Positions 1 through 64,000 of a DNA stretch of 64,000 nt are shown one piece after another (positions within the stretch are counted from its first letter, which is position 1; the number at the start of each line of letters is the position of its first letter). The notes below the pieces were generated by a model, which saw nothing but the letters and a program-made list of their open reading frames with translations, was not told the DNA's origin and did not search any database. The position numbers and the translations under genes are program-made. The DNA comes from Candidatus Dormiibacterota bacterium (GTDB lineage Bacteria > Chloroflexota > Dormibacteria > Dormibacterales > Dormibacteraceae): contig JAMXLM010000045.1 of NCBI GenBank assembly GCA_024280995.1, forward strand, positions 80,264 through 144,263, written 5' to 3'.

Positions 1-57
1 CACGGAGTACGAGGAGTACCGCCGCGCGGTTCCCGGCTGGTGGCCGAGGTTGCGCCG

Positions 58-1470
58 CTAGCCGAGCAGCTTCAGCAGCAGCTCGCTCGCGATCTTGGGG
101 TTGGCGCTGGGTGCGCGCTTGCGCAGGTCGGCCATCAGGGCCTGCATGGCCTGCTTCTTCCCCGCGCGGTAGTCGCTCGCGGCCTTTGGGTTGGCGTCGA
201 TGACCGCCTCGGCCAGGATTCGGAGCTCCGATTCATCGCTCGACTGCCGGAATCCGCGCCCGGCCACGATCTCGGCCGGGCTGAGTCCTGAATCCGCCGC
301 CTCCATGTACGTCTCTCGCGCCTGGTCGCGGGTGATCGAGCCGGAATCGACGATCTTCATCAGCTCAGCCAGGTACTCCCCGGAGATGAGCTTCCCGGTC
401 GGCGCGACCTCGTTGACGATCCAGTTGGCGGTAGCGGCATCCGGCGCGCCATTGTCGACTGCCGACTCATAGAGGTCGGCGAGGTCGCGGTCGCCGCCGA
501 TCAGGGCTGCCACGCGCGGCGGCAGCTTGGCGGCAAGCCGCGCCCGCCGCAGCGACGGCAGCTCGGGCAGCGCTCCGCGGATCGCCTCGATCCACGCGCG
601 GTCGAGCTCCAGCGGCGGGATATCAGGCTCGGGAAAGTAGCGGTAATCCTCGGCGAACTCCTTGGTGCGCTGCGAAAAGGTGCGCTGCTCCTGCTCCGAC
701 CAGCCGCGCGTCTCCTGGACCACGGCCCCTCCAGACTCGAGGACCTGCTTCTGCCGCTCGACCTCGAACGCGATGGCTCGCTGAAGCGCCCGAAATGAGT
801 TGATGTTCTTCAGCTCGGTCTTCACGCCAAGCTCCTCGCTGCCGGCGCGGCGGATCGAGATGTTCGGCTCCGCGCGCATCTGTCCCTTCTCCATGTCGGC
901 GTCAGAAGCGCCGACAGTGCGAAGGAGAGCCTGCAGCTCCATCGCATACTCCCGCGCCTCCTCCGCCGAGCGGATGTCGGGTTCGCTCACGATCTCCATC
1001 AGCGCCACGCCCGCGCGATTGAGGTCGACATACGACTCCCAGGCCTTGTGCAGCTTGTCGCCGGCATGCAGCAGCTTGCCCGTGTCCTCCTCGAGGTGGA
1101 CACGGCGGATGCGGACCTTGCGCTCCCCCACCTCGATCCAGCCGTTGACGCTCATCGGCAGGTCGTACTGGCTGATCTGGTAGCCCTTGGGCAGGTCGGG
1201 ATACATGTAGTTCTTGCGGTCGAACTTCGTGTGCCTGGGGACCTCGCAGTTCAGCGCGAGCGCGGCCTTGAGCACAGCTTCGACCGCTGCCTTGTTTGGC
1301 ACGGGCAGCACGCCCGGCAGGCCAAGACAGACCTCGCAGACGTACGTGTTGGGCGCGGCATTCAGCGGCGCGATTCCGCAGCCGCAGAACATCTTCGAGC
1401 GGGTGCGCGGCTGGGCATGGACCTCCATTCCGATGACCACTTCCCACTGCGTGTCAGGCAACGTCTGCAA
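58..1470 (-). CDS. gatB: Asp/Glu-tRNA(Asn/Gln) amidotransferase subunit B (GatB)
   Basis: ORF 58..1626. The GatB-type N-terminus ([14 protein letters not shown]...MFCGCG) starts only near residue 55. The Arg-rich upstream part overlaps gatA. Probable TTG start at 1470 (or 1461), overlapping the gatA stop. Last gene of gatCAB. Confidence 0.9.
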
Positions 1471-2923
1471 CCCGAGACTTGATCTCGCTCGCCTCTTCGT
1501 AGGCGCGCGCCACCCGGAGGGCGACGTTCTCGCCCCATTGCGGCGCAAGCACCTGCAGGCCGACCGGCAGCCCTTCCGACGTCCCGCACGGAACGCTGAT
1601 CCCCGGAAGGCCGGCCAGGTTGCCACCGAGGGTCAGCACGTCGCACAGGTACATGGACAGCGGGTCCTGAGTCTTCGCGCCGATGGGAAAGGCGACCGTC
1701 GGCGAAGTCGCGCTCACGATCGCGTCGCACTTCTTGAACGCCTCGTCGAAATCGCGCTTGATCAGCGTGCGTACCTTCTGCGCCTTCAGGTAGTACGCGT
1801 CGTAATAGCCGCTCGAAAGAGCATACGTGCCGAGCATCACCCGACGGCGGACCTCACCGCCGAACCCCTCGCGCCGCACCTCCATGTACTCGTCGGTGAT
1901 GTTCGGGGCGTCGACCTCCGACAGCCCGAACCGCACACCGTCGAAGCGCGCGAGGTTGGATGAGCATTCGGCCGGCGCGATGATGTAGTAAGCGGCGAGC
2001 CCGTAGTCGGTGTGCGGCAGCGAGACGTCGACGATCTCAGCCCCTTCTCGCTGGAGCACGAACAGCGCGGCATCGATCGCGGCCTTGACGCCGGGCTCGA
2101 TGCCCTTGACCTCGTTGTACTCGCGCGGAAGGCCGAGGCGCATCCCGTTGACCCCGCCGGCGTAGTTGTTGAGCACCTCCATGCCGGCGCGATCGGAGGA
2201 CGTCGCGTCGAGCGGATCGAGCCCGCTCATCAGCGAGAGCACGACCGCGGCGTCGTCGACGCTGCGCGCAAAGGGACCGATCTGATCGAGGCTCGAGGCG
2301 AAGGCGATCAGGCCATAGCGGCTCACCCGGCCGTAAGTCGGCTTCATGCCGACCACGCCGCAGAGGGCGGCAGGCTGGCGGATCGACCCACCGGTGTCCG
2401 TGCCGAGGGCGATCACAGCTTCGCCCGCCGCCACGGCGGCGGCGCTGCCGCCAGAGCTTCCACCCGGCACACGCGCGAGATCCCATGGGTTGCGCGTCGG
2501 GAAGTAGCTCGAGTTCTCGGTCGAGCTGCCCATGGCGAACTCGTCGCAGTTGGTCACGCCGAGCATCACCGCCCCGGCGTCGAAGAGGCGCTGCACGGCC
2601 GTCGACGTGTACGGCGGCTTGAAGCCGCGCAGGATCTGCGAGCCCGCGGTCGCCTCGACGCCGCGCACGCACAGGACGTCCTTGATCGCGAGCGGGATGC
2701 CGTCGAGCGGGCGGCCCTCGCCCATGCGGATTCGGCGGTCCGCCTCATCGGCCTGCGTCTCCCAGAGCTCCTGCGTGAGCCGCAAGTACGCCTTGACCTT
2801 CGGATCGACACGCTCGATGCGCTCGACGTGCGCGGTGACCAGGTCGCCGGCTGAGATCGAGCCGAGACGCAGCAACCGCGAAGCTTCCGTGATCGTGAGC
2901 CGGGTCAGGTCGTCGGAGGTCAT
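1454..2923 (-). CDS. gatA: Glu-tRNA(Gln) amidotransferase subunit A (GatA)
   Basis: 489-aa ORF with an amidase-signature region ([14 protein letters not shown]...[13 protein letters not shown]). ATGA overlap with the gatC stop. Confidence 0.93.
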
Positions 2924-3213
2924 GTCTCTTCCTGGATCGCCGGCACGCGGAAGAACCCGTCGACCGTCGCCGGTGCGTTGGCCAGCGCTTCCTCCTGGGT
3001 CAAGGACGGCCGCGGTTCGTCGTCGCGCAGGCGGCTTGCGATCTCGACCACCTGCGCCGTCGGCGGGATGTCCTCGGTGTCGAGCTGCTGAAGACGGTCG
3101 ATGTGGCCGAGGATGCCGCTCAGCTGCTCGGCGTAGAACTCCTCGTCACCGGGTTCGAGACCGATCCGAGCGAGCAGCGCGACGTGGCGAACCTCGTCCT
3201 TCGATAGGGCCAT
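2920..3213 (-). CDS. gatC: Glu-tRNA(Gln) amidotransferase subunit C (GatC)
   Basis: 97 aa. Typical GatC N-terminus (DEVRHVALLARIGLEP...LSGILGHIDRLQQLD). Sits directly upstream of gatA. Confidence 0.88.
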   Translation of the reverse strand: MALSKDEVRHVALLARIGLEPGDEEFYAEQLSGILGHIDRLQQLDTEDIPPTAQVVEIASRLRDDEPRPSLTQEEALANAPATVDGFFRVPAIQEET

Positions 3214-3225
3214 CAGAAGAAAACT

Positions 3226-7657
<4,432 letters not shown>

Positions 7658-7665
7658 GGCTGGAA

Positions 7666-8883
7666 ATGCCGACCCGCGCCGTTATGCTCCACAAGGCTTT
7701 GGCACAGGAAGTCGAATTCGGCACGCGTGATCACCTGCTCTACGAGCTGGCTCGTGACCTCAGCTCCTCCCTGGACCTGGACACGGTGCTCCTCAAGGTC
7801 ATGGAGCGCGTGATCACCCTGATGAAGGCTTCGCGCGGGTTCATCGTCCTCGTCGACCCGGTGGACGGCACGTTGTCGGTCCAGATGTCGGGCGGGTCGG
7901 ACCCCGAAAAGGCGCGCGAGTTCCTCGGCTCGCGGACGGTCATCGAGCACGTCGTCCAGACGGGCGAGGCGGTGGTCGCCACCGACGCCAGCCTCGACGA
8001 CCGGTTCAAGGGCAGGCAGTCCGTGATCATGCAGAACCTGCGCTCGATCATCGCCGTGCCGCTGGTGACGAAAGGCAACGTGATCGGCGCCCTGTACGTC
8101 GACAACCCGTTCCGCGCGTCGATCTTCGAGGAGAAGGACAAGGAGTTCCTGCAGGCAATCTCCGACCTGGCCGCCATCGCCATCGACAACGCCCGCCAGT
8201 ACGAGCGCTCCGAGTTCCTCCGCCAGCTTTTCGAGGCGCACGTCAACAAGCAGGTGACCGACTACGTGCTCACGCGCTCGGGCCGAACGCTTCGTTTCCT
8301 GCCCGGCGAGCGGCGCGAGGTCACGATGCTCAACTCCGACATCGCCGGCTTCTCGACCCTCTCCCAGAGCATGGACGCGGAGGAGCTGGTGCGGTTCCTG
8401 AACGACTACTTCCAGCGCATGATCCGGGTCGTACTCGAGCACGGCGGCAACATCGACAAGTTCCAGGGCGACGGAATGCTCGTCGTCTTCGGCGCCCCCA
8501 ACCCGGTCAACGACCACGCCGAGCGGGCGCTGAACGCAGCTCTGGCGATGATGCGCGAGATCGAGCTGTTCAACCGCGAGCAGCTGGACGCCGGGCACAG
8601 CGCGATATCGGTCGGCATGGGCCTGGACACAGGCGAGGTCGTGGCCGGGCACGTCGGCTCGGACGACCGCATGGAGTTCACGCTGATCGGCGTACCGGTC
8701 AACAACAGCGCCTACCTGTCGAAGGTCAGGCCGGCGCGGGTGCTGATGTCAGAGTCGACGCGCGTGCGAGTGCCTGAAAACGGGTTCCAGGTCGCGGACT
8801 ACGAGCCGCTTCACCTCAAGGGAGCGAAGGGACCGCAGGCGATTTTCGAGCTGGCGGCGACGTACTCCCAGCTGGGCGGATAG
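7666..8883 (+). CDS. GAF domain - class III nucleotidyl cyclase domain protein
   Basis: N-terminal GAF pattern (LDLDTVLLKVMERVITLMKASRGFIVLVD...NVIGALYVDNP). C-terminal cyclase homology domain (VTMLNSDIAGFS...IDKFQGDGMLVVFGAP...IGVPVNNSAYLS). An alternative ATG at 7684 is possible. Confidence 0.8.
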   Translation: MPTRAVMLHKALAQEVEFGTRDHLLYELARDLSSSLDLDTVLLKVMERVITLMKASRGFIVLVDPVDGTLSVQMSGGSDPEKAREFLGSRTVIEHVVQTGEAVVATDASLDDRFKGRQSVIMQNLRSIIAVPLVTKGNVIGALYVDNPFRASIFEEKDKEFLQAISDLAAIAIDNARQYERSEFLRQLFEAHVNKQVTDYVLTRSGRTLRFLPGERREVTMLNSDIAGFSTLSQSMDAEELVRFLNDYFQRMIRVVLEHGGNIDKFQGDGMLVVFGAPNPVNDHAERALNAALAMMREIELFNREQLDAGHSAISVGMGLDTGEVVAGHVGSDDRMEFTLIGVPVNNSAYLSKVRPARVLMSESTRVRVPENGFQVADYEPLHLKGAKGPQAIFELAATYSQLGG

Positions 8884-8903
8884 TCCCGACTAAGCGCCCG
8901 AGC

Positions 8904-9488
8904 TCAGCCCTGGCACTGCCACTGGCTTGGGCCATCCCGGTTGTAGAGCCAGGCGGCAGCCAGCGAGTTGTACTTCGGATCGAAGGGTGAGTAGCTCGCG
9001 TAGGGCGTGAACGCCCACGTGCTGGGCAGGAACTGGAACAAGCCCTCAGCTCCGCTCGACGAGTTCACCGAGTTCGGGTGGTATCGCGACTCGCACCAGG
9101 CGACGTTCAGCGCCCACTGCACGGCCGCCGGCCCCAGCGGGGTGAACGCGTCGATGATGTCCTGCGTGATCGAGGTGGGGGGCGCGGGATGGTTGTTGCG
9201 CGCGGCGTTGGCCGCCGCCTGGGCCTGGGCGGCCGCGAGCGCCTGCTGCTTGGCCTGGTAGTCGGCGAGGCCCTGCTTCAGCTCCCCCTGCCACGAAGCG
9301 ACCTGCGCCATCTGGTCGGCCTGGACGCGCTGGGAGTGAGATTGCTGGACGAACGAGTTGCGGTCGAAAGAGCTGAGCTGCGTGACCGCCACCTGCACCG
9401 GGTGCATCGCCGGCGGGTCAAGGCGCGGCAGGAGCACGCTCACGAGAAGCACGACCCACACCAGCACCGCTCGGAACAGCGGCAGCAA
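8904..9488 (-). CDS. secreted transglycosylase-like protein (SLT/Rpf-type domain)
   Basis: TTG start. N-terminal hydrophobic anchor/signal, Ala/Gln-rich linker, C-terminal AWCESRYHPNSVN...GAEGLFQFLPSTW motif typical of lytic-transglycosylase/Rpf-like domains. Confidence 0.7.
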   Translation of the reverse strand: MLPLFRAVLVWVVLLVSVLLPRLDPPAMHPVQVAVTQLSSFDRNSFVQQSHSQRVQADQMAQVASWQGELKQGLADYQAKQQALAAAQAQAAANAARNNHPAPPTSITQDIIDAFTPLGPAAVQWALNVAWCESRYHPNSVNSSSGAEGLFQFLPSTWAFTPYASYSPFDPKYNSLAAAWLYNRDGPSQWQCQG

Positions 9489-9658
9489 ACCCCTTTCTTC
9501 GCTCCTGTCCTTGAACTCGCCCTACCCCTGGGGCGGTCAGGCCTGAGCTCGGAGCGTGACGTGAGAAGGACGCGCTCAGGTTTCCGGGAAAGGTGCACCT
9601 TACCACACGGTCGGCAACTATCCGTAGCCGTACGCCCCGGTACCAAAAAGGTCGGTTT

Positions 9659-12600
9659 CTAGACGGGCGCCGCAACCCCGGTCGTCACCCGGTATGCCAT
9701 GACCGGGGCGGGAAAACCTTTGAGCGTGAGTGTCGCCTGCTCGACTGCAAGGCGCCTCCCCTCGAGCCATTCGCCGACCCGGCGATACGCCTCCTCGCTG
9801 AGCATCACCTCACCCGCGCCGGCCGCTGACTGCAGTCGCGAGGCAAGGTTTGTGACCTCGCCGAGAACGCTGAGGTTCGCCGACTCGGCGAGGTTGCCGA
9901 CGACTGCCGGACCCACGGCAACCGCCGCCCCGACCGGGAGCTCGGCGAGCGCCGCCTTGTCGATGATCGCGATCGCAGCTCGGAGCGCATCCAGCGCGTG
10001 GTCGACCGTTTGCCCGCTGACGTTGAACGTGGCCATCACCGCGTCGCCGGCGAACTTGTCGACGACGCCGTGCCGCCGCTCGACCTCCTGGGTAGCCCAT
10101 CGCTGCAGTGAAGCGATTCGGCCCGCAATCTCCGAGGGGACCGATCGACCGGTCAGCTCCGTGTAACCGCGCACGTCCGCGAACATCACGGACACCATCC
10201 GCTCGCCTGTCGCAACTCGCACGGCGCCGCGTGCGGCGACGTCCGCTTCGGGCGGCATGGCGATCTGCAAACCAAGCCTGTTTGCCACGTCCAGCGCCAG
10301 TCGAGCGGCGAGGGCGGCGCCCGCGGCGGTGGCATGCGCGACGATGCGCGTCAGACGGTCCTCGGCGGCCTCGACGTCGCCGGAGGCGTGCTCGGCCTCT
10401 GCCAGCGCCCGACCCGCGTGCCACGCGTCGAGGTTCAGCCCAGCCTCCTCGAACGAGGTCACCGCTCGGCCGAGAAGGCGAATCGCGTCCGCGGTCTTTC
10501 CCTCGAGCAGCGCCAGCCGTCCGCGCGCCGAATCGTATCGAGGAGATGCCAGGGCCTCACCCTGCGCGGGAATGGATTCGATGTACTTGCGCAGCCAAAC
10601 TGCGTCGCCGGCCGTCTCCGCGACCGCGTCGGTGGGCGCAACGAGCAAGCAGGCACGGGCCGGGATGGCTGCAGCCTCCTCGAAGGCGCCCACTGCGTCG
10701 CCCGCCGCCAGCCGCAGGCGGATTCTTCCCTCGCCGTCGTAGACGGCGTCCTGTGAGTCGACGCGACTGGAGCGCGGCGGCATCACCGCCGCAGCCTCGG
10801 AACTGCGCATGTTCTCGGCCAGGGCGCTTCCCAGCACCACCGAAGCGCGCCACAGCATCTTCGCGAACCCACCATCGCGCGCGCGCTGCACGGAGCCGCG
10901 AGCGTGAGCGATCGCGTCGACGACCTGGCCCCGCTTGAGCGCAATCAACGAGCGGATGTAGTAAGGCCAGGGGTCGGAATCCACGTTCACCTCGCGAGAC
11001 AAGCGCTCGTACCAGACGTCCACCTTGTCGCCACGCGCCAGGTGAACCGCTCCCCAGGCGGCGTTGCCGGTCACGTTGCCCACCTGGTACCTCTGGCCGG
11101 CGGCGACCGCGGCGTTGTAGCTGTCGTCGTTGTGAGCAAAGCCTTCCTCGACACGGCCCAGCTGGATCTCGCATCCGCCGACGAAATTCAAGGCCCACGC
11201 CAATGTGAGCTCGGCTCCGACCTGCCTGGCGACCTCGACCGCCCGAGTCGCATGCTCCAGGCCCACCGCCGGCCTCTGGTCGAACATCGCCAGGCCGGCG
11301 AGCCGTATGTAGGCGATGGCAAGCTGCTCGCTGGGTCCCGCGGCCTCCAGAACGTCACGCGCCGCCTGGTATTCGCGTTCCGCAAGGTCCGAGCGCTGGA
11401 GCTCCCACCAGCATCGCCCGAGCAATACTCGTTGCTCCGCCGCCTCCTGGCGGAGGCCTGCCTTCTCGAGACCCGCGATGCCCTCCTCCAGCAGGCGCTT
11501 GGCCAGCCCCGGCTCGTTGTTGTTCCAGTAGCCGTCCGCGGCCCGACACAGCACACGCGAGCGCTCGATCGAGTCGACGATGTATGGCGCGGCACGCTCG
11601 AGCAGCTGTGCAGCGTCCCTGTACGCCTGTGCGTGAAGCGCGTCATCCGCCGCGGTGATGCACATCGCGACCGCCTCCGCGTTGCGACCGGCCATCAGGA
11701 GGTGGTGCGCCAGGTCGACGGCGACTCGGTCCGGACGTGAGGCAAGCAGGTCAGCGATCCGTGAGTGCAGCTGCTGGCGGCGGGGCACCACCAGGTCCTC
11801 GTAGATCGCCTCGCGCGTCAGGGCATGGCGAAACCGATACCGGCCGGAGCTGCGATCCTCGGGCTCGATCAGCTGCGCGGCCACGCTCGACTCGAGCGCG
11901 GAGAGCGCCACGGCCTCATCCACTTGAGCAACCTGCGCCACCGCATCGAGGTCGAATGACCGCCCCATCACCGATCCTGCCGCGAGGACGGCGATGTCGT
12001 CGTGGCCCAGACGCTCGAGGCGCTGCAGTATGGCGTCGCGAACCGTTGGCGGGATGCGGATCTCCGCCAGCGACTTGCGGTCCCAGCCGGTTTCGGTGCG
12101 GTAGATGTCGCCGCGGTCGAGCGCGTCGCGCAGCATTTCCTCCAGAACGAACGGGTTGCCCTCGCTGCGCTCGCGGAGGAAGTCGCTGAACTCCTCGGAG
12201 ACCGTCTGCTCTTCGAAGATCGCGCCGACCATGTCCGCGACCTGAGTCGCGTTGAGGGGCTTCAGCTCGATCAAGTCGACCTGGCCGCTCCGGCGCCAAC
12301 CCTGGACGGTCGGCAGCAGCGCGTGCTTTCGGTGCATCTCGTCCGAGCGATAGGTCGCGACGACGAGCACGTTGGTCGAGCGAAGCCGGCGAGTCGCGTA
12401 GTCGAGCAGCTCACGCGTCGCCGGGTCCGCCCACTGCAGGTCCTCGAGGATCACCAGGAGCGCACGCCGGCTCGCGGCGTCGCGAAACAGGAGCAGCATC
12501 GATTCGAACAGCCGGAGCTTGGCCTGCGTCGCATCGCCGCCGGTTGACGCTGGGCGCCCCATCTGCGGGAACAGCTGCGCGAGCTCATCCGCCGCCGGAC

Positions 12601-12904
12601 CCAGCCGGTCGCGCAGAGACGCCAGGTCGGCGCCGGCCAGGTAGTTGCCGATCGCCTCGAGAAATGGCAGATAGGGGAGCGCAAGCTCGGCTTCGCTGCA
12701 TCCTCCCGCGAGCACCACGCAGCCCAGGCGCCGCGCGCGGCCGGCAAGGGCATTGACGAGGCGCGTCTTCCCCATCCCCGCCTCGCCGCCGACGATGACG
12801 ACGCCGCCATCGCCCCGGAGCGACGAAAGCAGCGCGTCCTCGAGCGCGGACAGCTCGGTGTCACGACCGACGAGGACCGGGGACAGGACGCGAGAGAGCG
12901 CCAC
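9659..12904 (-). CDS. STAND/AAA ATPase - TPR-like repeats - C-terminal class III adenylate/guanylate cyclase domain
   Basis: ORF 9659..13078. The conserved N-terminus starts at VLVGRDTELSAL, with P-loop GEAGMGKTRL. A GTG at 12904 lies 2 nt after the plsC-like stop. C-terminus: VSVMFADVRGYT...DKFAGDAVMATF...GEVTNLASRLQ. Confidence 0.8.
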   Translation of the reverse strand: MALSRVLSPVLVGRDTELSALEDALLSSLRGDGGVVIVGGEAGMGKTRLVNALAGRARRLGCVVLAGGCSEAELALPYLPFLEAIGNYLAGADLASLRDRLGPAADELAQLFPQMGRPASTGGDATQAKLRLFESMLLLFRDAASRRALLVILEDLQWADPATRELLDYATRRLRSTNVLVVATYRSDEMHRKHALLPTVQGWRRSGQVDLIELKPLNATQVADMVGAIFEEQTVSEEFSDFLRERSEGNPFVLEEMLRDALDRGDIYRTETGWDRKSLAEIRIPPTVRDAILQRLERLGHDDIAVLAAGSVMGRSFDLDAVAQVAQVDEAVALSALESSVAAQLIEPEDRSSGRYRFRHALTREAIYEDLVVPRRQQLHSRIADLLASRPDRVAVDLAHHLLMAGRNAEAVAMCITAADDALHAQAYRDAAQLLERAAPYIVDSIERSRVLCRAADGYWNNNEPGLAKRLLEEGIAGLEKAGLRQEAAEQRVLLGRCWWELQRSDLAEREYQAARDVLEAAGPSEQLAIAYIRLAGLAMFDQRPAVGLEHATRAVEVARQVGAELTLAWALNFVGGCEIQLGRVEEGFAHNDDSYNAAVAAGQRYQVGNVTGNAAWGAVHLARGDKVDVWYERLSREVNVDSDPWPYYIRSLIALKRGQVVDAIAHARGSVQRARDGGFAKMLWRASVVLGSALAENMRSSEAAAVMPPRSSRVDSQDAVYDGEGRIRLRLAAGDAVGAFEEAAAIPARACLLVAPTDAVAETAGDAVWLRKYIESIPAQGEALASPRYDSARGRLALLEGKTADAIRLLGRAVTSFEEAGLNLDAWHAGRALAEAEHASGDVEAAEDRLTRIVAHATAAGAALAARLALDVANRLGLQIAMPPEADVAARGAVRVATGERMVSVMFADVRGYTELTGRSVPSEIAGRIASLQRWATQEVERRHGVVDKFAGDAVMATFNVSGQTVDHALDALRAAIAIIDKAALAELPVGAAVAVGPAVVGNLAESANLSVLGEVTNLASRLQSAAGAGEVMLSEEAYRRVGEWLEGRRLAVEQATLTLKGFPAPVMAYRVTTGVAAPV

Positions 12905-12906
12905 CG

Positions 12907-13614
12907 TCAGAAAAGGTGGGTCAGCTGCTTGCGGAGCAATCTTGGTCCAGGCGACTCGGAGTACGCCGGCATCAGCTCGCTGATCGTATGGAACGCCAGG
13001 TCCGTCAGCGCGGCCGGATCCTGGCCGGCCGACGAGATGGCCGGCCCGACGATGACGCGGATCCTCTTGCGGAACCACAGGTCCTTCGTGCCCGAGAGCG
13101 CGACCGGCACCACCGGCACTCCGGCCTTGATCGCGAAATGAGCGAAGCCCTTGTGAAACTGCATCAGCTCACCTTCTTTCGCACCGTAGTTGCCTTCCGG
13201 GAAGATGGCCACAGCCCCGCCCACCTCGAGGCAATCGTCGACGTGCTTGAACAGGACGTTGTCGCCGTGTCGCTCGCGGACGACCGGGACGTAGCCACCT
13301 GTGGTCCGCACCAGCCACCACTGGAACCGGCGCGTGACAAGGAGTGTTGGATCGGCAAGGAAGTGCAGGCGCGGCTCGACCGGGAACAGGAGCAGGAGCG
13401 CGAACTCGTCCAGCCAGTTGAGGTGGTTGGCGATGACGACGTAGTTGCCGCCGCGAGGTCGCGGGATGTTCTCGCGTCCCTGGACGTCGAACTTGAAGCA
13501 AAGGCGCAGGAGCGGCACGCCAATCAGGCGGACGATTCGGTACGGGATGTTGGCCCGTGGGCCAACCGGCAAGAGATCAGCGGCGGGAAGAGCTGCGCCG
13601 GCGTCAACCGCCAT
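12907..13614 (-). CDS. 1-acyl-sn-glycerol-3-phosphate acyltransferase-like (PlsC family)
   Basis: Only the C-terminal 235 aa of ORF 12907..14628 looks protein-like. ATG at 13614. HX4D motif NHLNWLD and FPEGN motif are present. Confidence 0.8.
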   Translation of the reverse strand: MAVDAGAALPAADLLPVGPRANIPYRIVRLIGVPLLRLCFKFDVQGRENIPRPRGGNYVVIANHLNWLDEFALLLLFPVEPRLHFLADPTLLVTRRFQWWLVRTTGGYVPVVRERHGDNVLFKHVDDCLEVGGAVAIFPEGNYGAKEGELMQFHKGFAHFAIKAGVPVVPVALSGTKDLWFRKRIRVIVGPAISSAGQDPAALTDLAFHTISELMPAYSESPGPRLLRKQLTHLF

Positions 13615-13628
13615 CGTTTGGCGGAAGT

Positions 13629-15395
13629 CTAGATGCCTAGCGGCCACCACCCCAGGAATCGGTTGTACGTGCCCAGGGCGCCCTGCACCGTGTGAGCGGC
13701 GCTGGTCAGGTTCGCGGCCTGGGTGGGCGAGAGCTTGCCGCTGTTGGCGTCGGCGCGGACCTCGTTGAGGAAGGCGTCGAGCTGGTTCGATGAAGCCTTG
13801 GGGTCGCCGCGGTCCTCGGAGGCGGCGGCCGCGTCGAGCTTGGCGATCAGGCTGTTCTTCTGCCCGGCGTTGAGTCCTGACAGCCCCCGAACGTAGTTGG
13901 CGAGGGTGCCCAGCGCTTGAGATGGGGTCTGCACGGTGACGTTGAAGGTCGCCGTGCCGGTGGCGAGGTCCTCGCCCTCCGAGACCGTGAGCGTCACCGA
14001 GTACGGGCCGGCGGTGGCGAACGCATGGCTGACCGTCCACCCGGTGGCGGTGGGCGAACCGTCGCCGAAGTCCCAGGTGGCGGTGTGCGGATCGAACGTC
14101 CCGGGGTCGGTGAAGCTGCCGGTGAAGGTGATCATCTCGTTGGGCAGGAACAGCGCCGGGGCGGTCTGTGCCGGCGTGACGCTGTCGATGGACGCCGTCG
14201 GCGCCACGTCGAGCACCACGGCGGTTGTCGAGGCGGTGCCGGTCATCGACCCGTCGTCCGTGGCCGCGAGGGTGACCACGTAGGTGCCCTCGTCGTTTGG
14301 CGTGAAGGTGAAGGACGTGCCGGCGCCCGACGCGTCGTAGGCGGCTCCGTCTTTGGTGACCGACCAGCTGTAGGTGAAACCGGCCTGGTTGTCTGACGCC
14401 GAGGCGCTGAGAGCAGAGCCCGTGAACGAGAGCGCAGTGCCCTCGGACGTCCCGGAAGTCGTGCTCGACGCAGCCCTCGGCGTGGTCGACGCAATGGTCA
14501 CGGCGGGCGCTGTCGCGGCGACGTCGACCGTGAACTGGGTCGTCACGGCGGCGTTGTGGCCATCGTTGGCGGTGATGGTCACGGTCTGGGTCGGGGCTTC
14601 GTCCGAGGCCGGCTGCGTCCAGGCCCACGACCCGATGTTGGTGCCGGACCGGGTCAGCGTGCCGGATGAGGCTGACAGCGCAACGTTGTCGCCGTCACCG
14701 TCGGAGTACGTGCCGGTGTTGGTCGGCGCGGTGCCTTCGTTCGTGTGAACGGCCGCCTGCGCCTCGGTCACGGACGGCGGGGTGTTGGACGCGGGCGGTG
14801 TGCCGCCGGTCACGTAGGTCTGGTACGCGAAGTTGGTGTTCGCCACACCGGCCATCCACTTGTTGCTCAGGTCGCAGCATGTCCACTGCGCGCTGCCGGA
14901 GTACGGCCACGCGGTCATGTACGACCACTTCACCGTGAACGAGCGCACGGCCAGAACGACGATTGCGTACTGCGTCCCGGCAGTGACCTGCACGGCGGGG
15001 CTGAGGTCGAAGTTGCGCCAGTTCGGGGTCCCGGTCCAGCTCAGGAACCGGTACGAGGCCGGTGTGCCGGACGCCGTGAGCGTCGGCTGGGAGGTATCCA
15101 CCTTCCAGATCTGCAGGGTGAACGCCGGGCCGTTGGCAACGGTGCTCGGCACGCCGCTTGCCCCCTCGAAGAGCGCCACGCGGTCCAGCTGACCGGTGCG
15201 CGAGGGGGTGAAGGTCTCGGCCATCTGCTGATACCAGAACCAGTTGCTGAATCCGGGGAGCGTGCCGTTGTCGGGGATCGCTCGGTCGATGGTGCCGGTC
15301 GCACCCGCCGGGCTCGCAAAACCGAGTGCGAGCACGGCCGCGGTTGCCGCCGCCGTCGAGATCCGCAAGACATTCCGCCGCAACGAAGTCTTCAC
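13629..15395 (-). CDS. secreted multidomain protein with PKD/Ig-like repeats
   Basis: GTG at 15395 gives a signal peptide (VKTSLRRNVLRISTAAATAAVLALGFASPAGA). A PKD signature (WDFGDGSPTATGWTVSHAFATAGPYSVTLTV) plus related Ig-like repeats. The N-terminal domain is unassigned. Helical C-terminal tail. Confidence 0.7.
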   Translation of the reverse strand: MKTSLRRNVLRISTAAATAAVLALGFASPAGATGTIDRAIPDNGTLPGFSNWFWYQQMAETFTPSRTGQLDRVALFEGASGVPSTVANGPAFTLQIWKVDTSQPTLTASGTPASYRFLSWTGTPNWRNFDLSPAVQVTAGTQYAIVVLAVRSFTVKWSYMTAWPYSGSAQWTCCDLSNKWMAGVANTNFAYQTYVTGGTPPASNTPPSVTEAQAAVHTNEGTAPTNTGTYSDGDGDNVALSASSGTLTRSGTNIGSWAWTQPASDEAPTQTVTITANDGHNAAVTTQFTVDVAATAPAVTIASTTPRAASSTTSGTSEGTALSFTGSALSASASDNQAGFTYSWSVTKDGAAYDASGAGTSFTFTPNDEGTYVVTLAATDDGSMTGTASTTAVVLDVAPTASIDSVTPAQTAPALFLPNEMITFTGSFTDPGTFDPHTATWDFGDGSPTATGWTVSHAFATAGPYSVTLTVSEGEDLATGTATFNVTVQTPSQALGTLANYVRGLSGLNAGQKNSLIAKLDAAAASEDRGDPKASSNQLDAFLNEVRADANSGKLSPTQAANLTSAAHTVQGALGTYNRFLGWWPLGI

Positions 15396-15477
15396 TTGAC
15401 CCGATAGACGTGCCTGAAGACGAATTCCTGCGCGAGCCCGGTCGGAACGTCCATGCCGCGGTTGGCATACTTCGCCG

Positions 15478-18400
15478 GTGACCCTCGCGCGTCTTGCGTT
15501 GATCGACCTCGCGCGCAAGAAGGCGGTCGCGGGCGTTCAGCTCGTCGGTCTTGTCACGGCGATGGCTCTCGCCGTTGCGCTGCCGCTGATGCAGGCGGTG
15601 GCCGCGGAGCAGGGACTCCACACCGCAATCCAATCGCTGGGCCAGGGCGCCAACCTCGAGATCGAGATCGATCGCGTCGCCGGACCGGGCGACTTCGACG
15701 CCTTCCAGGCCGACGCGAGCCGGCGGGTCAAGACCGACCTCGGCGCCGTCGAGGTCCCTGGCGCGCGCTTTGTCCGCTCCAACCAGCTGCTGCCGGTTTC
15801 GATCAACGGCCAGGGTCTGGTCCACGACCCGAGCGATCCCCTTCCCGTGATGTCCTACTACGAAAACCTCCAGTCGCACGTCAACATCACCTCCGGCTCG
15901 TGGCCACAGGACGCCGTGATCGGCGGCGCCTGGCAAGCAGCCGTCTCGGATACCGCGGCCGGGCTGCTGGGCCTGAAGGTCGGCGACCTCTACTGCCTTG
16001 CGCCCAACGGCTCGTCCCGCCGGCCGCCGGGCCTGATGTTCTGCATGACGATCACCGCGATCTGGCAGGCGAAGAGCACCGCGGACCCTTACTGGGCGGG
16101 CCAGTTTCTCGGCACCGACCTGTCGATCGGACGGAACAGCCTGTTCCAGATCGCCTCAGGCAATCCGTTCGTGACCCTGCACATGGCCCAGCTCTACGTG
16201 ACCGATCTGTCGCAGGTACATGCCGCCGACGCGGCGTCTCTGCGCGATCGCCTGCTCAGCCTGCAGGGCGATTACGCCGTCATCTCCGACGCGACCTTCA
16301 TCACAGGCCTCGCCGACGAGATGAAGGTCTTCTTGAACAGGCTTGCCGTGCAGCAGGCGCTGGCGGTGAGCGTCGAGTTCGCGCTGCTTGCGGTCGCGCT
16401 CTACGCCATCGGCCTCGCCGCGCTGCACTTCCTCGACGGACAGAAATCCTTGATCGGTCTCTGGCGCGCTCGCGGGGGCTCGCGCCTGCGCGGGTGGCTC
16501 TTGCTGATGATCGAGATGGGAGTGCTGGCGCTGCTCGCGGTGCCGTTGGGCGCGCTGATCGGCGTCTTCGTCGTCAGCCTCGTCAGCTCGCGCCTCTTCG
16601 GCGCCTCGCAGGTCCTCGAGCGGGGCACGCTCGTCTCGGCGACCCCCACCCTCGCGCTGGTCCTGCTTGCCGTGTTCGCGACCCTCGGGGTGCTCGCGGC
16701 CGGCGCGACCCGGCGGTCGGTCGCCGACGTGCGCCGGGCGTCGTCGCAGCCCGCGCTCACCGCGTGGTGGCGGCGGCCATGGGTCGACGCAGCCTTCGCG
16801 GTAGTAGGCATCCTGCTGATCGTTCAGTTCCAAACTCAGGCCGGGCGGCTGACGGCGGCGTCCGGCCCCGATCCATTGACGCTGATCCTGCCGGGCATTG
16901 CCCTGGCACTGCTCGCGGTCGCCGGGCTGCGCCTGCTTCCGGTCGCGGCGACCCTGCTGGCGCGAGGCGGCGACCTCGGCAGCCGGCTTGCAAAATGGCG
17001 ACTCGAGCGACAGCCGCTGCAGCACGCTCGCGTCGCGCTGCTCCTCTCCTTCGCGCTCGCTTTGAGCCTCTTCACGAGCGCCTACCTGTCGACCGACCGC
17101 AGCAACGCTCTCGATCGCGCCCGCTACGAAGCGGGCAGCGACGTCCGCTTCACCTACGGGTTCGGAACAGCTCCGTCGACCATCGACCAGGCCGCGGCCG
17201 CGGTCCCCGGCGTCGTCGCCAGGGCGGACACATTTCGCGACATCGGCCGCCCGGGACGCGCCGACCTGACGGCAGTCGTGCTCGGCCTCGACGAGTACGA
17301 CGTCCCGGCCGTCGCGTCATGGCGGTCCGACTTCGCGCGGCAGTCGCTGCCGGACCTGATGTCGCTTCTCGCCCGTGGCGACCCCGACGGCCTGCTCGTC
17401 CCTGGCCGGCCTCAGTCGCTCTCGGTGTGGGTCTACAGCACGGGTTTCAACGCCACGCTGACGGCTCAGCTGCGAGGGGCCGACGGGCGGGCCGTCGACG
17501 CGAGCTTCGGCAGCCTCGCATCGAACGGATGGACCTCGTTGCAGGCGAGCCTGAGCGGCGTAGGGGCCAACGAATATCCGTTGCGCCTTCGCACGCTGCT
17601 CGTCACGCCCGCCGGGCCGAACGACTCCGGAGACATCTCCCTGAGCGACCTGCGTGCCGGTCCCGCCGGCGGCTCGTCCCCCGTTGTCGAAGCGTTCGCG
17701 ACGCCGGACGGATGGTGGCACGAGGCGGTCGGTCGTTTCGGCGGGCAGGGATCCATGGCGATGGGGTCGCGTCAGCACGACGGCCGGCCGGCTGTCGAGA
17801 TACCAACCGACGTCGGGGGCGGCGCCCTGGCCATGCACCCTGGCGCGTCGTCGGCGCCGCTGCCCGCGATCATCTCTTCGCAGACCGCGGCACACCTCGG
17901 CGTCGGCGTCGGGCAGACGTTCCCTCTTCACATCGAGGCGAATGACGTGGACGTGAAGCTCGTCGGCACCGTCGACTACTTCCCCACCCTCTATCCCGGC
18001 CAGGACGATTTCCTGCTGGTCCCGGGCGAGTCGCTGACCGAGCGGTTGCGGTTGGACGACGCCTATGCGTACGCCAACGAGTCGTGGCTGAAGGTCAGAG
18101 GCTCGGCTGCCGCCGCCGCGAACGCGGTTCAGCAGGTGTCGCGCGGCGAGGCGAGCATCGTCGATCGCGAATCGCTCGAAAACGCCGCGCTGACGAACCC
18201 CCTTCGCCTCAGCCTGGACGCCGCGCTCGTCATCGGCCTGGTGGCGGCGTTGACCCTGGTGGTCGTCGGCTTCGGAGTGCACTTCCTCGCCGTGGCGCGA
18301 GGACGTGTCAGCGAGTCCGCGATCATGCAGGCCAACGGCCTTCCCTGGCGCGTGGTGGACCGCGGATTGTTCATCGAGCAGCTCGTCGTCGTCGCGTACA

Positions 18401-18633
18401 GCGTCATCGCAGGGGCGGTGCTCGGAGCCGTGATGGCGTGGTCGATCCTCCCCGTGCTCCAGACCAGCACGCTGCCCGACGAGCTGATACCTCCGACGAT
18501 GGTCACGCTCGATGCGCGCACCCTTCTGATCGCCGCGGCCGCGCTGCTGGCCGCGTCTTGGGCGGTAGGCCAGGCAGGCATTCGCTCAGCCAGCCGGTTC
18601 CGTCTGCACGACGAGCTGAGATCGCTGGCGTGA
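15478..18633 (+). CDS. ABC transporter permease with two FtsX-type modules (MacB/FtsX family)
   Basis: 1051 aa. N-terminal TM followed by a large extracytoplasmic segment and an FtsX module, then the same arrangement repeated once (second FtsX module at the C-terminus). Confidence 0.85.
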   Translation: MTLARLALIDLARKKAVAGVQLVGLVTAMALAVALPLMQAVAAEQGLHTAIQSLGQGANLEIEIDRVAGPGDFDAFQADASRRVKTDLGAVEVPGARFVRSNQLLPVSINGQGLVHDPSDPLPVMSYYENLQSHVNITSGSWPQDAVIGGAWQAAVSDTAAGLLGLKVGDLYCLAPNGSSRRPPGLMFCMTITAIWQAKSTADPYWAGQFLGTDLSIGRNSLFQIASGNPFVTLHMAQLYVTDLSQVHAADAASLRDRLLSLQGDYAVISDATFITGLADEMKVFLNRLAVQQALAVSVEFALLAVALYAIGLAALHFLDGQKSLIGLWRARGGSRLRGWLLLMIEMGVLALLAVPLGALIGVFVVSLVSSRLFGASQVLERGTLVSATPTLALVLLAVFATLGVLAAGATRRSVADVRRASSQPALTAWWRRPWVDAAFAVVGILLIVQFQTQAGRLTAASGPDPLTLILPGIALALLAVAGLRLLPVAATLLARGGDLGSRLAKWRLERQPLQHARVALLLSFALALSLFTSAYLSTDRSNALDRARYEAGSDVRFTYGFGTAPSTIDQAAAAVPGVVARADTFRDIGRPGRADLTAVVLGLDEYDVPAVASWRSDFARQSLPDLMSLLARGDPDGLLVPGRPQSLSVWVYSTGFNATLTAQLRGADGRAVDASFGSLASNGWTSLQASLSGVGANEYPLRLRTLLVTPAGPNDSGDISLSDLRAGPAGGSSPVVEAFATPDGWWHEAVGRFGGQGSMAMGSRQHDGRPAVEIPTDVGGGALAMHPGASSAPLPAIISSQTAAHLGVGVGQTFPLHIEANDVDVKLVGTVDYFPTLYPGQDDFLLVPGESLTERLRLDDAYAYANESWLKVRGSAAAAANAVQQVSRGEASIVDRESLENAALTNPLRLSLDAALVIGLVAALTLVVVGFGVHFLAVARGRVSESAIMQANGLPWRVVDRGLFIEQLVVVAYSVIAGAVLGAVMAWSILPVLQTSTLPDELIPPTMVTLDARTLLIAAAALLAASWAVGQAGIRSASRFRLHDELRSLA

Positions 18634-19493
18634 GCGATCCGCTGGTCGACTGTGAAGGCCTCGTCTACATCTACAAGGCGCGCACGCTCGAAGTGGTCGC
18701 GCTGCAAGGGTTGGATCTGCACGTGGAGCCTGGCGAGATGGTCGCGATCGCCGGGCGGAGCGGCAGCGGCAAGACCACGCTCATGAACATCCTGGCCGGG
18801 GTCGACGTGCCGACGGCGGGCAGAGCGGTTGTCGCCGGCCACGACCTCACCCGGATGAGTGAGCGGGAGCGCGACCTCTACCGGCACCAGACGGTCGGTT
18901 ATCTGCTGCAGCGGTCGCAAGCCAACCTCCTGCCGGAGCTCAGCGCGCTCGAGAACGTCGAGCTCGCGACGCTTACAGGTCCCGGCGCGCGCGACGGGCG
19001 CGCGGCGAAGTTGATGGATCGGCTCGGTCTCGGTCCGCGGATGCATGTCCGGCCCGCCGGGCTGACGGGCGGCGACAAGATCCGGCTCGCGCTTGCGGTG
19101 GCGCTGGCCAACGGTCCGCGCCTGCTGCTCGCCGACGAACCCACCGCCGAGCTCGACACCGCGACCGCGCATTCGGTGCTTGGCGACCTGGCCGAGCTGC
19201 TCGAAGAGCTGGACACGACCGCGATCTTCGTTACTCACGACCCCGAGCTCGAGCGGTTCGCGCGGCGCGTGATCCAGATCCGCGACGGCAAGACGTCGAC
19301 CGAGACGCGATGGACGGGCTCGCGCGAGGCGCTGGTCGCTGACGAGCTCGTGATCATGGACCGGGCGGGCCGGATCCAGCTCCCGAAGGCGTATGTCGAA
19401 AAGCTGGGCCTGAAGGAGCGGGTCCGCCTGCGTATCGAAAACGACCACATCGCCATCCTGCCGCCCGAGTCAGGGGACACCGACCATGCCTGA
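18630..19493 (+). CDS. ABC transporter ATP-binding protein with degenerate signature motif and C-terminal SpoVT/AbrB-like extension
   Basis: GTG 18630 overlaps the permease TGA (GTGA). Walker A GRSGSGKTT, Walker B LLLADEPT, H-loop FVTHD. The signature motif is LTGGDKIRLA. C-terminal tail ...MDRAGRIQLPKAYVEKLGLKERVRLRIENDHIAILPP. Confidence 0.85.
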   Translation: MSDPLVDCEGLVYIYKARTLEVVALQGLDLHVEPGEMVAIAGRSGSGKTTLMNILAGVDVPTAGRAVVAGHDLTRMSERERDLYRHQTVGYLLQRSQANLLPELSALENVELATLTGPGARDGRAAKLMDRLGLGPRMHVRPAGLTGGDKIRLALAVALANGPRLLLADEPTAELDTATAHSVLGDLAELLEELDTTAIFVTHDPELERFARRVIQIRDGKTSTETRWTGSREALVADELVIMDRAGRIQLPKAYVEKLGLKERVRLRIENDHIAILPPESGDTDHA

Positions 19494-20160
19494 GGCGGCC
19501 GTCGTCCAGCAGGTGTCGAAGCACTTCAACACCGGGCGGCGCGTCGACGCGCTGGTCGGCGTCGATCTCGCGGTCGATGAGGCCGAGCTCGTCGTGCTGC
19601 TGGGCCGTTCAGGCGCGGGCAAGAGCACGCTCTTGAGCCTGATCGGCGGGCTGGACCAGCCGGACAGCGGCACCATACGCGTCGGCGGCCAGGACGTGGC
19701 AAGCCTGCACGGCGCGGAGCTCGACCGTTTCCGTCAGCGGACGATCGGGTGGGCGTTTCAGAGCGCGGGCCTGTTGCCCCTCCTCACAGCCCTCGAGAAC
19801 GTCTGGCTGCCTCTGACGTTGATGGGACGAAACGAAGGCGAGGCCATCACCGAGGCGCGTGCAGTGCTGCGTGCGGTCGGGTTGGAGGAGCGCGCCGACC
19901 ACCGCGCGTACGAGCTGTCCGGCGGTGAGCAGCACCGCGTGGCGCTCGCGCGCGCGCTCGCGAAGGCGCCGCTGCTGCTGCTGGCGGACGAACCGACGGC
20001 GCAGCTGGACTCGGAAACGGCGCGGGACATAACCCGCTTGATCAGGTTGGCGGCGGACTCGGGCACCGCCGTGCTGTTCGCCACGCATGACCGCGCGGTG
20101 ACGGAGTTCGCCGACCGGGTTGTGACGATCGAGGACGGGCGGGTCGGGGCATCAGGCTGA
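19486..20160 (+). CDS. ABC transporter ATP-binding protein (MacB/LolD-like, canonical motifs)
   Basis: Walker A GRSGAGKST, signature LSGGEQHRVALARA, Walker B LLLADEPT. 8-nt overlap with the preceding ATPase gene. Confidence 0.9.
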   Translation: MPEAAVVQQVSKHFNTGRRVDALVGVDLAVDEAELVVLLGRSGAGKSTLLSLIGGLDQPDSGTIRVGGQDVASLHGAELDRFRQRTIGWAFQSAGLLPLLTALENVWLPLTLMGRNEGEAITEARAVLRAVGLEERADHRAYELSGGEQHRVALARALAKAPLLLLADEPTAQLDSETARDITRLIRLAADSGTAVLFATHDRAVTEFADRVVTIEDGRVGASG

Positions 20161-20766
20161 AGCGGGACGCCTCACGTTGCCGAGCCAGACAACGGCGGCG
20201 CAGACGATCAGCATGAAGATCAGCACCGCGACGCTGTAGAAAAGCACCGCGCCGTAGCCGCCGTGCGCCGGGCTCATGAACGGGTAGTGGTACTTGCCGG
20301 TGATCGCGCCACGGATCTGCTCGTATGCGACCCACGCCACCGGGAATGCGAGCCACACCGCGCCTTGCCGAAGCGTGATGCGGTTCTGGGGCGGGTCGAG
20401 CAGCCAGTCGGCGAGCACGACCATGGGCATGATCTCGTGGACGACGCTGTTGACCCACGGGATCGCGGTGTCGACGTTCGTGCCGCCGAGCAGCACCGCG
20501 AACACGCCGCCCGTGACGGCCATGTAGACGACGGCCGCGCCCCGCAACAGGTCAAAGCTTTGCGAGCGCGGCGAGCGCCATCGGGCGGCGCCGACCAGGA
20601 AGAGCACCACGGCGATCGTGTTGCTGAGGATCGTGAAGAAGGTCAGGTAGTGGACCGGGTCGAGCGTTCCGGCCTGGGCGAGATTGACCATCTGATAGGC
20701 AATCGCGACGAAGGTGAGCAGGCCAAAGCCGAGGCGGTAGAGCGGAACGACTGTACGAAAGGCCAT
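20152..20766 (-). CDS. integral membrane protein (about 6 TM; tentatively Pr6Pr/FAR-17a-AIG1-like)
   Basis: 204-aa, strongly hydrophobic ORF. The family assignment is from memory of the sequence pattern only. Confidence 0.55.
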   Translation of the reverse strand: MAFRTVVPLYRLGFGLLTFVAIAYQMVNLAQAGTLDPVHYLTFFTILSNTIAVVLFLVGAARWRSPRSQSFDLLRGAAVVYMAVTGGVFAVLLGGTNVDTAIPWVNSVVHEIMPMVVLADWLLDPPQNRITLRQGAVWLAFPVAWVAYEQIRGAITGKYHYPFMSPAHGGYGAVLFYSVAVLIFMLIVCAAVVWLGNVRRPASA

Positions 20767-20824
20767 GCGCCGCGAGAGCTTAGCGGCTGGACGGAGAGTT
20801 GCACGTAGGTGCTTCGCAAGGAGT

Positions 20825-20901
20825 TGGTGCCGGCGACAGGATTCGAACCTGCGACTGTCGGTTTAAAAGACCGCCGCTCTGCCAGGCTGAGCTACGCCGG
20901 C
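20825..20901 (-). tRNA. tRNA-Lys (anticodon TTT)
   Basis: Folded by hand. Acceptor GCCGGCG/CGCCGGC, D arm GCTC-AGCCTGGCA-GAGC, anticodon loop CTTTTAA, T arm GCAGG-TTCGAAT-CCTGT, encoded CCA. Confidence 0.9.
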
Positions 20902-21089
20902 ACGTCATCAATTCTCACGATTTCGGCCGGTCCAGCCCGAGGCCTTGTCAGCGGGCTCACCCAATTCGGTGCCAGGTGAGGCGTGATCCAGGCACAAGGA
21001 CTACGAACTGTGCATGCGTTCCTACCGTTGTGGACGCCGATCCAACCTCCCACGAATACGATGTACTTCTGCCGGGCGAAGCCAGCTCG

Positions 21090-21323
21090 ATGGTCAACCC
21101 GTCGAAGCGCGACATCGAGCACTGGATTGAGGTGTACGACGAACTCTGCCGGTTCAAAGAGACGATTCTTCGGACCTTGATAGAGCAACGGGACAAAGTT
21201 GCCCTGGCAGGCCGAATCGAAGTCGATCACGATGACATGGTCCTGAGGAGCGAGTACGAACGCCTGAGGCGCCGGCTGCAGTATTGGCAGCGCGTGAGCA
21301 AGGCGGGACGTCAGGCGCCGTAG
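21090..21323 (+). CDS. hypothetical small helical protein (77 aa)
   Basis: ATG at 21090 within ORF 20799..21323; the upstream part overlaps the tRNA. Third-codon positions are GC-rich on this strand and less so for the antisense ORF. No recognisable family. Confidence 0.45.
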   Translation: MVNPSKRDIEHWIEVYDELCRFKETILRTLIEQRDKVALAGRIEVDHDDMVLRSEYERLRRRLQYWQRVSKAGRQAP

Positions 21324-21431
21324 CGAGGCTCACTCGCCTCTTCCTTCGTCGTCGAGCTCATGTGGTCAAGGAATGATTGCCGAGGTGGCAATCAAGGTTG
21401 GATCGACTTCTTTTAGTAGGCCGCCCTGTCT

Positions 21432-23768
21432 CTACGTGATCGTGTAGTTGATCAGCGCGTAGACGTCGTACTGCGCCCCCGAGCCCTGTTGCCGCGCGTA
21501 CACGACCCATGAGTACGTGCCCTGCGTGAGCCCTGCGGTGTTCCAGCTCAGCGTCGCCGTGGACGAGTAGTCCTGGACCATCGTCCACGGGCCGCCGGGC
21601 GCGTAGACCCAGAACTGATACTGCGGCGTCCCGGTGGCCGCGGCGGTCAGCGTCACACCGCTTCCCGCGGCCTGTGGCGACGACAGGTTCGCGTTGAGGT
21701 TCACGGCGGGGATCCAAGCGAGCGTGTACGCCATGAGCGCGTACGTGTCGTACGCGGCGTTCGAGCTCGACTGCTTGACGTGGACGACGATGCTGTACGT
21801 CCCAGGCGACATGCCGGCGGTGTTCCAGTCGAAGCTCGCCGTCGAGCTCCAATCGCGCAGCAGACCGTACTGGTTCCCAGGCGCCGGGTAGTAGTAGTAG
21901 CGGTACAGCGGAGCAGTGCACCCGGGCGCGGCCGCTGAAAGATGGACGATGCCGCCGACCGATTGCGGCGACGCGTTGGTCGCGGAAGTGGATGGCGCAC
22001 CGCACGCGCCCTTCGGCAGCGCGCTCAAGGCCCACGTCTCGTAGGCGAGCGGCGAGCCCTTCTGCTTGACGTGAACGACGATCGAGTATGTCCCCGCGGC
22101 CAGCGCGGCGCTGTCGGTGCTCCATGTGTTGGTCGAGCTGAAGTCCTGTTTCATCACGTAGCCGGACGAGGCCGACCACAACCAGAACCTGTATTGAGGC
22201 TGGTTGCAACCTGTGCCGCCGGCGGTCGCAGTGAACGTCACGATGCCCGAGCTGGGCGCGGGGTTGGGCGTCATCGACGCGAAGTCGCAGCCGCCCACAG
22301 TCCACGCCTCGAGCGCGAACGTCTCGTAGGCCCCGGCGCCCTGGATCGAGCCAGACTCCTCCACCCACACGTCGACGCTGTAGGTCCCAGGAAGCATCCC
22401 GCTCGTGTCGAGTGCGAGCGTCGCGGTGCTGCTGTACGCCTGGCGCAGGGCCCATCCGCCGGCGGCCGACCACAGCCAGAACTCATAGACCGGACTCGTG
22501 CAGCGGGCGCCGGTCGCACTCGCGGTGAACGTGATCGCGGTTCCAGCCGGTTGGGGAGACGTCTTGCTCGAAGTGACGGCCGCCGCTGAGCAGTCGGGTG
22601 GGGCGTAGGTGTACACGTCCGCGGCCGACGTGGCGCTCGTGCCGCCGGCAGTGGTCACCGTCACGTCGACCGGACCGGTCGAATGAGCCGCGCTGGTCGC
22701 GGTGATCGTCGTCGAATCCACGACCGTGAACGAGGTCGCGGGGGCGTTGCCGAACATGACGCTCGACACGCCCTGGTCGAAAGCGGTGCCGCTGATCTTC
22801 ACGGGGGTCCCTCCGGTCCACGGGCCGGTCGCCGGCGTCAAGCCGGACACCACCGGCGGCACGGTCGCCAGCGGGCCGACGTTGAAGGACCACGTGTAAG
22901 CGGTCCCGTTGACCGTCATCGACACCACGTACTTCACGCCGGACTGGAGCGGCTTCTGTGGGATGAGGATCACACCGCCCCGGTCGATCAGGTCGCTCCC
23001 GAGCGCCGTGTTGTGCGTGTCGATCACGCAGTGCGCGAGCGCGGTTCCGTTGCCGGTGAACGAGTGGGCGGTCACGGTGGTGGCGACGTTGGTGCCGAGC
23101 TCGATGAAGGCCGGGAGGCCGGTCGGGACGCTGTATCCCGGACAGCCCTGCAGCGGGTCTGGAAACTCGCCGCCGCCGTAGCTGGTCAAGGGCTCGGTCG
23201 TGCCGTCACCGGGAAAGCGCACAGGAAACGCGCCGCCGGTGAAGGGGTTGCCGCTCAAGACGTCGACCGCCGCACCCATGTTCCAGCCCGACTTGACCTC
23301 TCGGTAAGAGCCGAAACCGGTCTGTGCGAGTCGTGGGTCGAGCATCCCCATCGCGTGGAACGGCGCCTGCATCCACCAGTCGATCGCCTGCACGTCGGTG
23401 GTCGCTGTGCTGGAGCTCACGTAGATGTTGCTGTTGCGCGCGGCCGTGTCGCCGGCCGCCGTGTAGAACGGCGTCCCCGGCGTCTCGTAGTGCGTGACGA
23501 GATCGTTCTTGACCATGTAGACCGCGTGGTCGTAGTCGCCGGCGCTGTAGGTCGCGTTCTCGGTCAAGGTCGGCACCCGCGCCTCCAGGCGCCACGCGTT
23601 GAAGCGATTGAGCCAGGGGGTGGACGCGACCGGCCGTGATTCGGGCTGGTGGCGGAGCGGCTCCGACGCCGGCAGCTGCGCCATCGCGATCAGCAGCACC
23701 GGCGGGAGAGTGAGACGGAGAGTTCGGGCCGCCAGACCCAGCCCGCGGACGATCCTGGTTGGCACCAC
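21432..23768 (-). CDS. secreted CAP/SCP-domain protein with an IPT/TIG domain and four ~95-aa C-terminal repeats
   Basis: Signal-like N-terminus. CAP-like region (NRFNAWRLEARVP...HYETPG...WWMQAPFHAMGMLDP). IPT/TIG-like segment (residues ~303-388). Four repeats of pattern P.Y.FW...G.W......SST....W.T.G..PGTY...V.V. Confidence 0.7.
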   Translation of the reverse strand: MVPTRIVRGLGLAARTLRLTLPPVLLIAMAQLPASEPLRHQPESRPVASTPWLNRFNAWRLEARVPTLTENATYSAGDYDHAVYMVKNDLVTHYETPGTPFYTAAGDTAARNSNIYVSSSTATTDVQAIDWWMQAPFHAMGMLDPRLAQTGFGSYREVKSGWNMGAAVDVLSGNPFTGGAFPVRFPGDGTTEPLTSYGGGEFPDPLQGCPGYSVPTGLPAFIELGTNVATTVTAHSFTGNGTALAHCVIDTHNTALGSDLIDRGGVILIPQKPLQSGVKYVVSMTVNGTAYTWSFNVGPLATVPPVVSGLTPATGPWTGGTPVKISGTAFDQGVSSVMFGNAPATSFTVVDSTTITATSAAHSTGPVDVTVTTAGGTSATSAADVYTYAPPDCSAAAVTSSKTSPQPAGTAITFTASATGARCTSPVYEFWLWSAAGGWALRQAYSSTATLALDTSGMLPGTYSVDVWVEESGSIQGAGAYETFALEAWTVGGCDFASMTPNPAPSSGIVTFTATAGGTGCNQPQYRFWLWSASSGYVMKQDFSSTNTWSTDSAALAAGTYSIVVHVKQKGSPLAYETWALSALPKGACGAPSTSATNASPQSVGGIVHLSAAAPGCTAPLYRYYYYPAPGNQYGLLRDWSSTASFDWNTAGMSPGTYSIVVHVKQSSSNAAYDTYALMAYTLAWIPAVNLNANLSSPQAAGSGVTLTAAATGTPQYQFWVYAPGGPWTMVQDYSSTATLSWNTAGLTQGTYSWVVYARQQGSGAQYDVYALINYTIT

Positions 23769-23829
23769 GGCCTTTAACGAGGCGGGCGGCCCGATCTTGC
23801 GTCACCGATCGTGTAACGTGCCGGGCCTG

Positions 23830-25461
23830 GTGAGGAGACTCCTCGTCGCCCTCGTGGCCGTCGCCGCTGCCTGCAACCCGGTTCCAAGTCCCGGACCGTC
23901 GCCCGAACCGCTCGCCTCAGATCAGACCCTGAGCTTCCCCATCGCCCAGGACGTCGCCGACTTCGACCCGGCGATGATCTCCAGCCCGGCCGACGTCGAC
24001 ATCCTGCGCAACGTCTTCTCCGGCCTTTACCGCTTCGACTCCCAGCTCAGGGAGGTGCCAGACATTGCCGCAGGCCTGCCGGCGATCTCGGCCGACGGAC
24101 TGACTTACACGTTCCACCTTCGCGCCGGCGCGACCTTCTCGAACGGTGACGCGATCACCGCGGACGACTTCATCTACAGCTGGAACCGCGCGGCGGCCCT
24201 GCAGGGCGACTACGCCGGTCTGTTCGCCGTCGTCGCGGGCTACCAGGCCGTCGCGTCGGGTCGAGCCGCCGCGATGACCGGCCTCGCCAAGGTCGACGAC
24301 ACGACATTCACCGCCACGCTGACGAAGCCCGCAGGCTACTTCCTTGCCGAGGTCGGACTCTGGCCGTTCTGGGTGGTCGACCAGAAGGTGATCGCCGGCG
24401 CCGGCGAAGACGTGTGGTCAACGAAGCCCGAGACATTGATCGGCAGCGGTCCTTTTCGGATGACCGCGCGCTCACCTGGACAGTCGATGGACTTCGCGCC
24501 GGTGGCGAGCTGGTACGGCGGCAAGACCGGGCTCCTGACGCACGTGCACGTCGCCGTGATGCAGGACACCAGCACCCAGGTCGAGCTGTACGAGGCGGGC
24601 GTGTTCAGCCTCATCGGCTACGCCCGCCAGGGGCTGCCCGCAAAGGACGCGAATCGCTACACGACCGAGGCCAAGCTCAAGGGCGAGCTGGCCCTGGTCC
24701 CGTCGGCAACGACGTTCTGGGTCGGCTTCAACCTCCGGTCCGGCCCTTTCGCCGGGGTCGACGCAGGTCGCGGCGGCCGGCACGCCTTCAGCACCGCGAT
24801 CGACCGCCATGCGCTCGCCGACGCTGTCTGCGACGCGATGACGAGCTGCCGCGAGGAGACCGGAGGCGTCATCAGCAAGGGACTCACCGGTTACCTCGGC
24901 GACGGACAGGACCCCAACGTGAAGTTCGACGCGGCGGCGGCGAAAGCCGAGTACGCGGCATGGGATCCGACCGGCGCGAAGGTCAGGGGCCTGAAGTACA
25001 CGTACGACTCGAACCCCTTCAACAAGGCCGTCTGCGCGAACCTGCAGCAGCAATGGCTGAAGAACCTTGGGGTGACGGTCGGATGCGTCGAGATGGACCG
25101 CAAGACATTCTTCGACCAGCGCGACGCGTGCGCGTATCCGATTTTTCGCCAGAGCTGGTCGGCGGATTACGACCATCCGCAAGACTGGTTCGACTACCTC
25201 TTCGTCACGGGCGCGAGCTCAGGGGGTTCGTGCTATTCGAGCTCAGCCGTCGACAAGGCGGTCACCGGCGCGGATGCATCGACGGACCCATCGTCACTCG
25301 ATGACTACAAGACCGCCGGAATGGACCTGATCAGCGACTCCGCGTTCGCGGGACTGCTCTACGGCGTGCAGCAGTACCTCGTGCATCCGTATGTCAAAGG
25401 CGCGGGCGGTAACGCGCTGTACGACAACTCCTGGACCGAGGTTCGCATCCTCCAGCACTGA
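23830..25461 (+). CDS. ABC transporter substrate-binding lipoprotein, family 5 (peptide/nickel type), paralog 1
   Basis: GTG at 23830 (or 23818) gives the lipoprotein signal VRRLLVALVAVAAAC. Family-5 SBP pattern (LRNVFSGLYRFD...GLTYTFHLR...TFSNGD). Paralogous to 26792 and 33906. Confidence 0.85.
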   Translation: MRRLLVALVAVAAACNPVPSPGPSPEPLASDQTLSFPIAQDVADFDPAMISSPADVDILRNVFSGLYRFDSQLREVPDIAAGLPAISADGLTYTFHLRAGATFSNGDAITADDFIYSWNRAAALQGDYAGLFAVVAGYQAVASGRAAAMTGLAKVDDTTFTATLTKPAGYFLAEVGLWPFWVVDQKVIAGAGEDVWSTKPETLIGSGPFRMTARSPGQSMDFAPVASWYGGKTGLLTHVHVAVMQDTSTQVELYEAGVFSLIGYARQGLPAKDANRYTTEAKLKGELALVPSATTFWVGFNLRSGPFAGVDAGRGGRHAFSTAIDRHALADAVCDAMTSCREETGGVISKGLTGYLGDGQDPNVKFDAAAAKAEYAAWDPTGAKVRGLKYTYDSNPFNKAVCANLQQQWLKNLGVTVGCVEMDRKTFFDQRDACAYPIFRQSWSADYDHPQDWFDYLFVTGASSGGSCYSSSAVDKAVTGADASTDPSSLDDYKTAGMDLISDSAFAGLLYGVQQYLVHPYVKGAGGNALYDNSWTEVRILQH

Positions 25462-25462
25462 G

Positions 25463-26374
25463 CTAGGAAACCGCGGCGGTCGTCCCCAGCACCTGAGGGT
25501 CCATCGTCGACGCAAACGGCCCGTCGGGGTTGTCGATCAACCAGACGTGCAGCATCTGGGGCGTCGGCTTGAGCGTGCTCCCGCGTGGGCACGACCCGCT
25601 CTTGTCGGTGGAGTCGAAGTCGGCTGAGTGGATGAACGCGACCGCGATCCCGGTGGAGTCGTCGAAGCAGATGTTGGAGTGCTGGTGCCAGATCGTCAGC
25701 GGGCCGCCGATATCAGGGCCGTCCTCGGCCCTCGTCGGCATGATGAACATCGCGCCGATCAGCTGCGGACCGTTCTTGCCGTTGAAGTAGATCAGCGACT
25801 GCACGTGCTGCGGATCGAGGATGTACAAGTCGGCCATGTAGTCGGGGTTCACGTAATGCACGATCTCGCCGTCGGGCGGCTCCATTGGCTTGTACCCGGC
25901 GGTGATGGCGGTGCTGAGCAAGGCGTATTTCGCGACGGCCGCCCTGGTCTCGGTCACCAGCCGTGCGGCCGCCTCGAGCTGCGCCTCCGTCGGCTGCTTC
26001 GCGGTAGTCGCCGCGCCTCCGTGCTGGTGGGCTGCCGCCGCGGAGGGCGAAGTCGCCGCCGACCTCTCGACCGAGGCCGCCCAGCCCGCGAAGTCACCTG
26101 AGACGATGATCAGCAAGAGTGAGCCGCCGAGCAGTCCTCGTCTGACCCAGACCCCATACGGCAATGACGTGTAGGCCGCCCCGACGACCCCGACGACCAC
26201 CAGGCCGATGCCGATGCCCAGGAGTACGTGGCCGGGATTGCTGAGCGTGAATATTCCTTCACGATGGGCGAGCGTCGGGTCCTTGGCGTGGAGGTAGGAG
26301 TCGAGGGCGAGACCGCTCAGGAGGGCCACGACGCCCATCAGGCCGGCCGCCAGGAACGCCGCCAAACGCCTCAT
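25463..26374 (-). CDS. hypothetical membrane protein (3 TM N-terminus plus extracytoplasmic His/Cys-containing domain)
   Basis: Only the C-terminal 303 aa of ORF 25463..27538 is plausible. ATG at 26374. The upstream part of the ORF is antisense to the SBP gene at 26792. Confidence 0.6.
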   Translation of the reverse strand: MRRLAAFLAAGLMGVVALLSGLALDSYLHAKDPTLAHREGIFTLSNPGHVLLGIGIGLVVVGVVGAAYTSLPYGVWVRRGLLGGSLLLIIVSGDFAGWAASVERSAATSPSAAAAHQHGGAATTAKQPTEAQLEAAARLVTETRAAVAKYALLSTAITAGYKPMEPPDGEIVHYVNPDYMADLYILDPQHVQSLIYFNGKNGPQLIGAMFIMPTRAEDGPDIGGPLTIWHQHSNICFDDSTGIAVAFIHSADFDSTDKSGSCPRGSTLKPTPQMLHVWLIDNPDGPFASTMDPQVLGTTAAVS

Positions 26375-26791
26375 TCGAGAGGGGCCTGGAGGCGTCGCCG
26401 AGCGAGTTGGCGACGAGGTGGCCCAGATGCCAGGCGCCGGCGAGCGCCGGAGCGAGCGCACCCGTCGGTGCGTGAGCGAGGAGCGGAGGCGGCAACAACG
26501 CAGATGGGCCGCATTCGGCGCCAAGACGCCGGCGAGGATCTCCGGGCCCCTCTCATACGCTTCATTCAACCACCGGAGTAGGTCGAAATTGTCATCGGGA
26601 ACTTGACTTCGGCCCCCCAAAGCCCAAAACTGATCATGGAGTAGCGGGGCCACCCCGGTGTGTAGGGGTGGCATCGTCCGTCGCCGGCGCACTCTCGCCC
26701 CGGGAATCTCCGGGAAGAGGGCGATGGACGTCGAGGATGGCCAAGTTTCTGTGGTGCGCCCTCCTCGAGACCGTGTTCCGTAGGAGGTGGT

Positions 26792-28486
26792 ATGACTCGA
26801 ATCGCCGTGTTCCGTTCCCTCGCCGTGGCGTTGGGAACAATTTCGATGGTCGCGGCCTGTGGAGGAGGCTCTAACAGCAACTCTTCCAACCTGGCCTCCG
26901 ACCAGACGCTCAGCTTCCCGATGGTCGACGACGTTGGGGACCTCGACCCCGCGCACATGTCGGCCGCGGTCGACATCGACATCTTCCGCAACACGTACTC
27001 GGGCCTGTACAAGTTCGACGACCAGCTGAACGAGGTTCCGGACATCGCGACCGGACAGCCTCAGATCTCGTCTGACGGGTTGACGTACACCTTCTCGCTG
27101 AAGCACAACGTCAAGTTCTCGAACGGCGACCCCGTCAAGGCCGACGACTTCATCTTCAGCTGGGACCGCGCGGCCGCCATTCAAGGCGACTACGCATCGG
27201 TCTTCCAGCCCGTGGTCGGCTACGACGCCGTCTCGAACGGCAAGGCCACCCACATGGACGGCCTCAAGAAGATCGACGACTACTCGTTCTCCGCGACGCT
27301 GACCGCCCCGGCCGGCTACTGGTTCACCGAGACCGCCCTCTGGACGGCCTGGGTGGTGGACCAGAAGGTCGTCCTCGCCAACGGCAAGGCGACCGACTCG
27401 ACGTGGGCCAGCACACCTGACACGGCGATCGGCACCGGGCAGTTCAAGATGACCGCCCGCACGCCGAAGCAGTCGATCGACTTCGCGCCCGTCGCCAACT
27501 GGTGGGGCGGCTCGACCGGCACCTTGACCAAGGTGCACATCGAGATCGTCGCCGACCAGAAGGCTCAGCTCACCAAGTACGAGTCCGGCGGTTACAGCCT
27601 GATCGGCTTCGCCAACCAGAGCCTCACCCCGGAGGACGTCATTCGCTACAACTCCGACTCGCAGCTGAAGAAGCAGCTGAACCTGCAGCCGTCCGCTCGC
27701 ACGAGCTGGATCGGCTTCAACCTCTGCGACTCGAGCAACCAGTCGACAGCCTGCAAGGGCCAGAAGCCCAGCCCGTTCGCCGGTAATGGCAACGGCAAGC
27801 TCCTCCGCGAGGCGTTCAGCCTGGCGATCGACCGCAACCAGCTCGTCGATATCGCTTGCTCCAAGGGCACTGCCTGTACGCCGGCGACCGGCGGAGTGAT
27901 CACCAAGGGGCTGAAGGGCTACCTCGGAGACAACACCGACCAGTGGGCCAAGTTCGACGCGACCCAGGCCAAGTCGCTGCTTCAGCAGGCCGGTGGCGCT
28001 GCTGCCGTCGGCAACCTGACTTACACCTACAACGCCAGCGCCATCAACAAGGCGGTGTGCGACAACCTGGCGTCACAGTGGCGCCAGAACCTCGGCGTCA
28101 CGGTCCAGTGCGCCTCCACTGACCGCGCGTCGTTCTTCAACGCGCGCACGAAGTGCAACTACACGATCTTCCGCCACAGCTGGGGCGCCGACTACGACAA
28201 CCCACAGGACTGGTTCGACTTCCTGTTCGACACGAACGGCGGTTCTTCCGGTTCCTGCCTCTCGGACCCCAACATCGACAAGATGTCCCAGGACGCCAAC
28301 CAGAAGCCGCTCAGCCAGTCGCTCGACGAGTACAAGGCGATGAACAAGATCCTCGTCGACAACTGCTACACCGGCAACCTCTTCTACGGCATCCAGCAGT
28401 ACCTGGTTCACCCGTACGTGAAGGGCGCTGCGGGCAACCCGCTCTACGACAACTACTGGAGCGACGTCAGCATCCTTTCGCACTAG
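26792..28486 (+). CDS. ABC transporter substrate-binding lipoprotein, family 5, paralog 2
   Basis: AGGAGG 5 nt upstream of the ATG. Lipobox MVAAC. Family-5 pattern. First gene of the SBP-permease-permease-ATPase-ATPase operon. Confidence 0.9.
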   Translation: MTRIAVFRSLAVALGTISMVAACGGGSNSNSSNLASDQTLSFPMVDDVGDLDPAHMSAAVDIDIFRNTYSGLYKFDDQLNEVPDIATGQPQISSDGLTYTFSLKHNVKFSNGDPVKADDFIFSWDRAAAIQGDYASVFQPVVGYDAVSNGKATHMDGLKKIDDYSFSATLTAPAGYWFTETALWTAWVVDQKVVLANGKATDSTWASTPDTAIGTGQFKMTARTPKQSIDFAPVANWWGGSTGTLTKVHIEIVADQKAQLTKYESGGYSLIGFANQSLTPEDVIRYNSDSQLKKQLNLQPSARTSWIGFNLCDSSNQSTACKGQKPSPFAGNGNGKLLREAFSLAIDRNQLVDIACSKGTACTPATGGVITKGLKGYLGDNTDQWAKFDATQAKSLLQQAGGAAAVGNLTYTYNASAINKAVCDNLASQWRQNLGVTVQCASTDRASFFNARTKCNYTIFRHSWGADYDNPQDWFDFLFDTNGGSSGSCLSDPNIDKMSQDANQKPLSQSLDEYKAMNKILVDNCYTGNLFYGIQQYLVHPYVKGAAGNPLYDNYWSDVSILSH

Positions 28487-28508
28487 TCCGACCGTTACCG
28501 CGACAATT

Positions 28509-28537
28509 AGGGGGCCTCGCCACTCGGCGGGCCCCCT
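28509..28537 (+). promoter_or_regulatory. GC-rich intercistronic hairpin after the SBP gene
   Basis: AGGGGGCC(t)CGCC-actc-GGCG-GGCCCCCT, about 12 bp with one bulge and no U-tract. Typical of an SBP-mRNA stabiliser or attenuator in ABC operons. Confidence 0.4.
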
Positions 28538-28571
28538 TACCTCAATCCGTGAAATGGGAAGTGATTTCTAG

Positions 28572-29513
28572 ATGAGGGGAACCCTCCTCTACATAGGGCA
28601 GCGTCTGATCCTCATCGCGATCACGACCGTCCTCGTGTCGTCGATCGTGTTCGTGCTTCTCCACCAGATCCCCGGCAACGCGTTCCTGAACGAGACCCGG
28701 ACGACGCCACAGGCCCTGGCCGCCGACCTACACCATTACGGCCTCGACCTGCCCCTGCAGCAGCAGTACGCCAACTGGGTGAACGGTGTGATCCACGGAA
28801 ACCTCGGCGAGTCCCTGGTCAACCGCGGCGTCCAGATCACTCCGCTGTTGATCCGCGAGACCTCGGTCAGCGCCACGGTGGGTTTCTTCGCTCTGTTGGT
28901 GACCATCGGCCTGGGCTTGACGCTCGGCGTGATCGCGGCGCTGCGGCAGAACACCTGGATCGACTACATCGCCTCGAGCACGGCGGTCGTCGGCTACAGC
29001 ATCCCGAGCTTTGTGATCGCGATCTTCATGCTGCTCGTGTTCGGCCACTACTTCTATGACTGGACGCAGGGCACGGTGTACTACAACGTCGGCTGGGGCG
29101 ACTGGACCCAGGTACCGGTGCCCGCGATCGCCCTCGGCCTTCCCTATGCGAGCTACGTCGCCAGGCTGACGCGGGCGAGCATGCTCGAGACAATCCGCAC
29201 GGACTACGTGCGCACCGCGTGGGCCAAGGGTCTCAAGGCTCGGATCGTGGTCCTCCGTCACGCGCTGCGCAACGCGCTTATCCCGGTAGTTACCATCCTC
29301 GGGCCCCTGGTGACCGGCATCATCACCGGGTCGGTGGTGATCGAGAACATCTTCGGCATCCCCGGGCTGGGCAAGGAATTCGTGACCAGCATCCTGGCCC
29401 GCGACTACAACATCGTGATCGGGGTCTTCACGTTCTACGCCGCGCTGGTCGGGCTCGCCAACCTCACGGTGGACGTCATCTACCCCGCGCTGGACCCAAG
29501 GATCCGTTACTAG
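28572..29513 (+). CDS. ABC transporter permease (DppB/OppB-like)
   Basis: 313 aa, 6 TM, conserved loop TDYVRTAWAKGLKARIVVLRHALRNAL. Confidence 0.9.
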   Translation: MRGTLLYIGQRLILIAITTVLVSSIVFVLLHQIPGNAFLNETRTTPQALAADLHHYGLDLPLQQQYANWVNGVIHGNLGESLVNRGVQITPLLIRETSVSATVGFFALLVTIGLGLTLGVIAALRQNTWIDYIASSTAVVGYSIPSFVIAIFMLLVFGHYFYDWTQGTVYYNVGWGDWTQVPVPAIALGLPYASYVARLTRASMLETIRTDYVRTAWAKGLKARIVVLRHALRNALIPVVTILGPLVTGIITGSVVIENIFGIPGLGKEFVTSILARDYNIVIGVFTFYAALVGLANLTVDVIYPALDPRIRY

Positions 29514-30436
29514 TGGCCCAGGCAGCCCCCGTCTCCCAGCCGGATGTCGAGCTCACTTATGAGGTCCCCGAGCAGGTCACGCTCCTCAGCGACGCCTGGA
29601 GGCGCATCCGGCGCAACCGGCTCGCGCTGCTCGGCGGCGCCATCATCGCCGTCCTCCTCGTCGTCGCTCTGATCTCGATCTTCTGGACTCCCTACCCCGT
29701 GTGGCTGCAGGCGGTCGGCCCGACCTACCAGCCGCCGAGCGCGCAGCACCTGCTCGGACTCGACCAGGCGGGTCGCGACATTCTCAGCCGGATCATGGGC
29801 GGCGCCCTGATCACGGTCGAGGTCGGCATCGGCAGCGCGATCATCCTGAGCCTCATCGGCATCCCGCTCGGTCTGCTCGCCGGCTTCTACCGCGGGAAGG
29901 TCGACACCGTCGTCTCGTTCTTCATCAACATCTGGTACGGGATCCCCGACCTGTTGGTCGCTCTGATCCTCGTGTTCGTGCTGTCCGACGCACTTCACCT
30001 CATTCCGCGCGGCGTGCTGGTCATCATCATTGCCTTCGCGCTGACGCGCTGGATGGACGTCGCGCGCCTTGTGCGCGGCCAGGCCCTCGCCCTGCGGGAG
30101 CGCGAGTTCGTCGAGGCCGCGCGCATGGCCGGCGCGCGCGATTTCGGCCTGATCTTCCGGCACATCTTCCCGAACGCTCTCGGCCCGATCATCGTCCAGG
30201 CGACCTTCGCCATCCCGGCCGCCGTGCTGTTCGAGGCGTTCCTGAGCTTCCTCGGCCTCGGCCTCCCGCCCCCCACTCCCTCGTGGGGCGCGATGGCCAG
30301 CGATGGCTATCACGGTATGGACTTCGCCCCGCACATCGTGCTTGCGCCGACCATCGCGCTGTCGATCACGCTCATGGCCTTCAACTGGCTCGGCGATGGG
30401 CTGCGCGACGCGTTCGATCCGCGGATGAGGAGATAA
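29513..30436 (+). CDS. ABC transporter permease (DppC/OppC-like)
   Basis: GTG 29513 overlaps the preceding TAG. N-terminus ...WRRIRRNRLALLGGAIIAVLL and loop EFVEAARMAGARDFGLIFRHIFPNAL. Confidence 0.88.
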   Translation: MAQAAPVSQPDVELTYEVPEQVTLLSDAWRRIRRNRLALLGGAIIAVLLVVALISIFWTPYPVWLQAVGPTYQPPSAQHLLGLDQAGRDILSRIMGGALITVEVGIGSAIILSLIGIPLGLLAGFYRGKVDTVVSFFINIWYGIPDLLVALILVFVLSDALHLIPRGVLVIIIAFALTRWMDVARLVRGQALALREREFVEAARMAGARDFGLIFRHIFPNALGPIIVQATFAIPAAVLFEAFLSFLGLGLPPPTPSWGAMASDGYHGMDFAPHIVLAPTIALSITLMAFNWLGDGLRDAFDPRMRR

Positions 30437-30439
30437 GAC

Positions 30440-31437
30440 ATCCCTTCTCTCCTTAGGGTTCAAGACCTGAGGGTTCAGTTCGCCACGTCCGGCGGAACCG
30501 TGACCGCCGTCGACGGGATCGACTTCGACATCGACCGCGGCGAGATCGTCGGCATCGTCGGAGAGTCCGGGTCGGGCAAGACGATGACCGCGCTCTCGAT
30601 CCTCCGGCTCATCCCGGAGCCGGGCAAGATCACTTCGGGACGGATCCTGTTCGGCGAGAAGGACGTCGCCCAGATGACGGACGAGGAGATCCGCGAGTTC
30701 CGCGGCAACGACGTCGCGATGATCTTCCAGGATCCGATGACGTCGCTGAACCCGGTCCTGCGCGTGGGCTTTCAGGTCGAGGAGGCGATGGCCGCCCACA
30801 AGCGCTTTTCCACACAGCAGTCCCGCGACCGCGTGATACCGCTGCTGCAGCGCGTGCGCATCCCGGCGGCCAAGGATCGCGTGCGCGACTTCCCCCACCA
30901 GTTCTCTGGAGGCATGCGCCAGCGCGCAATGATCGCGATGGGGGTCTCCAACCAACCGTCGCTGCTCATCGCAGACGAGCCGACGACCGCCCTCGACGTC
31001 ACCGTTCAGGCATCGATCATCGAGCTGGTTCGCGACCTGAGCCGCGAGCTGCGCGCCGCGGTGATGCTGATCACGCACAACATGGCGCTGGTCGCCAGCC
31101 TGTGCAACCGCGTGATAGTGATGTATGCGGGCCGGATCGTCGAGGAAGGACCGACTCGCTCCATCTTCAAGAACCCGCAGCACCCGTACACGTGGTCGCT
31201 GCTTCGTTCGATGCCACGCCTGGACGAGACCGAGAAGGAGCGACTCATCTCGATCAAGGGCCTGCCGCCGGACCTCGGACGCATGCCGCCGGGGTGCAAG
31301 TTCCACCCGCGCTGCAAGTTCCGCATCGACCGGTGCATGACCGAGGAGCCACCGCTCGGCGAGGTCGACCCCGGTCAGATGGCGCGCTGCTGGGTGCTGA
31401 TGAAGAACGTGCAGGACCCGGAGGCGGTCGCGCAGAA

Positions 31438-31441
<4 letters not shown>
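30440..31441 (+). CDS. oligopeptide/dipeptide ABC ATP-binding protein (OppD/DppD-like)
   Basis: Walker [33 protein letters not shown]-terminal HPYT...C..RC motif. The ORF track starts at GTG 30500, but the family-typical N-terminus ([23 protein letters not shown]) extends upstream to the stop at 30434. The start codon is uncertain (ATC 30440?). Confidence 0.85.
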
Positions 31442-32484
<1,043 letters not shown>

Positions 32485-32579
32485 CTTTCTACCCGACCGG
32501 GCCGTTTGTATCCAAAAGCACCGGTCGGTGAACCGCCCTGGGTTTGCTGGAGACTCCATTCCTTGGGAGGATGGAGCCG

Positions 32580-32936
32580 ATGTCAACGCAGCAGCCAACG
32601 TCTCAGCCAGGAGCAGCGAACCAGAAGCGTTATCCGAAGGAACTCCGGCAGCGTGCAGTGAGGATGGTCCGTGAGGCCATCAAGGAGCAGGGCAGTCCGC
32701 ACGGCGTCATAACCCGAATCTCGATCCAGCTCGGCGTCGGCTCAGAGAGCCTGCGCCACTGGGTCAAGCAAGCCGACGTCGACGACGGCCTGCGAGCGGG
32801 CACCCCGAGCGAGGAGCGGAAGCGGATCCTCGAGTTAGAGAAGGAGAACCGAGAGCTGCGCCGGGCCAACGAGATCTTGAAGGCAGCAGCGTCTTTCTTC
32901 GCGCGGGAGCTCGACCCGCAGCCACCCAGTTCGTGA
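32580..32936 (+). CDS. IS3-family transposase OrfA (HTH)
   Basis: ATG 32580 lies 9 nt after GGGAGG. KRYPKELRQRAVRMV... HTH, followed by a leucine-zipper-like ELEKENRELRRANEILKAA. Confidence 0.85.
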   Translation: MSTQQPTSQPGAANQKRYPKELRQRAVRMVREAIKEQGSPHGVITRISIQLGVGSESLRHWVKQADVDDGLRAGTPSEERKRILELEKENRELRRANEILKAAASFFARELDPQPPSS

Positions 32937-33817
32937 GCTTCGTCGACGCCCACCGCGAGCGCTGGGGAGTCGAGCCGATCTGCCAGACGCTGCAGATTGC
33001 TCCCTCGACGTACTACGCGGCCAAGGTTCGGCGACCGAGTCGGCGCCGGCAGCTGGACCAGCAGTTGAAGCCAGCGGTGAGCCGGGTTCACGACGAGAAC
33101 CTCGGCGTCTATGGGGTCCGAAAGGTCTGGCGACAACTCGGCCGGGAGAGCTTGCCAGTAGGTCGTGACCGAGTCGCCCGTCTAATGCGCGAACTCGGTC
33201 TGGCCGGTGTCGTACGCGGGAAGGTGAAGCGGACGACACTGCCCGGACGCAGTCCGGAGCCAGCCCACGACCTCGTCGAACGCAACTTCAAAGCAGTCGC
33301 TCCGAATCGACTCTGGGTCGCCGACCTGACCTATGTCAGCGCCTGGCCGGGGTTCGTCTATGTCGCTTTTGTGATTGACGTCTTCAGCCGCTATGTGGTC
33401 GGTTGGCGCGTCTCAAATTCGCTGCGTGCCGAACTCGCCGCGGATGCGCTCGAGATGGCGTTGTGGACCCGTCGCGGGAGCCAGCTTGAAGGGCTGGTTC
33501 ACCACTCCGACCGTGGCAGTCAGTACGTCGCTGTCCGGTACACGCAACGCCTGGTAGAGGCCGGAGCAGTTCGCTCCGTCGGGTCACGAGGCGACAGCTA
33601 CGACAACGCGCTGGCCGAGTCGGTGATTGGCCTCTACAAAGCCGAGCTGATTCGCCGGCGCGGACCCTGGCGTTCGCTCGAACAGGTCGAGCTTGCCACC
33701 GCCGAATGGGTTGACTGGTGGAATCGGCGTCGACTCCATGGCGCAAATGGGAACGTGCCGCCGGCGGAGTTAGAGACCGGCTACGCTCTCGCCTGCGACG
33801 CGTCAGGTGTCGCGTGA
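32933..33817 (+). CDS. IS3-family transposase OrfB (DDE/rve integrase core); probably expressed as an OrfAB fusion by -1 frameshift
   Basis: -1 frame relative to orfA and open far upstream. DDE residues in WVADLTY, HSDRGSQY, DNALAES. YY motif APSTYYAAK. Confidence 0.88.
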   Translation: MSFVDAHRERWGVEPICQTLQIAPSTYYAAKVRRPSRRRQLDQQLKPAVSRVHDENLGVYGVRKVWRQLGRESLPVGRDRVARLMRELGLAGVVRGKVKRTTLPGRSPEPAHDLVERNFKAVAPNRLWVADLTYVSAWPGFVYVAFVIDVFSRYVVGWRVSNSLRAELAADALEMALWTRRGSQLEGLVHHSDRGSQYVAVRYTQRLVEAGAVRSVGSRGDSYDNALAESVIGLYKAELIRRRGPWRSLEQVELATAEWVDWWNRRRLHGANGNVPPAELETGYALACDASGVA

Positions 33818-33905
33818 TTCCAAGCCGCCGAGTCTCCATCGAACCCAGGGCGGTTCACGGTGCATGCCGACCGGGCCGTTTGTATCCAAACGGCCGTCAG
33901 GAGTT

Positions 33906-35636
33906 TCAGTGTGAGACCAGCTGGATCTGGTCCCACCAGTAGTCGAACATGTTGTTCGACCCCGCGCCCAGGACGTAAGGCTTGATCACGAACGCCTCGA
34001 CGGCATAGAACAGCGGCACGTAGACCACGTCGTCGATCAGCTGCCGGTTCAGCGTCTTGTAGTCCGGGATCGACCCCGGTACGGGCTCGGAGTCGGCCTT
34101 GGCGAGCAGCTGGTCGTACGCGCGCGTGTCGTACCCCGTCGTGCAGCTCGAGTCCGGGCATCCCGCGACCTTTCCCCACAGGTTGTCGAACCAGTCCTCG
34201 GGGTTGTTGTAGTCGGCGGCCCACCCGTCGCGTGCCAGCTCGTATTCGCCACGCAGGCGCTCCGTCACGAACCTCGTGTGCGGAACGGCCTGGAGCGTCA
34301 CCGACACGTCGAGGTTCGCGAGCCATTGAGCCACGAGGAATTGAGCAACGGGCTCGTTGAGCGGATTGTCCGGATCGTAGGTGTAGACCAGGCCCCTGGT
34401 CTTGGCCCCGCTGGGATCCGCCGACTGCAAAAGGCTGCGCGCCCTGGCCGGATCGAAGACGGCGAGTGGGTCGGAGCCATCGCCCAGGTAGCCGAGCATG
34501 CCCTTCGGTATCAATCCGCCGGTCGCCGCGACGCACGAGACGCCGCTGCAGACCGTCTTCGCGAGCTTGTCGCGGTCGATCGAGAGGGCAAACGCGAGAC
34601 GGATGTCTCGGGCGGCGCTTCCTCCGTCGAGAGTGAAGGGCCCGCCGGCCGGGCGGTGCGCATCGGACACCAGGTTGAAGCTCACCCAGTCCGTCTTGTT
34701 CTTGACCGCGAGCAGCACCTCGGCCTTCTGCGCCGACTGGAGCCTGACCACGTCCGCCGCCGGCAGGCCATAGGCCCCATACCCGAGCAGGTCGAAAGCG
34801 CCTTGCTGATAGCGCGATTCCGCCTCCGCAGCGTCGCCGACGACCTCGACGTGGACCGCCTTCAAGGTCGGCCTCGGCCTGCCCCACCAACCGCCCGCCG
34901 CGGCGAAGTCGTAGGACTTGCCCTGCGTATGGGCGGCCAGCTTGAACGGGCCTGTGCCGACGAGCGTCGACGGATTCCTCCACCAGTTGTCGAAGTCGGT
35001 CTTGACTACCTTCTGGTCGACGATCATGCCGGCCACCGACGGCTGGGCGATTGCCGCCCCGAACCATCCGGCCGCGCCCGTCAGCTTGACCTGGATCGTG
35101 TGGTCGTCGGGCGCGGTGAGGCCGGACATCGTCACAGACGGGTCCTTCTTCTCGAGCAGAGTCTCGAGCGCAGAGCCGGCGGCCTGGTTGGCAGCGACGC
35201 GGTCGTATCCGGCGATCGCGGCGAGGTTGGTCGCGAACGGGCCCTGCATCGCGACGGCGCGGTTCCACGAATAGAGCACGTCGGCGGAGGTCACCGGGTC
35301 GCCGTTGGAGAAGGTGACATCCGTCCGCATCTTGAACGTCAGAGTCAGGCCGTCGACTGACACCGAGGGCATCGCGCTTGCGATGTCGGGCACGACATTC
35401 AGGTTCCCGTCAAACTTCAGGAGCCCGTCGAAAAGGTTCTGTCCGATGGCCGAGTCGGTCTCCGACTGAATGAGCGCGGGATCCAGCGTCTCGATCTCCT
35501 GCGCGATCGGAAATCGAAGCGTCTGGTTGCTCGCCAGGGCCGTTGGTGGGCTTCCCACCGGGGTGTTGCTCGAGCACGCGAGCAACAGCAATCCGGTGAA
35601 CGCGGAAAACCGCCGCCCCCTTCTGATGGGTAGCAT
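33906..35636 (-). CDS. ABC transporter substrate-binding lipoprotein, family 5, paralog 3
   Basis: ATG 35636 gives MLPIRRGRRFSAFTGLLLLAC (lipobox). Family-5 pattern, clear paralog of the two SBPs upstream. Confidence 0.88.
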   Translation of the reverse strand: MLPIRRGRRFSAFTGLLLLACSSNTPVGSPPTALASNQTLRFPIAQEIETLDPALIQSETDSAIGQNLFDGLLKFDGNLNVVPDIASAMPSVSVDGLTLTFKMRTDVTFSNGDPVTSADVLYSWNRAVAMQGPFATNLAAIAGYDRVAANQAAGSALETLLEKKDPSVTMSGLTAPDDHTIQVKLTGAAGWFGAAIAQPSVAGMIVDQKVVKTDFDNWWRNPSTLVGTGPFKLAAHTQGKSYDFAAAGGWWGRPRPTLKAVHVEVVGDAAEAESRYQQGAFDLLGYGAYGLPAADVVRLQSAQKAEVLLAVKNKTDWVSFNLVSDAHRPAGGPFTLDGGSAARDIRLAFALSIDRDKLAKTVCSGVSCVAATGGLIPKGMLGYLGDGSDPLAVFDPARARSLLQSADPSGAKTRGLVYTYDPDNPLNEPVAQFLVAQWLANLDVSVTLQAVPHTRFVTERLRGEYELARDGWAADYNNPEDWFDNLWGKVAGCPDSSCTTGYDTRAYDQLLAKADSEPVPGSIPDYKTLNRQLIDDVVYVPLFYAVEAFVIKPYVLGAGSNNMFDYWWDQIQLVSH

Positions 35637-35642
35637 CTCCGT

Positions 35643-37886
35643 TTGATGAGCGTATCCGCCAGGGCGGGGAGGCGGCGCCAGGAGGGGTCCGAGAAAGTCC
35701 GAGGCTTGACTCGATTCACGGCGGACCTCGAGCTTCCTGGCCTGCTGCACGTTCGCCTCGTTCTTTCACAGGTCGCCAGCGGGCGAATTCGCGGGGTCGA
35801 TACGAACGCCGCCCGCGCGATCCCGGGCGTCGTGGACGTCGTGACGGGCGCCGACCTGCCTGAGCTCAAGACATCTGCACCGGAGCTTCCGCTGGCCACG
35901 GACCGTGTTTTCTACACGGGTCAGCCCGTGGCAGCCGTGATCGCCGACAGCGAGGTCGCCGCGGCGGACGCTGCGCAGCTGGTCGCCGTCGACATCGACG
36001 AGACGGGCTTCGTGCTCGACCCGACCTCGGCGATCGGTGAGAACGCGGCGGTGGTGCTCGAGGAGGACGAGGTCGCGAGCGAAGACGAAGCGTCGCTCCA
36101 TGGCGGATCGACGGCGGCCGAGGAAGAGCCGGCCGACCGGCCTCGCAACGTCACGGGCGTGGTCAACCTCAAGCGCGGCGACGTGGAGGCCGCGCTGAAG
36201 GGCGCGGACTTCGTGGTGAAGGCGTCCTACAGCATCGGCCGCGCGCATCACTCGTTCATGGAGCCGCACATCGCCGTGGTCCGGCCAGAGCCGGATGGAG
36301 GACTCACGGTTTGGGCGCCGACGCAAGGTCCGTTCGTCGTCCGCGACGACATCGCATCGCTCGTCGGGCTGGCACCGCACCAGGTCCGTGTCGTTCCGAT
36401 GCCGGTCGGCGGCGGTTTCGGAGGCAAGATCGAGTTCCTCGAACCACTGGTCGCGCTGCTTGCGCTGCGCGCGGGCCGTCCCGTACGGCTTGCGCTCTCG
36501 CGGTCGGAGGAATTCGTGTACGGCAAGCCCGCCCCGTCCGCGAGGTTCGACCTCGAGCTCGGCGCGAGACGCGACGGGACGCTGACCGGCCTTCGCGCCA
36601 ACTTCCAGTACGACAACGGCGCCGGCCCCGGCTGGCATGGCGGATTGACCGCCAGCTTCCTGGGCGGAACCTATCGCCTTCCCGCTTACGAGCTCAGGGG
36701 CATGGACGTGGCGACCAACAAACCGCCTGTGGACGCCTACCGGGCGCCGGCAGGGACCCAGGCGTACTTCGCGCTGGAGACGGCGATGGATGAGCTCGCG
36801 CTGGCGCTTGACCTCGACCCGGTCGAGCTGAGACTCAAGAACGTCTCCCGCGAGGGTGACCAGACCGCCGACGGCCAGCGCTGGCCGCGGATCGCCTCGG
36901 TGGAGGTGCTGGAGGCGGCGCGCAACCATCCGCTCTACAGATCAAGCCTCGGTGAAGGCGAGGCGGTGGGCGTCGCGCTCGGTTCGTGGGGCGGCGCGCG
37001 AACACCATCCGCCGCAGGCTGCCGGGTCGAGCCGGACGGCACTGTGTCGGTGACGGTCGGTTCGCCCGACATCAGCGGAACCGCGACCGGACTTGCCATC
37101 ATCGCCGCCGAGGCATTCGGAGTCTCACCCGACAAGGTCCGAGTCGACGTGGCCGACACCGCGGCAGCGCCACGCAGCTCGACCTCGAGCGGCAGCCAGG
37201 TGACGTACAGCGTTGGTCCCGCGGTCTACGAGGCCGCGCGTGAGGCGCGCCGGCAGCTGCTCGAGATCGCGACCGAGGAGCTGGAAGCGGCCATCGAAGA
37301 CCTCGACATCATCGACGGCAAGGTGGCCGTGCGGGGCGCGCCGAGCCGTTCCATAGAGATCACAAAGCTCGTCAGTCTGAGCACCGAGTTCATGGGCCGC
37401 TACCGACCGATCGAGGCGACGGGCCGCGCGGCGGTCCAGTCCGCTTCGCCGATGTTCACCGTTCACATCGCACGCGTGCGGTTCGACGGAGAGACCGGCG
37501 CATACAGGTTGACCGGCTACGCCGCCATCCAGGACGTCGGTCGGGCGATCAACCCGCCCGAGATCGAGGGACAGATTCACGGAGGTGCCGTGCAGGCGCT
37601 CGGTCGCGCCCTGGGTGAGGCCCTTGTTTACGACGCCGGCGGGCAGCTCAGGACCGCGTCCTTCCTCGACTACGAGGTCCCCGCGGCGGACCAGATCCCC
37701 GACATCGAGGTCACGATGGTCGAGGTGCCATCGCCGTTCGGGCCGCTCGGGGCCAAAGGGGTTGGCGAGCCGCCCGCGATCCCGGGCACCGCGGCCCTCG
37801 CCAACGCCGTCTCGAGGGCGGCGGGAATCCGCATCCGTGAAGTGCCCATCGACCGCGCGCTGCTGGTGACGAACCACGTCGGGTAG
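35643..37886 (+). CDS. xanthine dehydrogenase/aldehyde oxidase-family molybdopterin-binding large subunit
   Basis: a/b-hammerhead N-terminus (REGSEKVRGLTRFTADL...HVRLVLS), Mo-domain motif PVGGGFGGK, C-terminal GVGEPPAIPGTAALANAV. TTG 35643 or ATG 35646. Confidence 0.85.
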   Translation: MMSVSARAGRRRQEGSEKVRGLTRFTADLELPGLLHVRLVLSQVASGRIRGVDTNAARAIPGVVDVVTGADLPELKTSAPELPLATDRVFYTGQPVAAVIADSEVAAADAAQLVAVDIDETGFVLDPTSAIGENAAVVLEEDEVASEDEASLHGGSTAAEEEPADRPRNVTGVVNLKRGDVEAALKGADFVVKASYSIGRAHHSFMEPHIAVVRPEPDGGLTVWAPTQGPFVVRDDIASLVGLAPHQVRVVPMPVGGGFGGKIEFLEPLVALLALRAGRPVRLALSRSEEFVYGKPAPSARFDLELGARRDGTLTGLRANFQYDNGAGPGWHGGLTASFLGGTYRLPAYELRGMDVATNKPPVDAYRAPAGTQAYFALETAMDELALALDLDPVELRLKNVSREGDQTADGQRWPRIASVEVLEAARNHPLYRSSLGEGEAVGVALGSWGGARTPSAAGCRVEPDGTVSVTVGSPDISGTATGLAIIAAEAFGVSPDKVRVDVADTAAAPRSSTSSGSQVTYSVGPAVYEAAREARRQLLEIATEELEAAIEDLDIIDGKVAVRGAPSRSIEITKLVSLSTEFMGRYRPIEATGRAAVQSASPMFTVHIARVRFDGETGAYRLTGYAAIQDVGRAINPPEIEGQIHGGAVQALGRALGEALVYDAGGQLRTASFLDYEVPAADQIPDIEVTMVEVPSPFGPLGAKGVGEPPAIPGTAALANAVSRAAGIRIREVPIDRALLVTNHVG

Positions 37887-37950
37887 GGACGGAGCCGCGT
37901 CCCTGCGCGGTTATGTCGCGCGGACGCTGCCTGCACAGAATTCAATCCTG

Positions 37951-39390
37951 GTGAGCAACCGCGGTCCTCATGAGCCGCGGGGCGACGGCACCTTCCGCCG
38001 CGGCGCCGGCGGCGTCATCACAGGCCTGCTCACGCTCGCGGAAGCGACCGGCGCGACGTGGGTCGCATGCGCTCGCAACGATCCCGAGCGCGAGCTGGCC
38101 GCCCGGCATCCGACCGGCATGACCGTGCCCCTCGCCCACTCCCGCGGCCGGCTTCACTACGCGACGCCTACGCGCGATCAGTACGAGATGTACTACTCCG
38201 TGATCGCCAACCCCGTCCTGTGGTTCCTGCAGCACTACCTGTGGGACCTGGGCAACGAGCCCGTCATCGACGAGCGGATCCACCAGGCGTGGACCAAGGG
38301 CTACGTCGACGTCAACAGGCAGATCAGCGACAAGGTCATCGAGCTCGCGAGGTCGGGTGATGGCGCGCCCCTTGTGCTCGTGCACGACTACCAGCTCTAC
38401 CTCGTGCCTGGAATGGTGCGCAAGGCGGTGCCCGACGCGGTGATCCAGTTCTTCCTCCACGTGCCGTGGGCCACGCCGCAGTACTGGAAAGTCCTGCCGA
38501 AGGAGATGCGCGACGCCATCCTCGAGGGCCTGCTCGGCTGCGACGTCATCGGGTTCCAGTCGAGCCTCGACGTGCGCAACTTCCTGCTCACGTGCGAGCA
38601 GAACCTCGGCCTGCAGGTCGACGAACGGGAGCGCGCGGTGGTCGCCGGCGGACGCATCGTCTACGCCCGCCACTACCCGATCTCGGTCGATGTCGCCGCG
38701 ACCATGCGGCTCGCGGCCTCGCGTGGGGTGAAGCGCCAGGAGGAAGACCTCGCGACCTGGCGGCCGCCCAAGCTCATCGCGCGCATCGACCGGACCGACC
38801 CGTCGAAGAACATCGTCCGCGGCTTCCTCGCGTACGAAAAGCTCCTGCGCTATCACCCGGACCTTCGCGGCCAGGTGCAGTTCTGGGCTTTTCTACAACC
38901 CTCGCGGCAGGACGTGGCGGCCTACAGCCGCTACCTCCGCCACATCCGCCAGACGGCGGGGCGAATCAACAGCGAGATCGGCAACCAGGATTGGCAGCCC
39001 ATCCGGCTGGAGATCGCCGAGAGCGAGCGCAAGGCGATCGCGGCGATGAAGAACTTCGACGTCCTGCTCGTCAACCCCGTCTACGACGGATTGAACCTCG
39101 TGTCGAAGGAAGGCGCCCTCGTGAACGCCAAGGACGGGGTCATCGTGCTGTCGGAGAACGCCGGCGCGCACGAAGAGCTGCGCGAGCATGTCCTGTCGAT
39201 CAACCCCTTCGATGTCGAGGCGACCGCGGCCGCGATGTACGCGGGATTGACGATGGCGGCCGAGGACAGGCATCGCCTGAACGACGGCGCGCGCCACGTG
39301 GTGCGAACGAACGACATCGCGAGGTGGATCAGCAACCAGGTCCAGGATCTGCGCGACCTGACGAGGCTGCCGGCGCTAACTTCCTCCTAG
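37951..39390 (+). CDS. otsA: alpha,alpha-trehalose-phosphate synthase (GT20)
   Basis: LVSNRGPHE, VHDYQLYLVP, FFLHVPWATPQYW, PVYDGLNLVSKE. The start may lie slightly upstream of GTG 37951. Confidence 0.88.
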   Translation: MSNRGPHEPRGDGTFRRGAGGVITGLLTLAEATGATWVACARNDPERELAARHPTGMTVPLAHSRGRLHYATPTRDQYEMYYSVIANPVLWFLQHYLWDLGNEPVIDERIHQAWTKGYVDVNRQISDKVIELARSGDGAPLVLVHDYQLYLVPGMVRKAVPDAVIQFFLHVPWATPQYWKVLPKEMRDAILEGLLGCDVIGFQSSLDVRNFLLTCEQNLGLQVDERERAVVAGGRIVYARHYPISVDVAATMRLAASRGVKRQEEDLATWRPPKLIARIDRTDPSKNIVRGFLAYEKLLRYHPDLRGQVQFWAFLQPSRQDVAAYSRYLRHIRQTAGRINSEIGNQDWQPIRLEIAESERKAIAAMKNFDVLLVNPVYDGLNLVSKEGALVNAKDGVIVLSENAGAHEELREHVLSINPFDVEATAAAMYAGLTMAAEDRHRLNDGARHVVRTNDIARWISNQVQDLRDLTRLPALTSS

Positions 39391-40163
39391 CTGTTCTTTC
39401 GCGCCCACTCGACGATCTCCCACTGGACGCGGGCGGCGCCTGCGGGTCCGGGGACGACTATGTCGCACCGGTCGAACAGGTCGTGGGGCGCCTCCGGCGA
39501 CCAAACGCCGACCGCGAAGTGCGGGATGTCGATGGCGCTGATGTATTCGAAGAGCGAGCGGTCGTTCTCGTCGTCGCCGAACGCGACGACTCCGCCCGGG
39601 TCCTCGTGCGGCAACAACGCCGCCATCGCGCTGCCTTTGCCCGCCTTCGGCGTATGAACCTCGACCACCTTGCGACCCAACGCGGCCGCGAGACGCGCGC
39701 CGTCGAGCAGCGGTCGCAGCAGGGCGAGCATCTGCTCGCCGTCCTTGTCGGTGTTGCGGAAATGGATCGCCGTGCTCGCCGGCTTCGGCTCCAGCCACGC
39801 GCCCGGGATGCCTTGCAGCAATCGCGCGGCCTCGGCGTTGAAGCTGTCCAGAGCCTCCTTCTGGGCGTGGCGGGGCAGAGCAAGACCGCTGTCGCCGATC
39901 AGCCTGACGCCGGAGATCGGCATCAGCGACTCGAGCTGCGAAAGGGGCCGGCTGCTGAGCACGATCACATCCGCGAGCAAGCCCACCAGCTCCTGCACGG
40001 CCTCGAGCGCCTCCGGTCGGGCCCTGGCGGCGCTCGGATCGGGCACGACGTCCGCGAGCGTTCCGTCGAAGTCCGTGACCAGGATCAGCTCGCCGGGCGG
40101 AACTCGCGCAGTTGGAGAATCCAACCAGGCGTGCGTCAGTTCTTTGGTTTCTTGAAGCATCAT
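39387..40163 (-). CDS. otsB: trehalose-phosphatase (HAD superfamily)
   Basis: HAD motif I LVTDFDGTL and motif IV GDDEND. TAATG overlap with the preceding ACAD stop. Confidence 0.8.
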   Translation of the reverse strand: MMLQETKELTHAWLDSPTARVPPGELILVTDFDGTLADVVPDPSAARARPEALEAVQELVGLLADVIVLSSRPLSQLESLMPISGVRLIGDSGLALPRHAQKEALDSFNAEAARLLQGIPGAWLEPKPASTAIHFRNTDKDGEQMLALLRPLLDGARLAAALGRKVVEVHTPKAGKGSAMAALLPHEDPGGVVAFGDDENDRSLFEYISAIDIPHFAVGVWSPEAPHDLFDRCDIVVPGPAGAARVQWEIVEWARKNS

Positions 40164-41804
40164 TAATGAATACGCGGGCGGTGCCTCTCGATCACCGATC
40201 TGAGGGATTTGAGGTCCGACCCTGTTTTCAGGCTACCAAAGGAGTGGCCCCATTCGCCTGCGAGGCGGGATTCGCAGAAGATCTCGCTCACCTCGGGGTC
40301 GCCGTGGCGGAGCAGGAGCGAGGCCTGCAGGAGAACGGCCATCCGCTCGACGATCCGCCTCGCGCGGGATTCGAGGCCCTCCTGCTGCGCAAGCTCGCGC
40401 CGCAGATCGCTCACGGCGCGGTCGAGCCGCGCGTCGCTGGGGCCTGACTCCACCTCCGCGAAGTAGGCGTCGACGCTTTCGGGCTCGCGCTGCATTGCGC
40501 GCAGCACGTCGAGTGCGTTGACGTTGCCCGAGCCTTCCCAGATCGAGTTGAGCGGAGCCTCGCGATACAGCCGCGGGAGTATCGACTCCTCGACGTATCC
40601 GTTGCCCCCGTGGCACTCGAGAGCCTCCGCGACGACGGCGATCGCTCGCTTGCACGTCCAGTACTTGGCGACGGCGACGCCGATGCGACGCAGGTTCGTC
40701 TCGCCGCGGTCGAAGGCGCCCGCGAGCCGCATCATCAGGATGGTCGTCGCCTCCGACTCGACCGCAAGGTCGGCCAGCACATTGACCATCAGCGGCTGCT
40801 CGCTCAGCAGCTTGCCGAACGCGCTTCGGTGCGCGGTGTGATGCGTCGCTTGCGCCACCGCCTGGCGCATGAGAGAAGCGGAGCCGATCACGCAGTCGAG
40901 CCGCGTGTGGTTGACCATCTCGATGATGGTGCGCACACCGTTTCCCTCTTCGCCCACCATCACCGCCCATGCCCCGTCGAACTCGACCTCGGACGACGCG
41001 TTGGAGCGGTTGCCGAGCTTGTCCTTGAGGCGCTGGATGTGGAAGCGATTGCGGGTCCCGTCGGGCAGCACCCGCGGCAAGAGGAAGCAGGACAGTCCGC
41101 CCGGTGCTTGCGCGAGGACGAGGAACGCGTCGCACATCGGCGCGGAGCAGAACCACTTCTGACCCGTGATCAGGTGCTCGCCGCCCGTGCCCAGCGGCAC
41201 GGCCTGGGTGGTGTTCGCACGCACGTCGGACCCGCCCTGCCGCTCGGTCATGGCCATGCCGAACAGCACGCCTCTTTTGCCGGCCGGCGGCCGCAAGCCC
41301 GGGTCGTAGTCGAGCGCGGTCATGAGCGGCTCCCACTGAGACGCCAGCGACGGATGCTTGCGCAGCGTCGGGACGGCGGCGTAGGTCATCGAGACGGGGC
41401 AGCCGTGGCCGCCCTCGACCTGCGACCAGACGTAGAACCCGGCGGCTCTTGCCGCGTGGGCGCCGGGTCTCGCCTCGCGCCAGGGAAGGGCGTGGAGGCC
41501 ATGGCCGATCGCCACCTTCATCAGCTCGTGCCAGGCCGGGTGGAAGTCGACCTCGTCGATCCGCTCGCCGAACCGGTCGTGCGTGCGAAGCCGGGGCGGG
41601 TTGGCGTTCGCCTCGAAGCCCCAGTCGATGGCCTGCTGCGTACCGGCGAGGCGGCCGAGCCCGTCGACAAGATCGTGCGCCCACGACGCGCCTTCGCGCT
41701 CGAGCCCTTCGCGCAGGACCGCGTCCGACTCGAAGAGGTTGTAGTCGACGAGCGGCGGCGGCTGGTTGGAGGGGCGCCCGACGAAGGCCTCGGCCGCGCC
41801 TCCG

Positions 41805-41818
<14 letters not shown>
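40163..41818 (-). CDS. acyl-CoA dehydrogenase family protein (AidB-like)
   Basis: 551 aa. DYNLFESD...RTHDRFGERIDEVDFHPAWHELM N-terminal AidB-type region. ACAD core MTERQGGSDV, GQKWFCSAP. Confidence 0.8.
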
Positions 41819-42848
<1,030 letters not shown>

Positions 42849-42926
42849 TTAGAGTGTCTCGCCCCTGACAGTCCGGGCATCTTCGCGCCCTCGAATCTGC
42901 GACGGCCTGCGGGAGCGTGACACTCC
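42849..42926 (-). promoter_or_regulatory. structured leader motif, short copy (copy A)
   Basis: In RNA sense: GGAGUGUCACGCUCCC...GCAGAUUCG-agggcg-CGAAGAUGC...AGGGGCGAGACACUCU-AA-GUG. Shares blocks, order and start context with 63720-63941. Confidence 0.6.
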
Positions 42927-42932
42927 GCCAGA

Positions 42933-44258
42933 TTAGAAGGTCTGGTAGAGCAGGAAGACGTTCAGCCCGATGATCAGGGCGGCCACCGCGAAGGCCGCGT
43001 AGTTGGTCAGCCTGCCGTTGGCGAGGCCGTTCATCAGCCGCTTGTCGCGCGTGAACAGCACGAGGGGAATCATCGCGAACGGGATCCCGAAGGAAAGGAA
43101 GACCTGGCTCAAGACCAGCGCCCGCGACGGGTCGAAGTGGATGCCGATCACGATCAGCGCGGGCACCATCGTGATGGCCCGGCGGAGAAAGACCGAGATC
43201 TTGCGCCGGATGAAGCCCTGCATCACGACCTGGCCGGCCAGCGTCCCTACCGATGACGACGAGATGCCTGACGCCAGAAGGGCGATGCCGAATATGACAC
43301 CGCTGTGTGTGCCCAGGTACTGCTCGAAGCCGCCCGCGACCTGGGTCAGGTTGCTGCCGGTGTCGAGCAGACCGCGCGAGTTGAACACTGCGGCCGCCGT
43401 CGTGAGCATCGCCAGGTTGATCACGCCCGCGATGCCCATCGCGATGACGACGTCGACCAGCTCGAAGTGGAAGATCTTGCGCTTCGCCTCGGTGTTGGCG
43501 CCGACGATCCGCTTCTGCGTGAGCGCCGAGTGCAGGTAGATGACGTGCGGCATCACGGTCGCGCCGAGGATGCCCGCGGCCAGCAGGATCGACTCGCGGC
43601 CATCGAGGCTCGGGATGAACGTGTTGCGGGCCACCGAGCCCCAGGACGGGTCCGCGCGGAAAACCTCGAGTCCGAAGGCGATGACGATCAAGCCGACGAG
43701 CCCGGTGATGGTCGCCTCGAGGCGGCGGAATCCCCAGGCCTGCAGGCCGAGGATCGCGAACGCCGCGACGCCGGTCAGCAGCGCGGCGGCGAAGAGCGGA
43801 ATTCCAAACAGGATGTTCAGACCGAGGGCGGCGCCGACGAACTCCGCGAGGTCGGTGGCCATGGCGATGAGCTCGGCCTGAACCCAGAGGAAGTAGACGA
43901 CGGGCAGCGGGAAGCGGTCGCGGCAGATCTCGGGAAGGCTCTTGCCGGTGGCGATGCCGAGCTTGGCGCTCATCGCCTGGATGAGCATCGCCATGAGGTT
44001 GGCGGCCAGCACCACCCACAGCAGCATGTAGCCGTAGCGCGAGCCGCCGGCCATGTTCGTGGCGAAGTTGCCGGGGTCGACGTAGGCGACGGCGGCGATG
44101 AACGCTGGGCCGAGGAACGGGAGGACCGCGCGGATGCCGCGGCGCTCACCGGTGATGGAGCGCTCGGCGGCGCGAAGCACGCGCAGCTCGCCCGGGAGGG
44201 CGTTCTCCGCGCCGACGACGACGGACTGGGCGACGGTCGTTCGGACGAGCTCCGCCAC
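42933..44258 (-). CDS. mntH: Nramp-family divalent metal (Mn2+/Fe2+) transporter
   Basis: DPGNFATN and MPHVIYLHS signature motifs. About 11 TM. Confidence 0.92.
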   Translation of the reverse strand: MAELVRTTVAQSVVVGAENALPGELRVLRAAERSITGERRGIRAVLPFLGPAFIAAVAYVDPGNFATNMAGGSRYGYMLLWVVLAANLMAMLIQAMSAKLGIATGKSLPEICRDRFPLPVVYFLWVQAELIAMATDLAEFVGAALGLNILFGIPLFAAALLTGVAAFAILGLQAWGFRRLEATITGLVGLIVIAFGLEVFRADPSWGSVARNTFIPSLDGRESILLAAGILGATVMPHVIYLHSALTQKRIVGANTEAKRKIFHFELVDVVIAMGIAGVINLAMLTTAAAVFNSRGLLDTGSNLTQVAGGFEQYLGTHSGVIFGIALLASGISSSSVGTLAGQVVMQGFIRRKISVFLRRAITMVPALIVIGIHFDPSRALVLSQVFLSFGIPFAMIPLVLFTRDKRLMNGLANGRLTNYAAFAVAALIIGLNVFLLYQTF

Positions 44259-44947
44259 TAGCGGCCCTCGGTGACGAACACCGCTCGGGCCAGGCCAAGC
44301 GGCACGCTTTCGCGGCGACCCTTGACACGCACCTCGACCGGTCCTTCGAACTCGCTGCCGCCGACCACCGCGATCGAAGTGCCAGGGACGAGGCCGCGGC
44401 GCTCGAGCTCCCGCAGCTTGACCGGGTCCTCGTCGGACACACCCTGGACCACGAGCCTCTCCCCCGCCTTCGAATCGTCCAGGCCTCGGCGACTGACCGC
44501 CCGCACCCTGCCGCCCAGGGTGGGGATCGCGTGTCCGTGCGGGTCGAGCTCAGGCCGGCCGAGGAGGTCGAAGATCCGCTGCTCCATGCGCTCGGAGATC
44601 ACGTGCTCGAGGCGCTCGGCCTCGTCGTGGACCTCGTCGAGCGAGTAGCCGAGGACCCGGACGAGGAACATCTCCAGCAGGCGGTGGTGGCGGACCAGCT
44701 CGAGGGCCACCTTTCGCCCTTCCTTCGTCAGCTGCTGACCGCGGTAGCGGTCGTGCTCGACCAGCCCCTGCGCGCTCAGCCGCGTGACCATCTCGCTCAC
44801 GCTCGGAGAGGAGATTCCGAGTCGCTGGGCGAGCTCGCGGGTGGGAACCGGCCTGTCGTCGCCGCCCAGGAGGTAGAGGGCTTTGAGGTAGTCCTGCTGC
44901 GAGCGAGTGAATGCGCTGCGGCGTTCGAGTGTGGGTGTGCCTATCAC
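44258..44947 (-). CDS. mntR: DtxR/MntR-family metal-dependent transcriptional regulator with C-terminal FeoA/SH3-like domain
   Basis: QQDYLKALYLL..., wHTH RELAQRLGISSPSVSEMVTRL, dimerisation/metal region HHRLLEMFL...DEVHDEAERLEHV. 1-nt overlap with the mntH start. Confidence 0.85.
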   Translation of the reverse strand: MIGTPTLERRSAFTRSQQDYLKALYLLGGDDRPVPTRELAQRLGISSPSVSEMVTRLSAQGLVEHDRYRGQQLTKEGRKVALELVRHHRLLEMFLVRVLGYSLDEVHDEAERLEHVISERMEQRIFDLLGRPELDPHGHAIPTLGGRVRAVSRRGLDDSKAGERLVVQGVSDEDPVKLRELERRGLVPGTSIAVVGGSEFEGPVEVRVKGRRESVPLGLARAVFVTEGR

Positions 44948-44952
44948 TAAAG

Positions 44953-44971
44953 ATAGGATAGCCTAACTTTT
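44953..44971. promoter_or_regulatory. DtxR/IdeR-type operator-like palindrome upstream of mntR-mntH
   Basis: ATAGGATAGCCTAACTTTT matches about 13 of 19 positions of the TTAGGTTAGSCTAACCTAA consensus. It sits 6 nt from the mntR GTG, in an AT-rich island. Confidence 0.6.
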
Positions 44972-45012
44972 AAGCAAGCCGCTACGTCTTAGGTGAGATT
45001 GTTTCCCGCGGC

Positions 45013-45762
45013 CTAGCCGGCGCAGACCCCGGTCAGCTTGCTGGCCGGGTTGTAGGTGACGCTGATGTTGGGCTTCACCGTGATGTCGGTCGCGGATGTG
45101 AACACCGCCATGTAGCCCGCGCAACCTTCGGCGAGATGGAAGTCGTAGTCGATCTGCTTCGTGTTCATCCAGGCGATCACCGACCCCGAGTAGTTCATGC
45201 AGTAGTAGGCGCTCCCGCCCCCCGCGGCCAGGCACTGCGTCGCCTTCGCGTAGTCGGAGAAGGTGAGGATGCTGACCGACATCGGACCGGTCGACGTCGC
45301 GTGCAGGTGGTAGGTGAACGTGTCGGGGATGCCGCCCTCGAGCCAGTAGTTCGATCCCTTGATCTCCTCCGGCAGGGTCCACAGCGTGAGGTTCGGGTGC
45401 TCGAGGTCGGCCTTGGCCTGCGCCAGCTGTCCGAGGGTCGCCGTCAGGTTGTCCTGGGTCGTCTTCAGCTGGCCGTTGAGTATCTGGTTGCGGCCGTTCA
45501 GAGACTCGGTCTGCAGGGTCAGTGAGCGGACTTCGTTCTGGTTGTTGACGTCATCGTTGTAAAGGAGGCCGACACCCCCTGCCGTGACGATGAGGGCTGC
45601 CGCCAACGCCACGGTCCACCACCGCCTGCGCTGCATCTCGAACATCGGCGCCCAGGTCCTCGTCCTCGGCGGCCGAGGCGCGGGCGGGACGTAGGGTTCG
45701 GGCGACTCCACCTCGGCCTCTGGGCCGGGCGTCGTCATCTGTTCCATGTCAGTCGGCGTCAT
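45013..45762 (-). CDS. hypothetical membrane-anchored protein (Pro-rich N-terminus, 1 TM, coiled coil, Cys-containing C-terminal domain)
   Basis: ATG 45762 inside ORF 45013..45861. TM WWTVALAAALIVTAGGVGLL, followed by a heptad-like Q/N/L-rich segment. Confidence 0.6.
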   Translation of the reverse strand: MTPTDMEQMTTPGPEAEVESPEPYVPPAPRPPRTRTWAPMFEMQRRRWWTVALAAALIVTAGGVGLLYNDDVNNQNEVRSLTLQTESLNGRNQILNGQLKTTQDNLTATLGQLAQAKADLEHPNLTLWTLPEEIKGSNYWLEGGIPDTFTYHLHATSTGPMSVSILTFSDYAKATQCLAAGGGSAYYCMNYSGSVIAWMNTKQIDYDFHLAEGCAGYMAVFTSATDITVKPNISVTYNPASKLTGVCAG

Positions 45763-45787
45763 GATCCCACCGCCAGACCGCCGGTGA

Positions 45788-47011
45788 TCAGATTTGGCCC
45801 GGTCTGGGCCACGAGCCGTACACCTGGCTGATCTTGCTTGCCGTCTCGGCCTGGGCGGCAAGGTCGAACGTGAACGTCTTGCCGTCGGGCTGCCAGGCGG
45901 GGCCGATTCCGCAGTTCGTAGAGCAGACCGCCTCCTCGACGTAGAAGAAGGTGGTCGTGTTGAGCCAGGCGGGCGAGGACCTCACGTTGGGCAGCTGGCC
46001 GCCAGAGCGACCGCCGTGCCCGTACAGCCAGACATGCGGCGTGCCCGCGGTGTCCCGGACGGTGAACGCGATGTTGTCATCGCCGGCGTCGGCGCGCGGC
46101 CGGATCCACGCCAGCTGCTGGGCGAACGCCCTCGAGACGCCTGCGGCGGAGTCCCAGACCTGGATCACGCTAGAGCTGGGCTGGCGGTAATAGAGCTTGC
46201 TGCCGGAGGTCCCCCACGTCGCCATCGTGGCTTTGGAAAGGCTGAAGGCCAGGCTGCCGTCGAGCGTTCGCCGGACCTGCAGCTGGTCGCCTGAGCTCGC
46301 GAAGGTCTGGACGAGCGCGAAGTAGGCGCCGTCAGGCGAGAAGGCGAGGTACGAGTCGTCCTCGTTGGGGTTCAGCCCTCTCCCCGGTACCGCGCCCAGG
46401 GTCGCGACCACACGATCGCCGCCTCCGCTCAGAAGGTGGAGCTGAACGCCGCTCGCGTCCGACGCGACATACGCGAGGAAGCCACGGTCAGGGCTCCAGG
46501 CGTGGAGGCCATCCATGAAGCTGCCGCCCGACCAGCTCGCGGCGACTGTCGACGTGCCGGTGAAAAGGTCGAGCACGGCGATGACGCTCGTCCCCGCGGC
46601 GCTAGGCGAGCCCTGTGTCGCGTACCACGAGATCATCGTCTGTGTCACCAGCTCCGGCTGGAACGCGCCGCCGCTGATGCCACACAGCGTTGCCGGCGCC
46701 TTGGGGTTGGCCACGTCCGCGAGCACGGGGTTCGGCGCCCCCTGGAGCAGCAGAAGCGCCTCCTGGGCCGCTGGCTGCCCGGAGCAGGTCGCGTGCAGGG
46801 CGGCCCAGGCCGGCACGGTGGTGAGGGCCGGCGTCGAGGTCGGGCTCGGGCTCGGCGAAGGGCTCGCCTCGGAGCTCGGGCTGGGGCTGGGGCTCGGACT
46901 CGCCGACGGCGAGGCCTTGGCCGATGGGCTGTGGCTGGGAGCGAGTGGGCCGTTCGGCGTGCAGCCGGCTACGGCAAGCAGGGACAGGAGGATGACTACC
47001 CCGTTCCTCAC
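45788..47011 (-). CDS. lipoprotein with Ser/Pro-rich linker and TolB-like beta-propeller repeats
   Basis: GTG 47011 gives VRNGVVILLSLLAVAGC (lipobox). SPSPSPSPS linker. Propeller-type segments (WSPDRGFLAYV, LAFSPDGAYFALV). Confidence 0.6.
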   Translation of the reverse strand: MRNGVVILLSLLAVAGCTPNGPLAPSHSPSAKASPSASPSPSPSPSSEASPSPSPSPTSTPALTTVPAWAALHATCSGQPAAQEALLLLQGAPNPVLADVANPKAPATLCGISGGAFQPELVTQTMISWYATQGSPSAAGTSVIAVLDLFTGTSTVAASWSGGSFMDGLHAWSPDRGFLAYVASDASGVQLHLLSGGGDRVVATLGAVPGRGLNPNEDDSYLAFSPDGAYFALVQTFASSGDQLQVRRTLDGSLAFSLSKATMATWGTSGSKLYYRQPSSSVIQVWDSAAGVSRAFAQQLAWIRPRADAGDDNIAFTVRDTAGTPHVWLYGHGGRSGGQLPNVRSSPAWLNTTTFFYVEEAVCSTNCGIGPAWQPDGKTFTFDLAAQAETASKISQVYGSWPRPGQI

Positions 47012-47228
47012 GGGAGATTGAAACGAGGGGCGCCATGGACTCGTTACGGGCCTACCGAGGCGGTGCAAGGTCGCACAGGATACCCCAGGTAACCGGATGC
47101 CCGCCCGGCCGTTGTAAGGGCAACCGAATTACCCGAATTCACGGAGGTGGTTGCCGGCGGGTCTGCGAGCCGTGCCGTGGCTCACGCTCAACAGGGGGCT
47201 TGCGTCTTAGCAATGGAGTTCGACTGCG

Positions 47229-47936
47229 ATGCGCGTGCGCCGATTGGTACTGGCCTTCTCGATATTCGTCACGGGATCCCTGGCCCTCGCGGCTGCCGGA
47301 ATCGCCGCCGGCGGCGGGCTGGGCCCAGGGAATTACAACTTCACGAGCCGCAACGCCGATGCGTTTTTCGGCATGGGTGGCAAGGGCGGACCCGGCGGCC
47401 CCTCGTGGCAGGTGTCCGTCTCCCAAGGCCTCAACTCGTTCAAGCCGACGCATCCGGGCGGTCCGGCCATCGTCATGCAGAGCACCGTCGTCAACGTTTC
47501 CGAGTTCGACGGCCTTGGCAACGGCGGCTTTGGATGCTTCGTCGTCCCGGACAGCAGCTTCTCAGTGCACACCGACCTGTCCGCGTCGCTTCACGCCACG
47601 CTGACGGCCGATGAGGAATGCGGCGGGTACGTCGGGCCGATCGACGGAGGCAAGGCCGGCGTCGACGCCGGCGGCTCCGGCGGGCTCGTGCTGCCGATCA
47701 CCGTTGACGTCACCTGGTCCACGACGGGCGCGGTCAACGAGTACAGCAACGTCTTTCAATTCAGGTGCCTCACTTACGGAGAGGCCGGCAACAGCAAGTT
47801 CTCTTCGGTGAGCTCCGCCGCGGCGGGGTCGATCTCGGCCCTGCCGGGTTCGTTCAACAGCGAGTTCGCGGACGTGAACTCGGGGAACGGGGTGGTGAAC
47901 GTGCACAACGTTCCGCTCGAGGCGTGTCTCGCGTAG
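47229..47936 (+). CDS. hypothetical secreted protein
   Basis: Signal peptide MRVRRLVLAFSIFVTGSLALAAAG. Gly-rich mature protein. No recognisable family. Confidence 0.55.
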   Translation: MRVRRLVLAFSIFVTGSLALAAAGIAAGGGLGPGNYNFTSRNADAFFGMGGKGGPGGPSWQVSVSQGLNSFKPTHPGGPAIVMQSTVVNVSEFDGLGNGGFGCFVVPDSSFSVHTDLSASLHATLTADEECGGYVGPIDGGKAGVDAGGSGGLVLPITVDVTWSTTGAVNEYSNVFQFRCLTYGEAGNSKFSSVSSAAAGSISALPGSFNSEFADVNSGNGVVNVHNVPLEACLA

Positions 47937-48019
47937 GCGTCGATTCGCGGCCGGCGCGCGGGTGGTTTCCATTTGCGCGCCAGGCCCTACCTGTCTACTC
48001 TTTAGGTGAGCGTTAACCG

Positions 48020-48445
48020 ATGATGCATGTCTACGCGAGCTCGCGTGAGAAGCGGATCGACATGTGGGTCGGGTTCGCGGTCTGGATCGCGCTGACCATC
48101 GCGGTGGTGCTGGTGGCGACGCTGCTTTCGCAGGCGGGTGTTTCGCCTTGGTTCGCGATCTACACGACCGCCGGGGCGGCCATCCTGCTGGGGCTGACCA
48201 GGCCGTACGCGGCCTTCGGGTTGCTCCTGGCGGCGGCGACCGTCGCGGCGGTGGCGGTTGTCGAGGTGCCCTTCTTTGTCGCCGGCCTCGTGGTCGACGC
48301 CGCTACCGGCGGCGCGCACGCCGACATTCCCTTCGGCCCGTTTCTCGCGACACCAGGCACGGCCGCCGCGCTGGCGGTCGGCTTCCTTGTGTTTCTGGTC
48401 GTGGCCTGGCTCTCACTTCGGGGAATCGACCGCCGGCTTCGATGA
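48020..48445 (+). CDS. hypothetical membrane protein (4 TM)
   Basis: 141-aa hydrophobic ORF. ATGA overlap with the next ORF. Confidence 0.55.
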   Translation: MMHVYASSREKRIDMWVGFAVWIALTIAVVLVATLLSQAGVSPWFAIYTTAGAAILLGLTRPYAAFGLLLAAATVAAVAVVEVPFFVAGLVVDAATGGAHADIPFGPFLATPGTAAALAVGFLVFLVVAWLSLRGIDRRLR

Positions 48446-48960
48446 CCCAGCCGCCTCGGTGGCTCGGGATCGCGGGCGTTGTCGAGCCCACCGCTTACCT
48501 CATTGCGTTGTTTCTTTACCTGCTGCCTTTTGTTCAGCCGATCCCGGGGGCTTTTGTTCAGGCGGTCCCGGGGGTCCTGTTCGCACTCTTGAGTCTCTTC
48601 CTTCTGGTGGTCTCGTTCTGGCCCAGTGGTCTGCTGTTCTTTGGGGCATACGGCCTACCGCTCGTCGCCGCGATCAGCGGTCTTTCGCTCCAACGCGCCG
48701 CCAGGTTGAGGGGAGCTGCGTGGCGGTTCGTCGTGGCGCTGGTCGGCTCGACTTCGATGTTTCTCGGAGTACTTGGACATCCGAGCGGGTGGGCCTTCGC
48801 CTACTACGCTGCTGTTGCGGCGCTGGCCGTGGCGACAGTCGCGGCGGCGGTTCGCTTGTTCGGGGCGCTGAAGGATCGCCGCGTTGCGCGCTGGGAACGA
48901 GATGAACCCATGCCCGCGCCGTCGGCACAGCAGGAGCTGATGCGAAAGTCTCGAAGCTAA
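48442..48960 (+). CDS. hypothetical membrane protein (about 5 TM)
   Basis: ATG 48442 within ORF 48064..48960. Hydrophobic. Translationally coupled to 48020..48445. Confidence 0.55.
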   Translation: MTQPPRWLGIAGVVEPTAYLIALFLYLLPFVQPIPGAFVQAVPGVLFALLSLFLLVVSFWPSGLLFFGAYGLPLVAAISGLSLQRAARLRGAAWRFVVALVGSTSMFLGVLGHPSGWAFAYYAAVAALAVATVAAAVRLFGALKDRRVARWERDEPMPAPSAQQELMRKSRS

Positions 48961-49018
48961 TCGGGCGTCCCAGCAGACGTGTTTCGTACGGAACACGTGC
49001 GTTCGGAGATTCTCAGGG

Positions 49019-49082
49019 GCGCAAGTGTTCGCACTTGTGCCGGTTGGGTCCTCGGCGGGACCACAAGTGGTCGCACTTGTCG
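49019..49082. repeat. pair of ACAAGTG-N4-CACTTGT hairpins (locus 1)
   Basis: GCGCAAGTG-ttcg-CACTTGTGC (49019-49040) and ACAAGTG-gtcg-CACTTGT (49063-49080). Same core as the hairpins at 59114-59176. Confidence 0.7.
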
Positions 49083-49114
49083 AAAGTGCACCGGGCGCCC
49101 CGTAGGCGAGTGGC

Positions 49115-49191
49115 TGGTAGCCCCGGCGGGATTCGAACCCGCGATCTCAGCCTTGAGAGGGCTGCGTCCTAGGCCGCTAGACGACGGGGCC
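49115..49191 (-). tRNA. tRNA-Glu (anticodon CTC)
   Basis: Hand fold: GGCCCCG acceptor (G1-U72), GTCTAGCGGCCTAGGAC D region, anticodon stem-loop CAGCC-CTCTCAA-GGCTG, T arm GCGGG-TTCGAAT-CCCGC, encoded CCA. Confidence 0.85.
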
Positions 49192-49197
49192 GCGATC

Positions 49198-49272
49198 TGG
49201 TGGGCGGCATTGGGTTTGAACCAATGACCTCTTGCGTGTGAAGCAAGCGCTCTCCCACTGAGCTAGCCGCCC
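49198..49272 (-). tRNA. tRNA-Val (anticodon CAC)
   Basis: Hand fold: GGGCGGC acceptor, GCTC-AGTGGGA-GAGC, CTTGC-TTCACAC-GCAAG, ATTGG-TTCAAAC-CCAAT, encoded CCA. 6 nt upstream of tRNA-Glu. Confidence 0.9.
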
Positions 49273-49314
49273 GTGGGAGGACTCATTCTACCCACCCTCG
49301 TACGATCTCAACGG

Positions 49315-49665
49315 ATGGCAACGCCCCTCGCCGAACGCCACTGCGTGGCCTGCGAGCCGGGAACGCCGACGCTCTCCAGGGAAGACATCGACCGGCACCT
49401 CCAGGAGCTTCCAGGGTGGAGCGTTGTCCAGGCCGAGGGCCACCTGCAGCTCGCCCGGACCTACAAGTTCAAGGGCTTTGTCCCTGGCGTAGAGCTCGTC
49501 GACCGGATCGCCCCCATCGCCGAGGCCGAGGGACATCACCCCGACCTCCTTTTGACCTACGGAGCGTTGAGGGTCAACCTCTGGACGCATGCCGCCGGAG
49601 GGCTGACCGACAACGATTTCATCCTGGCTGCGAAGATCGATCAGCTCTTGACCACGGACGGCTGA
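49315..49665 (+). CDS. pterin-4-alpha-carbinolamine dehydratase (PCD/DCoH family)
   Basis: ATG 49315. ...WSVVQAEGHLQLARTYKFKGF...IAEAEGHHPDLLLTYGALRVNLWTH pattern. Confidence 0.82.
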   Translation: MATPLAERHCVACEPGTPTLSREDIDRHLQELPGWSVVQAEGHLQLARTYKFKGFVPGVELVDRIAPIAEAEGHHPDLLLTYGALRVNLWTHAAGGLTDNDFILAAKIDQLLTTDG

Positions 49666-51304
49666 GGACCAGGGCGGCAAGCGCCAGTCCCAGGCCGCCG
49701 AGGGCCGCGACCAGGGCCGCGATGATCCCATCGTTGAAGGCGGCCTCAGAAGCCGCGTCGATCGCGGCGCGCAGCGGCGGCGGCTGCGCTTCGACGTAGG
49801 CGTCGCGCTCCGCCGGCGTCAGGGTCCGCAGGTCGTTCTCGAGTCGCTCTTCGGCCTGCTGGCGCACTGAAGCCGGCAAGCCTGCCCCGCCACCCTGGAC
49901 CAGCTGCCGGTCCATGTCGCTGACGATGGCGTGGGCCGCCACGCCGACGAAGACCGCGCCCAGGACGGCGATGCCAAGCGCATACGCGATGTCGCCCGCC
50001 CCGGAGTTGATCGCGCTCGCCTCCGGCTGCCGGTTCGATGACAGCGTCGACAGGGTCAGGCTTCCAGCTCGGTTCAACGCCAGTCCGTTGCCGAGACCGA
50101 GGACGAACAACCCCGGGACAGTTCCCCAGCCTCCGCCCCACCACCTGACGCCCACCAGGTCGGCGGCGATCCCCACCGCGCTGATGACGATGCCGGCGGC
50201 GACGAGGAGCCAGGCGGCAGGCGGCCTCTTCACTAGGAACATCGCGGCGCTCGCGAGCGTCGCTCCGACTCCGAATGGCGCGAGGGCCAGGCCGGTCGCG
50301 AGCTCGTCGAGGCGAGGCCCGATCGCAAAGTAGAGAAGCAGCGCGTAAAGCGCGCCCATCGTCGCGGTGCTCAGCGCGACCGTGACGACCACGGACCCGA
50401 CGAATCGCGGCTGAGCATAGTCGCCAAGCCGAACCTGCGCGGCACGCGAGAGTCCAAGAACGATCACTACCACTCCGGCGGCGATCAACAGCGGCACGAC
50501 AGACAGCCCGAACGGCTGCACCTGGAGGGGACCCACCGCCAGAGGCCGCGCGGCTCGCCACCAGCCATAGTCGTCGGCCAGCGCGACGCCACCGAGAACC
50601 GCGGCGCCGCCGAGCGGGATCAGAACAACGGCCCACCAAGATCCGATTGCTTCTCGCTGCGTCCTGATGGGAGTCCCGGGAGGCTGATGGAGCGCGGCCC
50701 ACAGGACGGCGACGACCACCACCTCGAGCAACAGGCCGAGCCGCCAGGTCGTCTCTTCGGCCACCAGCCCGCCGATGAGGGGACCCGCGACAGTGCCTGC
50801 CAGCGGAGCGATGCCGAGCACCGCCGTGCCGGCGACGCGCGACTCGGGGGTGCTGGCCTCCTGGACCAGGGACCAGGTCGCCGCGAGCACCACGGCGCCG
50901 GCCGCCCCACCGACGATTGCGTAGGCGGCAATCACCAGCCCGATCCAGGGGCTGGCGGCCGTCACCAGGAGGCCGGCGCCGAACCCCGCCAGCGCCCACC
51001 GCGCGGCGCGCTCACGCCCATATGCGTCCACCAGCCGCCGCCCGGCCGGCACGCCGAGCCCCGCCAGGAGAGGGAACAAGACCAGCGCCGCCTCGACCGC
51101 ACTGACCGACGTCCCGAGGCTTCGGACCGCGGCCGCCATGTCGGTCGCGAGGAGGTATAGATTGCAGGTCAAAAGAAAAGCCGCGACCCACAGCACGACG
51201 GCGGTGCGGGAGCGCCATGGCGGGTCCAGCAGACCCGAGCGCCGGAGGCGGTCATGGAAGAATCCGAGCCTCACGGCGATCAGCCAGCCGCGGATTGTCA
51301 CCAT
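49619..51304 (-). CDS. MFS transporter (14-TM drug:H+ antiporter-like)
   Basis: 561-aa polytopic ORF. Motif-A-like GRRLVDAYGRERA. The 3' end overlaps the PCD gene by 47 nt. Confidence 0.75.
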   Translation of the reverse strand: MVTIRGWLIAVRLGFFHDRLRRSGLLDPPWRSRTAVVLWVAAFLLTCNLYLLATDMAAAVRSLGTSVSAVEAALVLFPLLAGLGVPAGRRLVDAYGRERAARWALAGFGAGLLVTAASPWIGLVIAAYAIVGGAAGAVVLAATWSLVQEASTPESRVAGTAVLGIAPLAGTVAGPLIGGLVAEETTWRLGLLLEVVVVAVLWAALHQPPGTPIRTQREAIGSWWAVVLIPLGGAAVLGGVALADDYGWWRAARPLAVGPLQVQPFGLSVVPLLIAAGVVVIVLGLSRAAQVRLGDYAQPRFVGSVVVTVALSTATMGALYALLLYFAIGPRLDELATGLALAPFGVGATLASAAMFLVKRPPAAWLLVAAGIVISAVGIAADLVGVRWWGGGWGTVPGLFVLGLGNGLALNRAGSLTLSTLSSNRQPEASAINSGAGDIAYALGIAVLGAVFVGVAAHAIVSDMDRQLVQGGGAGLPASVRQQAEERLENDLRTLTPAERDAYVEAQPPPLRAAIDAASEAAFNDGIIAALVAALGGLGLALAALVLSRPWSRADRSSQPG

Positions 51305-51570
51305 TACTCGGCCCTAGACGCCGCTCTCACAAATTCTTAACCGCCTAACTTGTGTTTTGTCGGGGAATTCTCGATACAGTCGTCCGGCTTGATGCACTTC
51401 ATCCTTTGTTGGCTGCTCCACCAGAAGGAGCGCGAGGTGCTGCTGACGGGAGTCCTGCCCGGTGGGATCGACGCGGTCGTGTTCTGCTGGCGCTGCGATC
51501 GCATGCGCGGCCGGGCCGTCCGGGTCCTCCAGCTGACGCCCAACGGCATTCACGCCTGCTCCGCGACCCA

Positions 51571-52947
51571 CTAACGACGTAGTACCACCGCCGGGTAATA
51601 GGCCGGCAGCGTCGTCAAGCCAGGGAATTCCCGCGCGGCCTCGTCGCGCAGGGCCAGGTCCACTCCCCAGCTCACCACCACGACCGCATCGCAGCCCGAA
51701 AGCTGGTCGGCTGACGTGACCACCTTGAAGTCGCTCGTGTAGGCGGAGAGGACCTGCTCGTCGCTGTGCACCACGCACGCCGTCTGTCCCGACGCGTGGA
51801 TCTTCTCGACCGCCGCCGCCGCCTGCGGCAGCGCCAGTGGGTCCTGAAGGTACGTGGGCGCCTGGCCGACAACCGCGGCGACGGCTCCGGCGACCACGAC
51901 CGGCGCCAGCACCCACCAGCGCTTGATCGCCGCCGCCATCAGGTAGGCCAGCCCCGGGACCAGAAAGACGAAGAAGCGCGGGTAGAGGAACGCCGGTCGC
52001 AGGCCGAGCCACAAGACGGCGACCACCGCGGCCACCACGGCCACAGTGGTCCACAGCCACAGCCGGCGCCGCTGCGTCCACGCCCCCAGGCCGGCGGTGG
52101 CAAGCCACAGCCCGACCGGCAGGAGGACAGGAGCGCCGACGAGGAACAGGATGAGGTCGCGCGGGAAGGTCGGGTTGAAGAACGGGGGCGGCAGGCCGTG
52201 GCGGGTGAGCTCTTCGAAGTAGATCGCGGCGTTGGCGGCAACCCCGATCGCCACCGCGACAAGTCCCGCGGGAAGGAACTCGCGAAACCCCTCGCGTCGA
52301 GCCAGCAGCCAGGCGACGTGGCACGCCAGCACGACCACCGCGAACAGCTGGGCGGCGATGGCCAGGCCCATCACGATCGCGTACGGGACGAACCGGCGGC
52401 GATCCAGCGCCAGGGTGCCGACAACCGAGCCGAGGGCCGCAAGGCTGTATCCCCTCAGGTCGCGGCTGTTGTCCACGAACAGCGGATTCGTGGCGATGAA
52501 AAGCCCGGCGCAAACGCCGGCAAGCAGTCCGAATCGGCGGGTCAGCACCGTCGTCGAGATCCCCACGACTCCTCCTGCTGCGAGGGCTGGGATGACCCGG
52601 TAAACGACCTCGCTGCGCGACCCTGTGAGGGAGAAGATGACGTGACTGACCAGCGAGATCAGCACCTGGTCGTTGGTCGCGACCTGCGTCACGGGGATGG
52701 TCGGGATGACCGAGCGCACCGCGAACGCGTCCCAGATCGACGAGGTGCCGATGAAGTTCGCAAACGTGGCCGCGGCGTCGTAGCCAAAGGAGCGATTGGA
52801 GCCGACCATGTAGACGGCGAACGTGGCGGCGCCGAGGACGGCGCCCGCAATCGTTGCTTTTCTAGCCGACGTCTCCCACAAGCGCCTCGATATCTTCGCC
52901 CGTGTACGCCGCGGCTTGCATGCGGAAGAGCCTCGCGTAGCGGCCAC
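51571..52947 (-). CDS. polytopic membrane protein, GT-C fold glycosyltransferase-like (ArnT/PMT family, tentative)
   Basis: About 11 TM plus a C-terminal soluble domain. The start is uncertain: 52947 overlaps the upstream ABC gene by 86 nt, and ATG 52809 is an alternative. Confidence 0.5.
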   Translation of the reverse strand: MAATRGSSACKPRRTRAKISRRLWETSARKATIAGAVLGAATFAVYMVGSNRSFGYDAAATFANFIGTSSIWDAFAVRSVIPTIPVTQVATNDQVLISLVSHVIFSLTGSRSEVVYRVIPALAAGGVVGISTTVLTRRFGLLAGVCAGLFIATNPLFVDNSRDLRGYSLAALGSVVGTLALDRRRFVPYAIVMGLAIAAQLFAVVVLACHVAWLLARREGFREFLPAGLVAVAIGVAANAAIYFEELTRHGLPPPFFNPTFPRDLILFLVGAPVLLPVGLWLATAGLGAWTQRRRLWLWTTVAVVAAVVAVLWLGLRPAFLYPRFFVFLVPGLAYLMAAAIKRWWVLAPVVVAGAVAAVVGQAPTYLQDPLALPQAAAAVEKIHASGQTACVVHSDEQVLSAYTSDFKVVTSADQLSGCDAVVVVSWGVDLALRDEAAREFPGLTTLPAYYPAVVLRR

Positions 52948-54937
52948 CGAGGCGCATCAGCTCCTCGTGCGTCCCCTCTTCGACCAGCCGACCGTGCTCG
53001 AGGAAGATGATGCGGTCTGCTCGCCGCACGGTCGAGAAGCGGTGCGAGATGTAGACCGCCGTGCGCCCGCGGGTCAGTGAGCGCAGCCGTTCGAAGAGGT
53101 CGTACTCCGCCTGCGCGTCCAGAGCGGAGGTCGGCTCGTCGAGGAGCAGGATCCTCGCGTCCTCGCGCATGAACGCACGCGCAAGCGCAACCTTCTGCCA
53201 CTCGCCGCCGGACAGGTTGACGCCGGCGTCGAACCACTTGCCCAGCGCCGTGTCGTATCCCGCCGGCAGGTTGGCGATCATGTCGTCGGAGCCCGCCTGC
53301 TTGCTCGCGCTGACGATCGCATCGCGGTCGTCGATCTCGGGCACGTTGCCGAGGCCGATGTTCTCCGAGGCGGTCGCCTGGTAGTCGACGTAGTCCTGGA
53401 ACATCGCGCCGATCTGGCGCCGAAGCTCGACGGGTTCGAAGTCCTTGATGTCGACCCCGTCGATGAGGATCCGGCCTTCCGACGGGTCGTAGAGCCTGCA
53501 GATGAGCTTGAACAGGGTCGTCTTGCCCGCTCCGTTCCGGCCCACCACCGCAAGCGTCTCTCCGGGCTGGACGGTGAACGACACCTGGTCGAGCGCCTTG
53601 ATCTCGCCGCCGGGATAGACGAACGTGACGTCCTCGAAGCGAATCTCTCCGCGCATCGGCTGCGGCACCGGAGCCGGCTTCGCGGCCACAGGCAAAGACG
53701 GCTGCTTGGCCATCAGCTCGACCAGGTTGTTCAGGTAGAGGTTGTGCTCGTACATGCCGGAGAAGCCGCTCAGGACGCTCTGGATCGAGTTCTGGACCTG
53801 GATCGCCGCCTGCGTGTAGGCCGTCAAGGCGCCAAGCGTGAGCCTCCCGGCGATTGCCTGTAGCGCGATGTACAGGTAGGTGACGGACGTGACGATCGTG
53901 CTGATGTTGCCGAGCGCAAACCCGGTGAGGTAGCGGCTGACGACCTGCGACCGCTGGGTGTCGTAGAAGGCCTTGGCGATGAGCCGGTAGCGCTCGATGA
54001 AGTACGTGCCCAGACCGAAGAGCTTGACCTCCTTGGCGAAGGTGTCGAGCGTGACGAGGTTGACCATGTAGGTCATGCGGCGCAGGAGGCGTGAACCCCA
54101 GCGGGCGATGTTGTAGCCGCGCCACCCATAGCGCGTGTCGGCGATGAACGCCGGCACCGGTGAGATGAGCACGATCACGGCCAGCACCCAGCTCACTCCG
54201 AATAGGAAGGCGATCATCGTGACCAGGGTCAGCAGCGTCTGCAGCAGACCGAACGCCGTCGCGATCATCAGCACCGGCCGGTTGACGGAGTCGTTCTGGG
54301 CGCGACGCAGCAGGTCGTACGACGCCGGGTCCTCGTAGAACTGCAGGTCGAGGGACGCGGCCTTCTCCATGACCATCAGCTGGATCCGCATTGACACCGA
54401 GTTCTGGAGCAGCTGCTGGGTGATGTTGCGCAGGGTGTTGAGCAGCGCGGAGACGGCGAAGATCACGAACTGAAGGACCGCGAGAAACACGATGGTGCCG
54501 GTGGAGGTGAAGACCAGCGCCGGGACCCATGGCACGCCGAGGGTGTTCAGCGTCACCTGGTCCGGCAGGTGCTGGGCGTGGATCACGATCCCGCGGACCA
54601 CGGCGTTGGTGAGCATCAGCGTCAGTCCGACCGAGACGGTCGGGATGATTCCGGCGAACGCGGTGGTGATGAACAGGCCGATCGTGATCGGCCGGCTCGC
54701 CTCCCAGACCAGGTTCAGGACCTGCGGCAGGGCCGCCGTCGTACCCACGACGGACTGCTTGAGGCTTTCCCACCGGCCGCGCAGGTCTCTGGGCCCCTCT
54801 GGCTGCTGAGGTGGTTCGAGCGTCGGGTCGCCGGTGAGGCCGCTGTTGGCGGGTCCGCTCTCCGGCTTCCTCCGGCCTCGTCCCCACCCGCCCCACCAGA
54901 TGACGGGCCCGTGAGAGCCCGGCGGCATCATGCCCAT
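52862..54937 (-). CDS. ABC exporter, fused permease/ATP-binding protein (MsbA-like type)
   Basis: 6-TM N-terminal domain, then Walker A GRNGAGKTT, signature LSGGEWQKVALARA, Walker B LLLDEPTSALD. Confidence 0.88.
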   Translation of the reverse strand: MGMMPPGSHGPVIWWGGWGRGRRKPESGPANSGLTGDPTLEPPQQPEGPRDLRGRWESLKQSVVGTTAALPQVLNLVWEASRPITIGLFITTAFAGIIPTVSVGLTLMLTNAVVRGIVIHAQHLPDQVTLNTLGVPWVPALVFTSTGTIVFLAVLQFVIFAVSALLNTLRNITQQLLQNSVSMRIQLMVMEKAASLDLQFYEDPASYDLLRRAQNDSVNRPVLMIATAFGLLQTLLTLVTMIAFLFGVSWVLAVIVLISPVPAFIADTRYGWRGYNIARWGSRLLRRMTYMVNLVTLDTFAKEVKLFGLGTYFIERYRLIAKAFYDTQRSQVVSRYLTGFALGNISTIVTSVTYLYIALQAIAGRLTLGALTAYTQAAIQVQNSIQSVLSGFSGMYEHNLYLNNLVELMAKQPSLPVAAKPAPVPQPMRGEIRFEDVTFVYPGGEIKALDQVSFTVQPGETLAVVGRNGAGKTTLFKLICRLYDPSEGRILIDGVDIKDFEPVELRRQIGAMFQDYVDYQATASENIGLGNVPEIDDRDAIVSASKQAGSDDMIANLPAGYDTALGKWFDAGVNLSGGEWQKVALARAFMREDARILLLDEPTSALDAQAEYDLFERLRSLTRGRTAVYISHRFSTVRRADRIIFLEHGRLVEEGTHEELMRLGGRYARLFRMQAAAYTGEDIEALVGDVG

Positions 54938-55033
54938 GGGAGAGTCACTGTGTCGGTGAGCTTACGCGAGGTCATACGGCAGAGCCTTTCTCCCCCTTGA
55001 TGGCATTCGTGAAACGGTGTAATAATGTAATGC

Positions 55034-55468
55034 ATGGATGACAAAGAACTCGGTTCGATCAAAGGTTGGTTTGCCGGAAGGCTCCCGGACGGCTGGTTCA
55101 CGGGAGTAGAGGTCGCCGTCGAGGACGACCAGATCGTCGTCATCGGCACGCTGCCCGAGCTGAACCTCGGCTCGACGCCCGAGGAGAAGGAAGGCGCGGC
55201 CTCCGGCCGGATCGCCCGCTTCCGCGAGGAGACCCGCGGTGAGCGCATCGGCATCGCTCGCGAGGCCGAGGAGCGGTTCAAGAAGTACGTCACGTGGGGC
55301 GCGAAGCTCGATGGCGTGACCAAGCGCTTCAACCCCGGCGGTGGAGGTGGCGGATGGTCCGGCAACGACCGGCGCAGCGTGATGATCCGGCGCTGGATGC
55401 GCCGGCACCGCGGGCGCGGCCGTTACGAGCAGCCCCAACAGCCTCAGGCGCAGTCGCAGATCTTCTGA
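55034..55468 (+). CDS. hypothetical protein with Gly/Arg-rich C-terminal tail
   Basis: 144-aa ORF preceded by an AT-rich stretch (TGTAATAATGTAATGC). No recognisable family. Confidence 0.55.
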   Translation: MDDKELGSIKGWFAGRLPDGWFTGVEVAVEDDQIVVIGTLPELNLGSTPEEKEGAASGRIARFREETRGERIGIAREAEERFKKYVTWGAKLDGVTKRFNPGGGGGGWSGNDRRSVMIRRWMRRHRGRGRYEQPQQPQAQSQIF

Positions 55469-55477
55469 CCTCGCCCC

Positions 55478-56002
55478 TCACCCTTCATCCCTCTCCCCTG
55501 CGGGGGAGAGGGACATGGCCGAGTACATGGAACCCAGCCAGCGGCTCGGGATGGTGCTCAGGAGCCTTGTGCTCTCGAACCCCGCCTGAGCCGCCATTTT
55601 TTCCCAGCGCTCATACGTGAACGGATAAGGCACCCACGGGTTGCCGCGGTCGGCTCCGTACTCGACGATGATGAGCCGCCCCCCTGGCTTGAGCATTCTT
55701 CGCACAGACTCCAGCACGGGAGCCTTTTCGCGCACGAAGTGGAGCGAGTTCGCCATCACCACGCCGTCCAGGTGGTGAAGGCCGAGCGGTCGCGTGAAAT
55801 CTCCGACCAGCGTCTCGGCGCGACCGTCGAGCGCGCGTAATGCCCGGGCGTCCCGGTCGACGGCCACGACGTGCGCTTCGGGGCCGACCAGGTCCAACAA
55901 CGCCAGCGTGAAGGCTCCCTCACCCGCTCCCAGGTCGGCCCAGCTGCCGCCCTTTCCCGGGACGCCATCCCTAATCAGCGCGACGAGATCTGCGTGATTC
56001 AA
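55478..56002 (-). CDS. class I SAM-dependent methyltransferase
   Basis: Motif I ADLGAGEGAF, motif II-like VVAVDRD. TTG 56002 is the likely start, since the longer ORF to 56101 is Arg-rich and overlaps the upstream gene. Confidence 0.75.
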   Translation of the reverse strand: MNHADLVALIRDGVPGKGGSWADLGAGEGAFTLALLDLVGPEAHVVAVDRDARALRALDGRAETLVGDFTRPLGLHHLDGVVMANSLHFVREKAPVLESVRRMLKPGGRLIIVEYGADRGNPWVPYPFTYERWEKMAAQAGFESTRLLSTIPSRWLGSMYSAMSLSPAGERDEG

Positions 56003-56813
56003 CTTCTTCCCGCACCCTCGGCGCGACCTCGGACATGAACGCTCGCATGTCGTCGGGTTCTTCCCCGACGAGGAACGTGTCAATCCCCGCCTCGACCGCA
56101 AGGCCGACCAGCTGCTCCGCCTCCATGAACCCGGCGTTCAGCACCCGCCGGATCGAAGCGGGATCACGACCGGCCGCTCGCGCGCTTGCGTCGATGAGCG
56201 CAGCGCCGGCAATCAGCTCGGGCTCCTTCATGTAGCCGTACGACGGCACCCAGCCGTCGGCGAGCCGGCCGATGAGCGACAGCATTCGCGGCTTGTAGCC
56301 GCCGATCCAGATGCCGATCGGGTGCGCGGGCACAGGACCGGAGTGCGCGCCTTTCAGGTGATAGAACTTGCCTTCGAACCTGTTCCCATGCCGGCCGCCC
56401 CACATGAGGCGGATGACCTCGATCGCCTCCTCGAGCGCCGACACGGACTCAGGGCCAGTGCGCACCGGCCCGTCGTAGGCCTTGATCGCGTCCCAGAACC
56501 CGCCCGCACCGAGGCCCAGCTCGAAGCGGCCGCCGCTGATGATGTCGATCGACGTCGCGGCCTTGGCCAGCATCGCCGGTGGGCGCAGGGGCAGGTTCGC
56601 CACATCGGGGAACAGGGTGATGCGCTCGGTGCGGGCGGCGATGGCGGCCAGGAGCGCGAAGGTGTCGAAGAACCGGCGCTGGTAGGGGTGGTCCTGGATG
56701 CCGACGACGTCGTACCCCAGCTCGTCGGCGAGCGCCGCGACGCGGAGTGGACGCTCGGTCGCCTCCGGTGTGACAAACAATCCGAAGCGAATGGGCTGCC
56801 CGTAGTCCATCAA
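55971..56813 (-). CDS. LLM-class flavin/F420-dependent oxidoreductase (second copy, unrelated subfamily)
   Basis: FGLFVTPEA...YDVVGIQDHPY...GGRFELGLGAGGFWD pattern. Confidence 0.8.
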   Translation of the reverse strand: MMDYGQPIRFGLFVTPEATERPLRVAALADELGYDVVGIQDHPYQRRFFDTFALLAAIAARTERITLFPDVANLPLRPPAMLAKAATSIDIISGGRFELGLGAGGFWDAIKAYDGPVRTGPESVSALEEAIEVIRLMWGGRHGNRFEGKFYHLKGAHSGPVPAHPIGIWIGGYKPRMLSLIGRLADGWVPSYGYMKEPELIAGAALIDASARAAGRDPASIRRVLNAGFMEAEQLVGLAVEAGIDTFLVGEEPDDMRAFMSEVAPRVREEVESRRSRRAD

Positions 56814-56840
56814 GGGACTAGAAGGCGATCGGGCTTGCGG

Positions 56841-57104
56841 CTATTTCCCTCGCCGGAACAAGAGGCGCCAGATCAGGAGCAGGATCACCGCTCCGATGAA
56901 GGCGATGATGATCTGGTTGATGATGTCGGCGAAGCCGAGATGGATGTGTAGCTCGCCGGCGAGCCACCCTCCGAGGATGGCGCCGAGGATCCCGATGATC
57001 AGGTTCCAGAACCAACCCCGGCCACGGCCCATCACGACCAGGCTGGCCAGGAATCCGGCCACAAGCCCGACGACGATGAAGATCACGACGCCTGACAGAT
57101 CCAT
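56841..57104 (-). CDS. GlsB/YeaQ/YmgE-family stress-response membrane protein
   Basis: 87 aa. VGLVAGFLA...WNLIIGILGAILGGWL glycine-zipper TM pattern typical of the family. Confidence 0.8.
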   Translation of the reverse strand: MDLSGVVIFIVVGLVAGFLASLVVMGRGRGWFWNLIIGILGAILGGWLAGELHIHLGFADIINQIIIAFIGAVILLLIWRLLFRRGK

Positions 57105-57141
57105 GGCCGCTATTTAAGCGTCAGGCGCGCGTTTTCTAGCT

Positions 57142-57465
57142 ATGCCAACTGACCAATATCACGAGCCGCCGGCCGATTTGAGCCCTGAGATCCGCTCCTT
57201 TGCGCGTCTTGCCGCGTCATTGCAGGAGGAGGCCGAGGCGATCGGCTGGTACGAGCAGCGCCTCTCGATGGAGGGTGACCCTCAGGCCCGGGCGATCATG
57301 GAGAACGCGCAGGAGGAGGAGTTCAAGCACTTCGCCATGGCGCTCGAGTTCCTATCGCGACGCAAGCCGAAGTGGCGCGCCGTGCTTCAGTCGGTGCTGT
57401 TCAAAGAGGGCGACATAGTCGAGAGCGGCGAGGAAGGCGAGGAAGCGGAAAAGAAAGCTCGCTAG
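57142..57465 (+). CDS. encapsulated-ferritin-like (EncFtn/Flp family) protein, lacking an obvious targeting peptide
   Basis: HEPP...LQEEAEAIGWYEQR...DPQARAIMENAQEEEFKHFAMALEFLSRRKPKW...VLFKEGDI matches the EncFtn pattern as I remember it (E..AI.WY.QR; E-x-x-H; LE.L.R...KW). Acidic C-terminus. Confidence 0.65.
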   Translation: MPTDQYHEPPADLSPEIRSFARLAASLQEEAEAIGWYEQRLSMEGDPQARAIMENAQEEEFKHFAMALEFLSRRKPKWRAVLQSVLFKEGDIVESGEEGEEAEKKAR

Positions 57466-58088
57466 ATCGCCTCCATCAGCCTGCGGATCGTCTCCAGCTC
57501 CTCGATACCGACCATGTGGCCCATGCCCGGGTAGAAGCGGACCGCGACCTCGGCGCCCATGTTCCTGATCACCTCACCTGCGTCGACGACGCGAGGCATC
57601 GGGATGAAGGGATCGATGTCGCTGCAGCCGAGAAACACCGGCGTTCCGGCAAACGACCCGGGATAGTCCCGAGGCGTCCCGTCTGGACCGATCAGGCCGC
57701 CGCTCAGGCCGACGACCGCGCCGTATCTTCGTGCGTTGCGCACCGCCCACTCCAGAGCGAGGCACGCTCCCTGTGAGAACCCGAGCAAGACCAGGCGTTG
57801 CGTGGGCAGCTTCGCTTCGACACGTTCGACGGTCTGCGTGACGATGTCGAGGGCGGCGCTCAGGTAAGGCTCGTTGCTCTCGAGCGGCGCTGTGAACGGA
57901 TTCGGGTACCAGGCGTTGCCTGCGGCCTGGGGCGCGAGGTATGCCCATCCTGGGCGCTGGACCTCGGAGGCGATCGTCATGATGTCCTCCGCGGTCGCGC
58001 CGCGGCCGTGCAGCAGGATCATCGCCGCGCGCGCGGAGCGCAGATCGTCGCCCGCCTCGACGATGCGCTGCCCGTGGGGAATGCTCAA
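57462..58088 (-). CDS. alpha/beta hydrolase, phospholipase/carboxylesterase family (MhqD-like)
   Basis: TTG start. LLHGRGATAEDI, nucleophile elbow GFSQGA, C-terminal ...YPGMGHMV. Confidence 0.8.
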   Translation of the reverse strand: MSIPHGQRIVEAGDDLRSARAAMILLHGRGATAEDIMTIASEVQRPGWAYLAPQAAGNAWYPNPFTAPLESNEPYLSAALDIVTQTVERVEAKLPTQRLVLLGFSQGACLALEWAVRNARRYGAVVGLSGGLIGPDGTPRDYPGSFAGTPVFLGCSDIDPFIPMPRVVDAGEVIRNMGAEVAVRFYPGMGHMVGIEELETIRRLMEAI

Positions 58089-58099
58089 GCTTCCGTAGT

Positions 58100-59107
58100 A
58101 TGCCGACCTCGGTCTTCACGTATGGGAACCCGCGCGTCATCTACTGGGGCGCAGGATCGATCGCCCAGCTCGGCGCGGAGCTTGAGCGTCTCGATTCGCC
58201 GAGGGTCGCGCTCGTCACCACGCGATCGCTCCGCCCGGTCGTGGAGCGGCTTGGCCTCAGGCCCGTAGCCACGGTCGAGGTCGGGCAGCACTCGCCGATG
58301 CCGCAGATCCGGGCCGGGGCCGAGGACGTCGGGCTGGCGGGCGCGCGCGCGATCGTGAGCTTCGGCGGAGGCAGCGCAATCGACGCGGCCAAGATCATCT
58401 CGGTGCGCCTGGCCCGCGGTGACGGCGACGCTCTCCCCCACATCGCGGTGCCGACCACGCTGTCGGTCGCGGAGCTCGCGGCCGGTGCCGGGTATACCGA
58501 CGACGCGGGTGACAAGGCCGGGATGCGCGACCCGCGCCTTATGGTCGCAACCGTGATCTACGACGCCGAGCTCGCGCTGGTGACTCCGCTCGAGCTGTGG
58601 CTCTCCACGGGGATTCGCGCCCTCGACCACGCGGTCGAAGGGTTTCTCGCCGACGGTGACCACCCTTTCAATGACGTGATGGCCCTGGACGCGATCAGCC
58701 GGCTGTTCGACTCGCTGCCGCGCGCGAAGGCGGTGCCGGACGACGCCGGCGTCCGCACCGAAAACCAGCTTGCTGCCTGGTTCTCCTACACGCTGCCGGG
58801 CCCATCGGCGGCGGGGTTGAGCCACACGATGGGCAAGCAGATCGGGGCGCGCCACGGCATCCCGCACGGAGTGACGTCGTGCCTGATGCTCCCGCATGTG
58901 ATGCGGTACATGACAACTAAGAAACCGGAGCGGACGGCGATGCTCCCCTCGCCCGACGAGGTGTACGAATTCATCGGCTCGCTCGGCTTGCCCCAGCACA
59001 TCGCGGCATATGGCATCGGCGAGCAGGAGCTGCGCCGGGCGGCCGCTGAGCTTGCGGGCAAGTTCCCGGCCGAAGACCTGCTCGCGATCTACGTCGCCGC
59101 GCTGTAG
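58100..59107 (+). CDS. iron-containing alcohol dehydrogenase family protein (maleylacetate reductase-like)
   Basis: SFGGGSAIDAAKI, ...LDHAVEGF..., HGIPHGVTSCLMLPHVM metal-site pattern. 335 aa. Confidence 0.7.
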   Translation: MPTSVFTYGNPRVIYWGAGSIAQLGAELERLDSPRVALVTTRSLRPVVERLGLRPVATVEVGQHSPMPQIRAGAEDVGLAGARAIVSFGGGSAIDAAKIISVRLARGDGDALPHIAVPTTLSVAELAAGAGYTDDAGDKAGMRDPRLMVATVIYDAELALVTPLELWLSTGIRALDHAVEGFLADGDHPFNDVMALDAISRLFDSLPRAKAVPDDAGVRTENQLAAWFSYTLPGPSAAGLSHTMGKQIGARHGIPHGVTSCLMLPHVMRYMTTKKPERTAMLPSPDEVYEFIGSLGLPQHIAAYGIGEQELRRAAAELAGKFPAEDLLAIYVAAL

Positions 59108-59113
59108 TCGAGA

Positions 59114-59176
59114 CCCGCAAGTGCGACCGCTTGTGGGCTTTCCGACCATCACAGGTCACAAGTGCCACCACTTGTG
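59114..59176. repeat. pair of ACAAGTG-N4-CACTTGT-type hairpins (locus 2)
   Basis: CCCGCAAGTG-cgac-CGCTTGTGGG (59114-59137) and CACAAGTG-ccac-CACTTGTG (59157-59176). They lie between convergent gene ends. Confidence 0.7.
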
Positions 59177-59190
59177 CGCATAGCCACCCG

Positions 59191-59745
59191 CTAGTGGGCG
59201 CGGCGCGTGATCGTGCCGGCATGGCCGTGACTCGGACGCAGGACCGATCGCGCGTCGCGACCCAGCTCGCTCTTCGGGTAGCGGACGCTCAGCGCAAACA
59301 ACCCGGCAAACCTGACCACGCGAAAGCGGGCCGACGGCTCGAAGCCGAGGGGTTCGATCGCTTTCTCTGCCGGGATCGCGACGCTGCCAATCCAGACCCG
59401 TTTGACGCCTGTAGCGCGCGCCGCCGCTGAGATGCCGGCGACCAGCGATTTGAACACGCCCTTGCGACGGTGCTCCGGCGTTGTCACGCAGTTCCAGATG
59501 TACGCCTCCGCCTTGCGCGGCTTGATCTCGAGCTGCAGCTCACCGATCCATTCCGGCCCCGTCGACAGCCAGCCGTAGCCGGCGATCGCACCGTCGAGCA
59601 TCACCGCGAAGCAGCGGCACCCGCGCGCGAATCGGGGCTCGACGAGCTCGGCTTCCTGTCCCATCGCCGCTTCGATCAGCGCTGCCCTATCGCGATGGAC
59701 CTCCTCGACAGGAAAAAGCGGTGGACCTGTAGCCGGTAGGTCCAC
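59191..59745 (-). CDS. GNAT-family N-acetyltransferase
   Basis: ...AIAGYGWL...YIWNCVTTPEHRRKGVFKSLVAGI (acetyl-CoA site R-x-x-G-x-F/A pattern). Confidence 0.75.
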   Translation of the reverse strand: MDLPATGPPLFPVEEVHRDRAALIEAAMGQEAELVEPRFARGCRCFAVMLDGAIAGYGWLSTGPEWIGELQLEIKPRKAEAYIWNCVTTPEHRRKGVFKSLVAGISAAARATGVKRVWIGSVAIPAEKAIEPLGFEPSARFRVVRFAGLFALSVRYPKSELGRDARSVLRPSHGHAGTITRRAH

Positions 59746-59765
59746 CGCCCATAGGGTGCTTCGGA

Positions 59766-60608
59766 TTAGAAAGAGAAGAAGAGGTGTCGCACCTTCTCTA
59801 TGGCCTCAGGGTCGCCCTGGGCCGCGCCACCTGGGAAGCGTCCGAAGAAGGTAAGGACCTCTTCGGCGGCATTTGGGAAGAAGAAGTAGGCATCAGCGTT
59901 TTCGAAGTTTCCCTTTTCGGGCTCATAGGCAAACTTGCCGTCTTTGACGGTGACGCGCCACTTACCGCCCCAGGGGCCGTCAACGTGGATTCCGTACTGG
60001 ATGTCTACCCCCTCGGCCGCCTTCTGGTCGACGGTTCCCTGCCAGAAGATGAACGAGAACGGCAGGATCAGGCCGGCGGAGGCCTCGTCTATGGTCGCCA
60101 GCTTGTTGCCGAGGCCGTACTCGATGTCGTAGGCATGGACCGCGTAGTCCATGATCTGGAAGGTCGCGTATGCGCCTTCCGGAGCCGGGCCTCCGTACGG
60201 ATGCATGATGATCGAGCTGCCCCACGAATCCGGGGCCACGGCATCGAGAATGCCGTCGAGCTTCTCCGCATCCTTCTTGAAGCGGTCGATCGCCTCCTCG
60301 CGCGAAAGCTTCCGAAAGTCGAGGGCGTGATCATTCAGCGTGGCTCCCATCACCTCGAGGCCGGCGGTCGTCGGGGCGCCGCCCGACCTGGTCTCGTCCC
60401 ACTGCTTGAAGTACCCCTCCATCACGTCGATCATGTGGCCGACGAGGTCGCGGACCTCCCAGCCAGTGCATCGAGTCGGCACATTCCAGTTCTTCGGATC
60501 CGACACCAGCCTGGTGAAGTTCTCGCGGTCGCGTCGCATCACGGTCAACACGGTCGATTTGCCACCGCCGTCGAACGGGCTAACGGGGGTGATCACTGCG
60601 GTGCTCAT
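59766..60608 (-). CDS. maleylpyruvate isomerase (MDMPI)-family / DinB-superfamily protein
   Basis: ATG 60608 lies 6 nt after GGAGGG. ...TRCTGWEVRDLVGHMIDV... N-terminal DinB/MDMPI pattern. Confidence 0.65.
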   Translation of the reverse strand: MSTAVITPVSPFDGGGKSTVLTVMRRDRENFTRLVSDPKNWNVPTRCTGWEVRDLVGHMIDVMEGYFKQWDETRSGGAPTTAGLEVMGATLNDHALDFRKLSREEAIDRFKKDAEKLDGILDAVAPDSWGSSIIMHPYGGPAPEGAYATFQIMDYAVHAYDIEYGLGNKLATIDEASAGLILPFSFIFWQGTVDQKAAEGVDIQYGIHVDGPWGGKWRVTVKDGKFAYEPEKGNFENADAYFFFPNAAEEVLTFFGRFPGGAAQGDPEAIEKVRHLFFSF

Positions 60609-60636
60609 CAGCCATCCCTCCAGGTGACCACTACAG

Positions 60637-61608
60637 CTAATGTGCGCCGGTCGTTGCGGTGGTCGGGACAACGATCGGCGGCAGGACTTCGTCGAGGCGT
60701 TCACGCCGCACCTGGAACCAGGGCGGCAGGCTCAAGTTGGTTCCCAGCTTCTCGGGCGATTCGTCGACGGTGAAGCCCGGGCCATCGGTCGCGATCTCGA
60801 ACAGCACGCCGCCGGGCTCGCGGTAGTAGATCGACTTGAAGTAGTACCGATCGATCACGGGAGTTACGTTGCGGCCCGCGGTCGTCAACGCCTGCCGCCA
60901 CTCCTTCTGGGTGTCGGCGTCGGGGGTCCGCCAGGCTACGTGGTGGACGGAGCCGATCGACTCCTCGCCCTCGGGCCCTTCAGGTGACTCGACGATGTCG
61001 AGCGTCGAGTGAGGGCCGCCGTCGCCAGTCTCGAAGCGCGTGCGGTTGCCCTCCTGGCCGACCATGCGGAAACCCATCGTGGTGGTCAGCAGGGTGAAGG
61101 TCGCGGCCATCTCCGCAAGGGTCATCGTCACGGAATGAAACCCGCGAACCGCGTGCTGCTCATCGACCGGCGAATCCGGCCACGGCTTCCACCGCTGGTC
61201 ATCCGCGTTGGCCACGAGCTCGATCTCGATGCCGTCGGCGTCCTGCAGGACGAGTGCGTCCGATTCGAACCTGCTGACCATTCGGTGGTCGACTTCGAGC
61301 CGCTTCAGGCGGCTGCTCCAGAAGCCAAGCGAACCCGAGGGCACCGCAAATGAGACCGTCGTGATCTGACCCGTCCCGGCGCGCTGCGCGGGCCAGTCCG
61401 GCCAGCCGAAGAAGGTCATCGCCGTCCCAGGCGTGCCGAGGTAGTCACCGAAATAGATGTGGTAGGTGTCGGGCATGTCCTGGTTGATGCTCTTCTTGAT
61501 GAAGCGCAGCCCGAGCACGCTGACGTAGAAGTCGACGCATCTCTGGACGTTGCCAGTGATGCAGGTCACGTGGTGGATTCCGGAAATGCTTCCCACGCCC
61601 GTCCTCAT
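60637..61608 (-). CDS. ring-cleaving dioxygenase, VOC/glyoxalase superfamily (MhqO/MhqA-like)
   Basis: ATG 61608. Tandem VOC modules (GIHHVTCITGNVQRCVDFYVSVLGLRF...; VRGFHSVTMTL...; HHVAWRTPD). Confidence 0.78.
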   Translation of the reverse strand: MRTGVGSISGIHHVTCITGNVQRCVDFYVSVLGLRFIKKSINQDMPDTYHIYFGDYLGTPGTAMTFFGWPDWPAQRAGTGQITTVSFAVPSGSLGFWSSRLKRLEVDHRMVSRFESDALVLQDADGIEIELVANADDQRWKPWPDSPVDEQHAVRGFHSVTMTLAEMAATFTLLTTTMGFRMVGQEGNRTRFETGDGGPHSTLDIVESPEGPEGEESIGSVHHVAWRTPDADTQKEWRQALTTAGRNVTPVIDRYYFKSIYYREPGGVLFEIATDGPGFTVDESPEKLGTNLSLPPWFQVRRERLDEVLPPIVVPTTATTGAH

Positions 61609-61609
61609 A

Positions 61610-62362
61610 TTAGTCGCGGTCTGAGGCGGCCTCAGACTCGGTCCTGGACCAGATCTCAGCCGCCATCGGCTCCTCCATTTCCTCCTGCAGGTGTGCCACA
61701 AGACCGATCGCGCGCGCCATGACCGCCAGCCCGCGGGTGATGCGCCAGGGCAGCTCCATCTCGCTCGCGATCGCGGCGATGGCGCCGGTGGCGTTGACCG
61801 GGAGCTCGCGGCCGGTCTCCTTCGACGCCTCCTTGCCGATCAGCTGCATCAGCTGCACGTGGTGCCTGGAGAACCCATGCTCGGCGGCAAGGTCGAACAA
61901 CCGAGCGGTGCGCGGATCGCCCGCCTTGTGCGTCGGGTGCCCGAGGCCCGGTATGGGCTGCTTGCGGTCACGGTGCTCCTCGACGATCCGGCGGGCGGTC
62001 TGGTGCGGGTCGTGGTCGTGCGGGGCCTCCTGCAGCATCCGCGCCGCCTGCTCGATCGAACCGCCGAACCGGTCGCCCATGCCGAGCAGCCCGGCGGCCA
62101 CCGCTGCCTGCAGCGCCTCGGGAGCGCCGTAGTAGGTGAGACGTGCGGCGATCGTGCTGGGCGTGATCCCGTGCTCGACGAGAGTGACGGCGATGGCGTT
62201 GAACATCAGCGACTCGCGCTCGTCGGGGAGGCGTCCCTTCAGCTCGAGGTACGCGACGTCGCCGAGGTTGGCCTTGCCGATCAGGCCGGCGAGGTCGTGG
62301 CCGCGGACGAAGATCCGGTCGGCTGTGCTGTGGCCGAGCGCGGAACGGAGCTTGCGGCTCAC
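61610..62362 (-). CDS. short citrate-synthase-fold protein (citryl-CoA lyase-like)
   Basis: 250 aa. ...MFNAIAVTLVEHG...PGLGHPTHKAGDPR...ARAIGLVAHLQEE. Only the C-terminal catalytic half of the citrate-synthase fold is present. Confidence 0.7.
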   Translation of the reverse strand: MSRKLRSALGHSTADRIFVRGHDLAGLIGKANLGDVAYLELKGRLPDERESLMFNAIAVTLVEHGITPSTIAARLTYYGAPEALQAAVAAGLLGMGDRFGGSIEQAARMLQEAPHDHDPHQTARRIVEEHRDRKQPIPGLGHPTHKAGDPRTARLFDLAAEHGFSRHHVQLMQLIGKEASKETGRELPVNATGAIAAIASEMELPWRITRGLAVMARAIGLVAHLQEEMEEPMAAEIWSRTESEAASDRD

Positions 62363-63699
62363 CCTTCGCCCCTCCTCGAGAGCCTCGTCTTGTACCCGGC
62401 TTCGCCGAAATCAGCCTCCGGGACCAGCGCGATCCTGGATCGGAAGGTGAGCTTCGAGTGGATCGCGTCCTCGATCTCTTTGACGAGTCGGTCATCCGCG
62501 GCGTGACCGCCCGTGACCTCGACCTCGATCGGTATCGGCGGCTCGATCGAAGTGTCGGTACCTGTTCGCACGACGCGGGCACGGCCCGTGACGCGCGGCC
62601 GGAAATCGCCGACGACCGACAGGATCGCCGTCGGATAGACGTTCACACCGCGGACGATGAACATGTCGTCGCGCCGGCCGAGAATACGCATTCTGAAGGT
62701 CGTGCGCTCGCATTCGCACGACGTGCCTTCGATGCGCACGATGTCGCCGCCGAGAAACCGCACAACCGGCATCGCCTCCCGTGTCAGGGCGGTGTAGACG
62801 AGCTCACCCACGGCACCGGTCTCGATCTCCATCGGCTCGCGAGAGTCGGGGTCGATCAGCTCGACCCATACGTGTCCCCCGCCGCAGAAGTGCATACCCT
62901 GCTGATGCGGGCACTCGCCGAACAGCGACGGGGCGACGTCGCCGATTCCCATGACCTCGGTGACGGTCACGCCCAGCTCCTTCTGGATGTGGTCGCGGAT
63001 CGCCGGGATTCCACCACCGGGCTCGCCTCCGGTGACGACGTGCGTCAGCAGGCCCAGTTGGTCGTGAGTCTTGTTGGCGAGGTACTGAGCGAAGGAAGCG
63101 GTCGCAAGCAGCGTGTCGGCCAGACCGGCGCGGAGGCCGAACAGGGTGCGCGTGGTATCGCCCGGGGCCACCGGGACCGAGCGAGCGCCGATGCGCAGGA
63201 GCACGAAATGCGTGTGGCCCGCGACGAACGGCCCCGCGCCGAAGGTGGTCAGCACGCTCGAGTGCTCGTGGATCCCCGTCGCGTAGTAGGTCCGGGTGCC
63301 CATTACCGTCCACGTCTCCATGTCGCCGCGCGTGAGCGCCAGCACGCTCGGCGTGCCCGAGGTCCCGCTGGTCTGGTAGACGCGCTTCACCTGGTCGGGG
63401 GCCACGCACAGGTTGCTGCCGAACGGCGGGTCCCCGTCTAGGGCCAGCTTGAGCTCGTCCTTGGTGGTGAACGGAAGCTCGTTCAGGTCGGCAAGGCTCA
63501 CGAAAGAGTTGCCGACGCCCGCCTCCTTCCACTTGCCCGCGTAGAACCGTGACGACTCGCGCAGGCGTCGGAACTGACGCTCCCACGCGCCGACGGAAAG
63601 CCGGCGAGTCTCCTCCCACGGCGCCGCCTCGACCTCGCGCTCCCAGATCCAGTCGCGCTCGCAGGCGTCGCCTTTGAGCCGGTTCGCGGTCATGGCCAT
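62359..63699 (-). CDS. phenylacetate-CoA ligase-like adenylate-forming enzyme (PaaK/F390 synthetase family)
   Basis: YQTSGTSGTPS P-loop, ...GGEPGG..., PaaK-type C-terminal domain. 4-nt overlap with the downstream lyase-like gene. Confidence 0.8.
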   Translation of the reverse strand: MAMTANRLKGDACERDWIWEREVEAAPWEETRRLSVGAWERQFRRLRESSRFYAGKWKEAGVGNSFVSLADLNELPFTTKDELKLALDGDPPFGSNLCVAPDQVKRVYQTSGTSGTPSVLALTRGDMETWTVMGTRTYYATGIHEHSSVLTTFGAGPFVAGHTHFVLLRIGARSVPVAPGDTTRTLFGLRAGLADTLLATASFAQYLANKTHDQLGLLTHVVTGGEPGGGIPAIRDHIQKELGVTVTEVMGIGDVAPSLFGECPHQQGMHFCGGGHVWVELIDPDSREPMEIETGAVGELVYTALTREAMPVVRFLGGDIVRIEGTSCECERTTFRMRILGRRDDMFIVRGVNVYPTAILSVVGDFRPRVTGRARVVRTGTDTSIEPPIPIEVEVTGGHAADDRLVKEIEDAIHSKLTFRSRIALVPEADFGEAGYKTRLSRRGEG

Positions 63700-63719
63700 G
63701 CGAGCAGATTAACCTTGCA

Positions 63720-63941
63720 AGAGTGTCACGCCCCTCGCGGGCCGATGCAGATTCGCGGCATCGACGGCCGGAGCCAAGGAAAGGGTGGCGCGAGGAGAGC
63801 GCAATACCTTCTGGGGTCCCCGCGCCGTGGTCGCGGGGGCAGCGACGCCGCGCCGGGCCCCCTTGACGTCGGCTTCAGCGCCGCAGGCGCCCGGCCGTCT
63901 AGGCCGCGAAGATGCGCCGTCCGTCGGGGGCGTGACACTCT
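63720..63941 (+). promoter_or_regulatory. structured leader motif, long copy (copy B)
   Basis: 15-bp perfect long-range helix 63720-63734 / 63927-63941. Inner helix 63747-63759 / 63903-63915 with a tandem G.A. Same conserved blocks as 42849-42926. Ends 2 nt before GTG 63944. Confidence 0.6.
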
Positions 63942-63943
63942 AA

Positions 63944-64000
63944 GTGGGTCCCAAGATCCTGCCGACCACGGTGGTCGGCAGCTATCCACAGCCTGACTGG
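63944..64000 (+). CDS. cobalamin-independent methionine synthase (MetE-like, short form), 5' fragment running off the window
   Basis: VGPKILPTTVVGSYPQPDW, the family-typical LPTT.VGSYP.P.W N-terminus. An in-frame TAA lies directly upstream of the GTG. Confidence 0.6.
   Translation, partial: MGPKILPTTVVGSYPQPDW

Follow-up and report, generated by a model that had tools for sequence, protein, structure and literature searches.

Why should an 84-nt gap interrupt a string of codirectional genes whose other junctions overlap? In the 64-kb stretch of DNA analyzed here (the window), mntR and mntH overlap by 1 nt, the LLM and aidB-like genes by 14 nt, and the aidB-like gene and otsB by 1 nt, as an earlier, sequence-only reading had correctly noted. 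Between mntH and the LLM gene lies a hairpin, which that reading took for the compact and probably minimal version of a leader motif shared with a metE-like gene. We find instead that the gap is occupied by a decaying, internally deleted relic of a hairpin family and is not a sensor or a minimal regulatory RNA. The fuller reading, a decaying member of a Dormibacterota-specific mobile hairpin family (186–260 nt) that is tolerated via translational coupling, we consider probable. The features of the locus are as follows.

42849–42932, minus strand: the 84-nt gap between the mntH stop and the LLM start
42933–42935, minus strand: TAA stop codon of the Nramp/mntH gene (gene identity from Pfam)
42846–42848, minus strand: GTG start of the LLM (Bac_luciferase) gene (from Pfam; N-terminus conserved in homologues)
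42852–42925, minus strand: c1, a 74-nt internally deleted copy (GAGTGTC...GACACTC), from nhmmer half-matches, alignment with the second copy c2, the fold, and the family alignment
42930–42935, minus strand: TAATCT, a −10-like hexamer that shares bases with the TAA stop of mntH and precedes the GUG of c1 by 6 nt
42849–42923, minus strand: proposed relay ORF of 24 codons (VSRSRRPSQIRGREDARTVRGETL), from the GUG of c1 (positions 3–5) to a UAA abutting the LLM GUG

An exact-protein look-up of the LLM protein, with either V or M as the first residue, returned no record.

In the minus-strand RNA sense, the gap reads UCUGGCG-GAGUGUCACGCUCCC-GCAGGCCGUC-GCAGAUUCG-AGGGCG-CGAAGAUGC-CCGGACUGUC-AGGGGCGAGACACUC-UAA, and its sequence, coordinates, and hairpin are as first described. 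The outer arms of c1 (42911–42926 / 42851–42866) pair around an internal A.A mismatch, as had been reported, but the count of 13 of 16 positions (11 Watson–Crick plus 2 G.U) becomes 14 of 16 (12 plus 2) on recounting, a trivial difference; the other mismatch is a terminal C.A. The inner 9-bp helix (42892–42900 / 42877–42885) comprises seven Watson–Crick pairs around a tandem G.A/A.G, the same feature as in c2. The minimum free energy fold of a 90-nt stretch containing c1 is a single long hairpin of −41 kcal/mol (z = −2.79), with 2 of 200 shuffled sequences equally stable. A stable hairpin immediately 3′ of the mntH stop codon is what one would see if the palindrome had arisen by chance or served mntR-mntH as an intrinsic terminator. 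Instead of the GC-rich hairpin and U tract of such a terminator, however, the hairpin is followed by the tail CUAAGUG, with no U tract, and a terminator scan around c1 found none. Against a chance palindrome, the two arms match the family profile in nhmmer (model positions 1–36, E = 0.0045; 153–194, E = 0.00034), and because both halves do so the likeness of c1 to the family is above chance; the motif also reaches the shared ...CTCTAAGTG junction. We regard a terminator or a chance palindrome as extremely improbable.

Exact, three-mismatch, and profile searches of the 64-kb window located one copy besides c1, in the divergent region between a PaaK-like and the metE-like gene (Meth_synt_2 in orthologous loci), giving two family copies within the window.

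63721–63940, plus strand: c2 (“copy B” of the earlier reading), a full-length, P2-expanded member of 220 nt (nhmmer, 131 bits)
63710–63715, plus strand: −10-like TAACCT, 7 nt upstream of the GUG of c2
63944, plus strand: GTG start of the metE-like gene, after the TAA of c2

The minus-strand sense of c1 aligns with the plus-strand sense of c2, so the two copies are oriented alike with respect to the gene downstream, and both end in ...GACACUC-UAA-GUG, the GUG serving as start codon of the LLM or metE-like gene. This alignment and the profile half-matches bear out the proposal that the gap holds a short copy of the motif preceding the metE-like gene. The fold of c2 is far more extensive, with a free energy of −145.6 kcal/mol (z = −6.9).

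Beyond the window, an arm-pattern scan of one genome per species identified 53 loci, nearly all in Candidatus Dormibacterota or “Chloroflexi CF_” soil MAGs, which assigns the window to that phylum; homologues of LLM and PaaK bear the same names. A second sample, anchored on the core of the element and independent of the arm-selected one, came from metagenomes, in which the core pattern had more than 120 matches, of which 80 loci were fetched; the same pattern had no match in viral contigs. A full-length family member has a basal stem of ~50 bp containing the tandem G.A (GCAGAUUCG/CGAAGAUGC), an almost invariant three-way-junction core (GGCCGGAGCCAAGGAAAGGGUGGCGC ... GCGCCGGGCCCCUUGACGCAGGCUUCAG), and variable P2 and P3 hairpins with optional apical expansions of ~+18–26 and ~+40 nt. 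These expansions account for the length classes of 186–197, 212–221, 233–238, and 253–260 nt seen in 45 arm-selected copies. RNAalifold predicted 66 pairs for the family, with 98% of cells paired, and compensatory changes occur in 14 pairs versus 5.2 ± 1.2 in shuffles (0 of 500 as high) and at most 4 in slid controls. On the sense strand G.U outnumbers A.C by 54 to 4, from which we conclude that this strand folds as a single strand, and the orientation of copies is clear in nhmmer (83–200 bits for sense versus 15–33 bits for antisense). The termini of core-selected copies vary with covariation (GAGUGGCGC/GCGCCACUC, CGGUGUC/GACACCG), and the most conserved part of the family is the core rather than the termini, which suggests that the core has a function as RNA or single-stranded DNA.

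Searching Rfam at the gathering score produced nothing relevant for either copy; at E ≤ 10, c2 had no matches and the c1 region had three chance matches, either to the opposite strand or to sequence beyond the element. No description of the family was found in Rfam 15 or the searchable literature, including any report from Dormibacterota or of MITEs at leaderless genes. The arm pattern recovers ~16% of core-selected copies and exact-pattern loci number 1–3 per MAG, so we estimate ~10–20 copies per genome. Many copies are orthologous, and copy counts are therefore not fully independent; non-orthologous loci also bear copies that are 94–96% identical. Recent bursts, which would make copies within a genome more alike, were not seen, similarity being 0.84 within genomes versus 0.82 between them.

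Compared with this family, c1 is a deletion derivative. The view that the compact version defines the minimal motif does not hold, since c1 lacks the whole conserved core and is the sole short version among the copies compared: 45 arm-selected and 73 core-selected complete copies (67 distinct sequences), in which every complete copy other than c1 is at least 186 nt long. What c1 keeps is the basal stem only (model positions 1–36 and ~157–194), the core at ~37–156 having gone, and its junction, GCAGAUUCG joined directly to AGGGCGCGAAGAUGC, is the expected remainder of a single 120-nt internal deletion in a 194-nt copy. That deletion is in-frame. A metagenome search for short c1-like versions (5′ arm, GCAGATTCG, 0–30 nt, GCGAAGATGC) had no matches.

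Relatives show further stages of gain and loss at both sites. At the LLM locus, relatives with a 97% identical LLM carry only a 22-nt stub, GAGTGTCCGGGGTGAGGCACTC, and orthologues at 87–91% identity have no recognizable element. The GACACTC in two of the orthologous loci (L058 and L061) was considered as a sure remnant and then downgraded, because L062 shares TAAGCTGAC without the rest. Remnants elsewhere are different one-off deletions, for example:

L049:2979–3034, minus strand: 46-nt remnant, 5′ arm fused to CGGGACACTC

The GUG of this remnant lies 7 nt after a TAACCT box and in frame with a downstream membrane-protein ORF, of which the relic now seems to be the N-terminus. At the metE-like locus, relatives whose paaK is 87% identical have a 197-nt copy without the P2 expansion, and those at 91% have no element and the sequence TAACCTtgccggGAGTGggtccc (TAACCT-tgccggGA-GTG-GGTCCC), exactly the product expected from a deletion between the 5′ (A)GTG of the element and the (A)GTG of the gene. 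The TAACCT hexamer of c2 is kept in an element-free orthologue (L192). In three loci whose PaaK is 100% identical to that of the window (L189–L191), short-read contigs end inside the element core, suggesting that the family causes assembly breaks in Dormibacterota metagenomes.

Placement was compared across 111 nonredundant copies from Dormibacterota genomes and soil metagenomes. A gene start adjoins the element on the sense side only in 64 copies, on the antisense side only in 19, and on both sides in 10, the remaining 18 having no adjacent gene start. Spacing between element and start was tabulated for the 83 gene-adjacent copies (2 nt, n = 46; 3 nt, n = 16; 0 nt, n = 6; 1 nt, n = 5), the start codon following 0–3 nt after the element in 73 of them. 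The genes downstream encode 64 proteins that match 89 Pfam families, with at most three proteins per family, and are unrelated housekeeping genes such as those for enolase, chorismate synthase, GlpX, TIM, ArsA, TrpRS, and CoaBC.

These data bear on the possibility that the element is a cis-regulatory leader RNA, riboswitch-like or protein-binding and common to the LLM and metE-like genes, whose minimal functional motif would be the 78-nt version. Like a riboswitch or other cis-regulatory RNA in Rfam, the family has a covariation-supported, multistem fold and conserved junction nucleotides in the 5′ UTR; unpaired nucleotides of the core are conserved, the structure is real, the G.U bias is on the sense strand, and 64 of the 83 gene-adjacent copies are sense-oriented directly upstream of a start codon. 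Covarying structure is, however, a property of the full-length members, c1 retaining the basal stem alone without any of the conserved core. The downstream genes share no function or pathway, 19 of the 83 copies are antisense to the gene, close relatives differ by gain or loss of the element, and Rfam yields no matching family even at E ≤ 10. Moreover, LLM and metE-like orthologues that lack the element keep a normal promoter–start geometry. Gene content and orientation thus strongly disfavor a regulatory leader, which we judge to be very unlikely, and the shared regulon or ligand-sensing leader first envisaged for this gap is not supported, given the unrelated downstream genes and the reversed orientation of about a quarter of the gene-adjacent copies.

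In the alternative we prefer, a relic of a mobile hairpin family, placement is considered relative to the promoter. A TAnnnT lies 4–7 nt upstream of the element, at its far end, in 46 of the 83 gene-adjacent copies (background 0–1 per offset), and the spacers before and after the element, when summed, peak at 7–8 nt, within the genome-wide TAnnnT-to-start peak of 6–12 nt. In element-free long ORFs from the same contigs, TAnnnT likewise peaks 6–12 nt upstream of the first start codon, from which it follows that many genes in these genomes are leaderless; leaderless genes thus appear to be common in Dormibacterota. SD-like motifs upstream of first starts in the window and the fetched Dormibacterota loci show a mild enrichment versus the strong one of TAnnnT. 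With −10 boxes assigned by the TAnnnT match only, the element would fill the space between the putative −10 box and a leaderless start. Stop/start junctions within operons hold a few copies, for example both gap-pgk-tpi junctions of one locus:

L027:2788–3022: element in the gap-pgk-tpi operon
L027:4193–4429: element in the gap-pgk-tpi operon

The first two bases of the element serve in the gap stop TGA at this locus, and there is no ATG, GTG, or TTG beside the element for pgk, which may start at a CUG or within the element.

Element-free LLM orthologues read TAAGCT-ccgccgt-GTG, TAAGCT-gactgc-GTG, TAAGCT-gacactcca-GTG, and TATGCT-ctagccg-ATG, a candidate leaderless geometry of −10-like box, 6–9 nt, and start codon. 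By comparison with these, we infer that TAATCT at the mntH stop is the −10 box of the LLM gene, which indicates that LLM-aidB-otsB has its own predicted promoter at the mntH stop codon. A sigma-70 promoter scan around c1, which needs both −35 and −10, found nothing. Of the two roles proposed earlier for the gap, that of marking a separate transcription unit is accordingly borne out as probable by the TAATCT and by the TAAGCT or TATGCT at 6–9 nt from the start in the element-free orthologues.

How a gene could tolerate such an insertion is suggested by the two ends of the element. Positions 3–5 of every standard terminus are GUG, and when a −10 box lies 4–7 nt upstream this GUG(3) is 6–9 nt from the hexamer, the position of a leaderless start. 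At the opposite end, we define the exit frame as the one in which the last three bases of the element (CUC) form a codon, and for 54 of the 56 copies spaced by 2 nt a stop in this frame runs into the host start. It does so as UAAUG, UAGUG, or UGAUG in 40 and as NN-RUG-A in 14, the remaining 2 having neither. About half of element-adjacent starts are preceded by TA versus 3 of 64 element-free leaderless-like starts. Among independent copies without TA, once wrong-side and orthologous cases are removed, ~10 of 12 have A at +4 by hand estimate (p ~0.002), the background being 37.5% of element-free leaderless-like starts.

In either orientation of the element, TA is found between element and start on the start-proximal side only, for which possible causes are selection favoring a stop codon and inversion in situ between the two arms. 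TA as a two-sided target duplication was rejected, as it occurs on the start-proximal side only and the promoter-proximal flank has no consensus.

Between these ends, the GUG(3) ORF spans the whole element to the junction stop in 28 of the 83 gene-adjacent copies, including 11 of the 19 antisense-placed ones. In further sense copies it ends at the P2 loop against an internal AUG (UAG-AUG or UGAUG). This AUG has an AGGAG before it and is in the exit frame, which remains open as far as the gene start. P2-expanded copies, including c2, lack the internal AUG; in c2 the GUG(3) frame terminates within the core, at a UUGA overlap. Because these copies have no such AUG, a single conserved SD-AUG uORF is weakened as the sole explanation. 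The antisense strand is largely stop-free in general, with 35 of 64 copies open where it is not the mRNA strand versus 15 of 19 where it is (p = 0.07), so that open frames alone argue for little; the idea that antisense-placed copies in particular are selected for an open antisense frame was considered and set aside at this p value. The reading frame is preserved in all three remnants (c1, L054, and L049). In c1 the order is TAATCT, a 6-nt spacer, GUG, 24 codons, UAA, and the GUG of LLM, and the L054 stub reads GUG UCC GGG GUG AGG CAC UCU AAG UGA, overlapping the LLM GUGA.

We propose that the elements, moved by some enzyme, would come to lie either in the short interval separating the −10 box from the start codon of genes that are otherwise leaderless or at stop/start junctions within operons. 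Transcription would then start at the first bases of the element, and the GUG at positions 3–5 would take the leaderless start position. Ribosomes would translate through the element, with some copies restarting at the internal AGGAG...AUG, and would terminate at a stop overlapping or abutting the host start (UAAUG, UAGUG, RUGA). The host gene could thereby be translated by termination–reinitiation, as proposed for mycobacterial MIRUs and here adapted to leaderless promoters. The relay step itself, with ribosomes passing through the element to the host start, we hold to have roughly even chances of being correct on the present sequence comparisons; a basal stem whose stability reaches about −100 kcal/mol or beyond could make the 5′-terminal GUG inaccessible unless translation is cotranscriptional. 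Within this scheme, c1 probably serves the LLM-aidB-otsB unit as a relic leader and mini-ORF, that is, a short translated leader rather than a sensor, because it has lost the core and kept the −10-like box and the frame.

The same junctions could be read as those of a host-domesticated processing or stability module, in which the stem is cut (e.g., by RNase III) to give a near-leaderless mRNA and/or a stable RNA of ~190 nt, the junction stops being incidental. Whichever its orientation, the element does place a perfect terminal duplex against the start codon, and a functional RNA, once released, would suit both the conserved core and the folding signal of the sense strand. The RNA of Neisseria Correia elements is cleaved by RNase III (PMC2229807, PMC2649163), and the element studied here is kept at orthologous loci across species. 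Cleavage would nevertheless leave unexplained the stop-codon statistics (the 54 of 56 overlaps, and the excess of A at +4 in copies lacking TA) and the frame-preserving remnants, and a coreless c1 would have no reason to persist. We consider such a module unlikely, and retain the reading of c1 as a relic of a mobile family tolerated through coupling.

Among known systems, the closest parallels are MIRUs and MITEs. As summarized in PMC12548453, MIRUs (Supply et al. 1997) are inserted at start codons and contain an ORF coupled to the host gene, the stop/start overlap with the host gene being thought to make the insertion expression-neutral, and consist of 40–100 bp direct or tandem units inside operons. 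The Dormibacterota elements resemble MIRUs so described in being small non-autonomous repeats at start codons, in having an internal-ORF stop that overlaps the predicted host start (54 of 56; UAA abutting GUG in c1), and in belonging to a host group that is likewise rich in leaderless genes. They differ in forming a single palindromic hairpin of 186–260 nt with a three-way junction, whereas MIRUs are direct or tandem units without a covarying fold, and in lying mostly between the −10 box and a leaderless start while supplying their own 5′-terminal GUG.

The MITEs Correia/NEMIS, ERIC, RUP, and YPAL are similar in size (100–250 bp), in the pairing of 5′ and 3′ ends into a long hairpin, and in having many copies, presence/absence between strains, cotranscription with neighbors, and frequent ORFs (PMC2229807, PMC10969869). 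The Dormibacterota family, at 186–260 nt, likewise has no transposase, has terminal inverted repeats (the GAGTGTC.../...GACACTC pair), occurs as multiple dispersed copies per genome, and is present or absent at orthologous sites, as at the LLM and metE-like loci. In contrast to these MITEs, whose TIRs are conserved and whose two ends are each flanked by a duplicated TA, its termini covary, its interior core is invariant, and its TA is one-sided, and its position of insertion, from the predicted transcription start site to the start codon, is far more stereotyped. The 20–40-nt palindromes, or palindrome doublets, of REP/REPIN elements, mobilized by RAYT, differ in size and lack the three-way junction seen here. 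By analogy, the best reading is that the family behaves as a non-autonomous repeat of the MITE/MIRU type. The analysis turned up no transposase, reverse transcriptase, or autonomous relative, and an autonomous IS with the termini of the element was not seen in the 8-kb flanks. We tentatively go further, with somewhat less than even confidence, and suggest a previously undescribed class of mobile element that specifically colonizes the +1 of leaderless genes and is rendered harmless by its own GUG and relay ORF, the core serving as an RNA or ssDNA handle for mobilization and c1 being a frame-preserving relic.

For the window, the analysis removes a false minimal riboswitch-like motif. In its place stands an uncataloged, structured repeat family in an uncultured soil phylum, with no match in Rfam or the literature. 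Its placement rules would constitute a natural experiment on leaderless translation and termination–reinitiation, and would illustrate how selfish DNA can settle in the zero-length 5′ UTR of a leaderless gene and yet leave that gene unsilenced. The elements also appear to break assemblies and can mislead the annotation of gene starts in Dormibacterota MAGs.

Several other features of the window were noted.

32888–33004, plus strand: ALIL pseudoknot (RF01497, 71 bits), a frameshift signal of IS3-family transposases
20828–20901, minus strand: tRNA gene
49118–49191, minus strand: tRNA gene
49201–49272, minus strand: tRNA gene
24136–25459 and 27116–28484: diverged duplication of ~1.3 kb

The pseudoknot places an IS element in the window, and no relation between it and the hairpin family was seen. 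The three tRNA genes score 63–69 bits against the Rfam tRNA model. The two halves of the duplication share 70–84% identity at a spacing of 2989 nt and are probably two tandem paralogous genes.

Follow-up and report, generated by a model that had tools for sequence, protein, structure and literature searches.

The last few hundred positions of the 64,000 nt stretch of DNA analysed here (termed the window) contain an extended inverted sequence that ends next to the GTG start codon of a MetE-like gene, and parts of the same sequence precede the GTG of a second gene on the opposite strand. The question raised by this locus is whether the sequence is a regulatory leader that belongs to these two genes, as was proposed from inspection of the sequence alone, or a unit that is dispersed in the genome and has come to lie there. 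The feature in the window is real but was misread, and it is an unusually elaborate structured interspersed repeat of bacteria. A false riboswitch candidate is thereby removed and an undescribed repeat family of the Dormibacterota takes its place.

The two copies in the window

The full-length copy is located at positions 63721–63940 of the plus strand and covers model positions 1–195. Its length of 220 nt is due to the presence of one optional hairpin module. The terminal helix, P1, is formed by the 5′ arm AGAGTGTCACGCCCC (63720–63734), which is the exact reverse complement of the 3′ arm GGGGCGTGACACTCT (63927–63941), and thus includes one further pair, A63720/T63941, outside of the copy. Within P1, the P2 strand GCAGATTCGCGGC (63747–63759) pairs with GCCGCGAAGATGC (63903–63915) and displays a tandem G.A/A.G. 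The P3 strand GACGGCCGG (63763–63771) pairs with CCGGCCGTC (63891–63899) and opens into a three-way junction, from which arise the long conserved arm P4 (AGCCAAGGAAAGGGUGGCGCG ... GCGCCGGGCCCCCUUGACG.CGGCU, positions 63772–63874, helices 6–9) and the short hairpin P5 (GCGCC-GCA-GGCGC, positions 63878–63890, helix 10). All of these segments are on the plus strand. P4 is the most conserved part of the family and has conserved G.U pairs at alignment columns 69–127 and 87–105. Its apical loop carries the optional nested hairpin module (CUGGGGUCCCCGCG..CGCGGGGGCAG, positions 63806–63842, plus strand). In the alignment this module, of about 26–37 nt, is also found in the copies at loci L012 and L015 and is not present in the 194-nt canonical copies; there is no second copy of it within the window as a separate repeat.

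The 3′ arm of the long copy ends 2 nt before the GTG at position 63944, and the TAA junction, together with the GTG at which the MetE-like gene begins, occupies positions 63941–63946 (plus strand). The RNA fold of positions 63711–63950 has a free energy of −149.8 kcal/mol, compared with −117.8 ± 5 in dinucleotide shuffles (z = −6.39; none of 200 shuffles was as good). The nhmmer score of the long copy is 146 bits with a 15-copy profile and 128.7 bits with a 70-copy profile.

The second copy, at positions 42852–42925 of the minus strand, is internally deleted. It is matched by nhmmer in two pieces, with model positions 2–36 joined to positions 154–194, and positions 37–153 have been lost. Its fold has a z of −2.9 relative to shuffles. 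The junction TAA and the GTG start of the following gene are at positions 42846–42851 (minus strand). The window contains the 13-mer GACACTCTAAGTG exactly two times, in the same context at both copies, and a repeat search of the window gives a 49-nt match of 84% between them. A sensitive profile search of the window shows no copies beyond these two.

The sequence-only reading had described the helices of the long copy, with their pairings and coordinates, and all are correct on rechecking; the minus-strand copy that it reported with the same start context is likewise confirmed, with TAAGTG after it. It had also considered about 140 nt of the long copy to be an apical insertion of variable length. 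This is the reverse of what is found, as the segment is the most conserved part of the family and has been deleted from the short copy. Length variability at the apex does exist, but only about 26–37 nt (roughly positions 63806–63842) are optional and the rest is conserved.

Genes adjacent to the window copies

The long copy is located between two divergent genes, a phenylacetate-CoA-ligase-like gene at positions 62359–63699 of the minus strand and the MetE-like gene. The latter belongs to the Meth_synt_2 family, starts at position 63944 of the plus strand and runs past the end of the window; its ortholog has a chain length of 340 aa and displays PF01717. The short copy is located between an Nramp gene, whose stop codon is at positions 42933–42935, and an LLM F420-type oxidoreductase gene (positions 41805–42848, minus strand, PF00296). 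The Nramp and LLM genes are members of an IdeR-Nramp-LLM-AidB cluster. There is no Shine-Dalgarno (SD) sequence upstream of the GTG at either window start codon.

The exact LLM protein of the window has no database record, and relatives of this locus were found through its homologs. Those with 84–97% identity are proteins from metagenome-assembled genomes (MAGs) named Dormibacteraeota or Chloroflexi. The N-terminus of the window LLM protein is identical to that of homologs whose genes are without the element.

Distribution of the repeat

Two scans returned more than 130 copies, and all of those with a 3′ arm come from Dormibacterota-type MAGs or soil metagenomes. The first scan used an exact pattern of the 5′ arm and P2 and covered one genome per species. 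It gave 19 loci, of which 15 also have the 3′ arm; all 15 are in MAGs labelled Dormiibacterota, Chloroflexi CF_ or Limnocylindrales. The remaining four are from other phyla, do not have the 3′ arm and look like chance matches. The second scan, with a 24-nt core pattern against metagenome contigs, gave at least 120 loci. An nhmmer search of the fetched DNA (about 1 Mb) gave at least 138 matches, with at least 120 unique full copies. The Dormibacterota are represented here by MAGs and metagenome contigs only.

The canonical form, of about 194 nt, is the standard long form and is found across soil Dormibacterota genomes. The interior of the element is kept almost base for base across species. Variants of 214–260 nt result from two optional hairpin modules, one of which is present in the window long copy, and an internally deleted form of 45 nt is found at locus L026. 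Several loci (L022, L084, L121 and L101) contain two copies each. Many profile matches end at contig ends, and contigs with a ligase gene 100% identical to that of the window break inside the element. Contig breaks and paired copies are how multi-copy repeats behave in assemblies.

The element is not represented in Rfam. Rfam 15 gives no match at gathering score across the window and nothing relevant at E ≤ 10 for either window copy, and three canonical copies from other loci have no match at E ≤ 1. The sequence-only reading had likewise been unable to match the motif to a riboswitch class. Searches of plasmids, phages and viral contigs gave no match to the element, and no description of it was found in the literature on Dormibacterota repeats, leaderless genes and MITEs.

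Consensus fold and strand specificity

The consensus structure was derived from 70 copies of 186–200 nt. It has 61 pairs in 10 helices, which form a rod (P1–P3, where P3 is helix 5) and a three-way junction with P4 and P5. Compensatory changes are found in 34 of the 61 pairs among the 70 copies, compared with 15.6 pairs with double changes in shuffles. Paired cells of the alignment amount to 96.4% (90.0% in shuffles), and cells with double changes number 200, compared with 32 in shuffles and at most 52 in slid controls. All 14 pairs of helix 1 (P1) show compensatory changes; helix 10 (P5) is 100% paired and has two covarying pairs. Only two copies had been available when covariation was first considered and a test on a larger set was called for; with 70 copies a real fold is supported.

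The terminal arms are the most variable part of the element, and the interior loops and the junction are nearly invariant. The inverted arms are always present, however their sequence drifts with compensatory changes and only about GAGTGTC/GACACTC is semi-conserved.

The fold is specific to one strand. G.U pairs exceed A.C mismatches by 67 to 9 in sense copies and by 57 to 3 in antisense copies, and the model-sense strand folds more stably than its complement in 72 of 73 copies. The excess of G.U in both orientations shows that it is always one and the same strand of the element that folds, irrespective of the direction of the host gene.

Insertion sites

A −10-like box, TAACCT, is found at positions 63710–63715 (plus strand), 5 nt upstream of the long copy. 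In the case of the short copy the TAA stop codon of the Nramp gene doubles as part of a −10-like box, TAATCT (positions 42930–42935, minus strand), 4 nt upstream of the copy. Comparison with relatives shows both sites in the empty state. In the relative at locus L151 the ligase-like and MetE-like divergent genes are 28 nt apart and without the element, and the sequence before the MetE-like gene is TAACCT TGCGAAT GTG, where the −10-type hexamer is 7 nt before the start, as is characteristic of leaderless genes. The comparable site in the window is TAACCT TGCAA [element] TAA GTG, and at locus L153 it is TACCCT TGCG [194-nt element] TA GTG. At the LLM gene, the gap to the Nramp gene is 12–16 nt in eight syntenic relatives and 84 nt in the window. 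In these relatives the empty site reads TAAGCT-N6-GTG and the stop codon of the Nramp gene is upstream of it or overlaps it, while the window has TAATCT GGCG [element] TAA GTG. Motif halves of the element are absent from the syntenic loci. One relative, at locus L001, displays GACACTCCAGTG at the position of the LLM insertion, and this is possibly a remnant of the element. Since both loci have empty counterparts, each window copy is an insertion into the gap that separates a −10 box from a leaderless start.

The same anatomy is seen in the family. A TANNNT sequence ends 3–8 nt (mode 5) upstream of the element in 36 of 46 sense copies, compared with none of 46 in a control window. In the fetched Dormibacterota DNA TANNNT is enriched 6–11 nt upstream of candidate starts, and SD 5-mers upstream of the same starts are flat, with no signal. 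A full sigma-70 scan with a strict E. coli-type promoter and a terminator scan gave nothing at either window site. The putative −10 assignment is thus a positional one that rests on the position-specific enrichment of TANNNT. Judged from their sequences, the host genes at the two window sites look leaderless.

At the other end of the element, TA is the commonest flank after the 3′ arm (34 of 116 copies), and UA is found there only on the sense strand. In operon-internal copies the stop codon of the upstream gene overlaps the arm (TAG|TGTC...) and the next start codon is at the other end.

Adjacent genes and orientation

Flanking genes were called by third-position GC, and a copy was classified as sense when the model-sense strand has a start codon no more than 9 nt past the 3′ arm, or as antisense when the opposite strand has one at most 9 nt beyond the 5′ arm. 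Among the matches listed, the orientation relative to the abutting gene is sense in 48, antisense in 34, neither in 36 and both in two. The start codon is 2–3 nt past the 3′ arm in 45 sense copies, and in antisense copies it is mostly 0–3 nt beyond the 5′ arm.

Pfam analysis of 20 adjacent genes shows unrelated housekeeping functions. The adjacent genes include wecB, aroC, mazG, fumarase, ACAD, arsA, polA, ligD, glpX, selB, accD, hisH, fabG, a mur ligase and a PBP, in addition to the LLM and MetE-like genes. Pfam matches begin at residues 1–9 where the family model covers the N-terminus (e.g. AroC, ArsA and GlpX), which shows that those start codons are genuine. Tabulation of the genes next to the element, which had been suggested as a check, covers more than 80 copies and shows the neighbours to be functionally unrelated. 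The link to methionine or one-carbon metabolism that was drawn from the two window genes is not supported by this result.

Orientation depends on context. At sites with a −10 box 36 copies are sense and five are antisense, while the sites that lack one have 10 sense and 28 antisense copies (Fisher p = 2e-8; binomial p = 8e-7 for 36:5). Antisense copies are mostly operon-internal; examples are an element between hisB and hisH and elements on both sides of fabG. About 40% of the classifiable copies are without a sense-strand promoter and lie inside operons. The 36:5 bias suggests that the sense RNA is under selection as a 5′ leader, or that insertion has a polarity relative to transcription.

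Persistence and mobility

Copies in the same orientation are kept at orthologous sites across genomes, e.g. at aroC (four cases), mazG, fumarase and others, with gain or loss of the modules. Such copies may not be merely parasitic. At the arsA and gatC sites the element is found in opposite orientations in related genomes. The breakpoints at these sites differ within the same gap of about 7 nt, and the flanks at gatC are 6+2 nt in one case and 1+6 nt in the other. This pattern suggests that the element has inserted there several times independently, in the only stretch that permits it, or that it has inverted.

No flanking direct repeat that would represent a target-site duplication is found among 116 copies. 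No transposase, reverse transcriptase or autonomous partner is adjacent to the element in the loci inspected, and the only open reading frames between paired copies are hisH, a methyltransferase and fabG. RNA of the kind carried by guide-bearing transposons (omega RNA of TnpB/IscB, or bridge RNA of IS110) was considered and rejected. The longest match between element and flank has a mean of 6.96 nt, compared with 7.06 nt in shuffled pairings, which is the chance level, and no tnpB, iscB or IS110 gene is found beside the element in the loci inspected.

Origin of the element and alternative explanations

The element is most probably a non-autonomous mobile interspersed repeat that is specific to the Dormibacterota, and not a metabolite sensor. 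The more than 130 copies are dispersed, they vary in presence and absence between relatives, and both window loci have empty counterparts. The sequence-only reading had named a miniature inverted-repeat element with an internal-deletion variant as its alternative, and this proved essentially right. It had taken the fixed spacing to the GTG as an argument against this alternative. That argument does not hold, since adjacency to a start codon is displayed by the family as a whole and in both orientations, and it arises because copies occupy the gaps of about 7 nt from −10 box to start or from stop to start.

In this explanation the two window sequences are a full-length copy and an internally deleted copy of one element, whose family spreads within genomes. 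These genomes are compact and rich in leaderless genes, and the copies that survive occupy tiny non-coding gaps in them, from a −10 box to a start codon or from the stop to the start of neighbouring genes. In the window the insertions took place upstream of the MetE-like gene and of the LLM gene, in each case between the −10 box and the start codon. RNA synthesis driven by the native −10 box is predicted to begin at the first 1–3 nt of the element, so that the mRNA would have a rod at its 5′ end, the base of which ends 3 nt upstream of the GTG. The fold would be kept for the needs of the element itself, most likely as a folded single-stranded RNA or DNA intermediate, and not for those of the adjacent gene. 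Family membership, structure, strand specificity, insertion polymorphism and the anatomy of the sites are direct observations, while the start of transcription, the mechanism of mobility and any effect on stability or translation are proposed from them.

The interior of the element is far more conserved than its covarying arms, which is unlike typical MITEs and counts against a mobile repeat. A conserved interior with freely covarying arms is more typical of a functional RNA.

A possible but much less probable explanation is that the repeat is a mobile structured RNA module adapted to leaderless genes, which inserts at or next to +1. The host promoter would then transcribe the element with an exact 5′ end, and the sense RNA could be a new type of cleavage signal, self-processing or RNase-directed, by which the mRNA becomes leaderless again and the insertion phenotypically silent. 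Alternatively, or in addition, the RNA could serve a new mobility pathway, of the retro- or ssDNA type, as its single-stranded intermediate. Such a module would account for a core that is nearly invariant, for the conservation of the UA that follows P1 and for the 36:5 excess of sense copies at promoters.

Somewhat less likely again is that the element acts in cis as a generic 5′ RNA module and that its mobility is incidental, where the sense RNA is functional for the expression of host genes and is kept by selection. Cleavage at the UA just past P1, by the RNA itself or by a host RNase, could regenerate a leaderless mRNA; the helix could cap and protect the 5′ end of the mRNA; or the start codon at the foot of the helix could serve ribosome loading that is independent of an SD sequence, in genomes that show no SD signal. 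Several properties are consistent with such a role. Sense is favoured 36:5 at −10-box sites and the box is 4–6 nt before the first base, which places the predicted 5′ end of the transcript at the first bases of P1. The start codon is 2–3 nt past the 3′ arm in 45 copies, the UA is conserved and sense-only, the interior loops and the junction are nearly invariant, and copies are retained at orthologous sites across species. However the 34 antisense copies keep the sense-strand G.U bias (57:3), which shows that conservation of the structure is independent of its being the leader of a host gene. Relatives have the same genes without the element, copies with internal deletions (the 74-nt window copy and the 45-nt form) are tolerated at the same position, and there is no similarity to Rfam ribozymes or leaders. 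The sense bias at promoter sites thus leaves room for a 5′-leader role that is generic and not ligand-specific.

It is very improbable that the copies are independent small-RNA genes, 6S-like or trans-acting, with promoters of their own that they merely share with the downstream genes. In favour of this, 36 of 46 sense copies have the −10 box at a fixed distance, conservation of the interior is strong, and 6S RNA is of about the same size and shape as a rod of about 194 nt with internal loops. Against this, the −10 boxes belong to the host genes and also occur at the empty sites, the operon-internal copies (about 40% of those classifiable) have no sense-strand promoter, the copies are too numerous and their insertions too polymorphic for a housekeeping RNA, and the Rfam 6S models give no match.

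The least tenable explanation is the one first put forward, a riboswitch or protein-binding translational operator in which P1 occludes the starts of the MetE-like and LLM genes upon a methionine, one-carbon or F420-related signal: the RNA is stable and structured, its 3′ arm ends 2 nt before a GTG, covariation supports a real fold and a MetE-like gene is downstream, but the genes that follow the family share no common pathway, 34 of the 82 classifiable copies among the matches listed are antisense, close syntenic relatives have the orthologous leaders without the element at both window sites, the short copy is at the same kind of site without the whole conserved core, Rfam gives no match, and neither a terminator-like site nor an SD sequence that could be sequestered is present. 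Sequestration of an SD sequence was rejected because these genomes show no SD signal.

Comparison with known repeats

The dispersed repeat that is preferred here has several properties which are unusual among bacterial interspersed repeats. Its fold is complex and covaries at the level of a tRNA, its core is more conserved than its ends, and it is placed precisely between −10 boxes and leaderless starts with an orientation that depends on context. Should the sense RNA be processed or assist initiation, the family would show how a genome that relies on leaderless translation tolerates or exploits insertions at the start of transcription. The element also breaks assemblies and shifts gene-start calls in these MAGs, and a covariance model would improve their annotation.

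In REPINs compensatory changes in the hairpins are common, and a role of the structure in a single-stranded intermediate has been proposed (PMC3116915). The Dormibacterota element resembles REPINs, which are mobilised by RAYT (IS200/IS605-like Y1), in that both are non-autonomous, multi-copy, extragenic hairpin repeats, and also in its compensated arms, strand-specific fold, lack of target-site duplication and vertical persistence (PMC3116915). However REPINs are simple hairpins of about 70–110 nt with conserved ends and a variable spacer, whereas the element is of about 194 nt with a three-way junction. Its interior is the most conserved part and its ends vary, and its place between a −10 box and a start codon is a further difference.

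Correia elements display a TA duplication and fixed 26-bp inverted repeats, and the Dormibacterota element has neither. The likeness to Correia (CREE/NEMIS) elements of Neisseria and ERIC sequences of enterobacteria is in the MITE-like character, the length of 100–200 bp and the location directly upstream of genes or between the genes of operons in either orientation (PMC10969869). Both are co-transcribed, and the hairpin RNA alters mRNA processing or stability, where RNase III acts at the inverted repeats of Correia and RNase E is the enzyme in the case of ERIC (PMC10969869). Promoters of their own and an IHF site are also present in Correia elements (PMC10969869), while the Dormibacterota element has none and uses the −10 box of its host. 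The complex conserved core and the context-dependent orientation bias also set it apart from Correia and ERIC.

MIRU sequences are operon repeats whose ends overlap the upstream stop codon and the downstream start codon. Here the likeness is to the operon-internal copies, which supply a TAG stop at one end and adjoin a start codon at the other. MIRU are tandem-repeat units of 46–101 bp with small open reading frames, a single orientation and no elaborate fold; the element in contrast is single and structured, is found in both orientations and has no conserved reading frame. It shares with riboswitches and other 5′ leaders the RNA length of about 200 nt, a closing P1 beside the start codon, covarying stems and conserved junctions, but it has no coherent regulon, its orientation is not fixed and it varies in presence and absence among close relatives.

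A conserved upstream open reading frame or peptide in the element was also considered and rejected, as 1-nt indels give rise to three frames and the frame stops inside the element in 32 copies. The frame that opens with a GTG at position 3 of the element runs exactly to the junction stop codon in 13 of 46 sense copies.

Orientation and modules of the element

The ~194 nt structured repeat occurs in opposite orientations at two orthologous sites in related Dormibacterota genomes. At the arsA-like gene site, the element in locus L138 is inverted relative to that in L022, and at the gatC-like gene site the elements in L041 and L054 are likewise in opposite orientations. The insertion breakpoints at the gatC-like site are not identical in these two genomes, and both are located within the 7 nt that separate the −10 box from the ATG. 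The opposite orientations at both sites, together with the differing gatC breakpoints, point to either recurrent insertion or inversion in situ.

The element family has two optional nested hairpin modules, each in a different loop. The first, CUGGGGUCCCCGCG..CGCGGGGGCAG, is at positions 63806–63842 of the window and the second is CCCCGGGGUCCCCGCGAAAUCGCAGAUUUCGUGGGGUGGG, in the other loop; GGGGUCCCCGCG is common to both. Element variants of 214–260 nt are due to the presence of these modules.

L001, a relative that does not have the short copy, displays the sequence GACACTCCA at positions 9985–10000, directly 5′ of the GTG of the LLM oxidoreductase gene. This is similar to the terminal bases of the 3′ arm of the element and may represent a deletion remnant.

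Leaderless genes and the GTG of the element

The window and the Dormibacterota loci compared with it appear to come from genomes rich in leaderless genes. In these sequences TANNNT hexamers are enriched 6–11 nt 5′ of candidate start codons, and Shine-Dalgarno 5-mers show no positional peak before the candidate starts. A TAA or TAG stop codon often also supplies the first bases of the −10 box of the following gene, as in the TAAGCT that precedes the LLM gene of relatives.

The element has a GTG at its positions 3–5 (window positions 63723–63725 in the long copy and 42923–42921 in the short copy), at the transcription start expected from the native promoter, and thus an RNA beginning there could resemble a leaderless mRNA. 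The GTG frame is open across the element in 13 of the 46 sense copies and ends exactly at the TAA or TAG that adjoins the true start codon. Across the family this frame is not conserved.

Assembly breaks and other features of the window

Three Logan contigs from independent assemblies (L148–L150) each carry a copy of the window's ligase gene with 100% identity, and all terminate 59–67 nt inside the element. The element breaks up short-read assemblies of these organisms.

An IS3-family insertion sequence at 32528–33858, unrelated to the ~194 nt element, is recognized by an ALIL frameshift pseudoknot (32888–33004; Rfam match, 71 bits) flanked by 29 nt inverted repeats (32528–32556 and 33830–33858) that are 93% complementary. 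Positions 24136–24866 and 27116–27849, ~3 kb apart, are paralogous, with 70%–84% identity, and probably reflect a gene duplication. Three 81 nt repeats at 21743–22408, spaced 291–294 nt, probably encode repeated protein domains. Rfam shows three tRNA genes, at 20828–20901, 49118–49191 and 49201–49272 (minus strand).
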